Virus record (IMG/VR): IMGVR_UViG_3300042863_002274
Reading direction: 5' to 3' (one strand)
DNA from: a virus
DNA: 64,000 nt
The notes under the pieces are model-generated. The model did no database searches and was not told where the DNA came from. It saw only the letters and a program-made list of their open reading frames with translations. Position 1 is the first letter of the stretch, and each line of letters begins with the position of its first letter. Below are positions 1-64,000 of this stretch, piece by piece. Position numbers and translations under genes: made by a program.

Positions 1-242
1 GTTCGAATAGGGTTTCCGACCGTGCTACCTGCAGCTTCCAGTAGGAAGCAAATTCTTCCAGCAGTCAGCAGGGGCTTTCCATCACCGCCCGCCTGGGTTA
101 TCGGTATTCCGTTTCCGAATGCACTATTTCGTGCTGCTTCGTTGAGAAAAAGAGAAACGGACTGGTCCATTAAATATTGATTTATATCTGCCGCATAAGC
201 TATTTCGCCAGATAAAAAAAGTTTTACTCCTGCGCCAGCCAT
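1..242 (-). CDS. Tail fibre/minor tail protein, N-terminal part (runs off window)
   Basis: Not in ORF track; ATG at 242 after AGGAG RBS reads MAGAGVKTFLSGEIAYAADINQYLMDQ..., resembling actinophage tail-fibre N-termini; follows baseplate genes. Confidence 0.65.
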   Translation of the reverse strand, partial: MAGAGVKLFLSGEIAYAADINQYLMDQSVSLFLNEAARNSAFGNGIPITQAGGDGKPLLTAGRICFLLEAAGSTVGNPIR

Positions 243-281
243 TATTTTTCTCCTAAATTGCTCATAGATGAGTGTATCATT

Positions 282-1493
282 TTAACCAAACCTGAAATTG
301 TCTAGTGCACCCAACGTTGGGTCGTCAAACGAAAAGAAAAATTCGTCAAACGTTTGCACAGTTATTGAATAGCCCATTGGTTTTGCCCAGTTAACCGATT
401 GGGTCACCAGCGAGCTGACTTCTCCTTCTTCGGCGTCCGGCGTCTCGTTGGCAAGGGTTGCAACTCGGATTGCAAAGGGGTCGCCTAGATATCTCGGCAA
501 TACTGCTACCGACAAAGTGCTAGGGTTTCCGTCTTTTGTCTTTATCAGAACCTGTCGCGCTGCTTCTAGAATGGCATTCCTGCTTCCTGCAGCCGCTCCG
601 TAATGCGAAGTACTTAATTGCCATTCAAGAAAATCTCTTTTGATTCTGGGATTGTCAAAAAACAGTGTTCCGTCAGTTTTTGAAATATTTTGTTTTATTA
701 ACGAACCATTAAACTGAGACAGCCACGGTATGTAGTCGGTGCGCACAGAGCGAGTCGAGACAAGCGAACTAGACGCCCAATATTCAGCTACCTGTGAAGG
801 AGATTGAAGTTGTTGTTGTTCAACCCCGTACATCCTGTCGTGCTCATCTAACGTTTCCCCAGCTGCCGAGGTAAGGATGTCTAAAAGTCTGAAAAAAGGA
901 AAAGATGGATATAACTGAGAAGAGTCAACTTCAAAGTAAAAATCCGGCAAGAACGTTCTTGCTCGGCCAACAAAACGATTTTTATAAAAACCTAACTCAT
1001 GTATGAGGTGAGGAAGTGTTGCATAAATGTTTGCGCTACCCTGGCCTGAAATCGTAAACTTCATTGTTGCAGTGTGCGCATTTCCGTCGTCAGGAACAGA
1101 AGCCTGATTTGTATGAATTGCTGAATATTTACCACTATTTATGGACTGAACGTTAGGGTCGTATGAAGCAGAAGCAGAATCTATATAAAGAAGAGAAGAG
1201 ATACTAATCGGGGAGTTGGCCTTCATTTTTATATTTGCCGAGATGGCTCGTCCATTGTCTGAAAGAGTAAGAGGAATGTTATTTAAAGTTAAAACAACGT
1301 CGTTCGAAGTACTCGGTGCCAACTGCATAACGTATCTAGTATTGACAACCGCTTCTGAGCTTGTTATAAAAAGAGTTGCGTTTGACGCGGTCCAGTCGTA
1401 AGAAAGAGAAGATATACCTACGTACTCACCCTGCTGTGAGGAGAATACCAATAGTGCGTTGTTGTCTGGTAAAAGATTAAAAGTGCTGGCCAT
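282..1493 (-). CDS. Baseplate/tail protein (P2 gpI-like wedge partner)
   Basis: Immediately downstream of baseplate J; YIPWLSQFNG and C-terminal AKPMG motifs typical of gpI-like proteins. Confidence 0.6.
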   Translation of the reverse strand: MASTFNLLPDNNALLVFSSQQGEYVGISSLSYDWTASNATLFITSSEAVVNTRYVMQLAPSTSNDVVLTLNNIPLTLSDNGRAISANIKMKANSPISISSLLYIDSASASYDPNVQSINSGKYSAIHTNQASVPDDGNAHTATMKFTISGQGSANIYATLPHLIHELGFYKNRFVGRARTFLPDFYFEVDSSQLYPSFPFFRLLDILTSAAGETLDEHDRMYGVEQQQLQSPSQVAEYWASSSLVSTRSVRTDYIPWLSQFNGSLIKQNISKTDGTLFFDNPRIKRDFLEWQLSTSHYGAAAGSRNAILEAARQVLIKTKDGNPSTLSVAVLPRYLGDPFAIRVATLANETPDAEEGEVSSLVTQSVNWAKPMGYSITVQTFDEFFFSFDDPTLGALDNFRFG

Positions 1494-1495
1494 TG

Positions 1496-2971
1496 CTACG
1501 TTCCAACGTTGATTGACGCATATGTAATATCAATATCATCAAGAGACAAAAGAGGAAGAGCGTTTTTGTATCTAAACAAAAGGTCCGTTCCATACTTTGG
1601 AAGCCACTGAGTGCCAGTCGGGGTCAGGGTTAAGGACTCAACGTAAACAACGCCAGGAATATTGCTAATCAAGGCAATTACTTGAGTTTGTCTTATTCTA
1701 TCTGAACTTAAAGAAAAAGACTGTGGACTTAAATAGTCTACAATAATGTCCTCTATCGTTTCTATGAGGGCTGCTTGCTCGTATTCTTCGTTAAGTTTTA
1801 TCGAGCCAGTAATTTCTAGTGTTGCGAATGCTGGGTCAATAACGTCTAAAACCAATCCACCTATAGACCTTTCCCTTAGAGCGGTAGCTAAGTTTCCTTT
1901 TTCAATATCGCTTAGTTCACTACCGTTTCCGTATGCAACAACGGCTACGTAACCAGTCACATCTTGACCAGCATATGCTGAACCTGTAACTACAGTGCTT
2001 GCCGAGTTTGCTATTTTTGCAAAACTAAAAGTCGTGTCGCTTCTACCAGTAATTGTGTATTCGCCATTAAAAGTTGCACTTACTGATGAGTTAAACACAT
2101 CTAAGTCGACAACATCGCCAACTACGTAAAGATGAGGTGCTTCTGTTTCTATCGTTGCAAGAGTTCCATCTGCAAAAGTTTTAATTACTCCAGCCGGACG
2201 ATATACCGTCAGGTTTTGATTTTTGTCTGCATCGGTGCTGTCATCCCCGTAGGTTAAGTCCAGTGTTTTTGCCCTAGATACAATAGCTGGGTAGTTTGTT
2301 AGTAGGTAGGCGTCAACTTGAGAAGGGGTTACCAGGACTGAACTGAGTGAACGAAGATACGTAGAAGCTTTTGATAGATAGTCTGCATCGGTGTCGTCAT
2401 TTAAACCATTTGCAAAGTTTGCTGTAGTTGCAATCTCGGCTGCAATAATGTTTGTTCCAGAAGATATTATGCTTAATTCTATTCCTGCCACTAATGGAGG
2501 AATAATTCCGGGTTCTAGTGAACGGACCGTTACTACTGCCGACGGATAGGTGGTTACGCCCTCTGCAACTGCAGGAACCGTTGTGGCAGATATTGTCTGA
2601 AATGCGTACTGTTCAGATTCGTCTTCAAACGTAGAATCGTAAACAAATACGGTTCCAGCAGGAATGTTTCCACCTTCGTAAGAACCTATGGTTACCTCAA
2701 CGTCTACTTCTGCGGGAATGGCTTCTTGACGCTGGTAGCCGAGAATTTGAACAATGCCCGCCATGAGCCTGTCTGGTAGTCTGTTGATTGCGTTTATGTT
2801 TAGCGCACTGACGTATGCAGCAGCCTGAAACATCGCGTCTTCAGGAGTTCCCGGACGTAGATTGAAGTCAGGCAAGGAAAGACGAGCAAGCTCTATGGAG
2901 TCTCTATAGATATCTCCAGGTTCCTTGTCAAATATTGATAGGTCTACGTATTCACTAAAATCTGCTGGCAT
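1496..2971 (-). CDS. Baseplate J-like wedge protein
   Basis: IPAGTVF, NGLNDDTDADYL and IPGVVYV motifs; position in baseplate cluster. Confidence 0.85.
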   Translation of the reverse strand: MPADFSEYVDLSIFDKEPGDIYRDSIELARLSLPDFNLRPGTPEDAMFQAAAYVSALNINAINRLPDRLMAGIVQILGYQRQEAIPAEVDVEVTIGSYEGGNIPAGTVFVYDSTFEDESEQYAFQTISATTVPAVAEGVTTYPSAVVTVRSLEPGIIPPLVAGIELSIISSGTNIIAAEIATTANFANGLNDDTDADYLSKASTYLRSLSSVLVTPSQVDAYLLTNYPAIVSRAKTLDLTYGDDSTDADKNQNLTVYRPAGVIKTFADGTLATIETEAPHLYVVGDVVDLDVFNSSVSATFNGEYTITGRSDTTFSFAKIANSASTVVTGSAYAGQDVTGYVAVVAYGNGSELSDIEKGNLATALRERSIGGLVLDVIDPAFATLEITGSIKLNEEYEQAALIETIEDIIVDYLSPQSFSLSSDRIRQTQVIALISNIPGVVYVESLTLTPTGTQWLPKYGTDLLFRYKNALPLLSLDDIDITYASINVGT

Positions 2972-2981
2972 GTTCTGTCCT

Positions 2982-3284
2982 TTAATCCGCTATTTCAAAA
3001 GCTACTGAAATTTTGGCCAACCCAGAGGACTGTTCGACGCCTGTTGTATCCATAGCTGTAATCGTAATTTCTGGGACGAACTGAGCAGCGTTAAGAATAA
3101 ACACGTTTTTGTCTATCTCTTGAAAAACAGGGTCAAAAGCTCCGAACCCAGGGGTCATCGGGTGGGTTCCTGGCTCTGTGAGCATGCAAATAGACAGCAA
3201 CTGAGAGTAGTAGTCAGTTGTTCCGTCCTGGTGTTTTTTGATACCAGTACTGTCAAATTTTATTGGAAAAGCGAGAGAATCCAT
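2982..3284 (-). CDS. Baseplate wedge/sheath initiator (T4 gp25/P2 gpW-like)
   Basis: 100 aa; LAFPI...LTEPGTHPMTPGFG motif; directly upstream of baseplate J. Confidence 0.8.
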   Translation of the reverse strand: MDSLAFPIKFDSTGIKKHQDGTTDYYSQLLSICMLTEPGTHPMTPGFGAFDPVFQEIDKNVFILNAAQFVPEITITAMDTTGVEQSSGLAKISVAFEIAD

Positions 3285-3291
3285 TTTTCAA

Positions 3292-3651
3292 TTATCCCAT
3301 ACCATCATGGCTTTGTTGCGCTTCTACAGGATTAACCCAAGACAATGTTTCTTCATCCCACAAATAGAAATTGTCGTCATCTGGTCTGGGAAATGGTGGC
3401 TCCCAGTCAAATGATTCACTTAGTAACCATGAAGGGAACGGAGAAGGGGATATGAAAACATCACTCACTTCGTCATACGTAAATCCGATGCCCGCAAACT
3501 GTTTACGGAAGTTGTTGTTGTACGAAGTTTGCACCCATGTTCCCCCAAGGTTGTCCATCAACCACTGGTAACCTTCGTCGGGGTCATTGTTGTCACCTAC
3601 GGTTACGCGTAGAACTATATTGTTTTCATCTATTTCTGCCCAGTGTGCCAT
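3292..3651 (-). CDS. Tail fibre-associated small protein
   Basis: Likely start is the ATG at 3651 (MAHWAEIDENNIVLRV), overlapping the upstream stop as TAATG; WVQTSYN...FAGIG...YD...FI.P.P.PSW motifs. Confidence 0.7.
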   Translation of the reverse strand: MAHWAEIDENNIVLRVTVGDNNDPDEGYQWLMDNLGGTWVQTSYNNNFRKQFAGIGFTYDEVSDVFISPSPFPSWLLSESFDWEPPFPRPDDDNFYLWDEETLSWVNPVEAQQSHDGMG

Positions 3652-4760
3652 TATATTGCGTAACTCACAATCACTATTCCGCTTCCTCCAGCGCCGGAAG
3701 CAACTCCGCCTGACGCATTCCTGCATCCACCACCACCACTTGCTGTGTTCGCAGCAGCACTTACCCCGGTTGTATTCCCGGTAGTTCCGTTTCCGCCAAC
3801 GCCACTTCCCCCGGTTCCAGCAATGTTGTCGCCACCGCCTCCTCCTCCACCGCAATAAAAGGTACTCAAAAAAGAAACTCCTGCGCCACCGTTTCCACTA
3901 TTCACGCCAGAAACCGCGTTTCCTCCTGCTCCAATAAACCCACCGCCACCACCAGCAAGATAATAGCCGTTTGTTTGATTTGCACCACTGCCGCCAGCGT
4001 TGCCTTGCGTTGCCGAGCCTCCCGCCGAAAAGTTATTCAAGTTAACACCACTAGACCCACCGCCACCTGAACCACCAGAAGAGCCAGTGGTAGGAGCATT
4101 GGCATTATAATAGCCCCCGCCTCCGCCTCCTGTTGCCGTGTAGGTGCCACCATTTACGGTTGCAACAGTATTTACTCCGTTTGCTCCTTGACCGCCAAAG
4201 TAAGAAGTCTGACGCGCTCCGCCTCCCCCTATTGTCGCAACAAGAGAACCACTAGCGGGAAGGGTTTGGTCAACGGCTGTCAATCCACCGGCACCACCCC
4301 CGCCACCAACGGAGGAGCCCCCAGCCCCTCCCCCTGCATGTACGCGCACATTGACCGAAGTGGCTGAACTACGAACACTCGTTAAGTTCCCGTTTGCTGT
4401 CATGAAATGGTAGCGCCTACCGCCGCTGTCAATAAATGAACTTCCTCCAGTTATGCCAGTGCCGACTGTTATTGAGAAGGCTTGACTTACTGAACCACCA
4501 GCATTCGTTGCAGTTATTGTAAAAGAATAAGAAGAAGGAGAGGTTGGTGTGCCTGTTAACGCACCCGTAGATGAGTTAAGAGAAATGCCTGCCGGCAAAG
4601 ACCCAGACGTTACCGAGTATGTTGGTGGAGGGGTGCCAGACGCAGTTACTGCATCAGAATAAGCAATTGTTAAATTCATTGTTGAACTGATGGTATTGTC
4701 AGTCCAAGCAGGGGCAATTATTACTGCGCCAGAAGAAACAATGCCAATAGTTGACGGCAT
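3651..4760 (-). CDS. Ig-like domain plus glycine-rich tail fibre/adhesin
   Basis: Likely start MPSTIG at 4760 (TAATG overlap); SGSLPAGISLNSSTGALTGTPT Ig-type repeat, then GGGG-rich region ending GGSGIVIVSY. Confidence 0.75.
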   Translation of the reverse strand: MPSTIGIVSSGAVIIAPAWTDNTISSTMNLTIAYSDAVTASGTPPPTYSVTSGSLPAGISLNSSTGALTGTPTSPSSYSFTITATNAGGSVSQAFSITVGTGITGGSSFIDSGGRRYHFMTANGNLTSVRSSATSVNVRVHAGGGAGGSSVGGGGGAGGLTAVDQTLPASGSLVATIGGGGARQTSYFGGQGANGVNTVATVNGGTYTATGGGGGGYYNANAPTTGSSGGSGGGGSSGVNLNNFSAGGSATQGNAGGSGANQTNGYYLAGGGGGFIGAGGNAVSGVNSGNGGAGVSFLSTFYCGGGGGGGDNIAGTGGSGVGGNGTTGNTTGVSAAANTASGGGGCRNASGGVASGAGGSGIVIVSYAI

Positions 4761-5659
4761 TAACCAAGGTCCCCTACAACGAGATAAACGTTGCTGGCTG
4801 TGCAAATAATAGAAGCGGCTGAGTACTGCGCCCGAAGAGTAAGGGCAGGCGTTCCGTTAACCGTCGCTCCAGAACCTTGAGCAACAGTGAAGGTGGCGCT
4901 ACTTAAACGGGCAAGGTCTACTCGTTGACCGACTGAGAATCCAGTAGAACTGTTTACAGTAAGGGTGCATGCGGCTGTATTGTAAAGTAATTTACCTACG
5001 CTGGATGAAGTTAGGTTTCCAGTCGTAAATAAAACAACTTCTTGTGCCGTTGACCAGTCTCCAGTTGCACCAGTTGCACCAGTTGCACCAGTTGCGCCGA
5101 CGCCAGTGGGTCCAGTAGGTCCTGTTGAACCGGTAGGTCCAGTAGGTCCAGTAGCGCCTATAACGCCACTGACTCCAGAGACACCACTAACACCAGAGAC
5201 GCCCGTAGGTCCAGTTGGTCCACCGGCAGGACCGGATGGCCCACTCGGTCCAACAATACTTAGTGGTTGTGGTCCAATTTCAATCCATGACGAGTCGTAG
5301 TAAATAAAAGTCGTACTCGTACTTGAGTCGAACCATAAATCTCCTGAGGATGGAGTTGAAGGAGCAGTATCGGATATGGCCACCCCTGCTTGCGCCGCTT
5401 CTTTAATGTTTGCCAAGCCTAAAACGATAAGTTCGGTGAAGAACTCGTTAGAAAACGTGCATTTAACCACGTCTCCAACAGCCAGAATCGAGTTACTGTT
5501 TGTGTTAAGAGGGACGACTTTTTCGTAAGAAGACGCCAGTTCTTGGATATATACAGTTACGGCACCGCGCGAATCAACCATTTTTATCAAGCCTGAATAG
5601 ATTCGACCTGGGGCAAGCGGATGGGATGACGATTTTACTCTGTCAATAATTTCTGCCAT
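4760..5659 (-). CDS. Baseplate spike-like N-terminus fused to collagen-like tail protein
   Basis: N-terminal gpV/gp5 OB-fold-like segment (GDVVKCTF...LIVLG), GDLWFDSS motif, Gly-X-Y repeats. Confidence 0.6.
5058..5252 (-). repeat. Collagen-like Gly-X-Y coding repeats (GPS/GVS/GPT/GAT), including a 9-bp tandem CCAGTTGCA array at about 5061-5098
   Basis: Seen directly in DNA and translation. Confidence 0.9.
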
Positions 5660-5701
5660 GGCCGTTACCTTACTATGCCAAGTTTAATTAAAAATCGTGT
5701 A

Positions 5702-7426
5702 TTACCATTCACTATCTACACCCCCTGGAGTATTGACAAAGTTCTTAAAACTAATGCCAGGGAAACGTTCTTCAATCACGCCAGACTGCTGTATAGATAG
5801 AAGCAGGCCATAATCTCGCCCATTAAGTACTGCGTCTTGTCGAGACCCGCCTTCAATGATGGCTAAATATTTAGCTGACCCAGAGTATCCGCCATCGGCT
5901 AAATATTTTGCTACAACTTCGTCATATGTCTTTATTACAGCTACGCCGTCTTCTGTGAATACGGTTGGTAGAACTGCTGCCTTAAAGGAAGAACCCTCTG
6001 CATAAACGTATTCAACGCTAAAAAGAGTGTGATATCCGACCGTTTTTCCGTTGCTTACGGAAAGAACAATAGGCCTATTCCATAGGTCTATGTTCCCGGT
6101 TAGTATTACTGAGTTTCTGTTGTTCGTGCTCTTAGGTATTTTTCCATAAGTAGATGCATACGTGCGGGAAATGTTTGCGTACTCCATGTCTGGATAACGA
6201 AGTGGGTCCTCTTGTGTCGGAAAATTGTTCCCAGTAATTCTTTTATCCTTGGAGGGGTTTACTATTGGCTTTCCTAGCTCGTTACGAGCTGCTTCTTTTG
6301 TTGTTCGTAAAGGAGCATTCCTCGTAAATGTTTGTTGATACGTCTGACCTAAAGGCAAGAGCCTTATTGCTTCTTTTTCTTCGTCACGAGTCAGTGTTCT
6401 GAAACCAACAGCAACAGGGTCTGGCGTCATTTCTTTGAATGATACGGATTCCACCAAGTAGTAACCGGATGAATTGGGAACATAACCAACATAGGCAGTC
6501 ATTCCTGGCCGAATCTGTACGCCGTTAAACCTTTCAACCAAACAGCTTCCATTTCCGGCGTAAGGGTCGTTTGCGGACTTTGTAATCGTAGGTCTTTCGA
6601 TAAGACGAAAGAAACCAGAAGTTCCGTTGTACTGGGGACCACTGTTTGGCCACTGCAGGGGGATGAATCTTCTGGCCAGTTTTTTTATAGACTTTTTCTT
6701 GGTTTTCTTGTCGATTACTTTTCTGTCTATGTATCTTATATTTGTTCCCCATTTGTGAAGCAAAAACGTTTCCGAAGCAAATACTAAAACCCCATCTACT
6801 TCGAATAAAACAAATTTTGCATCTTTTGCCAACCTGTCCAAAACGTCCCAAACGGATTCCGACTGTTTTGACCCTTTTGCTTTAGTAATATTTTTTGCTT
6901 TAGATGATTCTTCGCAGTAGAAATCAAGGCCATATTTTTTTGCAGCATTTTTAACATATTGACTGCCATTGCCTTTGATTGTTGCTGGAGTCTTGTCTCT
7001 TTTCATTTGCTGAACAGCTTTTGAATAGCACTGAACACTATATATGGCACTTCCGCCCGGCCCTTGTGCTGAGGTGACCTGAGCTATCTCGAAGAGCTGT
7101 CTAACTTGTCTTACTTCACCAGTAAACGAGTTGACTCTTCCCAGAGTTTGTGTTTCGTAGATTATATCTCTTCCAAGTATGAAATAGTTATTTCTTGCCA
7201 TCTCTAAATCAACATCTACAACATCAAACGATATTTCAGAAGCTTGACTTATTGAGTAACTAACCGAGAACGCGGTTACTTTGTCAGAAATGTCTGACAC
7301 CAAATTGTCAGGCAGGGAAGATATGAGTAACTTTCTTTCAAAAGGTCCTCGAAAGTTAGACCTGACAGAACTGCCTACAGGTCTTCCGAAACTATCTACG
7401 CTGGATGGTAAAAATAATTTAGCCAT
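5702..7426 (-). CDS. Baseplate hub-like protein
   Basis: Position after tube initiator; ESVWDVLDRLAKD...FEVDGVLVF and IRPGMT...GYYLVESV motifs of gp27/gpD-like hubs. Confidence 0.65.
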   Translation of the reverse strand: MAKLFLPSSVDSFGRPVGSSVRSNFRGPFERKLLISSLPDNLVSDISDKVTAFSVSYSISQASEISFDVVDVDLEMARNNYFILGRDIIYETQTLGRVNSFTGEVRQVRQLFEIAQVTSAQGPGGSAIYSVQCYSKAVQQMKRDKTPATIKGNGSQYVKNAAKKYGLDFYCEESSKAKNITKAKGSKQSESVWDVLDRLAKDAKFVLFEVDGVLVFASETFLLHKWGTNIRYIDRKVIDKKTKKKSIKKLARRFIPLQWPNSGPQYNGTSGFFRLIERPTITKSANDPYAGNGSCLVERFNGVQIRPGMTAYVGYVPNSSGYYLVESVSFKEMTPDPVAVGFRTLTRDEEKEAIRLLPLGQTYQQTFTRNAPLRTTKEAARNELGKPIVNPSKDKRITGNNFPTQEDPLRYPDMEYANISRTYASTYGKIPKSTNNRNSVILTGNIDLWNRPIVLSVSNGKTVGYHTLFSVEYVYAEGSSFKAAVLPTVFTEDGVAVIKTYDEVVAKYLADGGYSGSAKYLAIIEGGSRQDAVLNGRDYGLLLSIQQSGVIEERFPGISFKNFVNTPGGVDSEW

Positions 7427-7433
7427 AATCTAA

Positions 7434-8918
7434 TTACTCCGCAGGAACGGCCATTCCTCGGTTCTTGTACCAACATGGACTGAGTTTAATTCCGCCCGAG
7501 CGAGCTGTCTCTGAAGAGTCTGTTGCTAGTTCGGTACACAGTTCTGGGTCGGGAGTTCCTCCTGGGGCGTTCGGTACGTTCGGAACCTTACGAAGTTTTG
7601 GCATAAAAATGACATTGTCAGGGCTGAGACGCACTTCTTGAATTGTCATATTTACGGTAGCGCGACTTATGCTCCCCCCATCCGATACGGAGGTAAGGGG
7701 AGTTCTTTGAATAGAAGAGATTGACATATCAAAAATCGCCCATTCCCTATAGCTTTTATCTTCTATGACTGCAGTGCTGCCGCTAAACAGGGAGTCAAAA
7801 TTTCTAAATATTACAAGTTCTGGAGTGTTTGCCATTCTCTGAAGTTTTGCGAGTTTGTCTTCGCATGATTCGTAAATGCTTGATTTATCTCCTGAATGAG
7901 CTTCAACAACAAATTCAAATGAAATTTTCATAAGCTTATTGTTTTTATAGTCAACCAATCCATAATTATTTAAACGTTCAATTTCCGTCCATGTAATTCC
8001 AATATTGCTGTATGAGATATTGTTGGGACGTAAGTTGAACTCGTACTCATCTAGGACCGTTTTTTCAGTAGAATTAGATATTGCTCTGCGTTGAATCATT
8101 TTTGGCGATTCAGGTTTTGATGATGCTTTTACAGTTTGTGTAGGTGACAAAACAGAAATTGTTGCGCTTTTTGCTTTTACTGCAGTATTGACAATATAAG
8201 TAGATGCAAAATTGTTATTTCTTGTAGACAGCGAAGCAACCAGGCTCGTTGCAGCCGCATTGGAAGTTCCGCCAGATGTCAATTCTCTAATTTGAGCTAA
8301 GTCGAAGTTTTCGAGATTCATATCAGTTGAATCACCAACAAAATTATCCCATTTTGACTGTGAGGCTTCGTCAAAATTAGGAAGTTCCGCTATTGCATCT
8401 GTGGAGTCTAAGAGAAAAAACAATTTAAGGAGAGGATGATACCAGTATTGAGACCAGTCATCATCGGTGTCATTAAATTTACGCCATTTTTTAATTCGTG
8501 ATTGCTTGTAAGGATTCGTGTTGCTTTTAAACTTGGTAAGACCCCACTCAAACGTGTATTGCGTTGCTACGTATATATTGTTAGCAAAAACAATCTTATG
8601 ACCAGTTACGAAGTCGTCGTATTTTGTTGTTTTTGGGTTTGAGTACGGTATCTGTGGTGCTCGGAGGTTGTCGGCATCGTTCCACCCGTACTCATCACCC
8701 ACCGTGTACTCAATAAAGTTAAAGTCTTGCTGGGCACCACTTAGAAAGGGAAGCCAATATTTTTGAGTAGAAACAGGAGTATAGGAAGCAGGGAAAACTG
8801 GAGTGTTTGTGTTTACTGTTTGCTTAAACAGCTGCTTTATTGGATAGCCTTTTCTAACGCTTGCGTTGTCTGTTTCGGTATAGCCGACAGTTATGTATGA
8901 AATGCTATTTAGTGCCAT
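7434..8918 (-). CDS. Tail tube initiator-like protein
   Basis: Follows tape measure; C-terminal FNLRPNNISYS...KISFEF...RATVNMTIQE tube-like fold. Confidence 0.55.
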   Translation of the reverse strand: MALNSISYITVGYTETDNASVRKGYPIKQLFKQTVNTNTPVFPASYTPVSTQKYWLPFLSGAQQDFNFIEYTVGDEYGWNDADNLRAPQIPYSNPKTTKYDDFVTGHKIVFANNIYVATQYTFEWGLTKFKSNTNPYKQSRIKKWRKFNDTDDDWSQYWYHPLLKLFFLLDSTDAIAELPNFDEASQSKWDNFVGDSTDMNLENFDLAQIRELTSGGTSNAAATSLVASLSTRNNNFASTYIVNTAVKAKSATISVLSPTQTVKASSKPESPKMIQRRAISNSTEKTVLDEYEFNLRPNNISYSNIGITWTEIERLNNYGLVDYKNNKLMKISFEFVVEAHSGDKSSIYESCEDKLAKLQRMANTPELVIFRNFDSLFSGSTAVIEDKSYREWAIFDMSISSIQRTPLTSVSDGGSISRATVNMTIQEVRLSPDNVIFMPKLRKVPNVPNAPGGTPDPELCTELATDSSETARSGGIKLSPCWYKNRGMAVPAE

Positions 8919-11900
8919 TATCTTCTCTGCCTGTCAGAACGTTCTTTTTCTTGAATCTTGGCCATGACCATATTGGCAATTACTTCAGGAGCAGCGTTGT
9001 TGCCATTTATTTCAAATGTATAGTAATTATTGGTTCCACCACCGGAACTAGATGATGTAGAAACTGGTGAAGGTGTTGATGTGTCACCCATGCCGGAACC
9101 AGGAACAACGTGGAGATGACGATTAGCCATGGAACCGTGGAACTCAGCAAAGCCTCCATTCGCGTGAACAAGCTTTGCGTACTGACCTAGGTTCTGTCCT
9201 GTGAGGTCATAAGCAGAACCAGTTGCGTGGTCTGAGTTTATTGAACCAAGTGCGTAATCTCTGAGAGAAGAAGTGACTGTTCTCTTTCCTGTTAGTTGAC
9301 CGTTCATAGCAGCGTGACGGCCCATTGTTTGAGAAAGTTTGCTTGTTGCAGTGTCTCCTACGCCACCCGCGCGAGGGGTAGATGTATCGTTGGCCGGCTT
9401 AAGAGTCTTGCCATCAAATACCAGACCCTTTTCCCACCATCCCGGCATTTCGCCGAGAGGGGCCTTGAAGAAGCCTTCCATATTGGTGTTAAATGTATTA
9501 ATAGCAGTTTCTAGACCTGTCGCAGAAGTAGAAAAATCAGTAGCCGCAGTAGCTATTGCGTCAAGCTTCTTTGGGTCTTCAGCAGTAATCGCTACACCGG
9601 GCCCGATGATGCTCTCAAGACCTGATGTTAAATCTGCTGCAGTTTCGCCTTTTAAGCCTTTTCTTAGTCTGTTAGTGTCTACGCCGCGCTTTGCAAGCTC
9701 TGGGTCCATTGCCTCGTCAAACGTCGAAACATCGCCCAGTATCGCTGCCAATTCTTTTGGACTCTTACTAGCGAGAGCTGCTTTCAGGGCTCCCTGGTCG
9801 ACCGTCATGTTCTTCTTGGATAGTCTTGCGCTTATTTGAGTAGCAGCTTCGCCAACCATTCCCTCTTTTAGCAAACCTTGAGATTTTATAACATCTTTAT
9901 CCCCCAAGACGGTCTTTCCCTGTCCTGCCAGGGCTCCGCCTTTTGCAAAAACCCCCCCCTCTTCTCCTTGACCAAACATTTCGTTATAGGCAAGATAGGC
10001 TTTTGTCGCATCCCCACCATTTACTGCCAGTAGTTGCGGCATCATTTGCTCAAAGGAAGCGCCAATGGCTTTTGATTTATCCGCCTTGCTTGTTCCCTTC
10101 TTACGAAGGACATCACCTAAACCGGCTACGTTCTGGTTGAGAGCGGCGCTTTTTTCTCCTGCTTCTCTGGTTTCCTTGAAGGGATTTGCTCCAGTAAGAA
10201 AAGTATCTACTAACGCATCATTCAGGGCTGCTCCGGTTTTTATGATGCCTTCAGTAAATTTTGTTAGAAGTTCGTTGTACTTTACGGTTGGGTTATAGAG
10301 GTCTATACCCAACTTTTTAGCCATTTGTTCTAGTTCTGCACCACTTTTACCAGTAGCTCTAGATAACGCATCTATTCTGGCGGTGTTTTGTTTGTCTATT
10401 TCCCCAAGTTGTTTCTGAACAGCCGGGTCAGTTTCTTTTAGCATTGTGCGCAGCGTGCCAGTCGCCTTTTTTTTCTGTGTCTTTTGGTCTTCTGCGCTTA
10501 CCTTTTTTCCTTCTGCAGTCTTGTAGTACGCCTCAAGAGCGGCTACGGGGTCTTCGAATTCCTGTCTCCCACCCGACATGTAGCTTCCGCCGGTACCTGC
10601 TATTGCGCCACTTATAGAGCTGCGAATACCGGCTTGGGTTTTTGCATAACCTGCTCCAACTCCAAGCATGGTTGCACCTTTTCCAGCCAGGCTTTGACCT
10701 TTCTGGGAAGCTTCGTAGTTTTTCTGAAATGCTGCTCCTGCGCTTTTCGTGGTCTCCATATAAAGACGCCCGAAGCTTTCCATGACTGTCGCTTTAGCTG
10801 CAGCAAGTTGAGCCTTTCCTTTATTTACGGCTCCCATTATTCCGCCGACAAGTAGACCTATTCCAGCACCAATAGCCGCGCCTTGTGGCCCAAGCATTCC
10901 GCCTAGAGCGGCTCCACCAGCAGCACCAGATATCGCACCCTTCATTGTGCCCTGAGCCTTCATGGCTCCACCTATTCCAGCAACACCAAGTCCAAGCATT
11001 GGGTTAATGGTGGCAACGGTTGCTCCAAGAGCCATGGCTCCACGCATTTCTTCTGGGGCATACTGACTTGCCATTCCAAGTCCTATTCCTACACCGGCGC
11101 GACCACCCATACTGTTGTTGAACTTCTTTGTGCCTGCTCCGAATTTACTGTCGTTACGCGTAATTCTGTTCATATCGCGGGCGTAATTTAATCTTCCCGA
11201 AAGTTTTCTCAGGCCCCCTTGCGAGTCAGTTCCTCCTTTTCTTATTCCGTCGTCGCCTTTCACGCCAAATCTTCTGTTCTTTAGTGCGTCGCGCTGTGCT
11301 TTTACATCTCTGAACTCACCTTTTTCGCTGTCGTACGCACCAGAGTTGAGGTAAGCCATTCCGCCTCTAGCGACACCAACTCCCCTATCTATGCCTGACC
11401 TGGTTTTGTTTGCTGCACGTCTAAGGTCGTTTGAAACGCCTGTTCCGATTCCGACAGGGCGAGGGTCGTTTTTGAATTCTGCAACTGAGCCCTTTTTTGC
11501 AAGTATTTGGCGATTTATTTCTTCTCTTGTAGATTCTTTAGTTATGCCAGTAATGCCTTTGCCTGTCGCAATTTGATGCAACTCGTCTCTAGAGCGACCA
11601 TTTAGTGACTGTTCGGCTCGAAAACGAGCAGACTGTGCAAGATTGTACTGAGGGTTTGGTTGAGGTTTTCCATCACGACCCATAATGGTCGGGGATGCAT
11701 ACGGGTCTTTGGGTTGCCCAAATGCCGCATATCCAGCTCCTCGTCCTATTTGCTGCCTCTTGGTAAATCTTTCTGTGTGTCTTTGGGTTGAACCACTTGA
11801 GCGAAACCCCATGCGATATCCGTCTTTAATATTTTGGGAAAATCTACGAGATGGGTCATCTCTCATTTCGCGATACGCTCCGCCTCCTATTCTTGACGAC

Positions 11901-13651
11901 GGATAAACGGACGTACCAGAACTACCAGGAGCACCACTACCTCCTGCTGACGTTGCGCCAGAAGAAAGGCGACCGGAACCGACTGGACCAGCATTGCCGA
12001 TATTTACACTGTTGGCCGTTACGTTCATGGTTTGTGTATGGGTTCCGGACTTGGGCATTAAGCGCCCCTTGACTCCGGCCAATCCTCGTCCCAAAACAGC
12101 AGCACCCATTAGTGGGGCAAGCGCTGCCCCAAGACCGCTTCCGGCTCCAACGGTCATTACTTTCGTAAGCACTTTTAATACCTGATTAAGGCCTGCTAAA
12201 AGGTCATTTATAAATGGAGCCATTTGGGCAAAGTTTTTCTTTAGGCCCATAAAGTATTCAGAAAGGGTGTCGATGATGTCGGCTATGCGTTGACCGAACT
12301 CTTCAACAAAAAAACTATTTTCTTCCAGGAGGTCCTTGAAAAGCGTAAGGTTTTGAGCGCCTCCCTTGATGGAATCCCATATCGGGTCCATGGCCTTATA
12401 TAGAACCTTTGCTCCGTCGATAAGTGGACGTGTCGCATCTAGAACAAGATTCCAACCACGCTTGAATTTTGTATACCAGTCACCGATTCTGTCGAACATG
12501 CCAACAGCAGTAGGAAGGTATTCGCGAATCATTTTCACTAGCCAGCCAGATGCTTTTTCTATAGCGCTTGCAAAGTTATTTATTCCTTCCTCTGCTCCAA
12601 AGCTGTACTGGATTGCAGCAAATACGCGCGCTAAGTCGGTTCTGACTTTGTCAAACACGCGAGCAAATGCAGTTTTTAGCGGCTCAAGAAACATGTCGCC
12701 AAAGTCCGCGAATTCGCCACGTAAACGGGTAAAGTAGCCTTTCATTTGACTAATCAAAGTATTGTTCACTGCGTCAAACTGACCGGAGACGCCACCCTTT
12801 TTAGCAAGGTCTCCAGACATCAGGAGTTCTTGAAATTGTTTCTTTGTCTTAACGTTCGCCTTTTTTAAAGCCGATTCCATCTCTGGACCTAGTTTTTTTG
12901 CCTCAGTTATGACGTCACTGATGTTTTTCTTTTTATCAGAAAGTGCGGCTATAACTACAGATACTTGCTCAAGCCCCTTGGCTGGGTCTTGACCTGCTGA
13001 ACCAAAGTCCATCAAAGCCTTGATTGCACCACCACTTTGATTAATTTGGCTGGTATTCATTGATTTTGACATATTTCCATATGCCTTATTGAGTGCTTCT
13101 ACGCCAAGGCTCGACAGAGCGGCATCGGATTGCAGGTTTCTCATCGCCATGCGGGTCTGATTCATCGCTGACCCAAAAGCTGGAGCACCCTTGCCCCTGT
13201 AGGCATATATTGCTGCTTGTTGTTCTCGTATGGCTGCCGAGGCTGCAGATATTGCAACAACCACCCCCGCCGCACCTGACGCAAGCATCTGCATGGCTCC
13301 CCTATAGGCTTTGACCAGAAATTGTCCTGCAGCAAATAATGCATGGATGCCAATCATTGTTGCGCCAAGTATTGCCATTTCGACAACAACACCCTTAACT
13401 GACATTCCCAAGAACTTGGTCAGGCCTTTGCCTGCCATCTTTGCGCCTTTGTCTATGGCGTCAAAACTTCTCTTCCAGCCACTGGTCATGCTGTTTAGGC
13501 TTTTGTTTGTGCTGTTGGCAAACTTGTCTGTTCTACCGCTAGAAAGCTTGTCTAGTCTTTTGTGTAAAACTGCAATTTCTGCAATCGCACGGCGAATTTC
13601 ACCAGTTTGGGCATCAAATTTAATTTTTACATTAATATTTTCGTCTGCCAT
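8918..13651 (-). CDS. Tape measure protein with C-terminal M15-like Zn peptidase motif
   Basis: 1577 aa, Ala/Gly-rich and helical, after the tail chaperone; C-terminal TSSLR...SDHATGSAYD...RHLHV. Confidence 0.9.
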   Translation of the reverse strand: MADENINVKIKFDAQTGEIRRAIAEIAVLHKRLDKLSSGRTDKFANSTNKSLNSMTSGWKRSFDAIDKGAKMAGKGLTKFLGMSVKGVVVEMAILGATMIGIHALFAAGQFLVKAYRGAMQMLASGAAGVVVAISAASAAIREQQAAIYAYRGKGAPAFGSAMNQTRMAMRNLQSDAALSSLGVEALNKAYGNMSKSMNTSQINQSGGAIKALMDFGSAGQDPAKGLEQVSVVIAALSDKKKNISDVITEAKKLGPEMESALKKANVKTKKQFQELLMSGDLAKKGGVSGQFDAVNNTLISQMKGYFTRLRGEFADFGDMFLEPLKTAFARVFDKVRTDLARVFAAIQYSFGAEEGINNFASAIEKASGWLVKMIREYLPTAVGMFDRIGDWYTKFKRGWNLVLDATRPLIDGAKVLYKAMDPIWDSIKGGAQNLTLFKDLLEENSFFVEEFGQRIADIIDTLSEYFMGLKKNFAQMAPFINDLLAGLNQVLKVLTKVMTVGAGSGLGAALAPLMGAAVLGRGLAGVKGRLMPKSGTHTQTMNVTANSVNIGNAGPVGSGRLSSGATSAGGSGAPGSSGTSVYPSSRIGGGAYREMRDDPSRRFSQNIKDGYRMGFRSSGSTQRHTERFTKRQQIGRGAGYAAFGQPKDPYASPTIMGRDGKPQPNPQYNLAQSARFRAEQSLNGRSRDELHQIATGKGITGITKESTREEINRQILAKKGSVAEFKNDPRPVGIGTGVSNDLRRAANKTRSGIDRGVGVARGGMAYLNSGAYDSEKGEFRDVKAQRDALKNRRFGVKGDDGIRKGGTDSQGGLRKLSGRLNYARDMNRITRNDSKFGAGTKKFNNSMGGRAGVGIGLGMASQYAPEEMRGAMALGATVATINPMLGLGVAGIGGAMKAQGTMKGAISGAAGGAALGGMLGPQGAAIGAGIGLLVGGIMGAVNKGKAQLAAAKATVMESFGRLYMETTKSAGAAFQKNYEASQKGQSLAGKGATMLGVGAGYAKTQAGIRSSISGAIAGTGGSYMSGGRQEFEDPVAALEAYYKTAEGKKVSAEDQKTQKKKATGTLRTMLKETDPAVQKQLGEIDKQNTARIDALSRATGKSGAELEQMAKKLGIDLYNPTVKYNELLTKFTEGIIKTGAALNDALVDTFLTGANPFKETREAGEKSAALNQNVAGLGDVLRKKGTSKADKSKAIGASFEQMMPQLLAVNGGDATKAYLAYNEMFGQGEEGGVFAKGGALAGQGKTVLGDKDVIKSQGLLKEGMVGEAATQISARLSKKNMTVDQGALKAALASKSPKELAAILGDVSTFDEAMDPELAKRGVDTNRLRKGLKGETAADLTSGLESIIGPGVAITAEDPKKLDAIATAATDFSTSATGLETAINTFNTNMEGFFKAPLGEMPGWWEKGLVFDGKTLKPANDTSTPRAGGVGDTATSKLSQTMGRHAAMNGQLTGKRTVTSSLRDYALGSINSDHATGSAYDLTGQNLGQYAKLVHANGGFAEFHGSMANRHLHVVPGSGMGDTSTPSPVSTSSSSGGGTNNYYTFEINGNNAAPEVIANMVMAKIQEKERSDRQRR

Positions 13652-13718
13652 ATAGCCTGCCCAGAGTGATTTTTACATCACGTGAGTCTAAGGCGGTCAA
13701 GCTATGGGAGCAGTATCC

Positions 13719-13910
13719 CTAAGTCTTCGACTTGCGCTCTTGCTCTTCGCGGTCGTTACTTATTACTTTAGCACAGGCGAGAAGGACCAACCAGTCATTA
13801 TCGTCAAAGTTCATGAGTTCCAACGGATTAACGTGGAAAAGTTCTCCAAGTCTTGCTGCGGAGATGACTATGGAATCTTCAACTAGTTCGTCGAAGATTC
13901 CTTCGTAGGG
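13719..13910 (-). CDS. Tail assembly chaperone -1 frameshift extension (gpT-like)
   Basis: Open -1 frame with no start codon near its 5' end, overlapping the chaperone 3' end: (P)YEGIFDELVEDSIVISAARLGELFHVNPLELMNFDDNDWLVLLACAKVISNDREEQERKSKT*. Confidence 0.75.
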   Translation of the reverse strand, partial: PYEGIFDELVEDSIVISAARLGELFHVNPLELMNFDDNDWLVLLACAKVISNDREEQERKSKT

Positions 13911-14434
13911 TCCACCGCGGCAACAGTATCTGAATATCCAGCGGCGTCCAAGATTGCCAAAGCGGCTGATTCGATGTGAGGGTCAACACCAAACATGGCA
14001 CGAACGGCATCTGGAACCGGACGAGTAGTATCGGTCATTTCCAAAACTAATGGGTGAGCAAAGTTAAGATTATTGCCACTCTCGTCATAGATTTCCTCAT
14101 CATCCATACAGATGCCGATGGTTGTATTACCAATAACTAGGCAGGCAAATTTAGTGGCATCAAGACCGTTTCGTGAGTCTTCGCCAGCAGATTTTCTCCA
14201 GTTTTTCATCTGTGACTGGGTAATGTTTGGGCTGACCTTAATGCTCACACCATCACGTTCCGTGACAGGAATATGAACAACAGGGCGTTCAACTTTCTTT
14301 TTGACAACAGAACGCAAGCGGTCAAGTTGTGTCTCTTCTTTTATAGAAGAAGTAAGTCCATCACGCTGACCAGCCTTTTTGCTGCTCTTAACGTCGTCGG
14401 AGTCTTCGGTTGTGTACAGTGGATTATCGCTCAT
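13883..14434 (-). CDS. Tail assembly chaperone (gpG-like)
   Basis: Lies between tail tube and tape measure; ends VDPTKESSTN. Confidence 0.8.
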   Translation of the reverse strand: MSDNPLYTTEDSDDVKSSKKAGQRDGLTSSIKEETQLDRLRSVVKKKVERPVVHIPVTERDGVSIKVSPNITQSQMKNWRKSAGEDSRNGLDATKFACLVIGNTTIGICMDDEEIYDESGNNLNFAHPLVLEMTDTTRPVPDAVRAMFGVDPHIESAALAILDAAGYSDTVAAVDPTKESSTN

Positions 14435-14440
14435 GCTGAG

Positions 14441-14476
14441 AAGCTAGCACAGACATATTGCCTGGCGTTGCAACTA
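14441..14476 (-). promoter_or_regulatory. Putative late promoter TAGTTGCAA-N21-TAGCTT (leaderless)
   Basis: Same motif and spacing upstream of three other structural genes; -10 box 6 nt before the ATG. Confidence 0.7.
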
Positions 14477-14482
14477 GCGTAT

Positions 14483-14980
14483 TTAGGCGGCGTCTACGTC
14501 TGAGATTGCGAAGGTCAATGCGAAGGTGGCTGGAGCTCCAGATGACGAGTCACCTTCTGGCTCAGTCATTCCAACAAGAAGCGCATTTGTGTAAATACGG
14601 TCATTGGTTGGGTCCTTGATGTCGCAGTCGTAAACAGATACTGTAAGGTTAAAGTAAGCTGTTCCGACGTATCGACGCAAGTCCTTGAGTTTACGGCCGA
14701 TACCAGCTTCAGTGAGTGAGGTATTCATATCATCGTCATAGTGAGCAGTCAGCGTGATGTCACCTATCTCCGAAGGGGCACATAGGACTGTTGGTCTAGA
14801 CTTTCCGCCTTCGTAGATTTTCTCTACAGATGCTGTTATCTCGCCACCTGAAACCTGAGCAAAGCGGAATCCGTTCCACTTAGGCAGGTTGGCCTGCACG
14901 TTGGTTTGCTGTTTGGCGTTGTCGCTGAAAGTGCTTGGAACTATTGTTGCTAGTACTTGTCTTTGAGCTACTTTTGACAT
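14483..14980 (-). CDS. Tail tube protein
   Basis: 165 aa directly after sheath; FAQVSGG...GDITLT...TFALTF. Confidence 0.85.
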   Translation of the reverse strand: MSKVAQRQVLATIVPSTFSDNAKQQTNVQANLPKWNGFRFAQVSGGEITASVEKIYEGGKSRPTVLCAPSEIGDITLTAHYDDDMNTSLTEAGIGRKLKDLRRYVGTAYFNLTVSVYDCDIKDPTNDRIYTNALLVGMTEPEGDSSSGAPATFALTFAISDVDAA

Positions 14981-14996
14981 GAGGAATTTCCTTTGT

Positions 14997-16451
14997 TTAA
15001 ACTACTGTTGAGGTTAGGTTTGACTTGACAATATCGATTTCGATTCTGTCACCGACGCTGCTGACACGAACGCCAACTTTTGCTTTGACCAAGCCTTCAG
15101 ACAACTGCAATGTTGAGTTGAGCGAAGTATCGCACTTCACAACATAACCGTCATCAAGCTGACGACCGTTTGCGTCAAAAGCTGGGTAAAGAGCTCCGAG
15201 ATTACGCATGACCGACAAAATCGATATCAATCGTGACTCAATGTTGGCGAAAATAGTGTTTCTGCCGTCGATGGAGCTAAACACAACATCTTCGATAGAG
15301 CGGTAGCACTCTGTAACAATTGTATTTACAACGTCTTGCTGAGTAATATAGCGGAAGTTATCAACGTCAGATGACAGTGAACGTGCACCGTAGATTCTAA
15401 TTGTGTTTTGAATGATTCTGATTGGGTTGACGTAGTTGGCATCAAGGTCATCACCAATTGTTTTGTTTATGTCAGCCTTCAGGCCGACTACAAATGATGC
15501 TGCCGAGATAAGACCTGCTGCAGGAAGATGTGGCCCTGTTTGGTTGTGAGCAACCGCACGCTTGCCAGCGACATATCCTACTGGCGGAACAAATCTGGTA
15601 ACTCCTGGTACTCCAGTTGGAACCTCTACCCATGGGTAGTATAAGGCTGCGTGTTCTGCACCGTCTTCGGCTTGAAGCGTAAGTGCTGTTGACTTGACTG
15701 CAGATACAGCCGCATTCTCGCCTGTGAACAAGAGAGCAATTCTACTGTTTGCATTTGCATGTTCAATCAGAGCAGTTGACATTGCATCAGAAAAGTCTTC
15801 TGGGCAAACTACTGCACCAGAACCAAGGGCGTCATTGAAGAGTGCCAATTGTGTTTCATAAGTAGCTTGGACAACTTGGTTATGATAAGAGTCGCCTGCA
15901 CTAAGAGAAGTCAAAGCGAGAGCGTCTGGGACGAGGCTGGTGCTGTTAACTGTTGCGTTTACGTATCTTTGGGCGATTGCGCTCAGATTTATTCTGCCCG
16001 CTGCCTGAGATGTTGTAGACACTGTTCCTGTTGAGTACTTCTGTACTCCAGAGTAATAGATGTCAATTTTAAACGTGCTTGCCGTAGGGGCCGTGACTAC
16101 GACACCAACATTCGCGCTCCATGCGCCCGCTCCGTTTGCGGTAAGTGTAAGAGCAGCGGTTCCTCCGTCGTTAAGCACAAGGCTTCCTACGGTTGCAGAT
16201 GCTCCAACGGCTCTGGCTACGTAAGCCCGTGTGCCGCCTTCTTCGAAAAATGTTTCCAGGGTTGAGTGAGTGTAGGTACCGGTTAGGTAATCTCCAAACG
16301 TATCCTCGAACTCTCCCAGGTTTTGGATGAGTACAGGCTCGTCTGAAGGGCCTCTCTCTGTCAGGCCTACGACAAACAACTGTGACGACTCGCGTACTGT
16401 TGTGGTCGAAGGACCGGTTCTTACTGAAGTTGATATAACTACGCCAGGCAT
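14997..16451 (-). CDS. Contractile tail sheath protein
   Basis: MPGVVI, GLTERGP, FFEEGG, ALYYPWV, VNPIR and IYGARSL sheath motifs. Confidence 0.95.
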   Translation of the reverse strand: MPGVVISTSVRTGPSTTTVRESSQLFVVGLTERGPSDEPVLIQNLGEFEDTFGDYLTGTYTHSTLETFFEEGGTRAYVARAVGASATVGSLVLNDGGTAALTLTANGAGAWSANVGVVVTAPTASTFKIDIYYSGVQKYSTGTVSTTSQAAGRINLSAIAQRYVNATVNSTSLVPDALALTSLSAGDSYHNQVVQATYETQLALFNDALGSGAVVCPEDFSDAMSTALIEHANANSRIALLFTGENAAVSAVKSTALTLQAEDGAEHAALYYPWVEVPTGVPGVTRFVPPVGYVAGKRAVAHNQTGPHLPAAGLISAASFVVGLKADINKTIGDDLDANYVNPIRIIQNTIRIYGARSLSSDVDNFRYITQQDVVNTIVTECYRSIEDVVFSSIDGRNTIFANIESRLISILSVMRNLGALYPAFDANGRQLDDGYVVKCDTSLNSTLQLSEGLVKAKVGVRVSSVGDRIEIDIVKSNLTSTVV

Positions 16452-16500
16452 AGGACCTCACTGTTTCGCATTGGGAATCCCGTTTGTGATTGTGATTTCA

Positions 16501-16536
16501 ATTGTACAGAGGGGTATGTATTATTCTGTGCAACTA
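16501..16536 (-). promoter_or_regulatory. Putative late promoter TAGTTGCAC-N21-TACAAT
   Basis: Upstream of sheath; conserved motif and spacing. Confidence 0.75.
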
Positions 16537-16562
16537 TGAATTGAACTTTAAAAATATAAAAA

Positions 16563-17171
16563 CTAATTATCAAGTGACGGCATTTCTTCTGCAGTTCCTG
16601 CGGTAACTGTTTCTATTTCTATTGAATCCACAACTCCGAGAGGCTCTCTTGTGACAACTTCGTCTATTTCGAGGATGTAGGAGATGTATGCACCAGCCAT
16701 CATTCTCTCGCCTTTTAGTAGAGAGATATCTGAATATTCTTCACGAATGCTGTTTTCGCCTATTATCGCCCTAAATGAGGTTCTAGAGTCGTAGGCCTTT
16801 AGGCAGGGGTAGTCAAGAAGCGCGCTTCTAACGACAGTGGTTAGTCTGTCTCTCATTACCGTCGTTGGCTCATTGCCTTCGTCGCGGACCCAAATGTACG
16901 TTCTCATGCTGTAGGAGACCCTGTAAAGAGGGTCTGCACCATCGAAGCCTATTCGCTCTAATCCATTCATGGCAGTCGTTACGGTGATGATTGAGGGCCA
17001 TTCATCTATGGCTAGTGGTTCGTAAGCTATGTACTGACCAGGGTCTGGCAGCAAAGTGCTGTCCAGGTTCCAGCCATTTCTGTAGCGGATTAATCTTATT
17101 GGTAGGTCCTGTGTCAAGTAATCATTGACATATTTCTTTGCAAAATGAGAACCATTCATTAAAGCCGTCAT
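16563..17171 (-). CDS. Tail terminator/completion protein
   Basis: Position between neck genes and sheath; 202 aa. Confidence 0.6.
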   Translation of the reverse strand: MTALMNGSHFAKKYVNDYLTQDLPIRLIRYRNGWNLDSTLLPDPGQYIAYEPLAIDEWPSIITVTTAMNGLERIGFDGADPLYRVSYSMRTYIWVRDEGNEPTTVMRDRLTTVVRSALLDYPCLKAYDSRTSFRAIIGENSIREEYSDISLLKGERMMAGAYISYILEIDEVVTREPLGVVDSIEIETVTAGTAEEMPSLDN

Positions 17172-17668
17172 ATTAATTTACTTCCCTGAACAACGTATTG
17201 GAGTGTTTTTTTATTTATGTCTCTGTCAAAATCTCGAGGAATAAAAAGTATTTTTCTTGCTGGCATGTCTCGGGTTCCGTATTGATGAAACCTGGCTATG
17301 GGACTGTCGATAACAAAAGTCCCCTCCATCTCGGTTATTACATTTTTTGAACTAGACGCCATATTGGCAACGCTTCTAAAAAGTTCTCCAGTTATCATCA
17401 TCATCGGAGCGCCAGGATAACGTTCGGCTTTTTGAAACGCATAGTCATCATCAAGAGGAGGCCATGCCCCCTTTAACATCGCCTTTGCAGACATCGCACC
17501 CATCGTTGTAAAGTTTTTTGAATAAGCTCTTTGTAAGTAGTCTTTTCCCCATTGCAAAACCGGCCTCATGTCATTGGCTCTGTCTCGCATGTTTTGCAGT
17601 CTGTCTACAGTATCTTTGCCCTGCCAGTCAACGTCCGTGACTGTTACTAAAACGTTTCTTGAGGCCAC
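17168..17668 (-). CDS. Neck/virion morphogenesis protein (Mu gpG/P2 gpS-like)
   Basis: TGELFRS, ARFHQYGTRDMPARKIL motifs; GTG start at 17668 preferred to the ORF-track start. Confidence 0.8.
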   Translation of the reverse strand: MASRNVLVTVTDVDWQGKDTVDRLQNMRDRANDMRPVLQWGKDYLQRAYSKNFTTMGAMSAKAMLKGAWPPLDDDYAFQKAERYPGAPMMMITGELFRSVANMASSSKNVITEMEGTFVIDSPIARFHQYGTRDMPARKILFIPRDFDRDINKKTLQYVVQGSKLI

Positions 17669-17672
17669 GTCG

Positions 17673-18317
17673 TTATACCCGAACTCGTCTATATTTCCTA
17701 ATCGAACCAAGCTCGCTATCAAGGAATCCAGTCACAAGAGGGCCAGTACCACGCGTATTTAAGTCTTTTACGCCAACAACGTCGTCGTACATATTCTGCA
17801 TTTCACGTGAAGCCGCTCTGATGATTAAGAGCCTAAAGATAGGTATTGATGTTCCGTCTAGGCCGGCGGTATAAGTTATTGTCACTAAATCGTCGGACCA
17901 TCCGTAGTAGTAATCAATTCCATATTTTCTAGTGATGTAATCGACCTCTTCTTGGAGAACTTTTTCTGCTCCAAAAAGCGGTTTTACTTTTACTTCGTCA
18001 ACCGAAACTATAGGAGTATTTTTTAGATAGACGGTTGGTGGAGGAGTGGCCCAAGTCGTTGTGTCGTTGCTTGGGCTTGACGTATATGAAGAGTTGTACG
18101 TGTTGTCGTTTGATGTCAAAAACGAACCCATTGGCACTCCTGTGTGATTGGAGTCAAGACGTATTTCTTCGGTAAATTCTTGGACTTCTATTGGTCGCTT
18201 AAGGAAAGCTTCCATTTCACTTTGAAGGCCAGCCAGAATTATTTCTGCAGCGTCTTCTTGGCGAGCGGACAATTTGATGTCCATATATGTCTTAATGTCG
18301 TTGACTGAGACAATCAT
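17673..18317 (-). CDS. Head-to-tail adaptor protein
   Basis: VSVNDIKTYM, PIVSVDEV and VTITYTAG motifs; ends LGSIRKYRRVRV. Confidence 0.8.
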   Translation of the reverse strand: MIVSVNDIKTYMDIKLSARQEDAAEIILAGLQSEMEAFLKRPIEVQEFTEEIRLDSNHTGVPMGSFLTSNDNTYNSSYTSSPSNDTTTWATPPPTVYLKNTPIVSVDEVKVKPLFGAEKVLQEEVDYITRKYGIDYYYGWSDDLVTITYTAGLDGTSIPIFRLLIIRAASREMQNMYDDVVGVKDLNTRGTGPLVTGFLDSELGSIRKYRRVRV

Positions 18318-18435
18318 GGCGGCTCCCGGTTAAAGCGATGTTGCAAATAAATGTTGTATCAAATTCTAACACCTAGTAATGACCTGGCCGAACACTGGGG
18401 TTGCTCGCAAGGTGATTCCGGTGTAGATTACGGAG

Positions 18436-18738
18436 ATGAGCGATTCATCAAAATTTAATCCAACTGTTGAATTCGACAACAAAGAGATATCTGAAGCCAA
18501 TATGAGCGTTTTAGATAGGGTCACTCAAGCGTTATTTGCATTATTTATGCCGGAGGGCGGAATTGAGTCTCCTGACGAAATTGACGATTTAGCAAATCAG
18601 TCTTTTGAAATGGCCACTGTAGTCATGGCAGTTGCGGGAATGAGCATTGTTGGGGAAAACATCGACGGCGATTATGTTGCACGGTTCAAGCCCTATAAGT
18701 CCTTTAGTGACTTTGCTATTAAAAACAATATTCAATAA
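18436..18738 (+). CDS. Hypothetical protein (paralog of next gene)
   Basis: 100 aa; TTGCTC-N17-TAGATT-N6-ATG promoter. Confidence 0.75.
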   Translation: MSDSSKFNPTVEFDNKEISEANMSVLDRVTQALFALFMPEGGIESPDEIDDLANQSFEMATVVMAVAGMSIVGENIDGDYVARFKPYKSFSDFAIKNNIQ

Positions 18739-18750
18739 AGAAGGATAAAT

Positions 18751-19188
18751 ATGTCAGAACAAGAAATTAAGGGCACTTTGTTTGCGGACCAAAACGCAAG
18801 AAGAGCCGCGACTGTAAACATTGTGGACAGGCTTCATCAGGGATTATTTTACTACTACACCGAGCATGAGCCTGAAATAGAAGATGACGACATAAAAGTA
18901 GAGTTGGGCGATTACATGTGGCAGGTTGCAACTACCCTTATGGCCATGTGCGGATTAAGAATTATTGGAACAGAAAGCTCAACTGGAAGATATTTAGCCA
19001 CTTTTGAACCAGTAGAGTCTGTAAAGCAATTTTTACTGGAAAAAGACTTCGGACAGGAAAATGATTATTACTATGAAGATTTTCTAGAGGATGCTGAACC
19101 GGATGCCGGACTAGGACTGCATAGTTGGAGGCTGATGGATGAGAAAGAAGTTCTAGGGGACGAAGAGGACGAGATTACAACCCTTTAG
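18751..19188 (+). CDS. Hypothetical acidic protein (paralog of previous gene)
   Basis: 145 aa with AAGGA RBS. Confidence 0.75.
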   Translation: MSEQEIKGTLFADQNARRAATVNIVDRLHQGLFYYYTEHEPEIEDDDIKVELGDYMWQVATTLMAMCGLRIIGTESSTGRYLATFEPVESVKQFLLEKDFGQENDYYYEDFLEDAEPDAGLGLHSWRLMDEKEVLGDEEDEITTL

Positions 19189-19200
19189 AAATTTATCTTT

Positions 19201-19977
19201 TTACTTATTTTTTCCGGCTCTTTGGACTGTTGTTTTTGTTTTCGCCTGACCACTTTTGGCTCTTGTTGCGCTCGCAGGTGTTTTGGGTCCTGAAACTTTT
19301 TTCTTACGTTGCTCTGCTCTTTGCTGAGACCTCGCCAATCGAGGACGGATACCTATTCCTGGCTTCGTGACGGCAGAGTCTCCTCTTACTCGGTTCATCA
19401 AGTCGGAACTAGCCGCTCCCCGTGCCGTGTCTTTCTTGCCGCCTCTTGCTTTAGTAATTTGCAGCCCGTCGACTCTATCTTTAAAGTTTGACGAATTGAT
19501 TCCGCCTTTCTTTATCGACCTTTTGCCTATCTCCACTCCGTTCCTGTTCAAACGCTTGGTTGCTTTTGCTTCAAGCTCACGGAATCTCTTCGAGCGAGTA
19601 CGTCCTTCGTAGTAAGTTCCTTCTGCAGGCTTCGTTCTACTGCCACGACTGTTTCTGCCAGTAGACCTGTCCAGCAACTCTTCTGCTACAGACTTCGTCA
19701 TCGACGAACCGTCTCGAGAGTCTTTTGCTCGTCGACTTAATGCCTTGGAGCCACCGTATCGTGCCATCTCAGCCATTTCGCCAAGTTTACCTTTATCGAA
19801 ATTTGCTTTACTGACACCAAAAACTTTATTAGCCAATTCTGCAGCATTTGCCAGGGTTGTTCGTTCTCCAGCGTTCGGTTTTTTCCCTAAACGAATGTTG
19901 GCTTGAATTTCCTTAACCTTGTCAACAAAGTAGGCCGCATCGTCGGATATGTCTGGGCCGTAACGTACTCCTGGCAT
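19201..19977 (-). CDS. Highly basic hypothetical protein
   Basis: 258 aa, K/R-rich; AAGGA RBS. Confidence 0.7.
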   Translation of the reverse strand: MPGVRYGPDISDDAAYFVDKVKEIQANIRLGKKPNAGERTTLANAAELANKVFGVSKANFDKGKLGEMAEMARYGGSKALSRRAKDSRDGSSMTKSVAEELLDRSTGRNSRGSRTKPAEGTYYEGRTRSKRFRELEAKATKRLNRNGVEIGKRSIKKGGINSSNFKDRVDGLQITKARGGKKDTARGAASSDLMNRVRGDSAVTKPGIGIRPRLARSQQRAEQRKKKVSGPKTPASATRAKSGQAKTKTTVQRAGKNK

Positions 19978-20021
19978 AATGTTCCTTACTTAAAGTCTTT
20001 TTACAAATATACCAGAAATAT

Positions 20022-20579
20022 TTATCTGTCAGGATTGGGGGGTCTTTCGATAGAGACCGTAGATGACTCTAGTGAGCCAGGCGGAGCCTCAATAGGAATC
20101 CATGCTCTGGCGTAATTGTGCTCTTTAATTTTTCTCACTTTATAGAGACTTCCGTCAAGCATTAGAGAGAGTTCTTCCGAACGCATGCAAAGCATGTCTT
20201 CAAAATCTGAAATACCGTATTTACCAGAACGTCTAAGTGTTCGGATTATGTCTGATGTTTTAGGAGCCAACACATGGGAGTGTCCCCTATTGAGCCGAAG
20301 GTGCATCATCATGGCGTCCATTTTGTCAACGTCGTGGTACACGACCGGTATTTTTCCATCGCTCATAGCAAGAATTTGCGGAATATTTGTTGCCAGCAAG
20401 TATCTTTCCGAGCCGTCGATTATTTCCCCAGTGGCAAGCCTGACGTGTATCGGCTGAATGAAGCCAAACTGAGACAAGGAGGCAGAGATAACAAGCATCT
20501 CTGGACGCAGGGTGTAGGTAGCTTTCCATTCAGGAACAGAAAGCAGGGACGGTTCAACGTATTCGATTTTAATATTCAT
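20022..20579 (-). CDS. ParB/Srx-domain protein (IbrB-like)
   Basis: FGFIQPIHV...IIDGSERY and HLRLNRGH; overlaps the PAPS-reductase-like gene. Confidence 0.8.
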   Translation of the reverse strand: MNIKIEYVEPSLLSVPEWKATYTLRPEMLVISASLSQFGFIQPIHVRLATGEIIDGSERYLLATNIPQILAMSDGKIPVVYHDVDKMDAMMMHLRLNRGHSHVLAPKTSDIIRTLRRSGKYGISDFEDMLCMRSEELSLMLDGSLYKVRKIKEHNYARAWIPIEAPPGSLESSTVSIERPPNPDR

Positions 20580-21708
20580 AGATATCTGCTCTTTCTAGTT
20601 CTAGCGCTCGCACAGCATGAGCGCGAGTTTTGGGACCCACAGGGGTCGGTGAATTAACGTCAATATCATTAAGCATTAAGTTTCTTATCAACCAGCTGAC
20701 TGGATATCCATGAGGGTCACCAAGATGTTTTTTTCTAAATTTTGAAACATAAACACGAGCCTCCGTCTTTCGCCTATCACCTATCAGGTACTTGTCGATA
20801 AACGCAGACGCCCCATCAAATCCTCTTCGCGCATAACTTTCTATGAGTTTTTCTGAATCGAAATCAGCCCATAAGCGTCTTTGAGCGTCTATGTAAGGAA
20901 AGCAATCAAACAGTCTGTCATAAAATTCCGGTTCAGTAGCAACCACATCACCTATTCTGCGAATTGCCGTAGCATGAAGTGGAATACCGACCCTCGTATT
21001 GCTCCCTGTGGTTACGGCCAGGTCGTAGTACTCGCAATACTCAGCGTCATGCTCTTCAATAATGAACTTAAATACATCATTTGTATTCCAGTCATATATT
21101 ATTTTTGCAAACTTTAACGGGATTCCCTTTTTCAACTTATATGGGATATTGATGTAGTTCTCATGAAGCTTTTGAACCACGGAGCGATAACGAACCATTG
21201 ATTCACTGGCTCTAACACCAGTCAGGAAAGCTACGTTCCCCCTTTTTCCCTGCATTGTGTAATAGTCCGTCTGTTCAGGAAGAGAAACTTCATGAGTTAA
21301 ACCAAAATGCTTACCACTAATAGCCCATGGAGGCATCGGCCTAACCCATCTATCTTGTTCGAATCTTTGCTGGCTCCACAAAATAGTAGTAAGCCTATGA
21401 CCCAAAAACCATATCTCTGCAGGATAAGGAAGGCAGTACCACTCCATATCCACCCAGTCGTAGTTGCGAACCTTTTCCACGTACTTTACGACAGTGGGAC
21501 TGACCATCTCTTCGTCTCGAAAGATTACCTTTACCGGACCAAGGCCTCGCTCTTCATGTATTTCTTTTGCTAGATACAGAATCGCAGTGGAGTCTTTCCC
21601 TCCAGAGAACTGTACGCAGACAGTGTCGAAAGTGTCGTAGACGTGCCGTATTCTCTGTCTTGCAGCGTCAACGCAGGACATATCAAGAAATAGGCGCTGA
21701 CGAGTCAT
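20569..21708 (-). CDS. PAPS reductase-family protein (IbrA-like)
   Basis: FSGGKDS PP-loop, GVRASES..R and IYDWNTNDVF. Confidence 0.88.
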   Translation of the reverse strand: MTRQRLFLDMSCVDAARQRIRHVYDTFDTVCVQFSGGKDSTAILYLAKEIHEERGLGPVKVIFRDEEMVSPTVVKYVEKVRNYDWVDMEWYCLPYPAEIWFLGHRLTTILWSQQRFEQDRWVRPMPPWAISGKHFGLTHEVSLPEQTDYYTMQGKRGNVAFLTGVRASESMVRYRSVVQKLHENYINIPYKLKKGIPLKFAKIIYDWNTNDVFKFIIEEHDAEYCEYYDLAVTTGSNTRVGIPLHATAIRRIGDVVATEPEFYDRLFDCFPYIDAQRRLWADFDSEKLIESYARRGFDGASAFIDKYLIGDRRKTEARVYVSKFRKKHLGDPHGYPVSWLIRNLMLNDIDVNSPTPVGPKTRAHAVRALELERADIYEY

Positions 21709-21912
21709 TTAGTATCTTGCGATTTGAGTGAGGCGTGATACCTCGGCACGAAGCTCGTTGTTCTCGCGCATCATGTTTTCGGCTACGCCTTTCCAGTACG
21801 TGGCCTCAGAGATGCGAGTATCGAGCGCCTCCAAAACTTCAGCGCACTCAGCCGGCGATACTTTTCCTTTGCCGAGAAGGTATCTGCATTTTTGTTCTAT
21901 GGTCTGTTCCAT
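21709..21912 (-). CDS. Hypothetical small protein
   Basis: 67 aa, fits tightly between flanking genes. Confidence 0.6.
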   Translation of the reverse strand: MEQTIEQKCRYLLGKGKVSPAECAEVLEALDTRISEATYWKGVAENMMRENNELRAEVSRLTQIARY

Positions 21913-21920
21913 TGGTAATC

Positions 21921-22784
21921 CTATATTTCTATGTGTTGGTCTATGAAGTCGATTAGTTTTTCAGCCATTGTTACGCCAGCAATAGCTGGGTCAGCCTTGA
22001 GCCATTTCATGAATTCATACCATCGTGCTTGTTGGTCTGTATTGTCAAACACGATTGTGTACTGAACAACAGCTCTTGGTGCGGACCCAGGGGCTATTGT
22101 TGTTGAGCCCCTAATGACAGCATCGTTTTGATTCATGCCTGGCATTATGTCGATTCTTTGTTTCCCGTCTCCTGTTTGGGTTACCGAAACAACATTTCTG
22201 TCCATTTCTGGTGCGTCCTTAACTGGAACATCTTCATCAGAATCTTCATAGTCGGAAAACTTGTCAAGTCGAGAACTGAATCCGTTCCCGTAGTCGGAAT
22301 TAATTACAGGGGCCATAAATCCTGCTCCGGGCTCAATAACCCGATTGTCTTCTCTGATAAAGCGTTGTTCGATTTCGGCTGTTGAGAATTCATCCCAACC
22401 CAGTCCGGTTAAAAGTTCTGGATAGAAGTCGACCATTTCTAAAACAAACTCTTCAAGAAGTTCTGGCTCGGTGTATCCGAGTTCCATTGTTCGGTTGTCA
22501 GCGATAGCAAAAGCCATAGCCCTAGTGTCATCAACGTCATACTGGACAGCGGCTATTTTGTCCCACCCAAGCAGTTTTGCTGCTTCTAGCTGATGGTTAC
22601 CAGCTATTACGGTTGCTGTACCGTCCTTGTTGGGTCTTATCACTATTGGCTTAATTTGACCGAACTCGGCGTACGAAGCCATAATCGCATTAACGTCTCC
22701 TCTGCGTGGATTGTTATGAAGGGACTCTAGAAGATTTATATCAAAAGCTAGAGAAGTTAAGGATTCGTGTATTCCATTAGCCAT
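21921..22784 (-). CDS. ParB N-terminal domain protein
   Basis: NNPRRGD, FGQIKPIVI, VIAGNHQLEAAKLLGW and IADNRT. Confidence 0.88.
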   Translation of the reverse strand: MANGIHESLTSLAFDINLLESLHNNPRRGDVNAIMASYAEFGQIKPIVIRPNKDGTATVIAGNHQLEAAKLLGWDKIAAVQYDVDDTRAMAFAIADNRTMELGYTEPELLEEFVLEMVDFYPELLTGLGWDEFSTAEIEQRFIREDNRVIEPGAGFMAPVINSDYGNGFSSRLDKFSDYEDSDEDVPVKDAPEMDRNVVSVTQTGDGKQRIDIMPGMNQNDAVIRGSTTIAPGSAPRAVVQYTIVFDNTDQQARWYEFMKWLKADPAIAGVTMAEKLIDFIDQHIEI

Positions 22785-22786
22785 GC

Positions 22787-23134
22787 TTATACCTGAGACC
22801 TTACGTTAGCGTTAAGCGTTCTTATTGCATCCATTGATGCACGAACGGAGAACAGTTTTTCTCTTTTAGATTTAACCAGAGCCTCGGCACACTTGTATTC
22901 AAAATGCTCTTGGTCTAATTTGTAATCAGCCCATGCTTCGCGCTCTTTGATTGAACCCTTAGCTGACAGGTATTCTCGTGCCCAGTTAGCTTTGTAAAAA
23001 GCTTCCTTTTTGGCCATGTCCATGGACAGAGATTCAAACTGTTCTGTTTCCTCTTCCAAAGAGTCCATTAAACGAATCAATTCTTGTTCAATGTCAACTT
23101 GGCTTATTGGGGAATTTCTCATATTTTTATTCAC
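22787..23134 (-). CDS. Hypothetical coiled-coil protein
   Basis: 115 aa, helical, in the recombination operon. Confidence 0.65.
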   Translation of the reverse strand: MNKNMRNSPISQVDIEQELIRLMDSLEEETEQFESLSMDMAKKEAFYKANWAREYLSAKGSIKEREAWADYKLDQEHFEYKCAEALVKSKREKLFSVRASMDAIRTLNANVRSQV

Positions 23135-23136
23135 AC

Positions 23137-23652
23137 CTATTCTTCTAGTGGAGACCAGTCTACTTTGTCAAGTGCAGAAAGTTGCTCTTTTGTCCAGTCC
23201 CATTGTGAATCTATTCCTAGGCGAACCATACCCATTCGTTCAAGAACCCACGCATCACATTCGTCATTGCCGGAGGCTCCACTGAAGATGATTCCAGTCT
23301 TTGCTGAGATGGCAGAAATGACTTCTCCCTTTGATGCATTTCCTCTTCCAGTTGCAAACTTTGCACGACAGGTGGGCGGGATTTCAACAATAGGAATATT
23401 GCATTCAAACAGCGTCATCCGGATGCAACCACCGAGTTCGCCAATACTGAATGCTTGTCCACTTCGGGAAGCAAACGAGTAACCCTCAATCAGAACGCAA
23501 GCAATTTCGTTTTCCAAGCACTGATGCAATACTTCCTTCGTAACATCAGACAAACGCTCCGCACCTCGTGTCTTGGGACGGATAACACTAGTCGTTCCGT
23601 TCATAGATATGCCCGTGGATGTCAGGGAGAGGTCGAGACCCATGAGGCGCAT
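23137..23652 (-). CDS. ruvC: RuvC-like Holliday junction resolvase
   Basis: GLDLSLTSTG, LIEG, KFATGRGNASK and NDECDA; start MRLMG at 23652. Confidence 0.88.
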   Translation of the reverse strand: MRLMGLDLSLTSTGISMNGTTSVIRPKTRGAERLSDVTKEVLHQCLENEIACVLIEGYSFASRSGQAFSIGELGGCIRMTLFECNIPIVEIPPTCRAKFATGRGNASKGEVISAISAKTGIIFSGASGNDECDAWVLERMGMVRLGIDSQWDWTKEQLSALDKVDWSPLEE

Positions 23653-23670
23653 AATAAATCTGACTATAGC

Positions 23671-23718
23671 AAAGAAATACAAAGGCAGGCAGTCGCGTTA
23701 TTGCCGCGCCAGCCTGCC
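23671..23718 (-). terminator. Putative intrinsic terminator
   Basis: GGCAGGC...GCCTGCC hairpin followed by TTTGTATTT on the minus strand. Confidence 0.5.
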
Positions 23719-23773
23719 CATGTACCTATAATGTCCCCAGGTAGCGATTCTAAGGAGTGATTAAATAATACAT

Positions 23774-24142
23774 TCATTCCCATGAATGTTTTGCTAGTCC
23801 TAAGGAAAAAGCTAAAGAAGGCTCTTCACCAATCCTGGTATGACACGCTCTGCAGACTGTTACCAAGTTTTCTTCGTCAAGTATTGACCCGCCTTGAGAC
23901 CTTCTTATTAGCTCATGCACATCAACGCTGTTTTTGTGAATAAATGTTGTCAAGCCGTCATGTTTGGCAAAAACTGGACACGCAAAGCAAAGAGGAAACT
24001 CGGCAAGCATAGAAGAAACTATTTTGCGTCTCTCAACATAAACCTGTTCCGTTTTTTTGCTTCTTTTTGGGATTGGTTTAGTCCCTCGGTTTAGTGAGGT
24101 TCGTTTTAACGGTGTTCGCTTTAGTGGTTTCCTTGGCTTCAT
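23774..24142 (-). CDS. HNH endonuclease
   Basis: CFAC...DVHE..RRSQGG...NLVTVCRACH. Confidence 0.85.
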   Translation of the reverse strand: MKPRKPLKRTPLKRTSLNRGTKPIPKRSKKTEQVYVERRKIVSSMLAEFPLCFACPVFAKHDGLTTFIHKNSVDVHELIRRSQGGSILDEENLVTVCRACHTRIGEEPSLAFSLGLAKHSWE

Positions 24143-24162
24143 CTAAGCTAAAGAATACAGCA

Positions 24163-24678
24163 CTAGAGGTTGTCGTTGTTTATAGAATCAAAAGTCCACT
24201 TACTGTCAAGGCATTCCCACAAAGAACGGTCAATTGCCGTATCTTCCAGGTCAAAGTCTCTCATTAGTGTTCTGTGAGCAATGATTGCTCTTCTATAGAA
24301 ATCGACTTCCTTCCACCCGTCTTCTAGGGTGGATTCGCCAGTCTCAATCATTACGCAGACTTCGTCAAGCCGACGGTCAACGTGGTACTTAAACCTGTTT
24401 ATTCGTGTTGCTTTTTCATTGTAATAGCGCTGTGTTTCGTCGTTAAGTTTTTTAAACTTGAAGTCCAGCGACGAGTATCGTTTCTGGTCAGATTCACTAT
24501 CTGCCTCAATACTCTCTATTTGTCTTTGAAGGTTTTCGGATAGGGCGAGCAAGGCTCTTTTCCATCTATCCCAGTTTTCGACCAGCCTGAGCTCCGCGCG
24601 CTCCAAAGGGTTAACTTTGTTTTTTACCTCTTCGGCGACCATGCGAGCAAAAGTGTCATCATTCCATCTTGAGTTCAT
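24163..24678 (-). CDS. Hypothetical protein
   Basis: 171-aa ORF in operon. Confidence 0.7.
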   Translation of the reverse strand: MNSRWNDDTFARMVAEEVKNKVNPLERAELRLVENWDRWKRALLALSENLQRQIESIEADSESDQKRYSSLDFKFKKLNDETQRYYNEKATRINRFKYHVDRRLDEVCVMIETGESTLEDGWKEVDFYRRAIIAHRTLMRDFDLEDTAIDRSLWECLDSKWTFDSINNDNL

Positions 24679-24690
24679 ATATTTTTTGGG

Positions 24691-25470
24691 TCACTGCCAC
24701 GCAGGGCATATTTTCTTAAATCCACACCAGTTACATAGAATGGTTTTGTTGGGTTCAAAATATCCATTCTTGCAGCGCTCTTCTATGCCTGCTCTTACTT
24801 CTGCAATCACTGAAGCAACTTTCTGCACATCTTCTGCGGTTACTTCTTTTGCGAACCTAACCCCATCTTTTAGGTATAGAAGCTCTATCTCAAACTTCTT
24901 GGCCTCTATGCCGAGGCTTTTGAGGAGCTGAGTATAGATAATTAGCTGAAAATACTTATCTTCAATGTAATTCTTTTTTGGTGTTTTGCCTGTTTTGTAA
25001 TCAGAAACTTTTGCGGTATCACCATCTAGATGTAGACGGTCTATGAATCCATGAAGTTTGATTCCGGATATCTCGCCTTCCACATGCTCTTCAATACCCC
25101 ATGGCTCAACCTCTTGCGGCTGCTCCAGCATCCAGAGGTTTTCAACACACCACCAAGCAGACCACCTAAAGAGACGCAGTTCTTTTTCCCCACGGATTAA
25201 CGTGGTAACTTCTGCTTCCCATTTTGCAGCCCATAAATCTCGCGCCAGTTGGCGAGCGGTTTCTTGGGTTCTTTGTTCGGAAGGAAGAGCGTACATTGTT
25301 TCTAGGATTTCATGAACAAAGTTGCCAAGCATTGTTGCTTCTGTCGGAGAATCCCTAAGTCCATCAATCTTGCTGTACTTAAACTTCATAGGACATTGCT
25401 GGAATGTAGATATTGAAGAAGGGGAAAGCAGTTCTGGGGCCTGCATGAGCCCGTCTTGGTCAGTTGTCAT
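24691..25470 (-). CDS. RecB/Cas4-like PD-(D/E)XK exonuclease
   Basis: LSPSSISTFQQCP, GNFVH, GFIDRL, DYKTG, QLIIY and C-terminal CNWC...C; start MTTDQ at 25470. Confidence 0.9.
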   Translation of the reverse strand: MTTDQDGLMQAPELLSPSSISTFQQCPMKFKYSKIDGLRDSPTEATMLGNFVHEILETMYALPSEQRTQETARQLARDLWAAKWEAEVTTLIRGEKELRLFRWSAWWCVENLWMLEQPQEVEPWGIEEHVEGEISGIKLHGFIDRLHLDGDTAKVSDYKTGKTPKKNYIEDKYFQLIIYTQLLKSLGIEAKKFEIELLYLKDGVRFAKEVTAEDVQKVASVIAEVRAGIEERCKNGYFEPNKTILCNWCGFKKICPAWQ

Positions 25471-26152
25471 CTGTTTTTGCAACAAGAGTTGCACCAAACG
25501 ATAAACGCATTGCCTCAACAACGAGGGTGTCAATGTCTTCTTCAGTTACGGTTGCGCGAGTTGGCTTTGCTTTTCCATTTGAATGACTGGTCCAAAAAGC
25601 GTTCAATGAGTCTTTTTGCTCTTGCGTCAGTGTTTTTGCAACTGAAACAAAGTTGGTCCATTTTTCATCAATCTCTGATGGTGCTTCTGCCTGTGGCGCT
25701 GGCATAGACGATGCGTATTCGGCGTCTAAGGCGTCTGCAGAGCGTGCGAGGTATAGGCCGACACCCAATAGCTGAGCAGCCTTTTTAAGAGCATCAGAGA
25801 CAGCACCTTTAAAGTCGTTTCCGAGGTCAAGTGGCTTATTGTCTTTCTTCTGACGCTTCACTGAGGAACCACCGAAACCGTGCTTAATGACGGTTAAATC
25901 ACCTATGGTGGCAGTTAACGATACGTGAGCAACAATCTCATCCGTATCTACATCGTCACGGCGAACGGAAACGATTTCAAACGACCAGTTGTCAACGCCC
26001 AAAACTTTGTTAAGACGATTAATGACTTCACTTATCGGAAGATAGATGAGCGAAATTCCACCCTTGATTCTTGTGCGTTCCATTTCTTCCGAGAAAGGCT
26101 CTGCTAAAAGACGCGAAATGTTTTCAGAGTTATTGATATTGATAGACGACAC
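25460..26152 (-). CDS. Rad52/Sak-family single-strand annealing protein
   Basis: VINRLNKVLGVDNWSF and KGAVSDALKKAAQLLGVGLYL. Confidence 0.9.
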   Translation of the reverse strand: MSSININNSENISRLLAEPFSEEMERTRIKGGISLIYLPISEVINRLNKVLGVDNWSFEIVSVRRDDVDTDEIVAHVSLTATIGDLTVIKHGFGGSSVKRQKKDNKPLDLGNDFKGAVSDALKKAAQLLGVGLYLARSADALDAEYASSMPAPQAEAPSEIDEKWTNFVSVAKTLTQEQKDSLNAFWTSHSNGKAKPTRATVTEEDIDTLVVEAMRLSFGATLVAKTDDN

Positions 26153-26180
26153 GTAGGTCTCCTTGTTTAGTTAATTATGT

Positions 26181-26678
26181 TTATGTATTTTTAGGTTTGC
26201 GAACGATAATGCTTGTTTTAAGTTCGCCAGTCTCACTGAAGTTATCAGCATTTAGACCAATTTTGTTTAGCTCTTTAATTCTCCAGTACGAAGGAGCACA
26301 GTAGGAAAGCATTTCCTCTGCTATTTCTTTTGGAGACTTTGTTACTTCTCCGGTATCCATGTCGATAGACATTTTTACAAGACGTTCTGCGACGGCCGAG
26401 CCAAGCTCCAAGTGCTTCCAGCCTTTTCTGTCGTAGGCTGATTTTTTCTCAATAGTAGTACCGTCAGAGAGGGACAAGATTTCTACTGAACCCATGATTT
26501 CAGACAGAGCGTGTGCAAAGGAATCATAGACGAGCGCCACGTCTTTTTTTAAAAGATTCAACTCTGCGAGTCCTTGGCCGGCATCTTCAGGTGAAGGCTC
26601 CCCCGATATAAATAAAGATAATTCTTTGTCAAGGTTGACCAAAGAAGAGCGGAGCTCTTGGATTTTTTCCAAGCTCAT
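26181..26678 (-). CDS. Hypothetical protein
   Basis: 165 aa with GAGG RBS. Confidence 0.7.
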   Translation of the reverse strand: MSLEKIQELRSSLVNLDKELSLFISGEPSPEDAGQGLAELNLLKKDVALVYDSFAHALSEIMGSVEILSLSDGTTIEKKSAYDRKGWKHLELGSAVAERLVKMSIDMDTGEVTKSPKEIAEEMLSYCAPSYWRIKELNKIGLNADNFSETGELKTSIIVRKPKNT

Positions 26679-26714
26679 TACTAGTACCTCATTTAAGTTT
26701 AGATAGGTGATTTA

Positions 26715-28028
26715 CTAGATGAGTATAGAAGCTCGTTTGCGTTGTGGCAACCCCAGGCCGGTTAGATACGTAAATGCTCCAACTGCAGAGTCTATTTGGT
26801 CGTCATGGTTTGAGGCTTCCGGGAATGAAGAAAATTCATCCAACCAATCTGTCAACCACGAAGCACGAACTAGTCTCACGTTCCCGTTTGAAGCGGCAGC
26901 AGCAAAAGGTCTAGCTCTCGTGACTTTGTCCCCTGTTGGACGCATTGCCCCGAAGTCGTACCCAGGAATCACGTATCTGGCGTACTGGTCAACCAAGGCC
27001 TTGCCTGAAGAACCGGGCTCCTGCTCCATTCTGATGGCAACACCAAAACCGTCTTCTTCTGCCGTCTTGGCGATGAGTTGCTCCACCTTTTCACCCCTGA
27101 CTCTGGCCTTTTTTACGTCAAGAACATAGGCCACGCCGCCGTCAAACATCATGAGAGTTCCTACGGTCCAGTCAGGGTCCGGATATCCAGCATGTGGCTC
27201 CGTTGCGGCAAGGTCCCAGAACCGAACCACCCTGGCCGAGTTGGTTATGACGGGTATCTCTTCTGGGTCAATAACAAGAAAGGCCTCGCGCTGAAAGAGG
27301 CTACCAAGGGTCGTTGACCACCAGTCTCCTTCTTCTAGGCGTCGTCTTTCAACAGGGTCCAGCTCTGAAAGGGCCTGACGGTACGAAACGGCGTCAATTC
27401 CAGGGTTATCCTTAAGCGTAGATGGCACGAATACGCGCCCGGTCTCTTTGCCTTCCACGATAAACCTCTGTCGCACCCAGTTGGGGGCTGGGTTGGATGC
27501 AGCCCTCATTCTTAGTGGAACCTGAGATATTGGACCGCTGGCAGGTCGACGAAGACGGGAGAAGAGGTATCTATAGTCAGATTCTCTAATTTCGGTAACT
27601 TCGTCCATTCCTATGAACTGGAATTCCGAACCCTTGTATCGCAGGTAGTCGTTTACGTTGTTTAGGTAACCGAAGGAGATACGAGCCCCAGATGGGAAGG
27701 TGGCAACGAAAGTATTGTTGTTCCAGTGAACGTCATCATAGTTGCTCATCCACGCCCTGAATCGGTCCATCAAGGCTCCAGGCAAGGAAAGGTCAGCAAA
27801 CGTTCTACGACAGAGAAGGGCTGAATAGCCAGGAACGTCTACATACTGCAGTGCCGCCATCAGAAGGGCTGAGGACTTTCCTCCTCCGGCCGCACCTCCA
27901 AATAATGCCTCTATAGAATTGGTTCTTAAAAATACTTTTTGGTTAATAGAGGGTTCTTCTGGACAGAATGGTGGCAGCTTTGGGCTCAGGTACTCAAGTA
28001 CTTCATCCCAGTTAGATTTTGTAGCCAT
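26715..28028 (-). CDS. terL: Terminase large subunit
   Basis: Walker A GGAAGGGKS, Walker B IGMDE, ASNP, WDLA and HDDQID nuclease motifs. Confidence 0.95.
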   Translation of the reverse strand: MATKSNWDEVLEYLSPKLPPFCPEEPSINQKVFLRTNSIEALFGGAAGGGKSSALLMAALQYVDVPGYSALLCRRTFADLSLPGALMDRFRAWMSNYDDVHWNNNTFVATFPSGARISFGYLNNVNDYLRYKGSEFQFIGMDEVTEIRESDYRYLFSRLRRPASGPISQVPLRMRAASNPAPNWVRQRFIVEGKETGRVFVPSTLKDNPGIDAVSYRQALSELDPVERRRLEEGDWWSTTLGSLFQREAFLVIDPEEIPVITNSARVVRFWDLAATEPHAGYPDPDWTVGTLMMFDGGVAYVLDVKKARVRGEKVEQLIAKTAEEDGFGVAIRMEQEPGSSGKALVDQYARYVIPGYDFGAMRPTGDKVTRARPFAAAASNGNVRLVRASWLTDWLDEFSSFPEASNHDDQIDSAVGAFTYLTGLGLPQRKRASILI

Positions 28029-28099
28029 GAGATATATATTGACCAATCAATTAAAGCCCTTAGTGCATTTGGGGCAATTTGTGCGCTACTGTATGTTAC

Positions 28100-28366
28100 A
28101 TGCCCCCAGCGTCATCGAACACAAAGACCAGAAGAGCCAAGCTAATAAAAAGAGTAAAAACAAAAGGCTCTAGCTTTGTAAGAATTATTAAAGCGCCATT
28201 TGTATTCGCCGCTAGACAAGTCAATAGACCAAGGTCCGCAAATGTACTGATGTTTTGCTTTATACTGTTTACTAGTATTGGAGCAGGAATGATATTCATG
28301 CCTGCCGGTTGGGTGGTTGCCGGTGTCGGCTGTGGAATTTTTGGCTTTCTTTTGGGACTTGAGTAG
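28100..28366 (+). CDS. Small membrane protein upstream of portal
   Basis: Two hydrophobic segments at C-terminus; TACTGT-N7-ATG at 28100. Confidence 0.6.
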   Translation: MPPASSNTKTRRAKLIKRVKTKGSSFVRIIKAPFVFAARQVNRPRSANVLMFCFILFTSIGAGMIFMPAGWVVAGVGCGIFGFLLGLE

Positions 28367-28373
28367 GTAATAG

Positions 28374-30428
28374 ATGGGCTGGAATGCGCCTCAAAACAAA
28401 GGCTTGGGCTCACAATCAAGCAAAAATCTAGGATACGGAGCCCCCATATCCATGAACCCGTCCCTCGCTGGGAAGGCGTATCGTGACTCTTGGGACATAG
28501 AGCGCGCTTACCGCGAAGGCATGTCTAAAATCACTTGGGTCAATAGGTGTATTGACGCAATCTCGGGAAACCAAGCGCGCTTGCCGATGATTTTAAGAAA
28601 AGACAATTCAAAACATGGCGAAATTATCAAGGGGCGCGAAGCAAATCGTAATCCCCTGCTGGAGATTTTAAATAATAAAGCCAATGTCGGAGAAAACTCT
28701 TTTATTTTTAGATACAGGCTTTCTGCTCAGCTCATGCTGGGTACTCGTGGAGCTTTTATAGAAAAGATACGTGGACGTGATGGTGGAATCATTGGGCTCA
28801 ACCTTCTTCCACCTCAGTCAACAGCACCAATACCAGACCCTAAAACGTTTGTTTCCGGCTACGAAGTGCAAATGCCTTATGGTGAGAAAATAATACTCAA
28901 GCCAGAAGATGTTTGCTGGGTTAGACGCCCTCACCCTATCGACCCTTACCTATCGCTTACGCCTCTTGAGGCAGCAGGTGTGGCCATAGAAATCGAAAAC
29001 CTCGCCAAGATTTACAACAGAAACTACCTTCTTAACGACGGACGTCCGGGTGGACTTTTAGTTGTTAGGGGTGAAATTGATGAAGACGATAAAGAAGAAC
29101 TGCGTAACAGATTCAGAGGAAACCTAGCAAGGGCTGGACACACTACGGTCATTGCGGCAGACGACGGAGTTGACTTTGTTGACACTTCTGCAAACCCACG
29201 TGATGCTGCCTACGTCCAGATGCGACAGATAACTAAAGAAGAAATACTTTCTGCATTTGGTGTTCCTGAGTCTGTTATTGGTAATGCCTCTGGCAGAACC
29301 TTCAGTAACGCTTCAGAAGAGATTCGTGTTTTCTGGATGGAGACAATGCTTCCCCATCTGGAGCCAATATCTAGAGCGTTAGACGAACTTGATGAAAAGT
29401 ACTATCTAGATTTTGACACGACCGAAGTTCCAATCCTCATGCTTTATAAGCAAGAGCGAGACAAGTATTTACTACAGGAATTCCAGTCTGGATTGATTAG
29501 CGCGAACGAGTACAGAACTGGCTCGTCACGCAAGGAAGTAGATGCCGACTTGGCTGACTCGCTTCTTCAGAATCCAAACCTTATTCCTATTGCGAACACG
29601 AAAAAGAAGATGGAAGAAGGCCAGGCTCAGATTCCTGGGGCTCCTGGGGCTCCTCCGGGAATGCCGGGAATGCCAGAAATGCCAGGGGTACCACCTGGAA
29701 TGCCTACTCCTGTTCCTCCAATGGCAGAAACCATTCCTTTGGACACAAATACTATGCAAGGTGCAATGGCCGAAGCAGGTATGGCGGGAGGAGAATTGGC
29801 TCAAACCACCATTCCTACCGAGGCACTTGGTGGACTTCCACAGCCAATGACTGTTGCGTCTTCTCCTAGCAATCAAATTCAAGTAAAAGAACTGATTGAC
29901 AAGAGCGAACAGTCAATCGAAAGATGGACCGAAATTCTTGCAAGAAGCGTTGAGCGCGTAGCGGAAAGACAGCAAAGAGTAGTGCTTGAAAAAGCTAGCG
30001 GCTTAAAGTCTAAAAAAGCCTTGATGCACGGAACCCTTGATGTTGACTCGGTTTTGTCAATTGAGACATGGAATAAGCAGATAGAGGAAGACATCCGTCC
30101 GGTCGTTTCTTCTATTATTAGCGATTCTTTTGAGTCGCGAGTAAATGAAGCATCTGAAAAGGGAGTAAAAGTAAAAGCTCTCCCAGTTAAGGACCTTCGC
30201 GCGATGGTTGATGCTCACGTTTCAAGAATTAAAAGAATAAATGAAGCGAATTTTTCAGAAATTAATTCACTTATGATTAAATCTTTTGAATACGCAGACG
30301 AAGAAAGACGATATTCGTTCTTTAGAGATGGGTTGGTGGAAATGTACACCGACTTCTTCGCTTATGGTCAATATCAGCTGGCCGAAAACGAGGCTCGTTC
30401 CGCTTGGAACTTTGGTCAAACTGTTTAG
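28374..30428 (+). CDS. HK97-type portal protein with C-terminal extension
   Basis: WVNRCIDAI, LSLTPLEAA, NDGRPGG and ILSAFGVP; Pro/Met/Gly-rich linker and MuF-like tail. Confidence 0.93.
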   Translation: MGWNAPQNKGLGSQSSKNLGYGAPISMNPSLAGKAYRDSWDIERAYREGMSKITWVNRCIDAISGNQARLPMILRKDNSKHGEIIKGREANRNPLLEILNNKANVGENSFIFRYRLSAQLMLGTRGAFIEKIRGRDGGIIGLNLLPPQSTAPIPDPKTFVSGYEVQMPYGEKIILKPEDVCWVRRPHPIDPYLSLTPLEAAGVAIEIENLAKIYNRNYLLNDGRPGGLLVVRGEIDEDDKEELRNRFRGNLARAGHTTVIAADDGVDFVDTSANPRDAAYVQMRQITKEEILSAFGVPESVIGNASGRTFSNASEEIRVFWMETMLPHLEPISRALDELDEKYYLDFDTTEVPILMLYKQERDKYLLQEFQSGLISANEYRTGSSRKEVDADLADSLLQNPNLIPIANTKKKMEEGQAQIPGAPGAPPGMPGMPEMPGVPPGMPTPVPPMAETIPLDTNTMQGAMAEAGMAGGELAQTTIPTEALGGLPQPMTVASSPSNQIQVKELIDKSEQSIERWTEILARSVERVAERQQRVVLEKASGLKSKKALMHGTLDVDSVLSIETWNKQIEEDIRPVVSSIISDSFESRVNEASEKGVKVKALPVKDLRAMVDAHVSRIKRINEANFSEINSLMIKSFEYADEERRYSFFRDGLVEMYTDFFAYGQYQLAENEARSAWNFGQTV

Positions 30429-30486
30429 TTTCACTAAACGATTGTTTGATTTTTATATAATTTCACTAAAAGTGGATATATAAGCA

Positions 30487-30522
30487 TAGTTGCACCGAAC
30501 AGACTTCCTAATGTCTTATTAT
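30487..30522 (+). promoter_or_regulatory. Putative late promoter TAGTTGCAC-N21-TATTAT
   Basis: Upstream of the protease polyprotein; conserved motif and spacing. Confidence 0.7.
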
Positions 30523-30554
30523 TTTCAGTAGACACAAGACGAAGGGTCTCCTGA

Positions 30555-33500
30555 ATGTTGCCTGAACTGTACGAATATAAGTCAACCACGCTCGGAACTT
30601 CCTTTGCGACCAAGGGTGGCTCCATCAACCTAGATGAAGCTCAGGGAATGGTTGAGTGCTTCGTAGCCGGAATAGGCAACAAAGACTCAGTAGGAGACAT
30701 TGTCACTACTGGTGCGTTCACAAAAAGCCTTCAGCGCCGCAAGCCTCGTGTTGTTTGGGGCCACAACTGGAATGACCCAATCGGTAAAGTTTTAGAGATT
30801 TACGAAGTACCAAATACGGACCCAAGATTGCCTTTGAAGATGAAGATGGCAGGAATCGGTGGACTTTTTGCTCGCGTTCAGTTCAACCTTAATTCCGAAA
30901 AAGGTAAAGAAGCATTCGCTATGGTTGCCTTCTTTGGTGAAGAACAAGAATGGTCAATCGGCTATAAGACGCTTCGTGCCCAGTTCGACCAGAAGTCGCA
31001 AGCAAACGTTATTTACGAACTTGAACTGTACGAAGTATCTCCTGTTCTTCACGGAGCAAACCAGCTCACTGGCACTATTTCCGTAAAGTCAGAAGAAGGT
31101 GGATATTCCGGTCCAGTTTCCTATATGGAAGAAGACGAAGAAGAAACCATAAACCGCGCAGAAATTGAAAAGCAATTGGGCTTAATGCTCGGCGCAAAAG
31201 TTTCCTTAATGGACGTAAACGGAGAAGAGCTAACCTTTGCTCGTCGTGCAGATAACGGTGAAGTTGGCCGATACAAGTGCCATTTCAGCGGAGGTCGCGG
31301 ACGATACATGTTTGGAGCACCTGAGCCAATTACGGTTGTTGCACCACGCAGACCATCAGTGCCTATGCCCGGAATGCCAATGATGCCAATTGGGTCTCCA
31401 GGAATGGTGATGAATCAGCCTCAACGCCCCACGCGTCCGCCAGCAATGTCTATGCCTGTTGCGATAAGACCAGGACAAAATGGTCCTCAGATTATCGCGC
31501 TTCCAGCAGTTGAGTACGAAGATGATGATACTCAAGAATTTGACCCAACAAACTTGGACAAAGAAGAAGCAGACCTAAGAGACGCACTTCTCAAGATAAC
31601 AAAACGTCACGGCAAGTTTAATCAAGACTCAGAAGGTGTTTGGGCCGGATACACGCCAGCTGCCGAAAACTCAATTGCTGGCATAGGCGTAAAATGTGCT
31701 AACTGCGTTTTTTATCAAGGTGGCGATAGCTGCAAGATAATTGACATGGAAGTTGAATCAGAAGGAAAGTGCCGTTTTGCCGTCATTCCTAATGGAGTTG
31801 TCAAAGGTGATTCAACAGTCAAAAAGACATACGAAATCGAAGAAGAGTTCACTCAAGAAGACTACGTTTCCGACCTTGAAGTAAAATACCCTGGAGAGTT
31901 AGCAATAGCAGCCCTGCGTGGAGCTATCGGAAGACGTAGAAAAAAGCGTCGTAAGTTCAAGTTGCTAAGCGAGTTTGGTTCGCAAAGTGATTGGCCCGAA
32001 GAGAAGGCATACCTGTTGCCTGTCGTGCCAAAGTTTGCCTTCATGGTCAAGCAGGCCCTAGACCCAATATTTGACTATCACGGCGTTGAGTCTTTTGTAG
32101 ACGTGGATGGAATTGTAATGACGTCTGGCATCAGTTATGACTTAATTGATGCGGTAGATACGGCTGTTGATAACCTAAAAAAAAAGTCTATAAATCAAAA
32201 TGACATCGAATGGAAAGCTGCTAGTTACCGACTTGGTCGTGCTATTGGTGGTCGTTTAACAAATAAACCAAATATTGGTGGAGGCCGTTCGGCCGGTCGA
32301 TTCTTTACGTCAATTGGAGCAGAAGATTTTGACCCATTTAGTGCGCGTGATGCCAACCTAAACGGAATAGTCGGTGAAGGCTTATTCCTTCGTGGTGTTG
32401 CTCTAGCCACTCCAGACCCAACACCGGATGGCCCTGGTTCAATACGCAACCCAAAACCATCCCGCGCTCAAGTACGCAAGCCTGAATCAGAGATTCTTGA
32501 CCGAGCTGGAGACGGCAAAGTCAAGCCTGTCGGCTCAAAACTAAGTAGCGGAAAACTGTTTGACGTTCCACGCATAGACGACCCTGATGTAGATTCTGCG
32601 ACAAAATACGGCTCCGCTGAGTCACAAAGAGACGAGCTTCAAGGCGTACTTGATGGTGCTTCAGACAAAGACCAAATAAAGAGACTAAAGCAAGCTATTG
32701 CTGAACTCGATAAATACATGAAGAGTGTTGAAAAAACGGTCGAAGGGGACATGGAACGCGAAAAGCGTCCAACAAAACCCAAGGCACCACAGGTTCTCAA
32801 CAGAGAAAACACTCAGCTTGCCAGAGGAATAAAGCCTCAGCGTATACCAATCGCTAGTCAATCGATGACAAGCGTAGAACGTTTCTCTTCTGGGAAACTT
32901 CCCGACAAAGCTCAGCTTCCAGAAGGCTCCTCGCAGCTTAAAGAATTCTACGAAGCGATGGCAGAAGACGTAGTGAAGTTGCTCACGGAGTTAATGAACG
33001 ACCCAAATAAAGATAAAAACTGGAAACTTCCATGGCGTCGCCCTGAGCTTTATGCAAGAAACCCTACGCGCGGTCGCGTGTATCAAGGCATGAACCAGAT
33101 GACTCTTGGCTTGGTTGCAAAATCTCGCGGGTACGAACTTCCTCGATGGGCCGGAGAAGGTCAATGGAAAAAGCTTGGTGGAAAACTTAAGCCGGGTGGA
33201 CGAAAGATGGGCGTTTCTATTCTTGTTCCACGAGAAGGACGCACTTTCACAGACATAAACGGCAAGGAAGTCGTCGAGGGGCGCTACTACGAGGTACAAA
33301 CTGTTTATAACGTAGCCGAAGTAGCTGGCCTCCCAAAGAAATTTTATGAACCTATCGATGCGGACATAAATCAAGAAACAAGACTTGAAGATTTAGAAAA
33401 CGTTATTAAGGAAATTGGTCCTGATTTCGTAGAATCATTTGGTGAGGATGCTTTTTATCGCCCATCAACAGACAAGATTCACATGCCTGCTTTTGAACAG

Positions 33501-36500
33501 TTTGTTGATGCTACGGCTTTTTATGGGACAGCAATGCACGAAACCGTTCATTGGACCTCTCACCCAACACGCCTAAACAGAACTTTAGGTAAAGAATTTG
33601 GCGATGAACAATACGCATTTGAAGAACTAATCGCTGAGATAGGTTCAGCGTTCGCGTTGGGCGCAATGGGTATTGAGCCAACAATTAGAGACAATCACCT
33701 TGTTTATGTAGCAGGATGGTTGAAGAAACTGACAGCAGACCCACTTGCCTTGCATAGGGCAATACTTTCAGCCCAACAAGCAAACGACTTCTTGCTAGAC
33801 CGTTCCTCGACAATGCGAAGACTTGCTGGCATCCCGGACGATGAAAGAAAAGGCAAAGACAATGCGTGGCTCGAAGTGCCAATGCTTGCTGGATACGAAG
33901 ACTCTCCAAGAATCAAGCCGACAACAGGCGTAAGCGGCACAATGGAAGACATGCTGGACGTGGAGTTCCCGCAGGACTTCGCACCAGAGGCTAGAAGAAC
34001 GTCTACTGCGGAACGAGAGATGAGTTCTCTTTCACGAAACCTACCAACAAAGACCAAAGATGGAATCGTCATTACTCCGTCTGGAAGACTTTCTAGCGGT
34101 AGAGGCCCAATCAAGGGCAAAAACCCTAATGCGCCAGAAATAAAGCCCATAGATGAGACAGTAGCGCTCAGGCTTGCATTTGGTTTGTCAAACGAGCCAA
34201 CCGAAGAGCAGCGAGACATCATGGCGGTTGCCATGAATCTCATTAGAAACAAAGACCCGCGCATATTGTCTATTCTTGCAGGTGCTGGAACTGGTAAAAC
34301 CACAACGCTAAAGAGCATCGCATGGGGTCTGCAGAGAGAATTCGACCTATGGCCAGAAGGCGACCTTCGGAGACCAGAACAACTCAGATACCTTTCAGAT
34401 AGGTACGGCGTTGATTTCTCTGGCATGTCCGCGGAACAGGTTAAGGAATCTGTAGAAAAACTAGCTGAAGAAAAATCAATAAACAATCTTTACTATGCGG
34501 TATTTAACAAGAAAAATCAATTCGAAGCAGAATTGGAGTTTCCAAGAAATACCGGAGTATCAACAACCGACAAGATTTGGTACTGGTCACTAAAACTAGG
34601 ACAAGGCGACAAAAAATACGGAACAGGAATGCGCAGAAAAATGCAATTCGCATTGATTTCGCCTACTGACAGAAAAGTAAATAATCCCGGAGCCAAGAAT
34701 CCTAAATTCATCAGCGAAGCTCTAACTCCTGACGAACCAGAAAGACTATTGCCACAGCAGGTACGGGAGCTCTTTGATGGAACAACCGAGTCTTTTGATG
34801 GAATTGAACCAGGATACAGAAGTCTTGGTTGGACAAGATTAGATACTGGAAGTGATTGGAAAGAATTTTTAGATTTTGCAGACGAGAAGCGCTGGAAGGG
34901 TCAAGAAACTAGACCAACTTCTGTTCCCATCTTGGACGATAAGGGAAAACCAGTAAGAGACGCTAAGGGAAAAATTCAAACAACAATGGAAGATTCGTCT
35001 GGATTTATTCTTCCAGATGCGGGCTCAACATTTGTCAGTCGAGACCAATTCGGTGACCTTTTTAAAAATGCCCTTACTAGATGGAGTCTTTCAAAAGAAG
35101 AAAAAGCGTCAGCATGGATGTTTACGCAGCCCGCAATACTAACGCAAGAGCTAGATACGCCGCGCGGTTCTGGTAAGGACATCAGCCCTGTTGACACCAT
35201 TTTAGATGAAAAAGATATTCCGGCTCAATGGGTAGAAGCTTTGCAGGAAGCAATAGACAAATTTTCCGATGGGGATAGCAGTATGCTTCCACCAAGAGAT
35301 TCTGTCGCAAAACTGTGGATGCTTACGGAGCCAGACCTTCGCTCAGACCCGGGCTTGATAACGCATACCGAGTCTCAAGAGCGCAAAAAAACTATTCCAG
35401 ATAGCTACGCGGTTGGAGACACGTATGAGCTTGAAGGCGAAACATGGATAGTCAAAACAAGAAAAAAGAGTAAAGGCAAAAACGTTCAAGTTACTCTAAC
35501 CAAGAGAATGGCGACAGAAGAAAAACCACTCAGTGCATTTTTTGTTGACGAGGCGCAAGACTCAAATGAAATTCTTGAAACAGTGCTCGACAACAATAGA
35601 GCCAATCTTCCGATAGTTGTTGTTGGAGATGATAGACAAGCCGTTTATGCGTTTCGTAACGCGAAAAACATCCTTGAATCCCTAAACGCTGACTATGAAT
35701 TAACAATTACCGAATCTTTTAGATACGGAGAAGTAATTGGGCATTTAACGAACCTTGCCTTGGGTATGCAAAACCTTTACCTTGACAAACAGGGCGTCCC
35801 TCAGTTGCCATGGAAACACGTTAAAGGCAAAGCTCAGGTTGTAGTAAACAGACTGTTCGACCCATTGCTTCCTAAAAAAGATAGAAAAGGTCTGGAGCCG
35901 GTTGACGAAATCGACGATATGACTCGTGAGTTCCTTCTTAAGGACTTGGAAGAAAAGTTTTCAACTCCAGAAAAGCGTTTGAATTTCTCTGTACATACGG
36001 TTGGAAAGAAAGCTGGAGAAAAATTAACACGCAAAGAGCAAGATGATAAATTAAGAGAACTAAGAGACTCCATTCTTGAGCCAAAAGCGGGGAAGATAGT
36101 CGACAGGGTTGAGGAAGCAAATAAAGAAGTTCCAAATCTCCCAACCATGATTCTCTGCAGAACCAACGCAGAAATCATTAACGAAACTCTCAAGTTCATT
36201 AAACTTGTCGTCGATAGTCCAAATGCGAAAAAAGATGATAACGGGTTGCCAATTCTGCCAGAAGTAGTCATTCCTTTAAGCAAGCACGAAGAACTTCTAA
36301 AGTTTACGAGACATCTTGAGTACATCTTTATGCCTCAAGCAGAAAAAAGCAAGCGCGGTCTCCCCGAAGTATCGGGATGGATTGGACCCATCTTCGACCA
36401 GGGAGGACTGAAGAGAGTAATAAATCAGGCTTCAGGACAGCAGGCCAGAAGTGCATACAAACTAATAATGCAGGCCCCTCCTGGCGGCGGCGTGCCTCTT

Positions 36501-39305
36501 GGGATATCAGGAATGTTAACCCTTCTTCAGGGCAGACAGAAAATAGAAATAGATGCGAAAACCGGTAAAGAAAAAATTACTGTTATTCCTGCGTCAATTC
36601 TTCCAGAAAGAAAAAGCGTAACGCTTGAGAATTTCAGAATAGAACCAGAAGAAATTGACTCAATATCTAAATTTTCTAAAGCCGCATCCGCCCCTCAAGC
36701 TAAAGAATCTCAACTACAAAGAATTGTAATAATTCCTCCACCCAGCACCTCAACCGATGGTCGAGGTGCTGTATATGCTCAACTTGAAATTATAGGCGGA
36801 GACGAAAAGAAACCCGGAAAACCATCCGGACGCATTATCGTTACCGGTGACGGTGTGGATACCGGTAGACCACAAACACTCCCCGACGGCTCCGAAGCAA
36901 GAAACATACCTCCCAACCAAAGAGTAGGTAACGGTCGCTATAGAAGAGACCTCGAAAAGGTCATCTTGAATCTTGGTTTATCCGACAAGGTAAAGATAAT
37001 GCAAGACGCAGAGAGGGGCGGCCCGCGAGCCGGAGGAAAGCGCAGAGCGTTTGACGGATTTGTAATTGAGGGCGAAAACCTTGAAGAATCAACCAAAATA
37101 TTAAACGACATTGGCCAAGCAATGAGAGATTCGGCTCAAGGCCCTGGTGGAGACGTTGAGATTACGACCATTCAGCTTTCAAAAGGCCGAGAGTCAGATT
37201 TTGTTGCAGTAGCAGAAGACTTGGGAGACCCTAGCGATTCATTGGCTGCAAATATTCCACAAGGACAAGCAGGACTTGCCTTCATGGAGGAAACAAACCT
37301 CATCCATGTGGCGTTTTCTCGTGCGAAAAAAATGATTGACCCAGGTTGGAAGGGGTTCAAGTATTATCTCCACGACGAATCTACAAAAGACGTCAGGGCA
37401 GCAATCAAGAAAGCAGTACAGGACGGCCATATACCGCCAGAACTAGACAAGGGGGCCTTTGGAGACGAAGGCGGTATTCCTCTTCCTAAGTTCTATGCAG
37501 CATTAAACAAGATGAGTCCTGACGATATAGATGAAAATAATCTTCCAGACCGAGCAGCGCTTGATGAAAAAGAAATCGAAATTGACCCCGACCTCGTCTT
37601 TGACGTGGATAAGGATATTAACGATGTCGTTCGTGACCCAAGTGATTACGAATCAGAAGTAGACATAGATGACTTGATTGATGCGGACGAAATGGGAGAC
37701 GATTCTGATGGTCAGATGCGCCTCTCTAGCGGAACCTCAAACTTCCCTGGTCCTGGCCGCCGTCTGTCTAGAAGAATGGGCGTAAGAAGCAGTAGTCGCG
37801 TCACCCCTGGTGCCATAAGTGCTCAAGACCTTGCTGGAATAAGACTCTTTGGAGACCCCAATTCACCCAACAACCGCCGCAAGACGGATTATGCAATGCA
37901 GACGTGGGCTGGATTCAGGGAAAGAGGTATCGAAATAAATGCCGAAGGAAGAGAACAAACAAAAAACGCCATGAAAAAAGTCGGCGAAGCCATGAAGGCT
38001 CGTCAGAACAGGGTTCGGGTTGGGCGAGTTGGAGACAACTTGCGCAATGATAATCCTTCGGCGGAAACATGGATGCTCTCAGTAGACGCTCTCGCAGAGC
38101 AACTTCGCATTCCAGAAGATTTTAATGGCCAGGGCGAATCCCTTCGTTCTCGTTCTGCGACACGACAAGAGATAGCAAGTCTTTTGGGTTTGAGCGAAAT
38201 GGACAAGCAGAAGATTCAAAATTCCGATGCTGGAGTAAACCACGACGCAGTTCGTCTTTTGGTTGCTGAACTTGGAAATCAACCAGAGCTGGCAGGCTGG
38301 CGCTATTTTGCTCCGGTTTCAAGAGACGAAATCAGAAAGATAATTCCATCCCCAACAGGAGACACGGAAAGTATCACCCCCCAAGTGGACATGGCAATGG
38401 AGAATGCCGGTAGGGCAAACATGCGTGACCGTTTCATTATCGAAACGTTCGGCAAAGACGCCTTCCCTCATTGGTTCGACCAAGATGAAGAAGAAGCCAT
38501 TAGTCCAGCCGAGTACTCTCAATTGGGTGAGGTCGACGAGAGGGCGAAGTTCCGTGCAACAGGACGATTTGCCCCCGATGACCCATTTGAGGGCGACTCT
38601 GAAGCCGAAATTGACCTTTATGGACAAAGCTTTGACGAACTTGAGAATCCTCCATCCTTGTCTGCCGATGATGAAATAATCAAACTTGATAAAACAGATA
38701 AAAAAGACTTTGAGATTGAGCCTTTGCTTAAATATCTAGGAATAGATAAGAAAGAGTGGAGAACCAGACTTAGTGAAATTCTTTCTGAAAAGTTTGGAAC
38801 CGATAGTACTGGAGTCAACCCTGAGTGGGAAAAGCAGGGAATCCCAACCGCAACTATTGCTCACATGATTCGTAAAGGAGTCCTGCCAAATGCGGCAGAC
38901 GTCTGGAAGGACGGCAAGGCAGGGAAACTGTTTGACGAAGAGATGGAAAGACCCAAGTATGCGGTTTATGAAGCCCTTAACGAATTCATAGACAGAAGCT
39001 TCCCGAACAGCAGACTCAACAGCAAAGAAAACCGTAACAAAATAGTCGGCGCGACAGATATGGGTACCGCACTTCGCGATGCTGCTGCTGCAAAAGGTTC
39101 AGCCTGGAGTGCAAAGAAAGGCAACGAGCCAAGGTTCGCTGTTTCTGAAATGCAAACAATGGTTGACAGGTTTAACGAGATATTCGGAACGGACCATACT
39201 CTTGAAGACATTTTCAGCGCCGAGCAATTAAGAAACGCTAAAACCAGAATTGAAAACGGCGAAACGCTGTCAGGTAAAAAAAGAAAGCCAAAACAGGCTG
39301 ATTAA
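30555..39305 (+). CDS. Giant polyvalent protein: HK97-type prohead protease, Cys4 domain, ArdC (ssDNA-binding plus zincin), SF1 UvrD-like helicase
   Basis: Protease DSVGD..GAF, WGHNW..PIG, WSIGY, LYEVSPV; ArdC PW..NPTRGRVYQGMNQ and HETVHWTSH..YAFEELIAE; helicase GAGTGKTT (34281), DEAQD (35547), VGDDRQAVYAFR, SFRYG, SKGRE, VAFSRAK. Confidence 0.9.
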   Translation: MLPELYEYKSTTLGTSFATKGGSINLDEAQGMVECFVAGIGNKDSVGDIVTTGAFTKSLQRRKPRVVWGHNWNDPIGKVLEIYEVPNTDPRLPLKMKMAGIGGLFARVQFNLNSEKGKEAFAMVAFFGEEQEWSIGYKTLRAQFDQKSQANVIYELELYEVSPVLHGANQLTGTISVKSEEGGYSGPVSYMEEDEEETINRAEIEKQLGLMLGAKVSLMDVNGEELTFARRADNGEVGRYKCHFSGGRGRYMFGAPEPITVVAPRRPSVPMPGMPMMPIGSPGMVMNQPQRPTRPPAMSMPVAIRPGQNGPQIIALPAVEYEDDDTQEFDPTNLDKEEADLRDALLKITKRHGKFNQDSEGVWAGYTPAAENSIAGIGVKCANCVFYQGGDSCKIIDMEVESEGKCRFAVIPNGVVKGDSTVKKTYEIEEEFTQEDYVSDLEVKYPGELAIAALRGAIGRRRKKRRKFKLLSEFGSQSDWPEEKAYLLPVVPKFAFMVKQALDPIFDYHGVESFVDVDGIVMTSGISYDLIDAVDTAVDNLKKKSINQNDIEWKAASYRLGRAIGGRLTNKPNIGGGRSAGRFFTSIGAEDFDPFSARDANLNGIVGEGLFLRGVALATPDPTPDGPGSIRNPKPSRAQVRKPESEILDRAGDGKVKPVGSKLSSGKLFDVPRIDDPDVDSATKYGSAESQRDELQGVLDGASDKDQIKRLKQAIAELDKYMKSVEKTVEGDMEREKRPTKPKAPQVLNRENTQLARGIKPQRIPIASQSMTSVERFSSGKLPDKAQLPEGSSQLKEFYEAMAEDVVKLLTELMNDPNKDKNWKLPWRRPELYARNPTRGRVYQGMNQMTLGLVAKSRGYELPRWAGEGQWKKLGGKLKPGGRKMGVSILVPREGRTFTDINGKEVVEGRYYEVQTVYNVAEVAGLPKKFYEPIDADINQETRLEDLENVIKEIGPDFVESFGEDAFYRPSTDKIHMPAFEQFVDATAFYGTAMHETVHWTSHPTRLNRTLGKEFGDEQYAFEELIAEIGSAFALGAMGIEPTIRDNHLVYVAGWLKKLTADPLALHRAILSAQQANDFLLDRSSTMRRLAGIPDDERKGKDNAWLEVPMLAGYEDSPRIKPTTGVSGTMEDMLDVEFPQDFAPEARRTSTAEREMSSLSRNLPTKTKDGIVITPSGRLSSGRGPIKGKNPNAPEIKPIDETVALRLAFGLSNEPTEEQRDIMAVAMNLIRNKDPRILSILAGAGTGKTTTLKSIAWGLQREFDLWPEGDLRRPEQLRYLSDRYGVDFSGMSAEQVKESVEKLAEEKSINNLYYAVFNKKNQFEAELEFPRNTGVSTTDKIWYWSLKLGQGDKKYGTGMRRKMQFALISPTDRKVNNPGAKNPKFISEALTPDEPERLLPQQVRELFDGTTESFDGIEPGYRSLGWTRLDTGSDWKEFLDFADEKRWKGQETRPTSVPILDDKGKPVRDAKGKIQTTMEDSSGFILPDAGSTFVSRDQFGDLFKNALTRWSLSKEEKASAWMFTQPAILTQELDTPRGSGKDISPVDTILDEKDIPAQWVEALQEAIDKFSDGDSSMLPPRDSVAKLWMLTEPDLRSDPGLITHTESQERKKTIPDSYAVGDTYELEGETWIVKTRKKSKGKNVQVTLTKRMATEEKPLSAFFVDEAQDSNEILETVLDNNRANLPIVVVGDDRQAVYAFRNAKNILESLNADYELTITESFRYGEVIGHLTNLALGMQNLYLDKQGVPQLPWKHVKGKAQVVVNRLFDPLLPKKDRKGLEPVDEIDDMTREFLLKDLEEKFSTPEKRLNFSVHTVGKKAGEKLTRKEQDDKLRELRDSILEPKAGKIVDRVEEANKEVPNLPTMILCRTNAEIINETLKFIKLVVDSPNAKKDDNGLPILPEVVIPLSKHEELLKFTRHLEYIFMPQAEKSKRGLPEVSGWIGPIFDQGGLKRVINQASGQQARSAYKLIMQAPPGGGVPLGISGMLTLLQGRQKIEIDAKTGKEKITVIPASILPERKSVTLENFRIEPEEIDSISKFSKAASAPQAKESQLQRIVIIPPPSTSTDGRGAVYAQLEIIGGDEKKPGKPSGRIIVTGDGVDTGRPQTLPDGSEARNIPPNQRVGNGRYRRDLEKVILNLGLSDKVKIMQDAERGGPRAGGKRRAFDGFVIEGENLEESTKILNDIGQAMRDSAQGPGGDVEITTIQLSKGRESDFVAVAEDLGDPSDSLAANIPQGQAGLAFMEETNLIHVAFSRAKKMIDPGWKGFKYYLHDESTKDVRAAIKKAVQDGHIPPELDKGAFGDEGGIPLPKFYAALNKMSPDDIDENNLPDRAALDEKEIEIDPDLVFDVDKDINDVVRDPSDYESEVDIDDLIDADEMGDDSDGQMRLSSGTSNFPGPGRRLSRRMGVRSSSRVTPGAISAQDLAGIRLFGDPNSPNNRRKTDYAMQTWAGFRERGIEINAEGREQTKNAMKKVGEAMKARQNRVRVGRVGDNLRNDNPSAETWMLSVDALAEQLRIPEDFNGQGESLRSRSATRQEIASLLGLSEMDKQKIQNSDAGVNHDAVRLLVAELGNQPELAGWRYFAPVSRDEIRKIIPSPTGDTESITPQVDMAMENAGRANMRDRFIIETFGKDAFPHWFDQDEEEAISPAEYSQLGEVDERAKFRATGRFAPDDPFEGDSEAEIDLYGQSFDELENPPSLSADDEIIKLDKTDKKDFEIEPLLKYLGIDKKEWRTRLSEILSEKFGTDSTGVNPEWEKQGIPTATIAHMIRKGVLPNAADVWKDGKAGKLFDEEMERPKYAVYEALNEFIDRSFPNSRLNSKENRNKIVGATDMGTALRDAAAAKGSAWSAKKGNEPRFAVSEMQTMVDRFNEIFGTDHTLEDIFSAEQLRNAKTRIENGETLSGKKRKPKQAD

Positions 39306-39423
39306 AATTTAATTGAACTATCTACTGTTACCAATTCACGCACGTATAGCGTGATAGGTTATAATTAGAGACATTTAATGGTTAATGGTCTATCGGTCAT
39401 TCCTTTGCACTAATAGGAGTTGT

Positions 39424-41067
39424 ATGAATTACGACGAAAAAGTTACAGTAAGCATTGACGGAAACGGCGATGTGCTTAAGTGCGCCAAGGGTGCCTCTAC
39501 TTCCGAATGCGGATACGTCAAGGGTGCAGAGCTTTGCGGTAAGTGCGGCGCTATGCCGGTGGAAATGAAAATGGTTCCAGTAGTCGAACCCGCCGAAGAC
39601 GAAGACATGGAGAACACCGACGAGCCAATGACGGCTGCTCCTATGGCTAAGAAAATGAAAAAGAAAACGAATGGAGCACCTATTGCTATGGGTGACGAAT
39701 CCGACGAACCAGAAATGACCGAAGACGAAATGGCCGCTTTCATGCCAAAGAAGAAAAAGGGCATGGATGTACCCATGTTGGAAGAAGAAGACGAAGAGAA
39801 GATGATGGGCATGTATGCAATGCCTAAGAAGAAAAAAGGAATGGGCGTAGCTCTCCCCGTAATGGAAGAGGACGAAGAGGACGAAGAAATGAAGGGTATG
39901 GGAATAATGCCTGACGAAACTTACGCAGAAGACGAAGAAACGCCTTTGAAGAGAAAGAAAAAAGGCATGGGTGCATCCATGATGGATGACGAAGAAGAAG
40001 AAGAAGAAGTCTTGGACAAAGAAGACATGGCTGTAGAAGGCATGGACCCTGAAGATGAAGATGAAGATGATGAAGAAGAAGAAGAAGAAGAGGATGAAGA
40101 CGCAGAACTAGGTGTTAAGTCGTTTTCTGCTCGCGATTCTGAATGGGAAATGATTCGTCAGTCACGTATAAAGTCGCTTGGCCTCAAAGCTTCTGACGTT
40201 GGTGTTTCTGGTTATCTTTGTGCTCTTGAGCGTAAAGCTTATGGTGGTTCTTCTCCTGTTTGTGATGACTGCCCTGGCGGTTGTGTGTCCGAAAAAGGAA
40301 TGCCTGGAATTCTCCACGTTGAAGGAATGGCTGAAAAGATGTTCGACGGAGTCGTTGTAGATTCTGGATACTCGTCAGATGCAGACATGTTCGTAATTGA
40401 CGTGCAAGTTAAAGATGGTTCAATTAATGAAGTTTTCGTAGACGGAAGCAGCGCAGAAATGCTTGGATTCCACAAGCTTGACTCTTCAAGCTTTGAGCAG
40501 AAATCAGAAGTCGGTGCGTACACTCTTGTTGACTTCACGGAAGCAGCAGAAATAGCAGTTAAGTCAATTGACGGAACAGTTATCGCAGTAGAGCCTGACG
40601 TGTTCGAAGGTTTTGATGCTTACGCTGTAGAAATAGAAGGATTTGACGGCAAGTCCTACGATGTGTTCGTCGCACTAGACGGAGAAGTTCTCGGTTACGA
40701 CAAGTACGAAGCAGACGAGATTGAGGACATTGAAGCAGAGGCTGCAGAGATAGCTATCAAGCAAGCCTTTTCTGAAGAACGTCGTATGGAAATGGCCAAG
40801 GAAGGAACCGCTCTTGAAGACGGTTCATACCCAATCGCTACAGAGACTGACCTAAGAAACGCAATCCAAGCCTATGGCCGCGCAAAAGATAAAGAAGCAG
40901 CAAAGAAGCACATCATGAAGCGAGCTCAGGCGTTGAAGCTTGAAAGTCTTATTCCTGGTAACTGGTTAGCAGGTAGTGACGAAAAGAGTCAAGATGTTAG
41001 CGATGCAGAGTTCATGGCTTCCCTTGTTGAGTTTCAATTGCTTGAAGATTCAGTCGACGAAATCTAG
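39424..41067 (+). CDS. Acidic head-module protein (scaffold-like candidate) with Cys motifs and PepSY-like repeats
   Basis: AGGAG RBS before MNYDEK at 39424; D/E/M-rich low complexity with KKKGM repeats; C-terminal DGSYPI..DLRNAI motif. Confidence 0.6.
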   Translation: MNYDEKVTVSIDGNGDVLKCAKGASTSECGYVKGAELCGKCGAMPVEMKMVPVVEPAEDEDMENTDEPMTAAPMAKKMKKKTNGAPIAMGDESDEPEMTEDEMAAFMPKKKKGMDVPMLEEEDEEKMMGMYAMPKKKKGMGVALPVMEEDEEDEEMKGMGIMPDETYAEDEETPLKRKKKGMGASMMDDEEEEEEVLDKEDMAVEGMDPEDEDEDDEEEEEEEDEDAELGVKSFSARDSEWEMIRQSRIKSLGLKASDVGVSGYLCALERKAYGGSSPVCDDCPGGCVSEKGMPGILHVEGMAEKMFDGVVVDSGYSSDADMFVIDVQVKDGSINEVFVDGSSAEMLGFHKLDSSSFEQKSEVGAYTLVDFTEAAEIAVKSIDGTVIAVEPDVFEGFDAYAVEIEGFDGKSYDVFVALDGEVLGYDKYEADEIEDIEAEAAEIAIKQAFSEERRMEMAKEGTALEDGSYPIATETDLRNAIQAYGRAKDKEAAKKHIMKRAQALKLESLIPGNWLAGSDEKSQDVSDAEFMASLVEFQLLEDSVDEI

Positions 41068-41082
41068 GAAGGGAGCACCACC

Positions 41083-44000
41083 ATGGTGGATGCCCCTATA
41101 AATAGGGAAAGAATCGTAGTTTCGGCGCGGCTTATCGTGCCTTTGTCGTGCTGCGGTGGATTCAACGAAAAAGCACTTCGCTTTAGGCAGTCAATAAATT
41201 CTTCTGTATCTACTGGAAGACTAGAGCCAGAACTTGCATTAAAAGCAGTCGGTGACGTTTTTAGTTTAAGAAAAAAAACAGCCGAAGATACTGATAATAA
41301 AAAAAGAGAATTCACTGGAGACACTCGTCCCGGTGTTGCCTCAAATGAGTTCGGCTATCGCTGGGACAAATCAGCCAAGTGGGAACCAGGCTCTCGTCTT
41401 GTCATAAGCCCGTCGTATACGTCGCGCATGGGAATGGGAACCATGCCGAACGTGGGTTGGATTCCTAGAGACGAAAATCAACCAAAGTCTTTTCAGGAAA
41501 TGATTTCGAGAATTCAATCAGAACCTCAGATTCAGTTACGAAAATTTAAAGTAAATCCAAAAACTGACGACATAATCCCTGAGTCAGAAAAGATAATTGA
41601 CCCTTTTGCTATTTCTTCCGGCATGACCATGGAAGAAAGACGAAATGCTCAAAGAAAATATCAAATCGATAATCCTGAAGAAAAAAGACTTCCAGGCGCG
41701 AGTCTTGAATCACGAGTTCCGGGAGGCTCTCTTTTAAGTAGAGCAGCAGCTGTTTTTGGTATCCTGAGAGACGAGAACAACAAGTTTCGATGCCCTCCAG
41801 GAACTCCGGCAGCAAATCAGTTCACTGACGCAACTGGTTCCAACTGCTTCGGTTTTAGTGCTTCAAAGTTTTCACGTTTCGCAGCAAGGGAAGCAGCCAG
41901 ACTTACGGCAGAAGGCGAATACGAGGGGTTGAGAACAAACGCTAATGCTTTTTTTGGTTACCTATACGGCGGCAGTCAACAAGCAAGAGGCGTTGCAAGT
42001 CCAGAGTTTATTTCCCGATGCGCATACTGGGAAGACCTTTATGGAGACAAATTAAAGCCGCCTTCATGGCGCGACACCCCTGTCACAGAAAATCTTCGTC
42101 TGTTCAAAAACGGAGCAATACGTGCACAGGACGATATTGCGAGACAAAAAGCCTCAGCAGTACGTATCTATGATGCTTTAGGAATCGACCCCAGTGACCC
42201 AAATGCTCATTTCCAGGCTGTCGAAAAATTACAGAAGATGCATGTTGATAGTGACGGTGCTGCTGGATGGGACTTAAAGATTTTAAACACTTCTTCTGGT
42301 GGAGACGCATCTCGTCTAACTGATTTAGAAGTCAGAGAGTTTACTGAAGCAAGACTTAAATCAGTTTCAGGGTGGAATCGTTTATCAAACGAAGAACAAA
42401 AAAGACTTATTGATTCTGACATTAGAAGGTATCAAGAGACAGAACGAGCAATGTTCGAAACACTCTTGGACCAATTCATGCAAAATCCATCAACAGCGAG
42501 AGTGCTTGGAAGAGTTGAATATAACTTTTTATCTGATGACGAAGCTGGAACAGGAATGTACAGAGATGCCCCCTCTATTGTTCCACGATTAAAACCAGAC
42601 GGAACACCAGTTCTTGACAAAGCCGGCAACCCCGTAATGGGCAAAGTTCCCGGAGAACTACGTAGCGTTATTCATATAAACATGAAAGAAATTCTACAAA
42701 ATCAAGAAACAATGCTTCCAAACATGGGACCAGATGAAAGATTGGCAATTTCTGCGATTGGCGCACGAAGCGAAGCCGAAGGTCGTTTAGCGGTTGCAGA
42801 TTTTCTTGTCAACGTAGACCATACCGCAAGAGGAATGGCTGGACTAATTGATGGTGTCTACTCTTTCTCTAGTCACATCATGCTTCACGAGCACGCACAT
42901 AGTATTCAGCTTCAAGTATTCATGGCGAAAATTCAAGAACAGATAGACAGCAAAGGTTTCATATCTGTTCCCATAGTAGACAGAAACGGAATCGTTAAAG
43001 GGACAAGAAACGTAGACTCAATCTACAGACTGTCCGGCGATGACGTTATGGCGATAATGACCGACGTAGCGGACGACATAAACCTGGATTCCTTAAAAGA
43101 CGCCATGGAGCGCATCAAATCTGTGGCACCTCTTGCTGGAGCGTATCCAAGAGATGCATACAAAGAAGGCTCAGAGGTTTGGGCTCTTGAAGTAGCAGCA
43201 GAACTACACGCCCTTCGCGCGAGAGGCATAATATACGGAGACGACATTGACGCAGCTTTAGCCTTTATGGACGACATAGGCGATAGTAGAGCGTCGATTG
43301 ACAGAGCTCTTGGTGACGAGACCGCAGCGCTTGTTGACATGGACGACGTGTTCACTATTCGTCCAGACTCCGTCGTTCCGGACGGCATGCCGGAAGAATC
43401 CATAACAGAAGCGCTAGGGGACAGGGACGAACGCATTGCTTCTGCTCTTCGTGAGGAAATAAAACAATTCAAGACGGGATTCAAAGACCTTCCTGAAGAT
43501 GAAATGATTTCAGAAGCTGCAATTATTGAATCTCAGAGAGATGCTTCAAATAACACGTTAAAGAAACTTAATGATTTCGAGATTGACCCGTCCCTGCCTG
43601 AAGACGAGAAAGAGTCAATAAGGGGATATCTAGAGAATCTTAAGAAGCAAACGCAAATGGAATTGGACTTCCACGACACTAGATACAACGAAGCATCAAA
43701 AGCGTGGAGAAAAAAGTACGGCATCGGAGCTAGAGGAGAAAAAGACAGATTTAAAGAATCCGTTAAGGCAGTCCGTGAAAGAGAAGGACTGTTTGATGAT
43801 GTTGAAATTGAAGAACTTGCAAAAATAGCAGCTCTCGACGACCTTCGTAAGTCTGTAGAAAAAATGCCAGAGAAGAAGATAATTCGACGCCTGGCTGATG
43901 ACGAAATATACCTAAGCACTCTTGACCCATCTTCCGACGAGGCTAAAAACCTAATTGAAAAGATTGACGTCATAAAAGAGCAGTATGTACAAAACATGCG

Positions 44001-47000
44001 TGACGCAGGAGACAAGTCGACGACTGCCAAATTAAAGAAAAACCTAGACCAGAGTGTTAAGGATTTAATTTCTCCTCCAGCAAAAAAGAACGTGTCCTTA
44101 AAGAGCAAGCAAGAAGCAAAAGACCACGCAACAAAAGAACGTCGCCGGGTTCGCGGAACTGCAGAGCAGAAAAAAGCAGTCAAAGAACTCGGAGACATTG
44201 CATCTTCGGACGTAGGACAACTGCTTGACCCTGCGGCTCAGACCAGGGCCGGAAGAGCAATAAACAAAAGAAACGCCAGAATAAAGAGATTGGGACTTAC
44301 GGTTGATGAAAAATCATCTGAAGAAGGCGACGTTGTCCAGCAAGTTCAAAATTTGCTAATTCCAGTCATGGAAGTAATCGACGGAACGTCTATTGCTGAC
44401 CCGTTCGAGATAGAAACAGTTATTGATTTCGATTCAGGAGTTCTACGAGGAAAAATTGAAGGCAAAGAAATTGAAATGCCTCAATTTGTTTCCGGCAAGG
44501 TTCTGACGACGAAAACAAAAAAGCTGGACATGCCAGAAAAAGGAATTCGCGACAAAGAAACTGGGAAAACCGCTCGCCGCGTAGTTGTACAGGTTCGCGA
44601 GGGAGACAGAGGCCTCTTTCCTTCAGCAGGAGAAGACGACCAACGCTTTGTTGCTCCACCTGGACGCCTTCGCATTACGGGGATAGACCCCGACGGAACA
44701 GTAAGAGCAGAGTTGTCTTATCAAAAAGACTCTGTTGAGGTCATTGACTCCATGGCATACAGTTTGGAGACAAACAAAACTGATGCAATTTGGGCGCAGA
44801 GCCACGGTAAAAAAATCAAAGCAGTAGCAGACAAGTACGTTAACTCGCGCCGTGAATCAGGTAAGGAATCTACGGGTTCAAGAAGTGATTACGATTCCGT
44901 CTCAGAAACCTCAAGCAAAACAGTTGTAGACGAGGTTGTGGACGCTGGTGGTTCTTTCGGAGAAGGTTTTGACGAACTACCCCCTCACTTGTCGTCTGAT
45001 GACTCAAGTTCCCGCTTGTCTTCTGGAAAGAAAGACGTACTGGGCGCTCCCGCTACGCGCAAGCAAAGAACAGAATTAAGAAATAAGTCAATGTCTTCTC
45101 AGGTTAGGGAAGTTAAATCCATTCTTGGAGGAGGACAGGGGGACTCGGCTGACCCACTGTCAAGGGGTGACATCCACCCAGACGTTGCTCGTTTAATCGC
45201 CGATACTCCAGAAGAAGACCTGTTAGCAAGAGCCGAGAATACTGCATACAGAATGCATGAAGGTTTCGATAGAAGAGTACGTGTTCGCGCAACAGATGAC
45301 GACATTGAGAGACTTTCTTCCACGGGCTCCATAAGGTCCCCGTTTGCTTCTCCAGACGATGAAGCAAAAAGAACATCACGCAGAGCGCAAAGATACTCAG
45401 GAATGGGTCCAGACGAGCGCTCTTCAAGACTGTCTTCCGGCCGAACTATTGATTCTTCAGAGAATTTAGCTGAAAGAAAAAGGCAAGAAAAAGAAGTTGC
45501 AGTTAAGGCTTTTGAAATATTTGACAAAGTCCTTAACGCCGACGGAAAAAACTTAGACGACATGTCCGAAGCAGAACTCTCTGCGTCTTTCGGTGGGAAA
45601 GTAAAGAAATCTAAGAGAAAATCAGTAAGTGCTACAAACGACTCGCTTTATGAAGTGGACGACGTGCCGACAGCTATTGCGTTAATGATGTTGGGGCATC
45701 ACGTTGCTGTTAAAGACCAGGACCTAAGATTGACCGAGCAATCACAAAAAGCATTTGAAGAAGAAGTTAAAAATGCTGCAAAGAAACATATTGACGCCCA
45801 AAACCCTCACCCTAAATGGGTTCAGTATCAAGAACAGTATAAAAAAGATTCTCCAGATTTAGACTATGGAGACCCTGCAGTTGTCAAGGAAATGGAAAAG
45901 AACTACGTAGACAGCTATCAAGCAGACCTTTGCGCTTTGTATAGTCCGGCACAAAACTTGCTGTGCTCGGGGCATATCGGTATTGATAGAGAAAAAATGC
46001 CTCAGACAAACGGAAGGTCTGCAGGCTACGATACTGTCGCGGTAAGAGCGCTTAAAGCCGGAGAAGCCGCCGGAAAGTTTGAACCTGCAAAGACTATAAA
46101 AAGAAACGCTGCAGTAGACGCAGAGTTCGCAGAAGAACTTAATGCAGCAGTAATTAAAGCCAACGCTGGTCTAGTCAAAAAGGGTAAACCAGAATTAACA
46201 GACGAAGAGATTTCAAAAAAACTTTATGAGATAGTTTCAGAAAAACATTCATTAAGGAATCAATTTGGGGACAAAACACAAGAACAACACAAGGGTGATT
46301 CTTACGACAAAATGTCTGATGCTTCGAAAAATTGGCTATATGAAAACACTGACTGGAACGACACTGAAGTAAACTTGGAGACACCATTCATAGAATGGCT
46401 AAATGGAGTTATTGAGCCAGAAAACGGCGAACCTTCGGTAATCCTTAAAGAGGTAAATCCTGGTGATTATGCTCCATCACAGCAGCAGCTAGTTGCATCA
46501 AAAGTAGACGGTACCGCTAGGCAAATACAAGAAAAAGCCATAGAAGTTGCCGAGGGCATAAGAGCTGATAATCCTGGAATATCGGACGAAGACTTTAGAA
46601 CAAAATACCTAGAAGAAATGAAAAAGCAATGGTTTATGCAGCCCATCCTTACTGCAAGTGATGGGTTTATTGTTGACGGTCACCATAGGTGGGCAGGAAT
46701 AAACGTAGGAAACAGTTCACTTTCGGAAGAATTACGACTCCCTTTGAATGTTAATGAAATACAAACGGACATAATTGAAGCTTTGACCCTAGGAAAAATC
46801 TTCCAAGACGCTTGGGGTATTAAAGAAGCGCGCCTTGGAGCTGAAAACAAGTGGAAAGAGGGAGAAATAACCGACATTAGTAAAAACGAAATATCTCAAC
46901 TCATGGACGGTTTGACCAAAAACGTGGGCACCCTTGTGGACGAAAAGTACGCAGAAGGAAATTTTGTTCAGCTTGGCTCGATTGGTCTTTCAAACAATCC

Positions 47001-48252
47001 AGACTACGCAGCACGAGCCAAGGAAAGACAGACTAGTGCTCTGACAAGAAGACCCGGCCCAGCAGCAAGAGCTCGTGAACTAGAGCTTGATGCAGCCATT
47101 CGTGATGCAGGGAGACAACGTTCGCCAGATGCTCCCGCGGAAAGAGAATCTGTTGGCAGATTGGCAAAAATGCGTAAAGGAAAGAGACTTAGTAGTGGAA
47201 AGACTATCGATGCTCCCGCTTCAGGCAAGACGGTAGGAATGTCTCCTAAAAACTACGCAAGCGAATATTATTCAAGAATAGGTCTACCAAGCTCTCTTGA
47301 CCCAGACATGATGCCAGTAAGTGGATATCTCGTTCATAAATCTCACATAGATGCAAAACGTGCTCAGATTACAAAAGGCGGAATGCCTGGAAATCTCAGA
47401 CCAGATGGTGTGTTTGAAGTAGGGGACGAAGATTTAGTTGGAGACGGCCTAACGGCCTTGGGTGATATGGAAATAGTTTTGCGCCCTGGAGTGTCAAACC
47501 GGGTCGCTTACGGACGAGGCAATGCTCTCACTTCGGCTCACAGGCCCGTAATGCTTAACTCACGTAACAGGGACGACGTAGCTGACGCAATCCTTAATGC
47601 CGACGGAGTAAACGCTGAAGAAACAAAACGAGAAGCCCTTTTACACATGCTCTCTTCTTCTTTGAATAACGATTTTTCAAACGCAAACGCATCAAGAAGC
47701 TCTAGTGGAAAAATGCCATCTTCGTTCGACAAGAAACTACCCGAAGGCTCCACCAGGGAACCTTTTGAGGCTCAGATTTTGGGCGGATTTGACGTTGCTG
47801 ATATCGAACAAATAAACGTTCCGTTGAGCAAGATTGAGGCCGCCTCGGCGAAAGAAGACATTTCCGACGTTGTTGATGCCGTATCGATTGCTGACAAGTT
47901 AAGAAAAGCCGGATTTTCTCAAGAAGAAATTGAATACTTTTACTCTATGGGCGGGGGACAATCGTTAGATACAGCAAGCATGTCTATGCTGCGTAAATAC
48001 AGAGCGTCACAAAAGATGAAAGACGACTTTGCCAAGCGTGGTCTGAATAATGTCAAGTTTGCTCACCCGAATGGTTTCAATATTGAAGACGCTCGTTCTC
48101 ACTCTAAGAGCGCCAAAGCAGGCCAGTCTGTTGAGTCAACCCTCAAGGACTCTATAGCTGAGGAAATTATTGCAGCAGCGAAAGACTTGCTCAAAGAAAT
48201 GAAAAAAACAAACAAGCCAAAAGTTACATCTATATTCGGAGGAAAACTATGA
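41083..48252 (+). CDS. Giant polyvalent protein: zincin, ART-like, ParB/Srx and DUF3626-like domains
   Basis: HEHAH (42886)..EVAAE; FVSG..VVVQVREG..PPGRLRI; PSQ..PILTASDGFIVDGHHRW (46675); PVSGYL..EAQILGG..DIEQI. Confidence 0.75.
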   Translation: MVDAPINRERIVVSARLIVPLSCCGGFNEKALRFRQSINSSVSTGRLEPELALKAVGDVFSLRKKTAEDTDNKKREFTGDTRPGVASNEFGYRWDKSAKWEPGSRLVISPSYTSRMGMGTMPNVGWIPRDENQPKSFQEMISRIQSEPQIQLRKFKVNPKTDDIIPESEKIIDPFAISSGMTMEERRNAQRKYQIDNPEEKRLPGASLESRVPGGSLLSRAAAVFGILRDENNKFRCPPGTPAANQFTDATGSNCFGFSASKFSRFAAREAARLTAEGEYEGLRTNANAFFGYLYGGSQQARGVASPEFISRCAYWEDLYGDKLKPPSWRDTPVTENLRLFKNGAIRAQDDIARQKASAVRIYDALGIDPSDPNAHFQAVEKLQKMHVDSDGAAGWDLKILNTSSGGDASRLTDLEVREFTEARLKSVSGWNRLSNEEQKRLIDSDIRRYQETERAMFETLLDQFMQNPSTARVLGRVEYNFLSDDEAGTGMYRDAPSIVPRLKPDGTPVLDKAGNPVMGKVPGELRSVIHINMKEILQNQETMLPNMGPDERLAISAIGARSEAEGRLAVADFLVNVDHTARGMAGLIDGVYSFSSHIMLHEHAHSIQLQVFMAKIQEQIDSKGFISVPIVDRNGIVKGTRNVDSIYRLSGDDVMAIMTDVADDINLDSLKDAMERIKSVAPLAGAYPRDAYKEGSEVWALEVAAELHALRARGIIYGDDIDAALAFMDDIGDSRASIDRALGDETAALVDMDDVFTIRPDSVVPDGMPEESITEALGDRDERIASALREEIKQFKTGFKDLPEDEMISEAAIIESQRDASNNTLKKLNDFEIDPSLPEDEKESIRGYLENLKKQTQMELDFHDTRYNEASKAWRKKYGIGARGEKDRFKESVKAVREREGLFDDVEIEELAKIAALDDLRKSVEKMPEKKIIRRLADDEIYLSTLDPSSDEAKNLIEKIDVIKEQYVQNMRDAGDKSTTAKLKKNLDQSVKDLISPPAKKNVSLKSKQEAKDHATKERRRVRGTAEQKKAVKELGDIASSDVGQLLDPAAQTRAGRAINKRNARIKRLGLTVDEKSSEEGDVVQQVQNLLIPVMEVIDGTSIADPFEIETVIDFDSGVLRGKIEGKEIEMPQFVSGKVLTTKTKKLDMPEKGIRDKETGKTARRVVVQVREGDRGLFPSAGEDDQRFVAPPGRLRITGIDPDGTVRAELSYQKDSVEVIDSMAYSLETNKTDAIWAQSHGKKIKAVADKYVNSRRESGKESTGSRSDYDSVSETSSKTVVDEVVDAGGSFGEGFDELPPHLSSDDSSSRLSSGKKDVLGAPATRKQRTELRNKSMSSQVREVKSILGGGQGDSADPLSRGDIHPDVARLIADTPEEDLLARAENTAYRMHEGFDRRVRVRATDDDIERLSSTGSIRSPFASPDDEAKRTSRRAQRYSGMGPDERSSRLSSGRTIDSSENLAERKRQEKEVAVKAFEIFDKVLNADGKNLDDMSEAELSASFGGKVKKSKRKSVSATNDSLYEVDDVPTAIALMMLGHHVAVKDQDLRLTEQSQKAFEEEVKNAAKKHIDAQNPHPKWVQYQEQYKKDSPDLDYGDPAVVKEMEKNYVDSYQADLCALYSPAQNLLCSGHIGIDREKMPQTNGRSAGYDTVAVRALKAGEAAGKFEPAKTIKRNAAVDAEFAEELNAAVIKANAGLVKKGKPELTDEEISKKLYEIVSEKHSLRNQFGDKTQEQHKGDSYDKMSDASKNWLYENTDWNDTEVNLETPFIEWLNGVIEPENGEPSVILKEVNPGDYAPSQQQLVASKVDGTARQIQEKAIEVAEGIRADNPGISDEDFRTKYLEEMKKQWFMQPILTASDGFIVDGHHRWAGINVGNSSLSEELRLPLNVNEIQTDIIEALTLGKIFQDAWGIKEARLGAENKWKEGEITDISKNEISQLMDGLTKNVGTLVDEKYAEGNFVQLGSIGLSNNPDYAARAKERQTSALTRRPGPAARARELELDAAIRDAGRQRSPDAPAERESVGRLAKMRKGKRLSSGKTIDAPASGKTVGMSPKNYASEYYSRIGLPSSLDPDMMPVSGYLVHKSHIDAKRAQITKGGMPGNLRPDGVFEVGDEDLVGDGLTALGDMEIVLRPGVSNRVAYGRGNALTSAHRPVMLNSRNRDDVADAILNADGVNAEETKREALLHMLSSSLNNDFSNANASRSSSGKMPSSFDKKLPEGSTREPFEAQILGGFDVADIEQINVPLSKIEAASAKEDISDVVDAVSIADKLRKAGFSQEEIEYFYSMGGGQSLDTASMSMLRKYRASQKMKDDFAKRGLNNVKFAHPNGFNIEDARSHSKSAKAGQSVESTLKDSIAEEIIAAAKDLLKEMKKTNKPKVTSIFGGKL

Positions 48253-48767
48253 GAGCCGCACTTGTAGCACTTCTTGGGGATTCACGTGTTTATTATGACG
48301 TGGACGCAAAAAGAGGCCAGAAGGACGCGGCTGTCGAGAAAGCTGACGGCTCGGTTGTAAAAATGGATTTAATGCACTTGTCAAGTACGGCTAGAAATCT
48401 TACAAAACTACGAAACACTCCTTTTCAAAGGTTCGTATGGGACTCCCCTAAAGACCCCTTGTCGGGAGCATGGTACGAAACCTTTATTGAGAAAACACGT
48501 CCAATAAACGATTCACTCATGGACTCAATGCCAATGCATTCAGCGCTTGGTAAAAACAAAAAAAAGATAGACAAAACTAAAAAGTCCGTCAAGTCTTTCC
48601 AACTGGACGAAATCACTCGCCGCATGCTTTCCAACTCGTGCTGCAGCGAGGTGGTACAGTTAAACATAAACGATTACGCCTTTAAGTCGCTAGAAGAACG
48701 CGACTTTGCGTGGCTTTCAGTTAAGACTATGAGAAGTATAGAAAAGGCCATAAATGATGAACAGTGA
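48249..48767 (+). CDS. Hypothetical head-module protein
   Basis: ATGA overlap with upstream gene; 172 aa. Confidence 0.65.
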   Translation: MRAALVALLGDSRVYYDVDAKRGQKDAAVEKADGSVVKMDLMHLSSTARNLTKLRNTPFQRFVWDSPKDPLSGAWYETFIEKTRPINDSLMDSMPMHSALGKNKKKIDKTKKSVKSFQLDEITRRMLSNSCCSEVVQLNINDYAFKSLEERDFAWLSVKTMRSIEKAINDEQ

Positions 48768-49410
48768 CGGAATCAAGGCAGACCCTCTTGGCGGTTTGTT
48801 GCCCCAAGAGCTTGTCACTGGGGACATCTTGCGTGGTAGAGGACCAAGGCGTGGAAACCTTGAGCGCCTCCTCAGATACTGGCGTCCCATCATGAAGAAG
48901 CCAGGCGGCTTTCGTAGGTGTCGGGTCATTCTGGTTAACCATCCAGAACTGTACCCACTAAACAATATCTGTGCTTGGTTGCATCACGAAACTACTGGTC
49001 TTTGGCCAAACGAAGGTTGCCATCATCCAGGTATGAAGAACTGCAGGAAGAAGCTCCGGAAACTGACCAACTGGACAGACTCTCAGTTCAATACTTCCCT
49101 TTCGGGGAAAAAGCCTAAAAATATGATTAGGACTTCTGGAGAAAAATCTGATTCACCATTTGGTTCTGATTTGTTCTTTTACGAACAACCAGATACTGAT
49201 TTTAAATCAAACGAAAATTCGGTCGTAACAGAGTCGGATATTTTCCACGCTATGAAGGTTCTGAATGAGTTTTGCGAGATGGAAAAAGATTTTGTGACCT
49301 TCTTAAGAAATGACAAAAATTGGCAAATAGAGGGTGAAGACGAATCCGGAAAGAAATCCTTTTCTCAGGTTCTGAAAACGTCTTCACTAGAGGATGAGTG
49401 CTGTGGATAA
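48754..49410 (+). CDS. Hypothetical head-module protein with Cys/His motif
   Basis: LLRYWR..GGFRRC..CAWLHHETTGLWP. Confidence 0.7.
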   Translation: MMNSDGIKADPLGGLLPQELVTGDILRGRGPRRGNLERLLRYWRPIMKKPGGFRRCRVILVNHPELYPLNNICAWLHHETTGLWPNEGCHHPGMKNCRKKLRKLTNWTDSQFNTSLSGKKPKNMIRTSGEKSDSPFGSDLFFYEQPDTDFKSNENSVVTESDIFHAMKVLNEFCEMEKDFVTFLRNDKNWQIEGEDESGKKSFSQVLKTSSLEDECCG

Positions 49411-51421
49411 CGCAAACGACTGCTGTAGCGGGAATGAGATACTAGTAACAAGGGTTTTACTGTTTAACCCTGCTCAAAAACAAAATATTGACTATATCCG
49501 CGGGACAAAAACGTTAACTCAAGAAATTACCGATTACAAAGCTTTGTCTAGAAAATTTGGCAACACCAGAAGAATTCAGCGTAATCAGCAATCTAGTGGA
49601 ATGCAGTTTAAGGCGAACGCTTTGCGACAGTTGGGAAGTTCGGCGTTAAGCGTGGCGGTCCCAGGAGATTCTGGCCCACTGCGCTCACCAGTACGTTCTG
49701 CTATTTACAGAACAATAACCCCAGGACGCCCAGGGGGTCGTGGCGGTTCACTTCCTGGGCAAAACAGGGCTCATCGATGCCCAGAGGGATATCAATACGG
49801 TGGAAGATTTACAGACAATAGGCTTTCTACTTGTGGTGCAAAGCTCTTTGCAATCCCCTCTGCTCTCGGTGCAGCAATTGGGGCAGCCAGAGGAGCCCTT
49901 ACTTCCGGAATATCTTCAGAAACACGTGGAAGAGACCTAACAGGGTCACCTTACGACAGCTCAATTATCCTGTCTCGCGCACCTCAAATACCTAAGGTTG
50001 GAGCCTTCAACAGTCGTGCGTCTCTAAGTAGGCTAAAAGAAGAAATAAGCTCAATAGGAAAGTTCAATAAAGAATCGGGCTTAAAAGTAAGAAGAATGAT
50101 TCGTCGTGACGGCTTTGTACTTGAACCAGTTGTTCCTAACAAAGTACTAAGAGCAATCCCTGACAACAGAGACATGGAGGGAGCATATTTCGTGATGTCA
50201 GCCCTTTCTCCAAAAGACATCGGAGGAGAAGAGTTGGGCCTCCTTTCAAACACTGGAGTGACTTCTCTAATTTATGTACTCCCGGGCGGCTCGTCTGTCA
50301 CGCTAGAAAAAGCGAGAGCGCTAGAAGTTGGTGAAAGAAGAAAACTTGGAAGAACACTAAATCAAGTTATTGCAATCGACAACTCAAGAGACCCTTCAAA
50401 ACGCCTCAAAGCACTAGCTGACGCCATTGGTGACGGCATGCTCTATTCCGAAGATTTCGTAGGAGTTAAAAATCCAAACGAAATAGTCAAGGGCAGAATC
50501 AGCTGGGCATCACAGGTGTGGGGAAAGCGCATGATGACGCAACCCCAGTCTTCGTCTACGCGTGATACAGAATCTTTTGGGCCACGTAGAAAGCTGATAT
50601 CGAATGTAGATTCAGCAGTTCAGCATCTCATCAATGGTGGTTCAATGTCAGATATTGACCCAAAAATTATGTCCAAAGTTTTATCCAAGTCAGGCGTGAT
50701 TCAGAAACAGAAGCTTGCCAACAATATAGTTGCTATCGCCACCCCTACAGAGCGTTTGTTTCTTTACAATAAGCCAAACAGGTTTCAGCATATTGGAGAA
50801 AGATTTGCTGCTGACGTTCAACAGCAGCTAGGACTGGAATCACCAGACGTAATCTTTGCCGACAAACCAGGAGAAGTAAGAAAATTCTTACGACAAGAGG
50901 TTACAAGCGCAATCCCTGGTGGCGTCTTCAACCCAGAGATAAAGTTCAACGAGCTTGAGCCTTCTGACGTTGCTGCATTAATGGTGTCGGACTACCTGAC
51001 CGACCAAAGAGAACGCCCACTTACGTCTATCTACACCATAGATACTCCTGATGCAAGAAGACTTATAGCAGGGCAAAACGCAACATCTGGACTCGTTGAT
51101 TTGTCCAAGATAGAAATTACAAAACGTATGAATTTGCGTTTAAATGATTTCTACGCAACACAGCTCACTCCTTCGTATTCTGACTATTATCAGTCGCTCA
51201 AGGCGCAGCAAAGAGTTGCATTTATGAAGTTTTTGTCCGTAATGATTCAAAGAGCAAAAAAATTTAACTCATTAGAGTTTCAAAAATCTCTATCAAAATA
51301 CGGCCTTTCTGAGGGTGAAAAAATACATATAAATATTCTTGGCAAACTGTTTGATGCAAGACTAGAAAACTTAAATGCTGGAAAAGATACTCTTAAAAAA
51401 TTAATTAGTGGAGCTATATAA
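49394..51421 (+). CDS. Head-module protein with degenerate HipA/PI-kinase-like C-terminal domain
   Basis: GERFAADVQQQLGLESP...VSDYLTDQRER; RCPEG motif shared with the 2389-aa protein. Confidence 0.55.
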   Translation: MSAVDNANDCCSGNEILVTRVLLFNPAQKQNIDYIRGTKTLTQEITDYKALSRKFGNTRRIQRNQQSSGMQFKANALRQLGSSALSVAVPGDSGPLRSPVRSAIYRTITPGRPGGRGGSLPGQNRAHRCPEGYQYGGRFTDNRLSTCGAKLFAIPSALGAAIGAARGALTSGISSETRGRDLTGSPYDSSIILSRAPQIPKVGAFNSRASLSRLKEEISSIGKFNKESGLKVRRMIRRDGFVLEPVVPNKVLRAIPDNRDMEGAYFVMSALSPKDIGGEELGLLSNTGVTSLIYVLPGGSSVTLEKARALEVGERRKLGRTLNQVIAIDNSRDPSKRLKALADAIGDGMLYSEDFVGVKNPNEIVKGRISWASQVWGKRMMTQPQSSSTRDTESFGPRRKLISNVDSAVQHLINGGSMSDIDPKIMSKVLSKSGVIQKQKLANNIVAIATPTERLFLYNKPNRFQHIGERFAADVQQQLGLESPDVIFADKPGEVRKFLRQEVTSAIPGGVFNPEIKFNELEPSDVAALMVSDYLTDQRERPLTSIYTIDTPDARRLIAGQNATSGLVDLSKIEITKRMNLRLNDFYATQLTPSYSDYYQSLKAQQRVAFMKFLSVMIQRAKKFNSLEFQKSLSKYGLSEGEKIHINILGKLFDARLENLNAGKDTLKKLISGAI

Positions 51422-52113
51422 TGAAAATCGGTTTTATCAAGGATGTTTTTGGAGGAATGCCTCATGTTATGGCAACTTCAAACAACGAAAAAATTCAGGT
51501 AAAAGCAATTACCGAATATGGCAAATCAATTGTTTCTGATTTTAATTTTGACGCTTACAACATTAAGTCAACAGTGCCTGATGGATTTATTTTTACCGGA
51601 TTCTTCGAAAACTCAGAAATAGCAGAGGACGAGCCTGTTTCTAAAGCAATTGAGAAAAAATCGTACCGCTACATCACTACTGTAAAAAACGAGAGAAGCT
51701 CAAATCGTGACCCTATCGAAAATACGCCAATCCGGTCGTTTTCCTCCGCGGTCAATAAACTGAACGCTATTTCTTTCAAGACCAGTAACTTTAAAAACCT
51801 TAAGAAAAAATCAGAATTCAAGAGAAGAATAAAGTCAGGAAAAGTTTTTTTTGACGAAAAATCTCGCGCTGTTAAATCTCATCCTAAAGCACAGTTTGGA
51901 CAAATAGAGACAGAACTCATATATGGACAATTTGGTCAAGGGTTTATTAGAAAAACAGCCAATAGAAAAACGGCAGAAACTTCTTCAAGTCGTCGATTGA
52001 CTCGCAGAGCCAAGACTCTAGAAAGCATTACCCGAGAAGCAACGGCTGGCCAAAAGGAATCAATTTCAGCACGGGTTTCTTACACTAGAAACGAAATAAA
52101 ACATGCAAGGTAA
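51421..52113 (+). CDS. Hypothetical protein
   Basis: 230 aa, translationally coupled on both sides. Confidence 0.65.
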   Translation: MKIGFIKDVFGGMPHVMATSNNEKIQVKAITEYGKSIVSDFNFDAYNIKSTVPDGFIFTGFFENSEIAEDEPVSKAIEKKSYRYITTVKNERSSNRDPIENTPIRSFSSAVNKLNAISFKTSNFKNLKKKSEFKRRIKSGKVFFDEKSRAVKSHPKAQFGQIETELIYGQFGQGFIRKTANRKTAETSSSRRLTRRAKTLESITREATAGQKESISARVSYTRNEIKHAR

Positions 52114-52774
52114 ATCTCCAGCAAAAGCAAAAGCATTGGCTCTGCGTCTTGCTCAAGACATAGGGTGTTCCGGCGCACACAAGGATTCAGAAGGAAGATG
52201 GATGCCCTGTGCTTCCATGGAAGAGATGGAAAGAATCTCAAACACTGCCGAGACATCAAGGTGGAGAAGTGTCGTTCCAGGAGCTAAAGAAGCGGGAACA
52301 AAAAGAAGTATTGGGAAAAACAAGAAAAAAAGACGCTCTGACGGCTGGGAAAACCTAACGGAAGCGCCAATACGGGGAATTGGCTCACTGGAAGGTGGAG
52401 GCATCGTTTCGTCTACTTCCTTTAGTGGTAAATCTATTGAATGCTGCGAAGAAAAGGGTGTCGGCCCAGAGTTCGTAAGAGATAACGACGTAGACGTCTT
52501 TATTGACCCAGAATCAGCCAAGGCTCGTTCTCGCCAGATTGGGTGCATAGGAATCAGTAGAAGAGTGAGCAAGTCAGGACGCACGGTGTGGATGCCATGT
52601 ACAAATATGACTGATTATTCCAATAGAACTGGTTCAACATCTTTAGGCAGAAGAAACATCAGCAAGAGGCGTGAACGGGAAACCAGAAACGCTGTCAGGA
52701 CCGTCTTGCGCGAAAAACCAAAGTCAAGCGTCGCAAGGAAAACATCCCTCACGCGAGAACTCATTGGTAAGTAA
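52103..52774 (+). CDS. Hypothetical protein with duplicated IGCxG...WMPC motif
   Basis: Internal repeat visible in translation. Confidence 0.7.
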   Translation: MQGKSPAKAKALALRLAQDIGCSGAHKDSEGRWMPCASMEEMERISNTAETSRWRSVVPGAKEAGTKRSIGKNKKKRRSDGWENLTEAPIRGIGSLEGGGIVSSTSFSGKSIECCEEKGVGPEFVRDNDVDVFIDPESAKARSRQIGCIGISRRVSKSGRTVWMPCTNMTDYSNRTGSTSLGRRNISKRRERETRNAVRTVLREKPKSSVARKTSLTRELIGK

Positions 52775-52811
52775 CGTAATCTATTTACGTACTTTAATTG
52801 CAAAATATTAT

Positions 52812-52847
52812 TAGTTACACCGAGAGGTGTCAATTATCTGTTATTTT
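52812..52847 (+). promoter_or_regulatory. Putative late promoter TAGTTACAC-N21-TATTTT
   Basis: Upstream of major capsid gene; conserved motif and spacing. Confidence 0.7.
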
Positions 52848-52935
52848 TGTTTATACATAAGAGCTGGGTGCTTACCTAAGCCTTGGAAAAACCAACAATA
52901 AACAAACCCCACCCAACTCATAAGAGGAGAACCCA

Positions 52936-54303
52936 ATGTCGGAAGACAAGGCACGTACAGAAGAGCTTCAATCAGCTCTTCGCACAAAGATGGCAGACAA
53001 TAAGACCATCGCAGATTCATTCAAAATCGAGGACGGCACAGTAGTCGTTACTCCTGAGCAAAAGTCAGCGTTCGACAAGAACATGCGCGACATCAAGGAA
53101 ATCAAGGGCCTTCTCGGAGACCTTGAGACCATGAACCAAGTAGACAACTGGGCATCACAGCCATCAGGCGATTCTGCAGGAGCAGCTTATGCTGCCGCCG
53201 CAGCAGACCTCAATAGCTTGTCTTCACGTGAAATCAAGTCAATTGGACAAATGTTCACTGACTCACCAGAGTTCAAGGCACTTAATGGTGGCCGCAATGG
53301 AGCAAACATGGTTTCACCATGGCAAATTGCTGCATCGTTGACTTCATACACTTCTGGTTACAACGTAAAGGACGTTTACTCGGGTCTGCCAACAACAGCA
53401 GTAACCGATAGCCGTCTTGGTTCATTTGGTTCCGTACAGCGTGACCCAATGGTATTGCCACCAACACGTACAAAGCGTGTTCGTGACTTGTTCCCAGTTC
53501 GCAAGACAAACGCTGCTGTTATCGAATACTTCCGTCAGCTTGGTTTCACAACCTTGCAGGCTGGAGCAGGCGTAAACAGTGCATCATCAGTTGCAGAGCG
53601 CAACGCCGGCAATACCGCATTCGGTATCAAGCCACAGTCTTCATTCGCCTTCGTTGGTGAGCAGGCTCCAGTGCGCACACTTGCACATTGGGAAGCAGCA
53701 CACCGCAACGTTCTTGCAGACGAGCCACAGCTTCGAAGCATTATCGACAACGAATTGATGTACGGTCTCCGTCTCCTTGAGGATAACCAAATCCTTAACG
53801 GTAACGGTACTGGTGAAAACTTGTTGGGCGTTCGTAACACACCAAACATCCAGACATACAACTGGTCAAGCGGTGCAACTCTGCCAGTGAAGGACACAAA
53901 GGCTGACGCGCTTCGCCGTGCGGCAACCCTTTCCTTCCTTGCTTACTACGAGCCAAGCGGCATCGTTCTTCACCCGAACGACTGGGAAGACATCGAACTT
54001 ACTAAGGACTCACAAGGCCAGTACCTCATCGCAGTTTCGGTTGCAATGGGTGGCGAGCCACGCGTCTGGCGTATGCCAATCGTTGACACTCCTGCAATGA
54101 CTGAAGGTAAGGCACTTGTTGGAGCCTTCGGTACCGGAGCACAGTTGTACGACCGTGAAGAAGCAAGCATCCGCATCAGCGAACAGCATTCGGACTTCTT
54201 CGTCCGTAACGCAATCGTTATCCTTGCAGAGCAAAGACTTGCGCTTGCTGTCAAGCGTCCAGAAGCATTCGTTGAAGTAACCTTCGACAACGCACCAGCC
54301 TAA
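52936..54303 (+). CDS. Major capsid protein (HK97 fold)
   Basis: KPQS, VRTLAHW, EDNQILNGNG, LHPNDW and FVRNAIVILAEQRLALAVKRPEAF; GAGGAG RBS. Confidence 0.96.
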   Translation: MSEDKARTEELQSALRTKMADNKTIADSFKIEDGTVVVTPEQKSAFDKNMRDIKEIKGLLGDLETMNQVDNWASQPSGDSAGAAYAAAAADLNSLSSREIKSIGQMFTDSPEFKALNGGRNGANMVSPWQIAASLTSYTSGYNVKDVYSGLPTTAVTDSRLGSFGSVQRDPMVLPPTRTKRVRDLFPVRKTNAAVIEYFRQLGFTTLQAGAGVNSASSVAERNAGNTAFGIKPQSSFAFVGEQAPVRTLAHWEAAHRNVLADEPQLRSIIDNELMYGLRLLEDNQILNGNGTGENLLGVRNTPNIQTYNWSSGATLPVKDTKADALRRAATLSFLAYYEPSGIVLHPNDWEDIELTKDSQGQYLIAVSVAMGGEPRVWRMPIVDTPAMTEGKALVGAFGTGAQLYDREEASIRISEQHSDFFVRNAIVILAEQRLALAVKRPEAFVEVTFDNAPA

Positions 54304-54317
54304 TAAGCACTAAGCGG

Positions 54318-54364
54318 AACCCCGCCTGTACCTTCGAACGGTACGGGCGGGGTTTTTGCCTTTT
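54318..54364 (+). terminator. Rho-independent terminator after major capsid gene
   Basis: AACCCCGCCTGTACC-ttcgaac-GGTACGGGCGGGGTT stem followed by T tracts. Confidence 0.9.
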
Positions 54365-54395
54365 ATAACCCAAAAACTATGAGAAGATATCTTAT

Positions 54396-55217
54396 ATGAC
54401 TAATCCATTTGATGACATCGAAAAAACGTTTGAAGAACTTCAGGGCTTATCTGACCAAATAGAGGTAGAACTAGCCCTTGAGCAAATAGCTAACCAGTCC
54501 ATGATTGAGCTGAAGCATATTGAAATGCACCCAATATTCGATGAATATTACGGTTCTTTTGTTTTCCAAGAAGTACTAGTCAAAGGTTCAAAAAAACCAG
54601 TACTTAAAGACCCAAAGGGTGGCCTGACTGCTGCCGGACGAGCTTACTTCAAAAGAAAAGAAGGAGCTAGCTTGAAGCCAGGAGTAAAGGGGGCTGCCGA
54701 TACTCCTGAAAAGATGAGAAGAAAAGGTTCTTTCTTGACTCGTTTCTTCACAAACCCATCAGGCCCTATGAAAGACGAAAAGGGCAGAGCAACTAGATTG
54801 GCTCTATCGGCTGCAGCCTGGGGCGAACCAGTACCTCAAAATATCGAAGACGCCAAAAAGCTTGCAGCAAAAGGAAGAAGAATGCTGGAAAGATACCAGA
54901 ATTCTAAATCTAAGAAATCACATTTTTCTTACGACTACTTTAATAAGTTTTCGCCAGATAGTTATAACGAATTTATTAATTCAGAAGAACTTAAAGGACT
55001 TATCCCTCCTGATGGAATGTTGTTCTTAAATGAATCCATGTCCGAAGAGCAGCAAGCGATACGCGCATCTCTTCGGAGAAGTGTCTCCGAACTAGCGCCT
55101 TCGTCCAAAACCGCATCACAGTCTTATATTTCAGAAGATTCAGAAGAACTAAAAAGAATGTCTAAGGCAGCAAAAATGATGAAACAGCGTCGTAAGGCTA
55201 AGCAAAAAAATGGCTGA
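54396..55217 (+). CDS. Hypothetical phage protein (KDPKGGLTAAGR...RRKGSF motif)
   Basis: 273 aa; basic motif of a kind seen in phage head regions. Confidence 0.65.
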   Translation: MTNPFDDIEKTFEELQGLSDQIEVELALEQIANQSMIELKHIEMHPIFDEYYGSFVFQEVLVKGSKKPVLKDPKGGLTAAGRAYFKRKEGASLKPGVKGAADTPEKMRRKGSFLTRFFTNPSGPMKDEKGRATRLALSAAAWGEPVPQNIEDAKKLAAKGRRMLERYQNSKSKKSHFSYDYFNKFSPDSYNEFINSEELKGLIPPDGMLFLNESMSEEQQAIRASLRRSVSELAPSSKTASQSYISEDSEELKRMSKAAKMMKQRRKAKQKNG

Positions 55218-55611
55218 GCAATACTGGTACACAGCAAAAGTACTCAAGGTAATAGACGGAGACACTCTCGACGTCATGATAGACCTAGGGTTCAGTATTC
55301 ACCACAAAGCCAGAGTGAGGCTCTATGGAGTAAACACTCCAGAATCCCGTACAAAGGATTTGGCTGAAAAGGAAATGGGTCTAAAGGCAAAGAGTTTTAC
55401 TTCAGACTGGACAACACGGCACTCTATTGTCTTTTTAAAGACAATCGCCGGCAAGGATGACAAGTACGGAAGAGTCTTGGCTCAAATATATTCCGACAAG
55501 GACGTCAAGTCCGAATTAACTGCATGCCTTAATCAGGACATAGTTTCATCGGGCTACGCTCGTGAGTACTACGGCCAAGGGGATAAAACTTGGGAAGAAT
55601 TTAAAAAATGA
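55210..55611 (+). CDS. Thermonuclease (SNase-like)
   Basis: KVIDGDT, RVRLYGVNTPE and DKYGRVLA. Confidence 0.9.
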   Translation: MAEQYWYTAKVLKVIDGDTLDVMIDLGFSIHHKARVRLYGVNTPESRTKDLAEKEMGLKAKSFTSDWTTRHSIVFLKTIAGKDDKYGRVLAQIYSDKDVKSELTACLNQDIVSSGYAREYYGQGDKTWEEFKK

Positions 55612-56066
55612 ACGACAATACATGGGGTTCCTATAAAGGACCCATAAAAGGCCTTCGCATAGAAGTGAAAGCAGACGAATCCGCTAAATGCCCTACGGCA
55701 ACAAAAGACGTTTCGGTAAACCTGCTTAATCGCAAAAAGGCAATCGCTGTTGCTGACTACGGCCCGCTTAATCCAGAAGAGAAAAACGAAGAGTTCTGGT
55801 CCAAGCTTGCCGACGAGTGGGAAGTAAGCACCGAAGAGGCTAAGAAACAGAAATGCGGCAATTGCGCAGTTTTTATTGTCACCCCACAAATGAAGTCATG
55901 CATACAAGGCGGACTTGTCGGAGACGATAGAAAAGACGAATGGGAAGCAATAGACGAAGCTGGTGAACTAGGATACTGTGAAGCATTCGACTTTAAGTGC
56001 GCTTCTAAGAGAACTTGTCGCGCCTGGGTCACCGGAGGACCAATACGTGAAGAAAAAGATAAATAA
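55608..56066 (+). CDS. Cys-rich hypothetical protein
   Basis: CPTAT, CGNC, GYC..FDFKCASKRTCRAW. Confidence 0.7.
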   Translation: MNDNTWGSYKGPIKGLRIEVKADESAKCPTATKDVSVNLLNRKKAIAVADYGPLNPEEKNEEFWSKLADEWEVSTEEAKKQKCGNCAVFIVTPQMKSCIQGGLVGDDRKDEWEAIDEAGELGYCEAFDFKCASKRTCRAWVTGGPIREEKDK

Positions 56067-56144
56067 CGTCATTAACTGGCTAGCGGCAATTGTTTCAGCC
56101 GTTGTTGTGGCAAGAACAGCTATAAAGATGAAAAAAGCAGTGAG

Positions 56145-56528
56145 TCACCCCAACCCTGAAATGTGGGAATGAATTTCGTGCTCGTCGCAAGACGTATAAC
56201 GCATTCCTGATGTCTCCACCTTGCGTGGATATCCTGGTTCACCGCATTTCTCACATACGCTGAAAGAATCCTGCTCGATAGTAAGAATCAGTGAATTGAC
56301 TTTACTATATTCTTCCATGTTTGAAAGATTGAAGTAAAAACGTAGTCCACCAAACTTTTCTTTTATTTGCACAATCGTGTAATTCGGGTCCTGCGTAAAT
56401 AAAACAGTATCGCATTTCCTTATTAATTCCGCCCAGCCATAACCACAGTCAATGGTTGCCGGTATGCCGTCAGCAAAACGGTCAAGGATGTTTTGGAAAT
56501 CCGGGTCTGAACCTATGTTGATATTCAT
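56145..56528 (-). CDS. Hypothetical phage protein with Zn-finger-like C-terminus
   Basis: QIKEKFGGLRFY...CEKCG...CDEH; TAGGAT-N6-ATG. Confidence 0.75.
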   Translation of the reverse strand: MNINIGSDPDFQNILDRFADGIPATIDCGYGWAELIRKCDTVLFTQDPNYTIVQIKEKFGGLRFYFNLSNMEEYSKVNSLILTIEQDSFSVCEKCGEPGYPRKVETSGMRYTSCDEHEIHSHISGLG

Positions 56529-56548
56529 GGCTAAATCCTATACTCGTT

Positions 56549-56564
56549 GCGCGTCGGGCAGGGC
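56549..56564 (-). pseudogene. 3' remnant of disrupted tRNA-Arg
   Basis: GCCCTGC-CCGACGC-GC; CCGACGC pairs perfectly with GCGTCGG at 57149-57155. Confidence 0.75.
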
Positions 56565-56581
56565 TTAGGCTTTGTAAGATT

Positions 56582-56656
56582 TGGTGCCCCATGAGAGAAT
56601 CGAACTCCCGTAAAATGCTTAGAAGGCATTGACTTTATCCACTAAGTTAATGGGGC
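56582..56656 (-). tRNA. tRNA-Arg(UCU), intact, CCA encoded
   Basis: GCCCCAT/ATGGGGC acceptor stem; AATGC-CTTCTAA-GCATT anticodon arm; GGGAG-TTCGATT-CTCTC T arm; ACCA. Confidence 0.93.
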
Positions 56657-57076
56657 CCGATATGAGTGCTTTGCCCAGTTAAATTGTTGTGCCGTTCTAA
56701 TTTTATGACAATTTGCACATACAATATCGCATTTTTTAATTTCTTCGTATGCCGCTTTGTCTCTTCCAGTATTTACCAAGTGAGACACATTGTACTCTTT
56801 TTCCCCACGATGGTCAAATTCTAAAACACGGATATCACTATTTCCGCAGTCCATACATGATTTATCTGCTAACCATTCAATGAATTCTTTTTGAATCCTT
56901 AATTTTCTATCGTACGCTTTGTCGATATAGTATTTTTTATTTTCTTCATAATGCGTCTTAAAATAAACCTTCCTACACTCCCTACAGGAGCTTTGTAACC
57001 CATCTTTTTTTCCTACATTTTTAGCAAAACAATTTTTAGGTTTTACGGTTTTGCACGATGGGCATTCTTTGGTCAT
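56642..57076 (-). CDS. HNH endonuclease inserted in tRNA locus
   Basis: CPSC..CREC, CMDCG, LEFDH and CDIVCANCH; TACAAT-N6-ATG at 57076; visibly AT-rich. Confidence 0.88.
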   Translation of the reverse strand: MTKECPSCKTVKPKNCFAKNVGKKDGLQSSCRECRKVYFKTHYEENKKYYIDKAYDRKLRIQKEFIEWLADKSCMDCGNSDIRVLEFDHRGEKEYNVSHLVNTGRDKAAYEEIKKCDIVCANCHKIRTAQQFNWAKHSYRAPLT

Positions 57077-57117
57077 ATTTAAATTGTACACATTTGGGAT
57101 TCTGACCATTGTTACTT

Positions 57118-57155
57118 TTAGAAGTCTGTTGCCTTATCCCTTGGGCCACCGACGC
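57118..57155 (-). pseudogene. 5' half of disrupted tRNA-Arg(UCU)
   Basis: GCGTCGG-TG-GCCCAAGGGATAAGGC-A-ACAGA-CT-TCT-AA, then tRNA similarity stops. Confidence 0.85.
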
Positions 57156-57724
57156 TAGAGGGTTGGTTTGTTCTTGCGAGAATGATACAGGTTTCTCTTT
57201 TGTTCGTTCAGTTTGTCCCGGTTCACGCGGTTGTACTCCTTCATGGACTCAATGTTTTTCCCTTTCCTTTTTAAGTCATTGATTCGTTTGCATTCCCTGC
57301 AGACCCTATATTCTTCACCAATTTGCCTGCCCTGTTTCTTTACATATACAAGAGGTTCGAACTCCTCAAAAGAATGACCCTTTTTACAGTGAGTCTGTTT
57401 TTTCGTCTGAGGGGGATTTCTTCCTTTTTTGAACATGTCCTTCATGTTTCCTGAATTTGTATCTAGAAAAAGATGTTCGGGGTTAACGCACGGCGGGTTG
57501 TCGCAATGGTGGCAGACAAGTAGGCCCTTTGGTACTTCACCTATATGAAAAAGGTAGCTTGAAACATGAGCCCCAATCGCCGGCCTGTCTTGGTAGTACT
57601 TGAACGAACCATACCCCTTACTCGTTGGTGCGCCAGTCCAAATCCAGCAATCTGGAAATTTATCGTTACCAGACTTATCGACCTTCTGAAAAAATCTTTC
57701 AATGAGAGGCATATTCTTAGCCAT
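57155..57724 (-). CDS. HNH homing endonuclease
   Basis: CWIWTG..GYG, VCHHCDNPPCVNPEHL..NMKD and THCKKGH; start MAKNM at 57724. Confidence 0.9.
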   Translation of the reverse strand: MAKNMPLIERFFQKVDKSGNDKFPDCWIWTGAPTSKGYGSFKYYQDRPAIGAHVSSYLFHIGEVPKGLLVCHHCDNPPCVNPEHLFLDTNSGNMKDMFKKGRNPPQTKKQTHCKKGHSFEEFEPLVYVKKQGRQIGEEYRVCRECKRINDLKRKGKNIESMKEYNRVNRDKLNEQKRNLYHSRKNKPTL

Positions 57725-58349
57725 TTTTTTTCTTTTCGTTTCTAATTCGCATACACTCCGCGCACGTCCGATACTTTCGCCCACTTTTTTTCACGAACCA
57801 CTTCTCCCCATAAACACTAAAGTCATGACCTTTTCTACAGTGGTTTAGTTTTTTAGGCTCTATTCCCTTTTCCTCGCGTCTGCGCGCAAGTCGCTCTTTC
57901 TTCCATCTTTTGTGACAAGCCTTACAATCCCGTGTGACAAAACCGGTATGTTTGCTGATTCTGTGGATTGTGTTTTCCTCATCATAGAGATGACCGTGTT
58001 TGCAGTGCGTCTTTCTGCTCTCTTTATGATTCCCGTGCGTAACCGAATAGCGCTGATTGTGAGAACGGGTCTCAGCTTCTAAATGGTCCGGACGAACACA
58101 TGGAGGGTTGTTACATGTATGGCAAACTTCGCGCCCTTCTGGGACTCGCTTGCCATTTGCTTTTTGCCAGCTATAAACATGGGCACCAAGTTTCTTGTTT
58201 ACCCCATCTTGCTTGATTGCAAAGTGACCATATTTTTTCACAACATAGCCAGTCCATTCCCAACAGTCTGGATAATCTGGATTAGGTCCAGATTTGTCTA
58301 CCTTCTCCCAGAAACGTTCTTCTTCTGGTATTGGTTTTCTTCCTGCCAT
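57717..58349 (-). CDS. HNH homing endonuclease
   Basis: CWEWTG, VCHTCNNPPCVRPDHL and two HCxxGH..CxxC repeats. Confidence 0.9.
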   Translation of the reverse strand: MAGRKPIPEEERFWEKVDKSGPNPDYPDCWEWTGYVVKKYGHFAIKQDGVNKKLGAHVYSWQKANGKRVPEGREVCHTCNNPPCVRPDHLEAETRSHNQRYSVTHGNHKESRKTHCKHGHLYDEENTIHRISKHTGFVTRDCKACHKRWKKERLARRREEKGIEPKKLNHCRKGHDFSVYGEKWFVKKSGRKYRTCAECMRIRNEKKKNG

Positions 58350-58353
58350 GTGT

Positions 58354-60279
58354 CTACTTTACTGGGCAGGCTCCTGTTGCGCAATCTTCCATGTCAATTT
58401 CTCCGTCAAACTTTGACTGAACAAGTGGAATAGTGAAATCAATCTTTGCGACAGTCTTTTCATATTCTTCTTTTGTAATTTCCTCGTATGGAGGAAGAAC
58501 GAAGTTATGGTCTGTGTGAAGAAGGAATGAAACAGACTTAACGCTGTCGTTGTAATTCTTTGAAAGCCATTGCTTGATTTCTTCAAGTTCTTCTTTTCTG
58601 TAATACACAGTTACCGAGACGGCATTGTCTGCCCATTCTGTCTGAAGCTTCTTGACCCACTCCAATTGCTGAACTGCTGTCATTTCGCTGACCAAAATTG
58701 ACCCCTGCGGTGATTCACAAGGGAACTCAACAACATAACGGGTGTGGTCTTCTCGTCCATCGATGCCAATATCCCAGACGACCTTGTAACCCCTCTTGCG
58801 ACAGGCTTCTACGAGCGGGTCGTTCGAGCCAAAACGGACCCTACGGGTGTAATAGGCTGCAAAGGCCGGATGTATGCCCGGAGTGACTCCAGGGAGCAGA
58901 GAGAGCGTCCCAGAGGGCTGTACGGTGGTAAGACGGATGGACTTCGGAAAGCCTTTTTCTGCTGAGTACTCGGCGTCAAGGTCACGAAGGTAGTCGTATG
59001 TCGTGGAGAGCCAAGAAACCTGCTGTTCGGAGGCTTGAAGCACTCCTGTGACGCTTTGTCCAATTCTGGCGTTCTTGCGAACAATCTTGGTTGTCTTTTC
59101 AAACGGGTAAGAAAGTCGTGTTATCTGCTTTTGTGTCATATAAAGAAGACGAGAGATAGACATCAACTGTTTTACGGACTCTACGTTCGGCAGGAAGATT
59201 GTGGACAAGTTGCACGACTCTCCATCTGCTAGGCCAATTTCAGCGCATGGATTAAAGCCTTCAATTGAGTTGTCAACGTTCTTTTCGCCAAGTCGACCAA
59301 CGGCTCTTGCAAGCTTTCTGTTAAGGAATCCGTATGGTTCGCCAGAACCGTCGTAACCCTTCCAAATCTCAGCAGGAATCTCGTCCCAACCATCGGCATA
59401 GATAGAGTTGTTGCTGTTTGCTCGCCATGCAGGAATGTTTCCACTTCCCCAGTTCTTGGCACGCTGGAAAAGAACGTCGTCAGGGTCACCTGCGGCTATT
59501 TGCGCCGACCGACGCGACGAGCCGGAAACAACAACGCGACCAATAATGTTACAAATATCCAAAACATCGATAGACCGAAGCTTCTTTCCTACTCTGTTTT
59601 CCAGAACCTTGCAGATATCCTCCACGCCCTCAATAAGAGCGCCAGGACCCGATGCGGTTCCGCCCATCTTGCTCAACTTTGCTCCGTACTCTCGTACAAG
59701 AATTGTTGAATAAGTAAAAGACTTACCAGTATCAAAGTATGACTTCAATACGGCATGTAGTAGACGGCTCCAGCCCTCTCGTGAGTCTGGAACAATAATA
59801 TTTGCATCGTTTGTTCTTTCGTGCGAGATAACAACGCCAGATTTGACCTTTGGAAGGTCGTGAATCTTTGAACGCTCTACTGAAAAACCAACTCCGCCGC
59901 CAAGCATCAAGTAATTGAAAAGAAACTCAAAGTCATCTATCTTTTCAATGTTTGTGAAGTAGCAGTTGTTCAAGGATGCTCCGCCAAAAGATTCAACCAT
60001 TGGGGTTCCAAGCTGCCAAAGCGCCCTACCGCTTACTGAGCACCTCAAGTGATACATGTGGTCAAAAAGTTCTTCGGCTTCTTCTCTAGTGTAAGGAACG
60101 CCGATAGCAACTGCTCCATTGACAACTCGCTGAATTGTTTCAGCCCATGTTTCTATGTTTCCATTCTCTTTCAAGCGACCATAGGTGCGCAAAAAAACGA
60201 TTTCTCCCATTCCGTTAAAGCCCCAAGGGACTTGCTTGTTCGCGTATGAAGCAATAAATTCATCGTCAATGAGGTTCAT
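58354..60279 (-). CDS. nrdJ: Class II (B12-dependent) ribonucleotide reductase
   Basis: SLNNC, GGGVGFS, NPCAEI, ESCNL, TTVQPSGT and C-terminal CATGACP; monomeric RTPR-type size; no small subunit adjacent. Confidence 0.92.
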   Translation of the reverse strand: MNLIDDEFIASYANKQVPWGFNGMGEIVFLRTYGRLKENGNIETWAETIQRVVNGAVAIGVPYTREEAEELFDHMYHLRCSVSGRALWQLGTPMVESFGGASLNNCYFTNIEKIDDFEFLFNYLMLGGGVGFSVERSKIHDLPKVKSGVVISHERTNDANIIVPDSREGWSRLLHAVLKSYFDTGKSFTYSTILVREYGAKLSKMGGTASGPGALIEGVEDICKVLENRVGKKLRSIDVLDICNIIGRVVVSGSSRRSAQIAAGDPDDVLFQRAKNWGSGNIPAWRANSNNSIYADGWDEIPAEIWKGYDGSGEPYGFLNRKLARAVGRLGEKNVDNSIEGFNPCAEIGLADGESCNLSTIFLPNVESVKQLMSISRLLYMTQKQITRLSYPFEKTTKIVRKNARIGQSVTGVLQASEQQVSWLSTTYDYLRDLDAEYSAEKGFPKSIRLTTVQPSGTLSLLPGVTPGIHPAFAAYYTRRVRFGSNDPLVEACRKRGYKVVWDIGIDGREDHTRYVVEFPCESPQGSILVSEMTAVQQLEWVKKLQTEWADNAVSVTVYYRKEELEEIKQWLSKNYNDSVKSVSFLLHTDHNFVLPPYEEITKEEYEKTVAKIDFTIPLVQSKFDGEIDMEDCATGACPVK

Positions 60280-60368
60280 AATTTCCTGTCAGGTAGGTCA
60301 CTTAATAACTGTGAGTAAATGAGTGTAGCGCAAAAACGAATAAAGAAAAAGTCGAGAGACGATGAAAT

Positions 60369-60698
60369 TTATTTTATGAAACCGTATTCTTTTGCGGTGG
60401 TCAAAGGAATGTTTTTTCCCTTTTTAAAGACAAGAATCTTCGTAATTATGCCGGGTGCAATTTCACGTTCTTCAAAATAATCTTCTTCAATATAAAAAGT
60501 TAACGAGTTGTCTAACGAAGATGAAGTGTTGTATCCCCATATTGTCTCCGGAGCGGGAGTATCTCCTACGCAGTCCCCAGTAGGGTGACCACAGACCGGA
60601 CATGGTTGTCTGTCTGCCCTGTGGATATCTATTCCGGAGGAGTCGTTTCTAAAGAGCGATGATTCGCCAAATCCAGCGCTGTTATAAAATTCAGACAT
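60369..60698 (-). CDS. Hypothetical protein with CPVCGH motif
   Basis: 109 aa; TAAACT-N6-ATG. Confidence 0.7.
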   Translation of the reverse strand: MSEFYNSAGFGESSLFRNDSSGIDIHRADRQPCPVCGHPTGDCVGDTPAPETIWGYNTSSSLDNSLTFYIEEDYFEEREIAPGIITKILVFKKGKNIPLTTAKEYGFIK

Positions 60699-60711
60699 AA
60701 TATAAGTTTAC

Positions 60712-61350
60712 TTAAATTAATCTCTGCATTATAAAACCTAGGTCGGAAATCTTAGATGTTGCTGTGGTTAGATTGTCTCCAATGACGGAATCGTCTGGGT
60801 CCATCTGCAAAACCCTGCGGAGCATGGTCGGGTACTTGGTCTGGCGAGTGTATTCGTCGGCTTTTTCTGGATAAACCAACACCTCTTTCCAGCTCACTTT
60901 TCTGCCTACTTCAATCTTGTACGGCGCTGCAACCATTGAAACGGGAGAAACGTGGTCAGTATCTTCATCAATGGACGTGTGGCTAACGGTTATGCATTCG
61001 TAAACCGGGAGACTTTGGTCAGCAAAAGCGGTGGCAAGGTCCATGTTCTTGGTCTTATAAGAGTCCAGGGAGCAATATCCTTCTGAAACCATAGTTATCG
61101 CAGTTGACCACATGTCCGTCCTGAGGACTTTGCATAACTCTTTACATCTATTAAATCTAGTTTCAGGGTCAAGCTTGCCAGTTTCCCCATTCATTTGGCA
61201 AATCGCTATGAGGGTGTTATCTAGCCATGCTAAAAAATGAATCGAGAGCTCTTCTCCTAGTCCATGTTCACTGACTGCTTCATCCTTGGCCATTTGGGCC
61301 GAGGTCAATGCCAGTGCCATTTTACTAAAATCATTTACATATTGCTCCAC
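60712..61350 (-). CDS. Hypothetical protein
   Basis: 212 aa; TAAGAT-N6-GTG. Confidence 0.7.
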   Translation of the reverse strand: MEQYVNDFSKMALALTSAQMAKDEAVSEHGLGEELSIHFLAWLDNTLIAICQMNGETGKLDPETRFNRCKELCKVLRTDMWSTAITMVSEGYCSLDSYKTKNMDLATAFADQSLPVYECITVSHTSIDEDTDHVSPVSMVAAPYKIEVGRKVSWKEVLVYPEKADEYTRQTKYPTMLRRVLQMDPDDSVIGDNLTTATSKISDLGFIMQRLI

Positions 61351-61442
61351 GAAAAAATCTTAGTCAATGACCCCCGGAATCCGGGTAAACAAATAAAGTT
61401 GTTTTACCCTGTACGACATACCCGTACGCTATTGTTTTAGCC

Positions 61443-61769
61443 ATGAGCGATAGCAAGAAAAAAACATCATCAAAAAAAGCACCAGTCAAGAAGGCTGTAG
61501 CCAAGAAAAAGGCTCCGGCCAAGAAGGCTCCCGCTAAGAAAGCTGCGGCTCCAAAGAAGAAGAGCGTTAAGCCTGCCGTTGAAGCAGCAGCAATTCATGA
61601 AGCATTGCACGAATTGGAAACGATTAAAATTAATTTTGTTGATGGAACATCTGAATTCAAAGATTTCATTTCATCCACTACAAACGAGATTAAAGACCTT
61701 GTGAAAAAGGAAGCCCCTGCTCGCGTTGGCACCCTGAAGAGAATCTTCTCAAAACTGTTTAAGCGTTAG
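61443..61769 (+). CDS. Histone H1-like K/A/P-rich protein
   Basis: KKAPVKKAVAKKKAPAKKAPAKKAAAPKKK. Confidence 0.75.
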   Translation: MSDSKKKTSSKKAPVKKAVAKKKAPAKKAPAKKAAAPKKKSVKPAVEAAAIHEALHELETIKINFVDGTSEFKDFISSTTNEIKDLVKKEAPARVGTLKRIFSKLFKR

Positions 61770-61796
61770 TCTTTCCGAGAGGAAAGCTTCGCCCAA

Positions 61797-62207
61797 ATGA
61801 CAACAGAACGACGAAAAGCCCCACGTAGGGCCATTGTTTCTATTGAAAAAATAGGAGCATGGGGACAACTAACGTATCAGCACAAGCTTTCTTGTGGTCA
61901 TATTGATGTTAGAAAACGCAAAGCTTCATCGAGTGATATTGCGTGCATGTGGTGCTTGCGCGCTAAAGAAAAACAAGTAGAGCTCAAGTCTTTTACCGCA
62001 CCTTCTCCTTCAAACGTTTTTTACGATGACGATTTAGCAGAACAAGAAACTCGGATAGAAAAAACCAGAGCAGCGATTGCTTCTAGAATAGGTGTTCCAA
62101 TGGAAGCAGTAGATGTTGCTTCAGAAGATATCAATGGTCAACTTGTGATTCGCAGCGCAGTCGTGTATCTTTCATCACGCGATGTAATCCGTATCGCAGG
62201 AGAATAA
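61797..62207 (+). CDS. Hypothetical Zn-binding protein
   Basis: LSCGH...CMWC. Confidence 0.7.
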   Translation: MTTERRKAPRRAIVSIEKIGAWGQLTYQHKLSCGHIDVRKRKASSSDIACMWCLRAKEKQVELKSFTAPSPSNVFYDDDLAEQETRIEKTRAAIASRIGVPMEAVDVASEDINGQLVIRSAVVYLSSRDVIRIAGE

Positions 62208-62237
62208 TTTCGCTTCACGGCAAGACAGGGTTTACTA

Positions 62238-62561
62238 GTGAACAATATTGAACGTATAGACAGTATTCCCGAAGGTGGTAGTTGCACCGGAAAAGACCTC
62301 AATATGTGGTTTCCCATGGCGGACAAATCTCAGCCAGGAAAATTCTCAGACAATTATCGCAAAGCAAAAAAAGATGCTGTGCTCGCGAAGAGCATTTGCA
62401 AAGATTGTTCCGTTCGTTTAGAGTGTTTGTCTTACGGCTTGTATCACGAATCTTTTGGTATATGGGGTGGAGCGTCAGAACGTGAGAGGCATCAAATGAG
62501 AAGAAAACTAAACATCATTATGATTCCTAAAGTCCCCGTCAACCTACTCCTGCCTCGGTGA
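62238..62561 (+). CDS. whiB: WhiB-family transcription factor
   Basis: Four conserved Cys (C..AKSICKDC..C) and GIWGG turn. Confidence 0.93.
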   Translation: MNNIERIDSIPEGGSCTGKDLNMWFPMADKSQPGKFSDNYRKAKKDAVLAKSICKDCSVRLECLSYGLYHESFGIWGGASERERHQMRRKLNIIMIPKVPVNLLLPR

Positions 62562-62569
62562 CCATCTAG

Positions 62570-64000
62570 ATGACAAATCCTTCTTTAGAAACTGAAAATT
62601 TTCTAGCCTTATTGGACGGTGTTCGCAAGGCTGGCTCTGGATGGATTGCACGCTGCCCATGCAGAAACGATGACGCCAACCCGTCTCTCTCTGTTGGACA
62701 AGGAATGGACGGCAGAGTTCTCGTTACCTGTCATCGAGGAATGTCCTGCAACGTAGAAGAGATATGCACTGCCGTTGGTTTAAGTGTTGCTGATTTGATG
62801 CCACGAAAAGACGATTCTGACTATCTACAGAACAAAGATTATCGTCCAGTTTCTCCACCAAAAAGCTCAGAACAGCAGAAAAAGCCAGTGGTCGCAAAAT
62901 CTACACCCTCAACAAAACAAACATTAGTAGCAACCTATGACTACACGGACGAAAACGGAAAGCTGATATTTCAAAAGCTTCGATACGTAGACGAGAATGG
63001 TAAGAAAACATTTAGTCAGCGAAAGCCAGACTCCAGGGGTGGCTGGGAGTACAGTCTCGGCGACATTCCTAAGGTTCTCTATAATCTTCCCGCAGTTGTA
63101 AACTCAAAGCAGTTCGATGCTCCTGTATGGGTTGTGGAGGGCGAAAAAGATGTAGACACGTTGACTGACGCTGGTTATATTGCTACAACCATGCCTGGTG
63201 GTGCTGGGAAATGGCTTGATATTCATACCGAACCACTTGCTGGTTTAGTTGTAGAAATAATCGCCGACAAAGACGAGGTTGGATTAAAACACGCTTTAGA
63301 TGTTTGTAAAAAACTTAAGGCAGTGGGATGCGACGCTCAAGTGTGGGTATGTCCAGAACACAAGGACATAACAGACCATCTTCAGGCTGGTAGAGCCATT
63401 GACGAGCTGATTCCGTATATTCCGGAAGAAGAGGAACCGCAACAAACTTCTGCAGATGGATTTAATGAAGTAGTCGTTTCTGAATCAAAGATTACAGACG
63501 AACTTTCTCCTGAAGATTTGGCTCTAACCAAAATTCAAGAAATCTTAGACAGAAGCGACCTGAATAATAAACAAAAAATAGCAAAGAGTGGCCTTATTCT
63601 CGCAACGGCTACCGTGTCTTTCACATTAGACACTGGTCGTCTTGTTCACTGGAACGATTTCATCAACGAGTCCGATGGTGACACTTACGATTGGGCTATA
63701 CCTGGCCTTATTGAAAAAGGAGAAAGAGTTATTGTTGTTGCTGCCGAAGGTGTCGGTAAAACAATGTTGGCTAGACAGGTTGCGCTTCTTTCAGCGGCTG
63801 GAATACATCCGTTTTCGTTTCAGCCCATGAAACCAATCACAACACTTACTGTTGACCTTGAAAACCCAGACAGAATCATTAGAAGAACTGGTCGCTCCAT
63901 AGCGCTTCAAGCCATGTCGCAGGGTCGCGTGTCTCGCCTGAACGCCGAATTGTTAACTCGTCCGTCTGGTATGGATTTACTCAAGGCGAGCGATAGGGCG
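62570..64000 (+). CDS. DNA primase-helicase (Zn finger, TOPRIM, AAA ATPase), truncated by window end
   Basis: Not in ORF track; my translation gives ARCPCRNDDANPSLS..CHRGMSC, VVEGEKDV, IADKD and Walker A AEGVGKT. Confidence 0.88.
   Translation, partial: MTNPSLETENFLALLDGVRKAGSGWIARCPCRNDDANPSLSVGQGMDGRVLVTCHRGMSCNVEEICTAVGLSVADLMPRKDDSDYLQNKDYRPVSPPKSSEQQKKPVVAKSTPSTKQTLVATYDYTDENGKLIFQKLRYVDENGKKTFSQRKPDSRGGWEYSLGDIPKVLYNLPAVVNSKQFDAPVWVVEGEKDVDTLTDAGYIATTMPGGAGKWLDIHTEPLAGLVVEIIADKDEVGLKHALDVCKKLKAVGCDAQVWVCPEHKDITDHLQAGRAIDELIPYIPEEEEPQQTSADGFNEVVVSESKITDELSPEDLALTKIQEILDRSDLNNKQKIAKSGLILATATVSFTLDTGRLVHWNDFINESDGDTYDWAIPGLIEKGERVIVVAAEGVGKTMLARQVALLSAAGIHPFSFQPMKPITTLTVDLENPDRIIRRTGRSIALQAMSQGRVSRLNAELLTRPSGMDLLKASDRA

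Follow-up and report, generated by a model that had tools for sequence, protein, structure and literature searches.

A mobile two-gene cassette, made up of a free-standing HNH homing endonuclease gene and a complete tRNA-Arg(UCU) gene, has very probably inserted into a resident tRNA-Arg(UCU) gene and partly deleted it. The locus lies on the minus strand of a 64,000-nucleotide stretch of the IMG/VR virus record IMGVR_UViG_3300042863_002274 (hereafter the window), and all coordinates refer to this stretch. Judged from alignments with related loci, the element appears to be a selfish cassette that invades an RNA gene by bringing a substitute rather than by splicing itself out. The parts of the locus are given below in the order in which the minus strand is read, together with the gene that flanks it downstream.

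57118..57155, minus strand: 5' stub of the resident tRNA, nt 1-38, from the acceptor strand GCGTCGG to the anticodon loop CTTCTAA
56563..57117, minus strand: inserted cassette, 555 nt, delimited by aligning filled and empty alleles; it takes the place of resident nt 39-60
57083..57088, minus strand: TACAAT, a -10-like hexamer read from the sequence, 6 nt upstream of the HNH ATG
56642..57076, minus strand: HNH endonuclease gene, 144 aa plus stop, with an N-terminal CxxC...CxxC zinc ribbon and an HNH motif
56582..56656, minus strand: replacement tRNA-Arg(UCU), 72 nt plus an encoded CCA, called by ARAGORN and Rfam RF00005
56563..56581, minus strand: insert tail, 19 nt, not in the empty allele and present with one SNP in the filled contig L051
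56550..56562, minus strand: 3' stub of the resident tRNA, nt 61-73, comprising the 3' T-stem strand, the 3' acceptor strand and the discriminator G
56145..56528, minus strand: downstream flanking gene, 127 aa and without a family assignment; L002-L004, which have an intact tRNA, carry it at 95% identity

The resident tRNA gene is interrupted by an AT-rich insert of 555 nt that runs from 57117 to 56563. Its 38-nt 5' stub is a 100% match to nt 1-38 of the intact tRNA-Arg(UCU) found in seven distinct sister contigs. The 3' stub reads CCTGCCCGACGC followed by the discriminator G, and is agrees at every position with the 3' end of the complete tRNA gene in L002 (4905-4977 of that contig). Because both stubs match a real, intact gene of relatives exactly, a chance arrangement is excluded. 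What has been lost from the resident gene is exactly nt 39-60, a block of 22 nt that comprises the 3' anticodon-stem strand, the variable loop, the 5' T-stem strand and the T loop. The first-pass annotation had read the locus as half a tRNA, an HNH gene, a second tRNA and a remnant of the first, with everything from the 3' anticodon stem through the T loop of the old gene gone. Every one of these sequence elements is present and the gap is real, but the orphan 3' end had been drawn too short and is a remnant of 13 nt (56562-56550). The GC content of the insert is 0.36 compared to 0.45-0.46 in the flanks, and its composition is foreign relative to the surroundings. Its 19-nt tail has no stable fold.

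Relatives were sought with the 127-aa flanking gene as the query, and among them is the empty allele that the first pass had predicted, with an intact GCGTCGG-type tRNA-Arg. In seven distinct sister viral contigs (L002-L004 and L038-L044, two sets that overlap), this 73-nt tRNA is whole and has the same neighbours on either side. The downstream flank is 93% identical between filled and empty alleles. The filled allele was recovered independently in L051, an 803-bp contig from another sample that differs by about a dozen SNPs and reproduces both junctions. Since L051 has the same filled allele with SNPs, the arrangement in the window is not a misassembly, an outcome that the first pass had listed as a refutation. 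The upstream flank of L051 is mosaic, being window-like at first and L002-like over the last ~30 nt before the tRNA. One precise site is thus polymorphic, filled in the window and L051 and empty in the seven sister contigs. Homing typically leaves such presence/absence polymorphism between phages that are nearly identical. In three more lineages (L045, L052 and L059), filled copies could be compared with matched empty alleles whose flanks are 75-98% identical.

The nuclease encoded by the cassette matches PHROG 2255, 'HNH endonuclease', with E=7.5e-30. The start codon that yields the 144-aa form is the one conserved among homologues, and an alternative 155-aa form begins at 57109. GC content is 0.35 in this open reading frame and 0.45-0.46 in the flanks. 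Residues C74, C77, D88, H89, C120, C123 and H124 are invariant in both alignments that were built (A1 and A2, with 14 and 32 homologues), while C5, C8, C116 and N122 are invariant in A1 and conserved in at least 90% of A2. Profile searches with the protein return HNH and endonuclease VII families only, with no GIY-YIG domain among them. The 144-aa protein has no meaningful Pfam match, including matches at E<=10, and none in a PDB sequence search. Its AlphaFold2 model has a pLDDT of 94. The best Foldseek matches to this model have E>0.1 and include many HNH nucleases (Hpy99I, PacI, Cap5 and Gme HNH). VIA-align gives Z=5.7 for Hpy99I, over the zinc ribbon (residues 1-40) only, and Z=3.0 for Gme HNH; the catalytic half has no confident structural match with either program. 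Because the Pfam and PDB searches are empty and the Foldseek and VIA-align results are weak, the HNH assignment depends on PHROG 2255 and the conserved motif.

The HNH gene had also been credited with its own TACAAT promoter. The hexamer is there, and its placement 6 nt before the HNH start means that the mRNA may be leaderless. However, a sigma-70 consensus scan detects no full promoter at TACAAT in this copy, because there is no -35 hexamer at 16-18 nt. Good promoters do occupy this position in homologous cassettes, TTGACA-17-TATAAT in L052 and TTGCAA-18-TATAAA in L045, and TACAAT may likewise be a working promoter in this copy.

The carried tRNA is complete yet divergent, and its 5' end overlaps the end of the HNH gene, as had been proposed. 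ARAGORN calls one tRNA-Arg(tct) in it, the match to Rfam RF00005 reaches 64.3 bits, where the cut-off is 29, and the minimum-free-energy fold is a cloverleaf (-20.8 kcal/mol) that displays the UCU anticodon in a 7-nt loop. Its first 15 nt overlap the 3' end of the HNH open reading frame. The sequence is 75-97% identical to other cassette-type tRNAs, compared to 54-64% for resident tRNAs. Pair 31:39, immediately next to the anticodon loop that all of them share, is C-G in the cassette tRNA and A-T in the invaded tRNAs; the variable loop and T stem also differ from those of the invaded tRNAs. Its D loop has the sequence GGAT, the same as in the resident tRNA; this sequence is consistent with A20 which, going by E. 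coli ArgRS, is presumably an identity element. AGA is the commonest arginine codon of the phage, accounting for 38% of the total (414 of 1079), and no further tRNA-Arg was found on the 84-kb contig beyond this locus.

The search for the same HNH-tRNA unit elsewhere, which the first pass had suggested, recovered it in unrelated phages, inside their tRNA-Arg(UCU) genes. Each of the six closest HNH homologues examined (P0001, P0002, P0003, P0005, P0006 and P0007, at 58-97% identity) overlaps a tRNA-Arg(UCU) that follows it and is of the same lineage as the one carried here. A different resident tRNA-Arg(UCU), represented by its 5' part, its 3' part or both, flanks the cassette in all contexts except L054, whose 5' stub cannot be recognised as half of a tRNA. 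In L178, a cassette tRNA and a 3' stub are present without the HNH gene. The flanks of the window, L045 and L052 lack mutual similarity in tblastx comparisons at 1e-5. Altogether, the cassette occupies at least three phage backgrounds that have no detectable similarity, and the tRNA-Arg(UCU) genes that it has invaded represent at least four sequence types.

Cassette-type tRNAs group the way the HNH proteins do, which suggests that the HNH gene and the carried tRNA are co-inherited. The overlap between the two is conserved across the family, so that the nuclease gene is indeed 'welded' to its tRNA, though the reading frame of the overlap varies between clades. Cassette-type tRNAs (GCCYCAT...) are also found without this HNH, as the tRNA-Arg of L061, L108, L128, L130 and L176, and one locus in related phages bears different tRNA-Arg sequence types. 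Against cultured phages, a megablast search with the locus gave no match, and sensitive blastn returned short HNH and tRNA pieces only. Scans of viral contigs with exact HNH peptides and an exact 26-mer of the new tRNA gave no match. A degenerate 24-mer scan recovered one viral contig and three metagenome contigs.

The insertion points are not identical in all members of the family. The left junction falls after tRNA nt 38 in the window and L045, and after nt 47 in L052, L055 and L059. Because it varies between cassette clades, a single fixed cleavage site is not established. In L052, all of the resident nucleotides are retained, split over the two sides of an insert that is flanked by the 6-nt direct repeat GTTATT. 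L055 has lost the T arm, and in L055 and L059 alike the 3' strand of the anticodon stem is decaying. A tRNA-like element downstream of the new tRNA in L052, L059 and L054 was considered as an additional tRNA and rejected; it has no ARAGORN or Rfam call, and its central loop is unconserved.

Cultured phages encode HNH proteins of the same family. Examples from actinophage tRNA arrays are PegLeg gp102, Wofford gp171, JimJam gp109, Francesca gp152 and Bonray gp168; gp49 of Pseudomonas phage KIL2 is another member. These actinophage and KIL2 proteins are 37-45% identical to the cassette HNH and conserve all of its catalytic and zinc residues. As in the cassette, the HNH open reading frame overlaps a downstream tRNA, by 10-38 nt, in PegLeg, Wofford, JimJam, Francesca and KIL2. 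Unlike in the cassette, the partner tRNAs are of Met, Pro, Phe and Gly isotypes. In Streptomyces phage Wofford, an unannotated 5' half of a tRNA-Met stops right after the anticodon loop (nt 38), just before the 43%-identical HNH gene, which in turn overlaps a tRNA-Met. Family members in the cultured phages Daredevil and PMG1 do not adjoin tRNAs.

A second family of endonucleases is associated with the same tRNA. Two of its genes precede the resident tRNA on the minus strand.

57155..57784, minus strand: HNH_3-type endonuclease gene, 209-aa open reading frame (Pfam HNH_3, PHROG 826)
57717..58349, minus strand: second HNH_3-type endonuclease gene, 210 aa (Pfam HNH_3, E=7.4e-11)

The G of the TAG stop codon of the 209-aa gene is also G1 of the resident tRNA. 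In many viral contigs, a tRNA-Arg(UCU) comes directly after a gene of this family (PHROG 826). Counting the cassette type, the tRNA-Arg genes joined to this family fall into at least three sequence types. The 210-aa gene is missing from L002, where one such gene lies between a ribonucleotide reductase gene and the tRNA.

We lean slightly toward a self-contained 'cut-and-replace' drive, in which the HNH enzyme targets the DNA of tRNA-Arg(UCU) genes from the anticodon arm to the T stem in many unrelated phages, the fused tRNA serves as an escape allele that retains the function and the tRNA halves act as portable homology arms by which the unit passes between phage families. The insertion itself probably came about as follows. 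During co-infection by a cassette phage and a naive phage, the enzyme would bind the naive tRNA-Arg(UCU) gene. Its site may span the anticodon arm, the variable loop and the T stem, with a nick or cut near tRNA position 38/39. Resection of the break would account for the loss of nt 39-60 here, and repair would use the carrier genome as template, with homology provided by the tRNA halves and the DNA next to them. The outcome is visible in the window, where the resident gene is left as two stubs around the cassette. The cassette tRNA would take over AGA decoding, so that the phage would bear little cost. Presumably, the differences at 31:39, in the variable loop and in the T stem spare the cassette tRNA, such that neither it nor the split gene would be cut again. 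The tRNA-Arg(UCU) genes of unrelated phages are alike, and they would therefore provide a conserved target along with portable homology arms.

We infer that the HNH enzyme cuts the resident tRNA gene and that the carried tRNA resists this cleavage. The original proposal, a selfish element that destroys its target tRNA gene and supplies an isoacceptor, is supported by the empty alleles and by the recurrence of the cassette, as far as sequence comparison goes. If the 'cut-and-replace' drive operates, the tRNA-Arg(UCU) locus would be a battleground of two endonuclease families, the cassette HNH and the HNH_3 type.

Other accounts of the locus assign different roles to its parts. The tRNA could be the selected cargo and the HNH gene a vehicle for tRNA allele exchange or amplification, with destruction of the old gene being incidental. 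A tRNA of this kind might, for example, resist a host tRNA-cleaving defence or be better suited to AGA-rich genes. SegB is known to spread and amplify neighbouring tRNA genes (tRNA-Tyr) and thereby defeat a tRNA-cleaving defence (PMC2330249, PMC13096335). The standing of AGA as the major arginine codon, the cassette-type tRNAs that occur without this HNH and the mixture of tRNA-Arg types at one locus in related phages would also fit. We nevertheless regard this account as unlikely, since the HNH gene runs into the tRNA with no spacer in any close relative, and the cassette interrupts the competing tRNA gene instead of adjoining it. In addition, empty alleles are common in close relatives, which suits a selfish element better than a strongly beneficial allele. 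It is less probable still that recombination between tRNA genes, whether homologous or illegitimate, is what moves the cassette, with the HNH enzyme being a passenger or acting on some other target. The tRNA halves do give 30-40 nt of homology, and both the direct repeat around the L052 insert and the differing junction positions are compatible with such events. However, the independent insertions in unrelated phages are all in the anticodon-arm/variable-loop region of tRNA-Arg(UCU), and the distant Wofford relative lies at the equivalent point of a tRNA-Met. Conservation of catalytic residues across the family and the homing-like polymorphism described above argue in the same direction.

An intron-like element that is removed at the RNA level to restore the old tRNA is very improbable. 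Bacterial group I introns with endonuclease open reading frames do sit in tRNA anticodon loops, and L052 keeps every resident nucleotide on the two sides of its insert. Splicing could not restore the tRNA in the window, however, where 22 nt of exon (nt 39-60) are missing and the tRNA parts cannot rejoin; the losses and decay in L055 and L059 tell against splicing as well. A cmscan search of three cassette copies at E<=1 found no Rfam intron family, only tRNA and chance matches, and the insert's non-coding portion, most of it canonical tRNA, is not long enough to hold a ribozyme core. A group I intron, or an HNH gene embedded in one, was rejected on these grounds. The chance that the locus is an assembly artefact or chimera is equally slight. 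The window does come from a metagenome-assembled viral contig that is estimated to be 53% complete, but the junctions recur in the independently assembled L051, and the same architecture exists in four other lineages and in the finished genomes of cultured phages.

To our knowledge, homing endonuclease genes have been thought to persist in essential or useful genes only by way of self-splicing introns or inteins, or else to reside between genes. The selfish cassette described here would represent a third route, wherein the target gene is broken and a copy that presumably works and cannot be cut is carried along. This copy is joined to the nuclease gene, so recombination cannot part the two. 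If the proposed cleavage specificity is confirmed, it would account for the abundance of HNH genes in phage tRNA arrays and for mosaic phage tRNA sets that contain stubs and duplicates. It would also show how a selfish element can move from one phage to an unrelated one, with a universally conserved RNA gene acting at once as its target and as the homology it needs. Such elements could be a source of natural nucleases with tRNA-gene specificities, and annotators would be warned that tRNA fragments beside HNH genes may be the scars of invasion.

HNH genes are already known to be the most common coding sequences in the tRNA arrays of mycobacteria and mycobacteriophages (PMC5966550, PMC6409571). 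These two papers cite Pope et al. 2014 for a role of HNH enzymes in the diversity of tRNA repertoires, and neither presents the layout as a cassette that disrupts and replaces its target. In the full-text literature searched, a scope that did not extend to Pope et al. 2014, we found no HNH gene that splits a tRNA gene and carries a replacement.

The SegB protein of T4 and T6 is a free-standing GIY-YIG homing endonuclease encoded in a tRNA gene cluster. Its recognition site takes in the T-psi-C stem-loop, a motif conserved in tRNA genes. In co-infections, SegB causes itself and the tRNA genes around it to be inherited preferentially, and it is statistically associated with tRNA genes across phages (PMC2330249, PMC13096335). 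Like the cassette HNH, SegB is a phage-encoded, free-standing endonuclease that is tied to tRNA genes. The two enzymes belong to different groups, SegB to the GIY-YIG superfamily and the cassette enzyme to the HNH proteins of PHROG 2255. Furthermore, segB lies between intact tRNA genes whereas the cassette lies inside one, and SegB has no described destroyed target with a same-isotype replacement fused to the nuclease gene. The comparison is therefore an analogy.

Other T4 endonucleases, SegF, SegG and MobE, carry out intronless homing with co-conversion of flanking genes, and the carrier allele is protected by sequence differences. As proposed for the cassette, they cut a relative near their own insertion site and replace the local allele with their own neighbourhood. 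Their targets, however, are protein-coding genes that are intact in the carrier, in contrast to the split RNA gene seen here, and the cassette would supply the function of its target from a divergent second copy within the mobile unit. The group I introns of bacterial tRNA genes resemble the cassette in being endonuclease-bearing insertions in the anticodon region. They differ in having a ribozyme signature, intact exons and splicing, whereas the cassette appears to rescue its target by means of a spare gene.

Read on the minus strand, the locus has the layout proposed by the first-pass annotation, in which an HNH gene and a complete tRNA-Arg(UCU) interrupt an older gene for the same tRNA; the sequence and the comparison of empty and filled alleles confirm it. 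The window derives from an 83.9-kb IMG/VR viral contig that is an estimated 53% complete. GC content falls to 0.32-0.35 in the HNH open reading frame (ORF), compared to approximately 0.45 on either side.

Features of the locus, in minus-strand order
60279-58354, minus strand: class II ribonucleotide reductase gene, first of the locus
58349-57717, minus strand: HNH_3-type endonuclease gene, between the reductase gene and a second HNH_3 gene
57784-57155, minus strand: second HNH_3-type endonuclease gene, 209 aa, whose TAG stop shares its G with G1 of the old tRNA
57155-57118, minus strand: 38-nt stub resembling the first half of a tRNA-Arg(UCU)
57076-56642, minus strand: AT-rich ORF (HNH)
56656-56582, minus strand: complete tRNA-Arg(UCU), the sole ARAGORN tRNA in the 64-kb window
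Between the new tRNA and the 13-nt stub, minus strand: 19 nt with no assigned source
56562-56550, minus strand: 13-nt match to a tRNA 3' end
56528-56145, minus strand: 127-aa gene, downstream flank

Sister contigs were sought among viral contigs with two queries, the 127-aa protein encoded downstream and the initial 25 nt of the tRNA stub. Seven distinct contigs were found (the sets L002-L004 and L038-L044 overlap), and each carries the empty allele that had been anticipated in relatives: an intact tRNA-Arg(UCU) with the identical first 25 nt and the same neighbors. The two stubs in the window are identical to nt 1-38 and nt 61-73 of the intact L002 gene; therefore, a 555-nt insertion (57117-56563) has replaced nt 39-60 of the old tRNA. 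These 22 nt comprise the 3' strand of the anticodon stem, the variable loop, the 5' strand of the T stem and the T loop, and because they are gone, RNA processing cannot restore the old tRNA. Window and L002 share 93% identity over 2 kb of downstream flank, but only 74-76% in the upstream flank, which holds the HNH_3 gene.

The same unit recurs in other phages. A protein search with the HNH sequence returned 131 relatives, and contigs were examined for the six closest chosen (P0001, P0002, P0003, P0005, P0006 and P0007; 58-97% identity). In all six, the end of the HNH ORF overlaps a tRNA-Arg(UCU). Sequence identity among these cassette-type tRNAs is 75-97%, compared to only 54-64% with any resident tRNA, and the tRNAs divide into two groups in the same way as the HNH proteins do. 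The frame of the overlap differs between groups (...APLT* versus ...MPH*), so the fusion reflects gene packing rather than a conserved peptide. At 1e-5, tblastx detects no similarity between the flanking genes of the window, those of L045 and those of L052, and recognizable parts of different resident tRNA-Arg(UCU) genes flank the cassette in every context except L054.

Resident tRNA parts flanking the cassette in other contigs
L045: acceptor GTCTCAG; 5' side up to nt 38, 3' side starting near nt 46
L052: acceptor GCTTTCA in the filled copy, GCTTCTA in the matching empty alleles; 5' side up to nt 47, 3' side starting at nt 48
L055: acceptor GCCTCTA; 5' part and acceptor 3' strand only
L059, L060: acceptor GCCTCTA; 5' part to nt 47, with 3' end decayed, and 3' part from nt 48
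L054: acceptor unrecognizable; upstream DNA without a clear tRNA half

L051, an 803-bp contig assembled independently from another sample, has both junctions of the window. It differs by about a dozen SNPs, and its upstream flank changes from window-like to L002-like approximately 30 nt before the tRNA. Together, these features rule out misassembly; the flank also hints at recombination tracts around the element. An intron was rejected because 22 exon nt are absent from the window copy, the T arm is missing in L055, and in L055 and L059 the stub's 3' anticodon-stem strand is in decay. A permissive Rfam scan of three cassette copies revealed no intron or structured RNA family beyond tRNA. Matched empty and filled alleles exist for three further lineages: L052 (empty L063, L069, L073 and L077; flanks 76-87% identical), L059 (L071, L075 and L076; flanks 98% and 91%) and L045 (L088 and L091; flanks approximately 91%). 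Such findings are what a homing element with a conserved target would be expected to leave, and one-off illegitimate recombination would not give them. The empty alleles and the recurrence elsewhere support the proposal of a mobile cassette, made up of an HNH gene and a tRNA-Arg(UCU), that breaks the tRNA gene it targets and provides a stand-in.

The 570-nt insert of L052 lies between 6-nt direct repeats, GTTATT (L052:2962-2967 and 3532-3537), present as a single copy in the empty L063, L069 and L073. Either microhomology or duplication of the target could explain this repeat, and the window insert lacks one. In the empty L088 and L091, which are syntenic with L045, the tRNA-Arg(UCU) shares the acceptor and D arm, but the anticodon arm (loop TTTCTAC) and T loop differ; this allele may have become resistant or may have arisen by another exchange. 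L178 (Ga0247723_1006311; reverse strand, approximately 1489-1600) shares the cassette-type tRNA-Arg of L045 without a single difference; a stub of the resident T arm and acceptor (acceptor 3' strand CTGGGAC) comes next, and upstream there is neither an HNH gene nor a 5' stub. Its nuclease gene may have been lost after invasion. A segment of approximately 45 nt separates the new tRNA from the resident T arm at L052:3500-3567, L059:2007-2075 and L054:1997-2062. The segment and the resident 3' acceptor strand together fold into a tRNA-like structure with a 10-bp closing stem (z-scores -2.5 to -4.1), whose 5' strand shows covariation with the resident acceptor (T:A in L052, C:G in L059). This structure has an unconserved central loop and receives no ARAGORN or Rfam tRNA call; the window copy lacks the segment.

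The HNH ORF matches PHROG 2255 'HNH endonuclease' (E=7.5e-30) and has no Pfam or PDB sequence match. Alignments with 13 and 31 homologues both display an N-terminal CxxC...CxxC zinc ribbon and invariant HNH motif residues C74, C77, D88-H89, C120, C123 and H124; C5, C8, C116 and N122 never vary in the smaller alignment and reach at least 90% conservation in the larger one. A confident AlphaFold2 model (pLDDT 94) finds its best match, a weak one (Z=5.7), in the zinc-ribbon part of the beta-beta-alpha-metal enzyme Hpy99I, and other HNH nucleases reach only Z of approximately 3 or Foldseek E>0.1. Because these structural matches are weak, the conserved motif rather than the fold is taken as the evidence for an HNH enzyme. 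All cassette copies have a -10-like hexamer 6-8 nt upstream of the HNH start (window 57077-57088; L045:2985-3000; L052:2990-3000) and none has a Shine-Dalgarno sequence there, an arrangement that suggests a leaderless mRNA.

The new tRNA scores 64.3 bits against the Rfam tRNA model (cut-off 29) and has a cloverleaf fold, a CTTCTAA loop and an encoded CCA. Its 5' end lies within the HNH ORF, where 15 nt are shared and make up the final four codons and the stop. A substitute for the old tRNA would matter to this phage: in the 39 long ORFs of the window, 38% of the arginine codons are AGA (22.6 per thousand codons), and no further tRNA-Arg occurs on the remainder of the contig, which carries just a tRNA-Met(CAT), preceded at 1.1 kb by a weak tRNA-like hit (33 bits, no ARAGORN call), both outside the window (G000:C1:80509-80585 and 81711-81784). 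Separately, a 187-kb viral contig with a distant relative of the 127-aa gene (L010) has three ARAGORN tRNAs of note (3029-3101, 3356-3432 and 4258-4331). One has a CTA anticodon and is labelled Pyl, in effect an amber suppressor; in the other two the anticodon loop is irregular, with a four-base 'ttag' in one case. Stop-codon recoding is possible there.

The specificity of cleavage is putative, as are the immunity and the expression of the carried tRNA. The left junction follows tRNA nt 38 in the window and L045, and nt 47 in L052, L055 and L059. Every invaded tRNA reads GA-CTTCTAA-TC across its anticodon loop and carries AGGTTCGA in its T arm. Cassette tRNAs instead have GC-CTTCTAA-GC or CT-CTTCTAA-AG and also differ from invaded tRNAs in the variable loop and T stem. 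The HNH recognition site would span the anticodon stem, variable loop and T stem. Such a site is predicted to be present in empty alleles, interrupted in filled ones and altered in the cassette tRNA, which would explain the safety of the element's own tRNA.

What looks like a second endonuclease family, HNH_3, may compete at this tRNA locus. In the window, two tandem HNH_3 genes (57155-58349, minus strand) precede the old tRNA, compared to one in L002. Homologues with 56-85% identity directly precede tRNA-Arg(UCU) in many viral contigs (L061:1-492; L096-L130). The tRNAs that follow are of at least three sequence types, including the cassette type GCCYCAT, and the downstream gene is sometimes shared. 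Downstream of one HNH_3 gene (L110:594-700), the initial 8 nt are all that persists of a cassette-type tRNA-Arg, joined directly to an apparent tRNA-Asn(GTT) body that has no ARAGORN tRNA call.

Known systems offer partial parallels. T4 SegB, a GIY-YIG endonuclease whose site contains the T-psi-C motif of tRNA genes, biases inheritance toward itself and nearby tRNA genes (PMC2330249). SegB homologues are enriched beside tRNAs, and a defence system can be overcome through the tRNA gene amplification that they bring about (PMC13096335). HNH genes are the commonest coding sequences in mycobacterial and mycobacteriophage tRNA arrays and are said, citing Pope et al. 2014, to add to tRNA repertoire diversity (PMC5966550, PMC6409571). 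An endonuclease gene that splits a tRNA and carries a fused replacement of the same isotype was not found described in the full-text literature, with Pope et al. 2014 outside its scope. The strategy would be that of a free-standing homing endonuclease that 'brings its own replacement'.

The HNH family also occurs, at <60% identity, in 284 GenBank phage records (tblastn). Ten were opened; JimJam and Francesca were picked because a tRNA was flagged under the match, the other eight were not.

HNH genes and tRNAs in ten cultured phages
ORF overlapping a downstream tRNA: PegLeg (Met), Wofford (Met), JimJam (Pro), Francesca (Phe), KIL2 (Gly)
tRNA 26-30 nt downstream of HNH: Bonray, Douge
HNH within a tRNA array: JonJames
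HNH away from any tRNA: Daredevil, PMG1

Streptomyces phage Wofford (NC_048722.1) has an unannotated 37-nt tRNA-Met 5' half (AGCGGAT...CTCATAA; L095:531-567) that ends exactly after the anticodon loop. An intact tRNA-Met lies just before this stub. The stub is directly upstream of the HNH gene gp171, whose 3' end overlaps a tRNA-Met. Cultured phages with such layouts offer an experimental system, and the geometry in Wofford is that of the window, with the difference that its isotype is Met rather than Arg.
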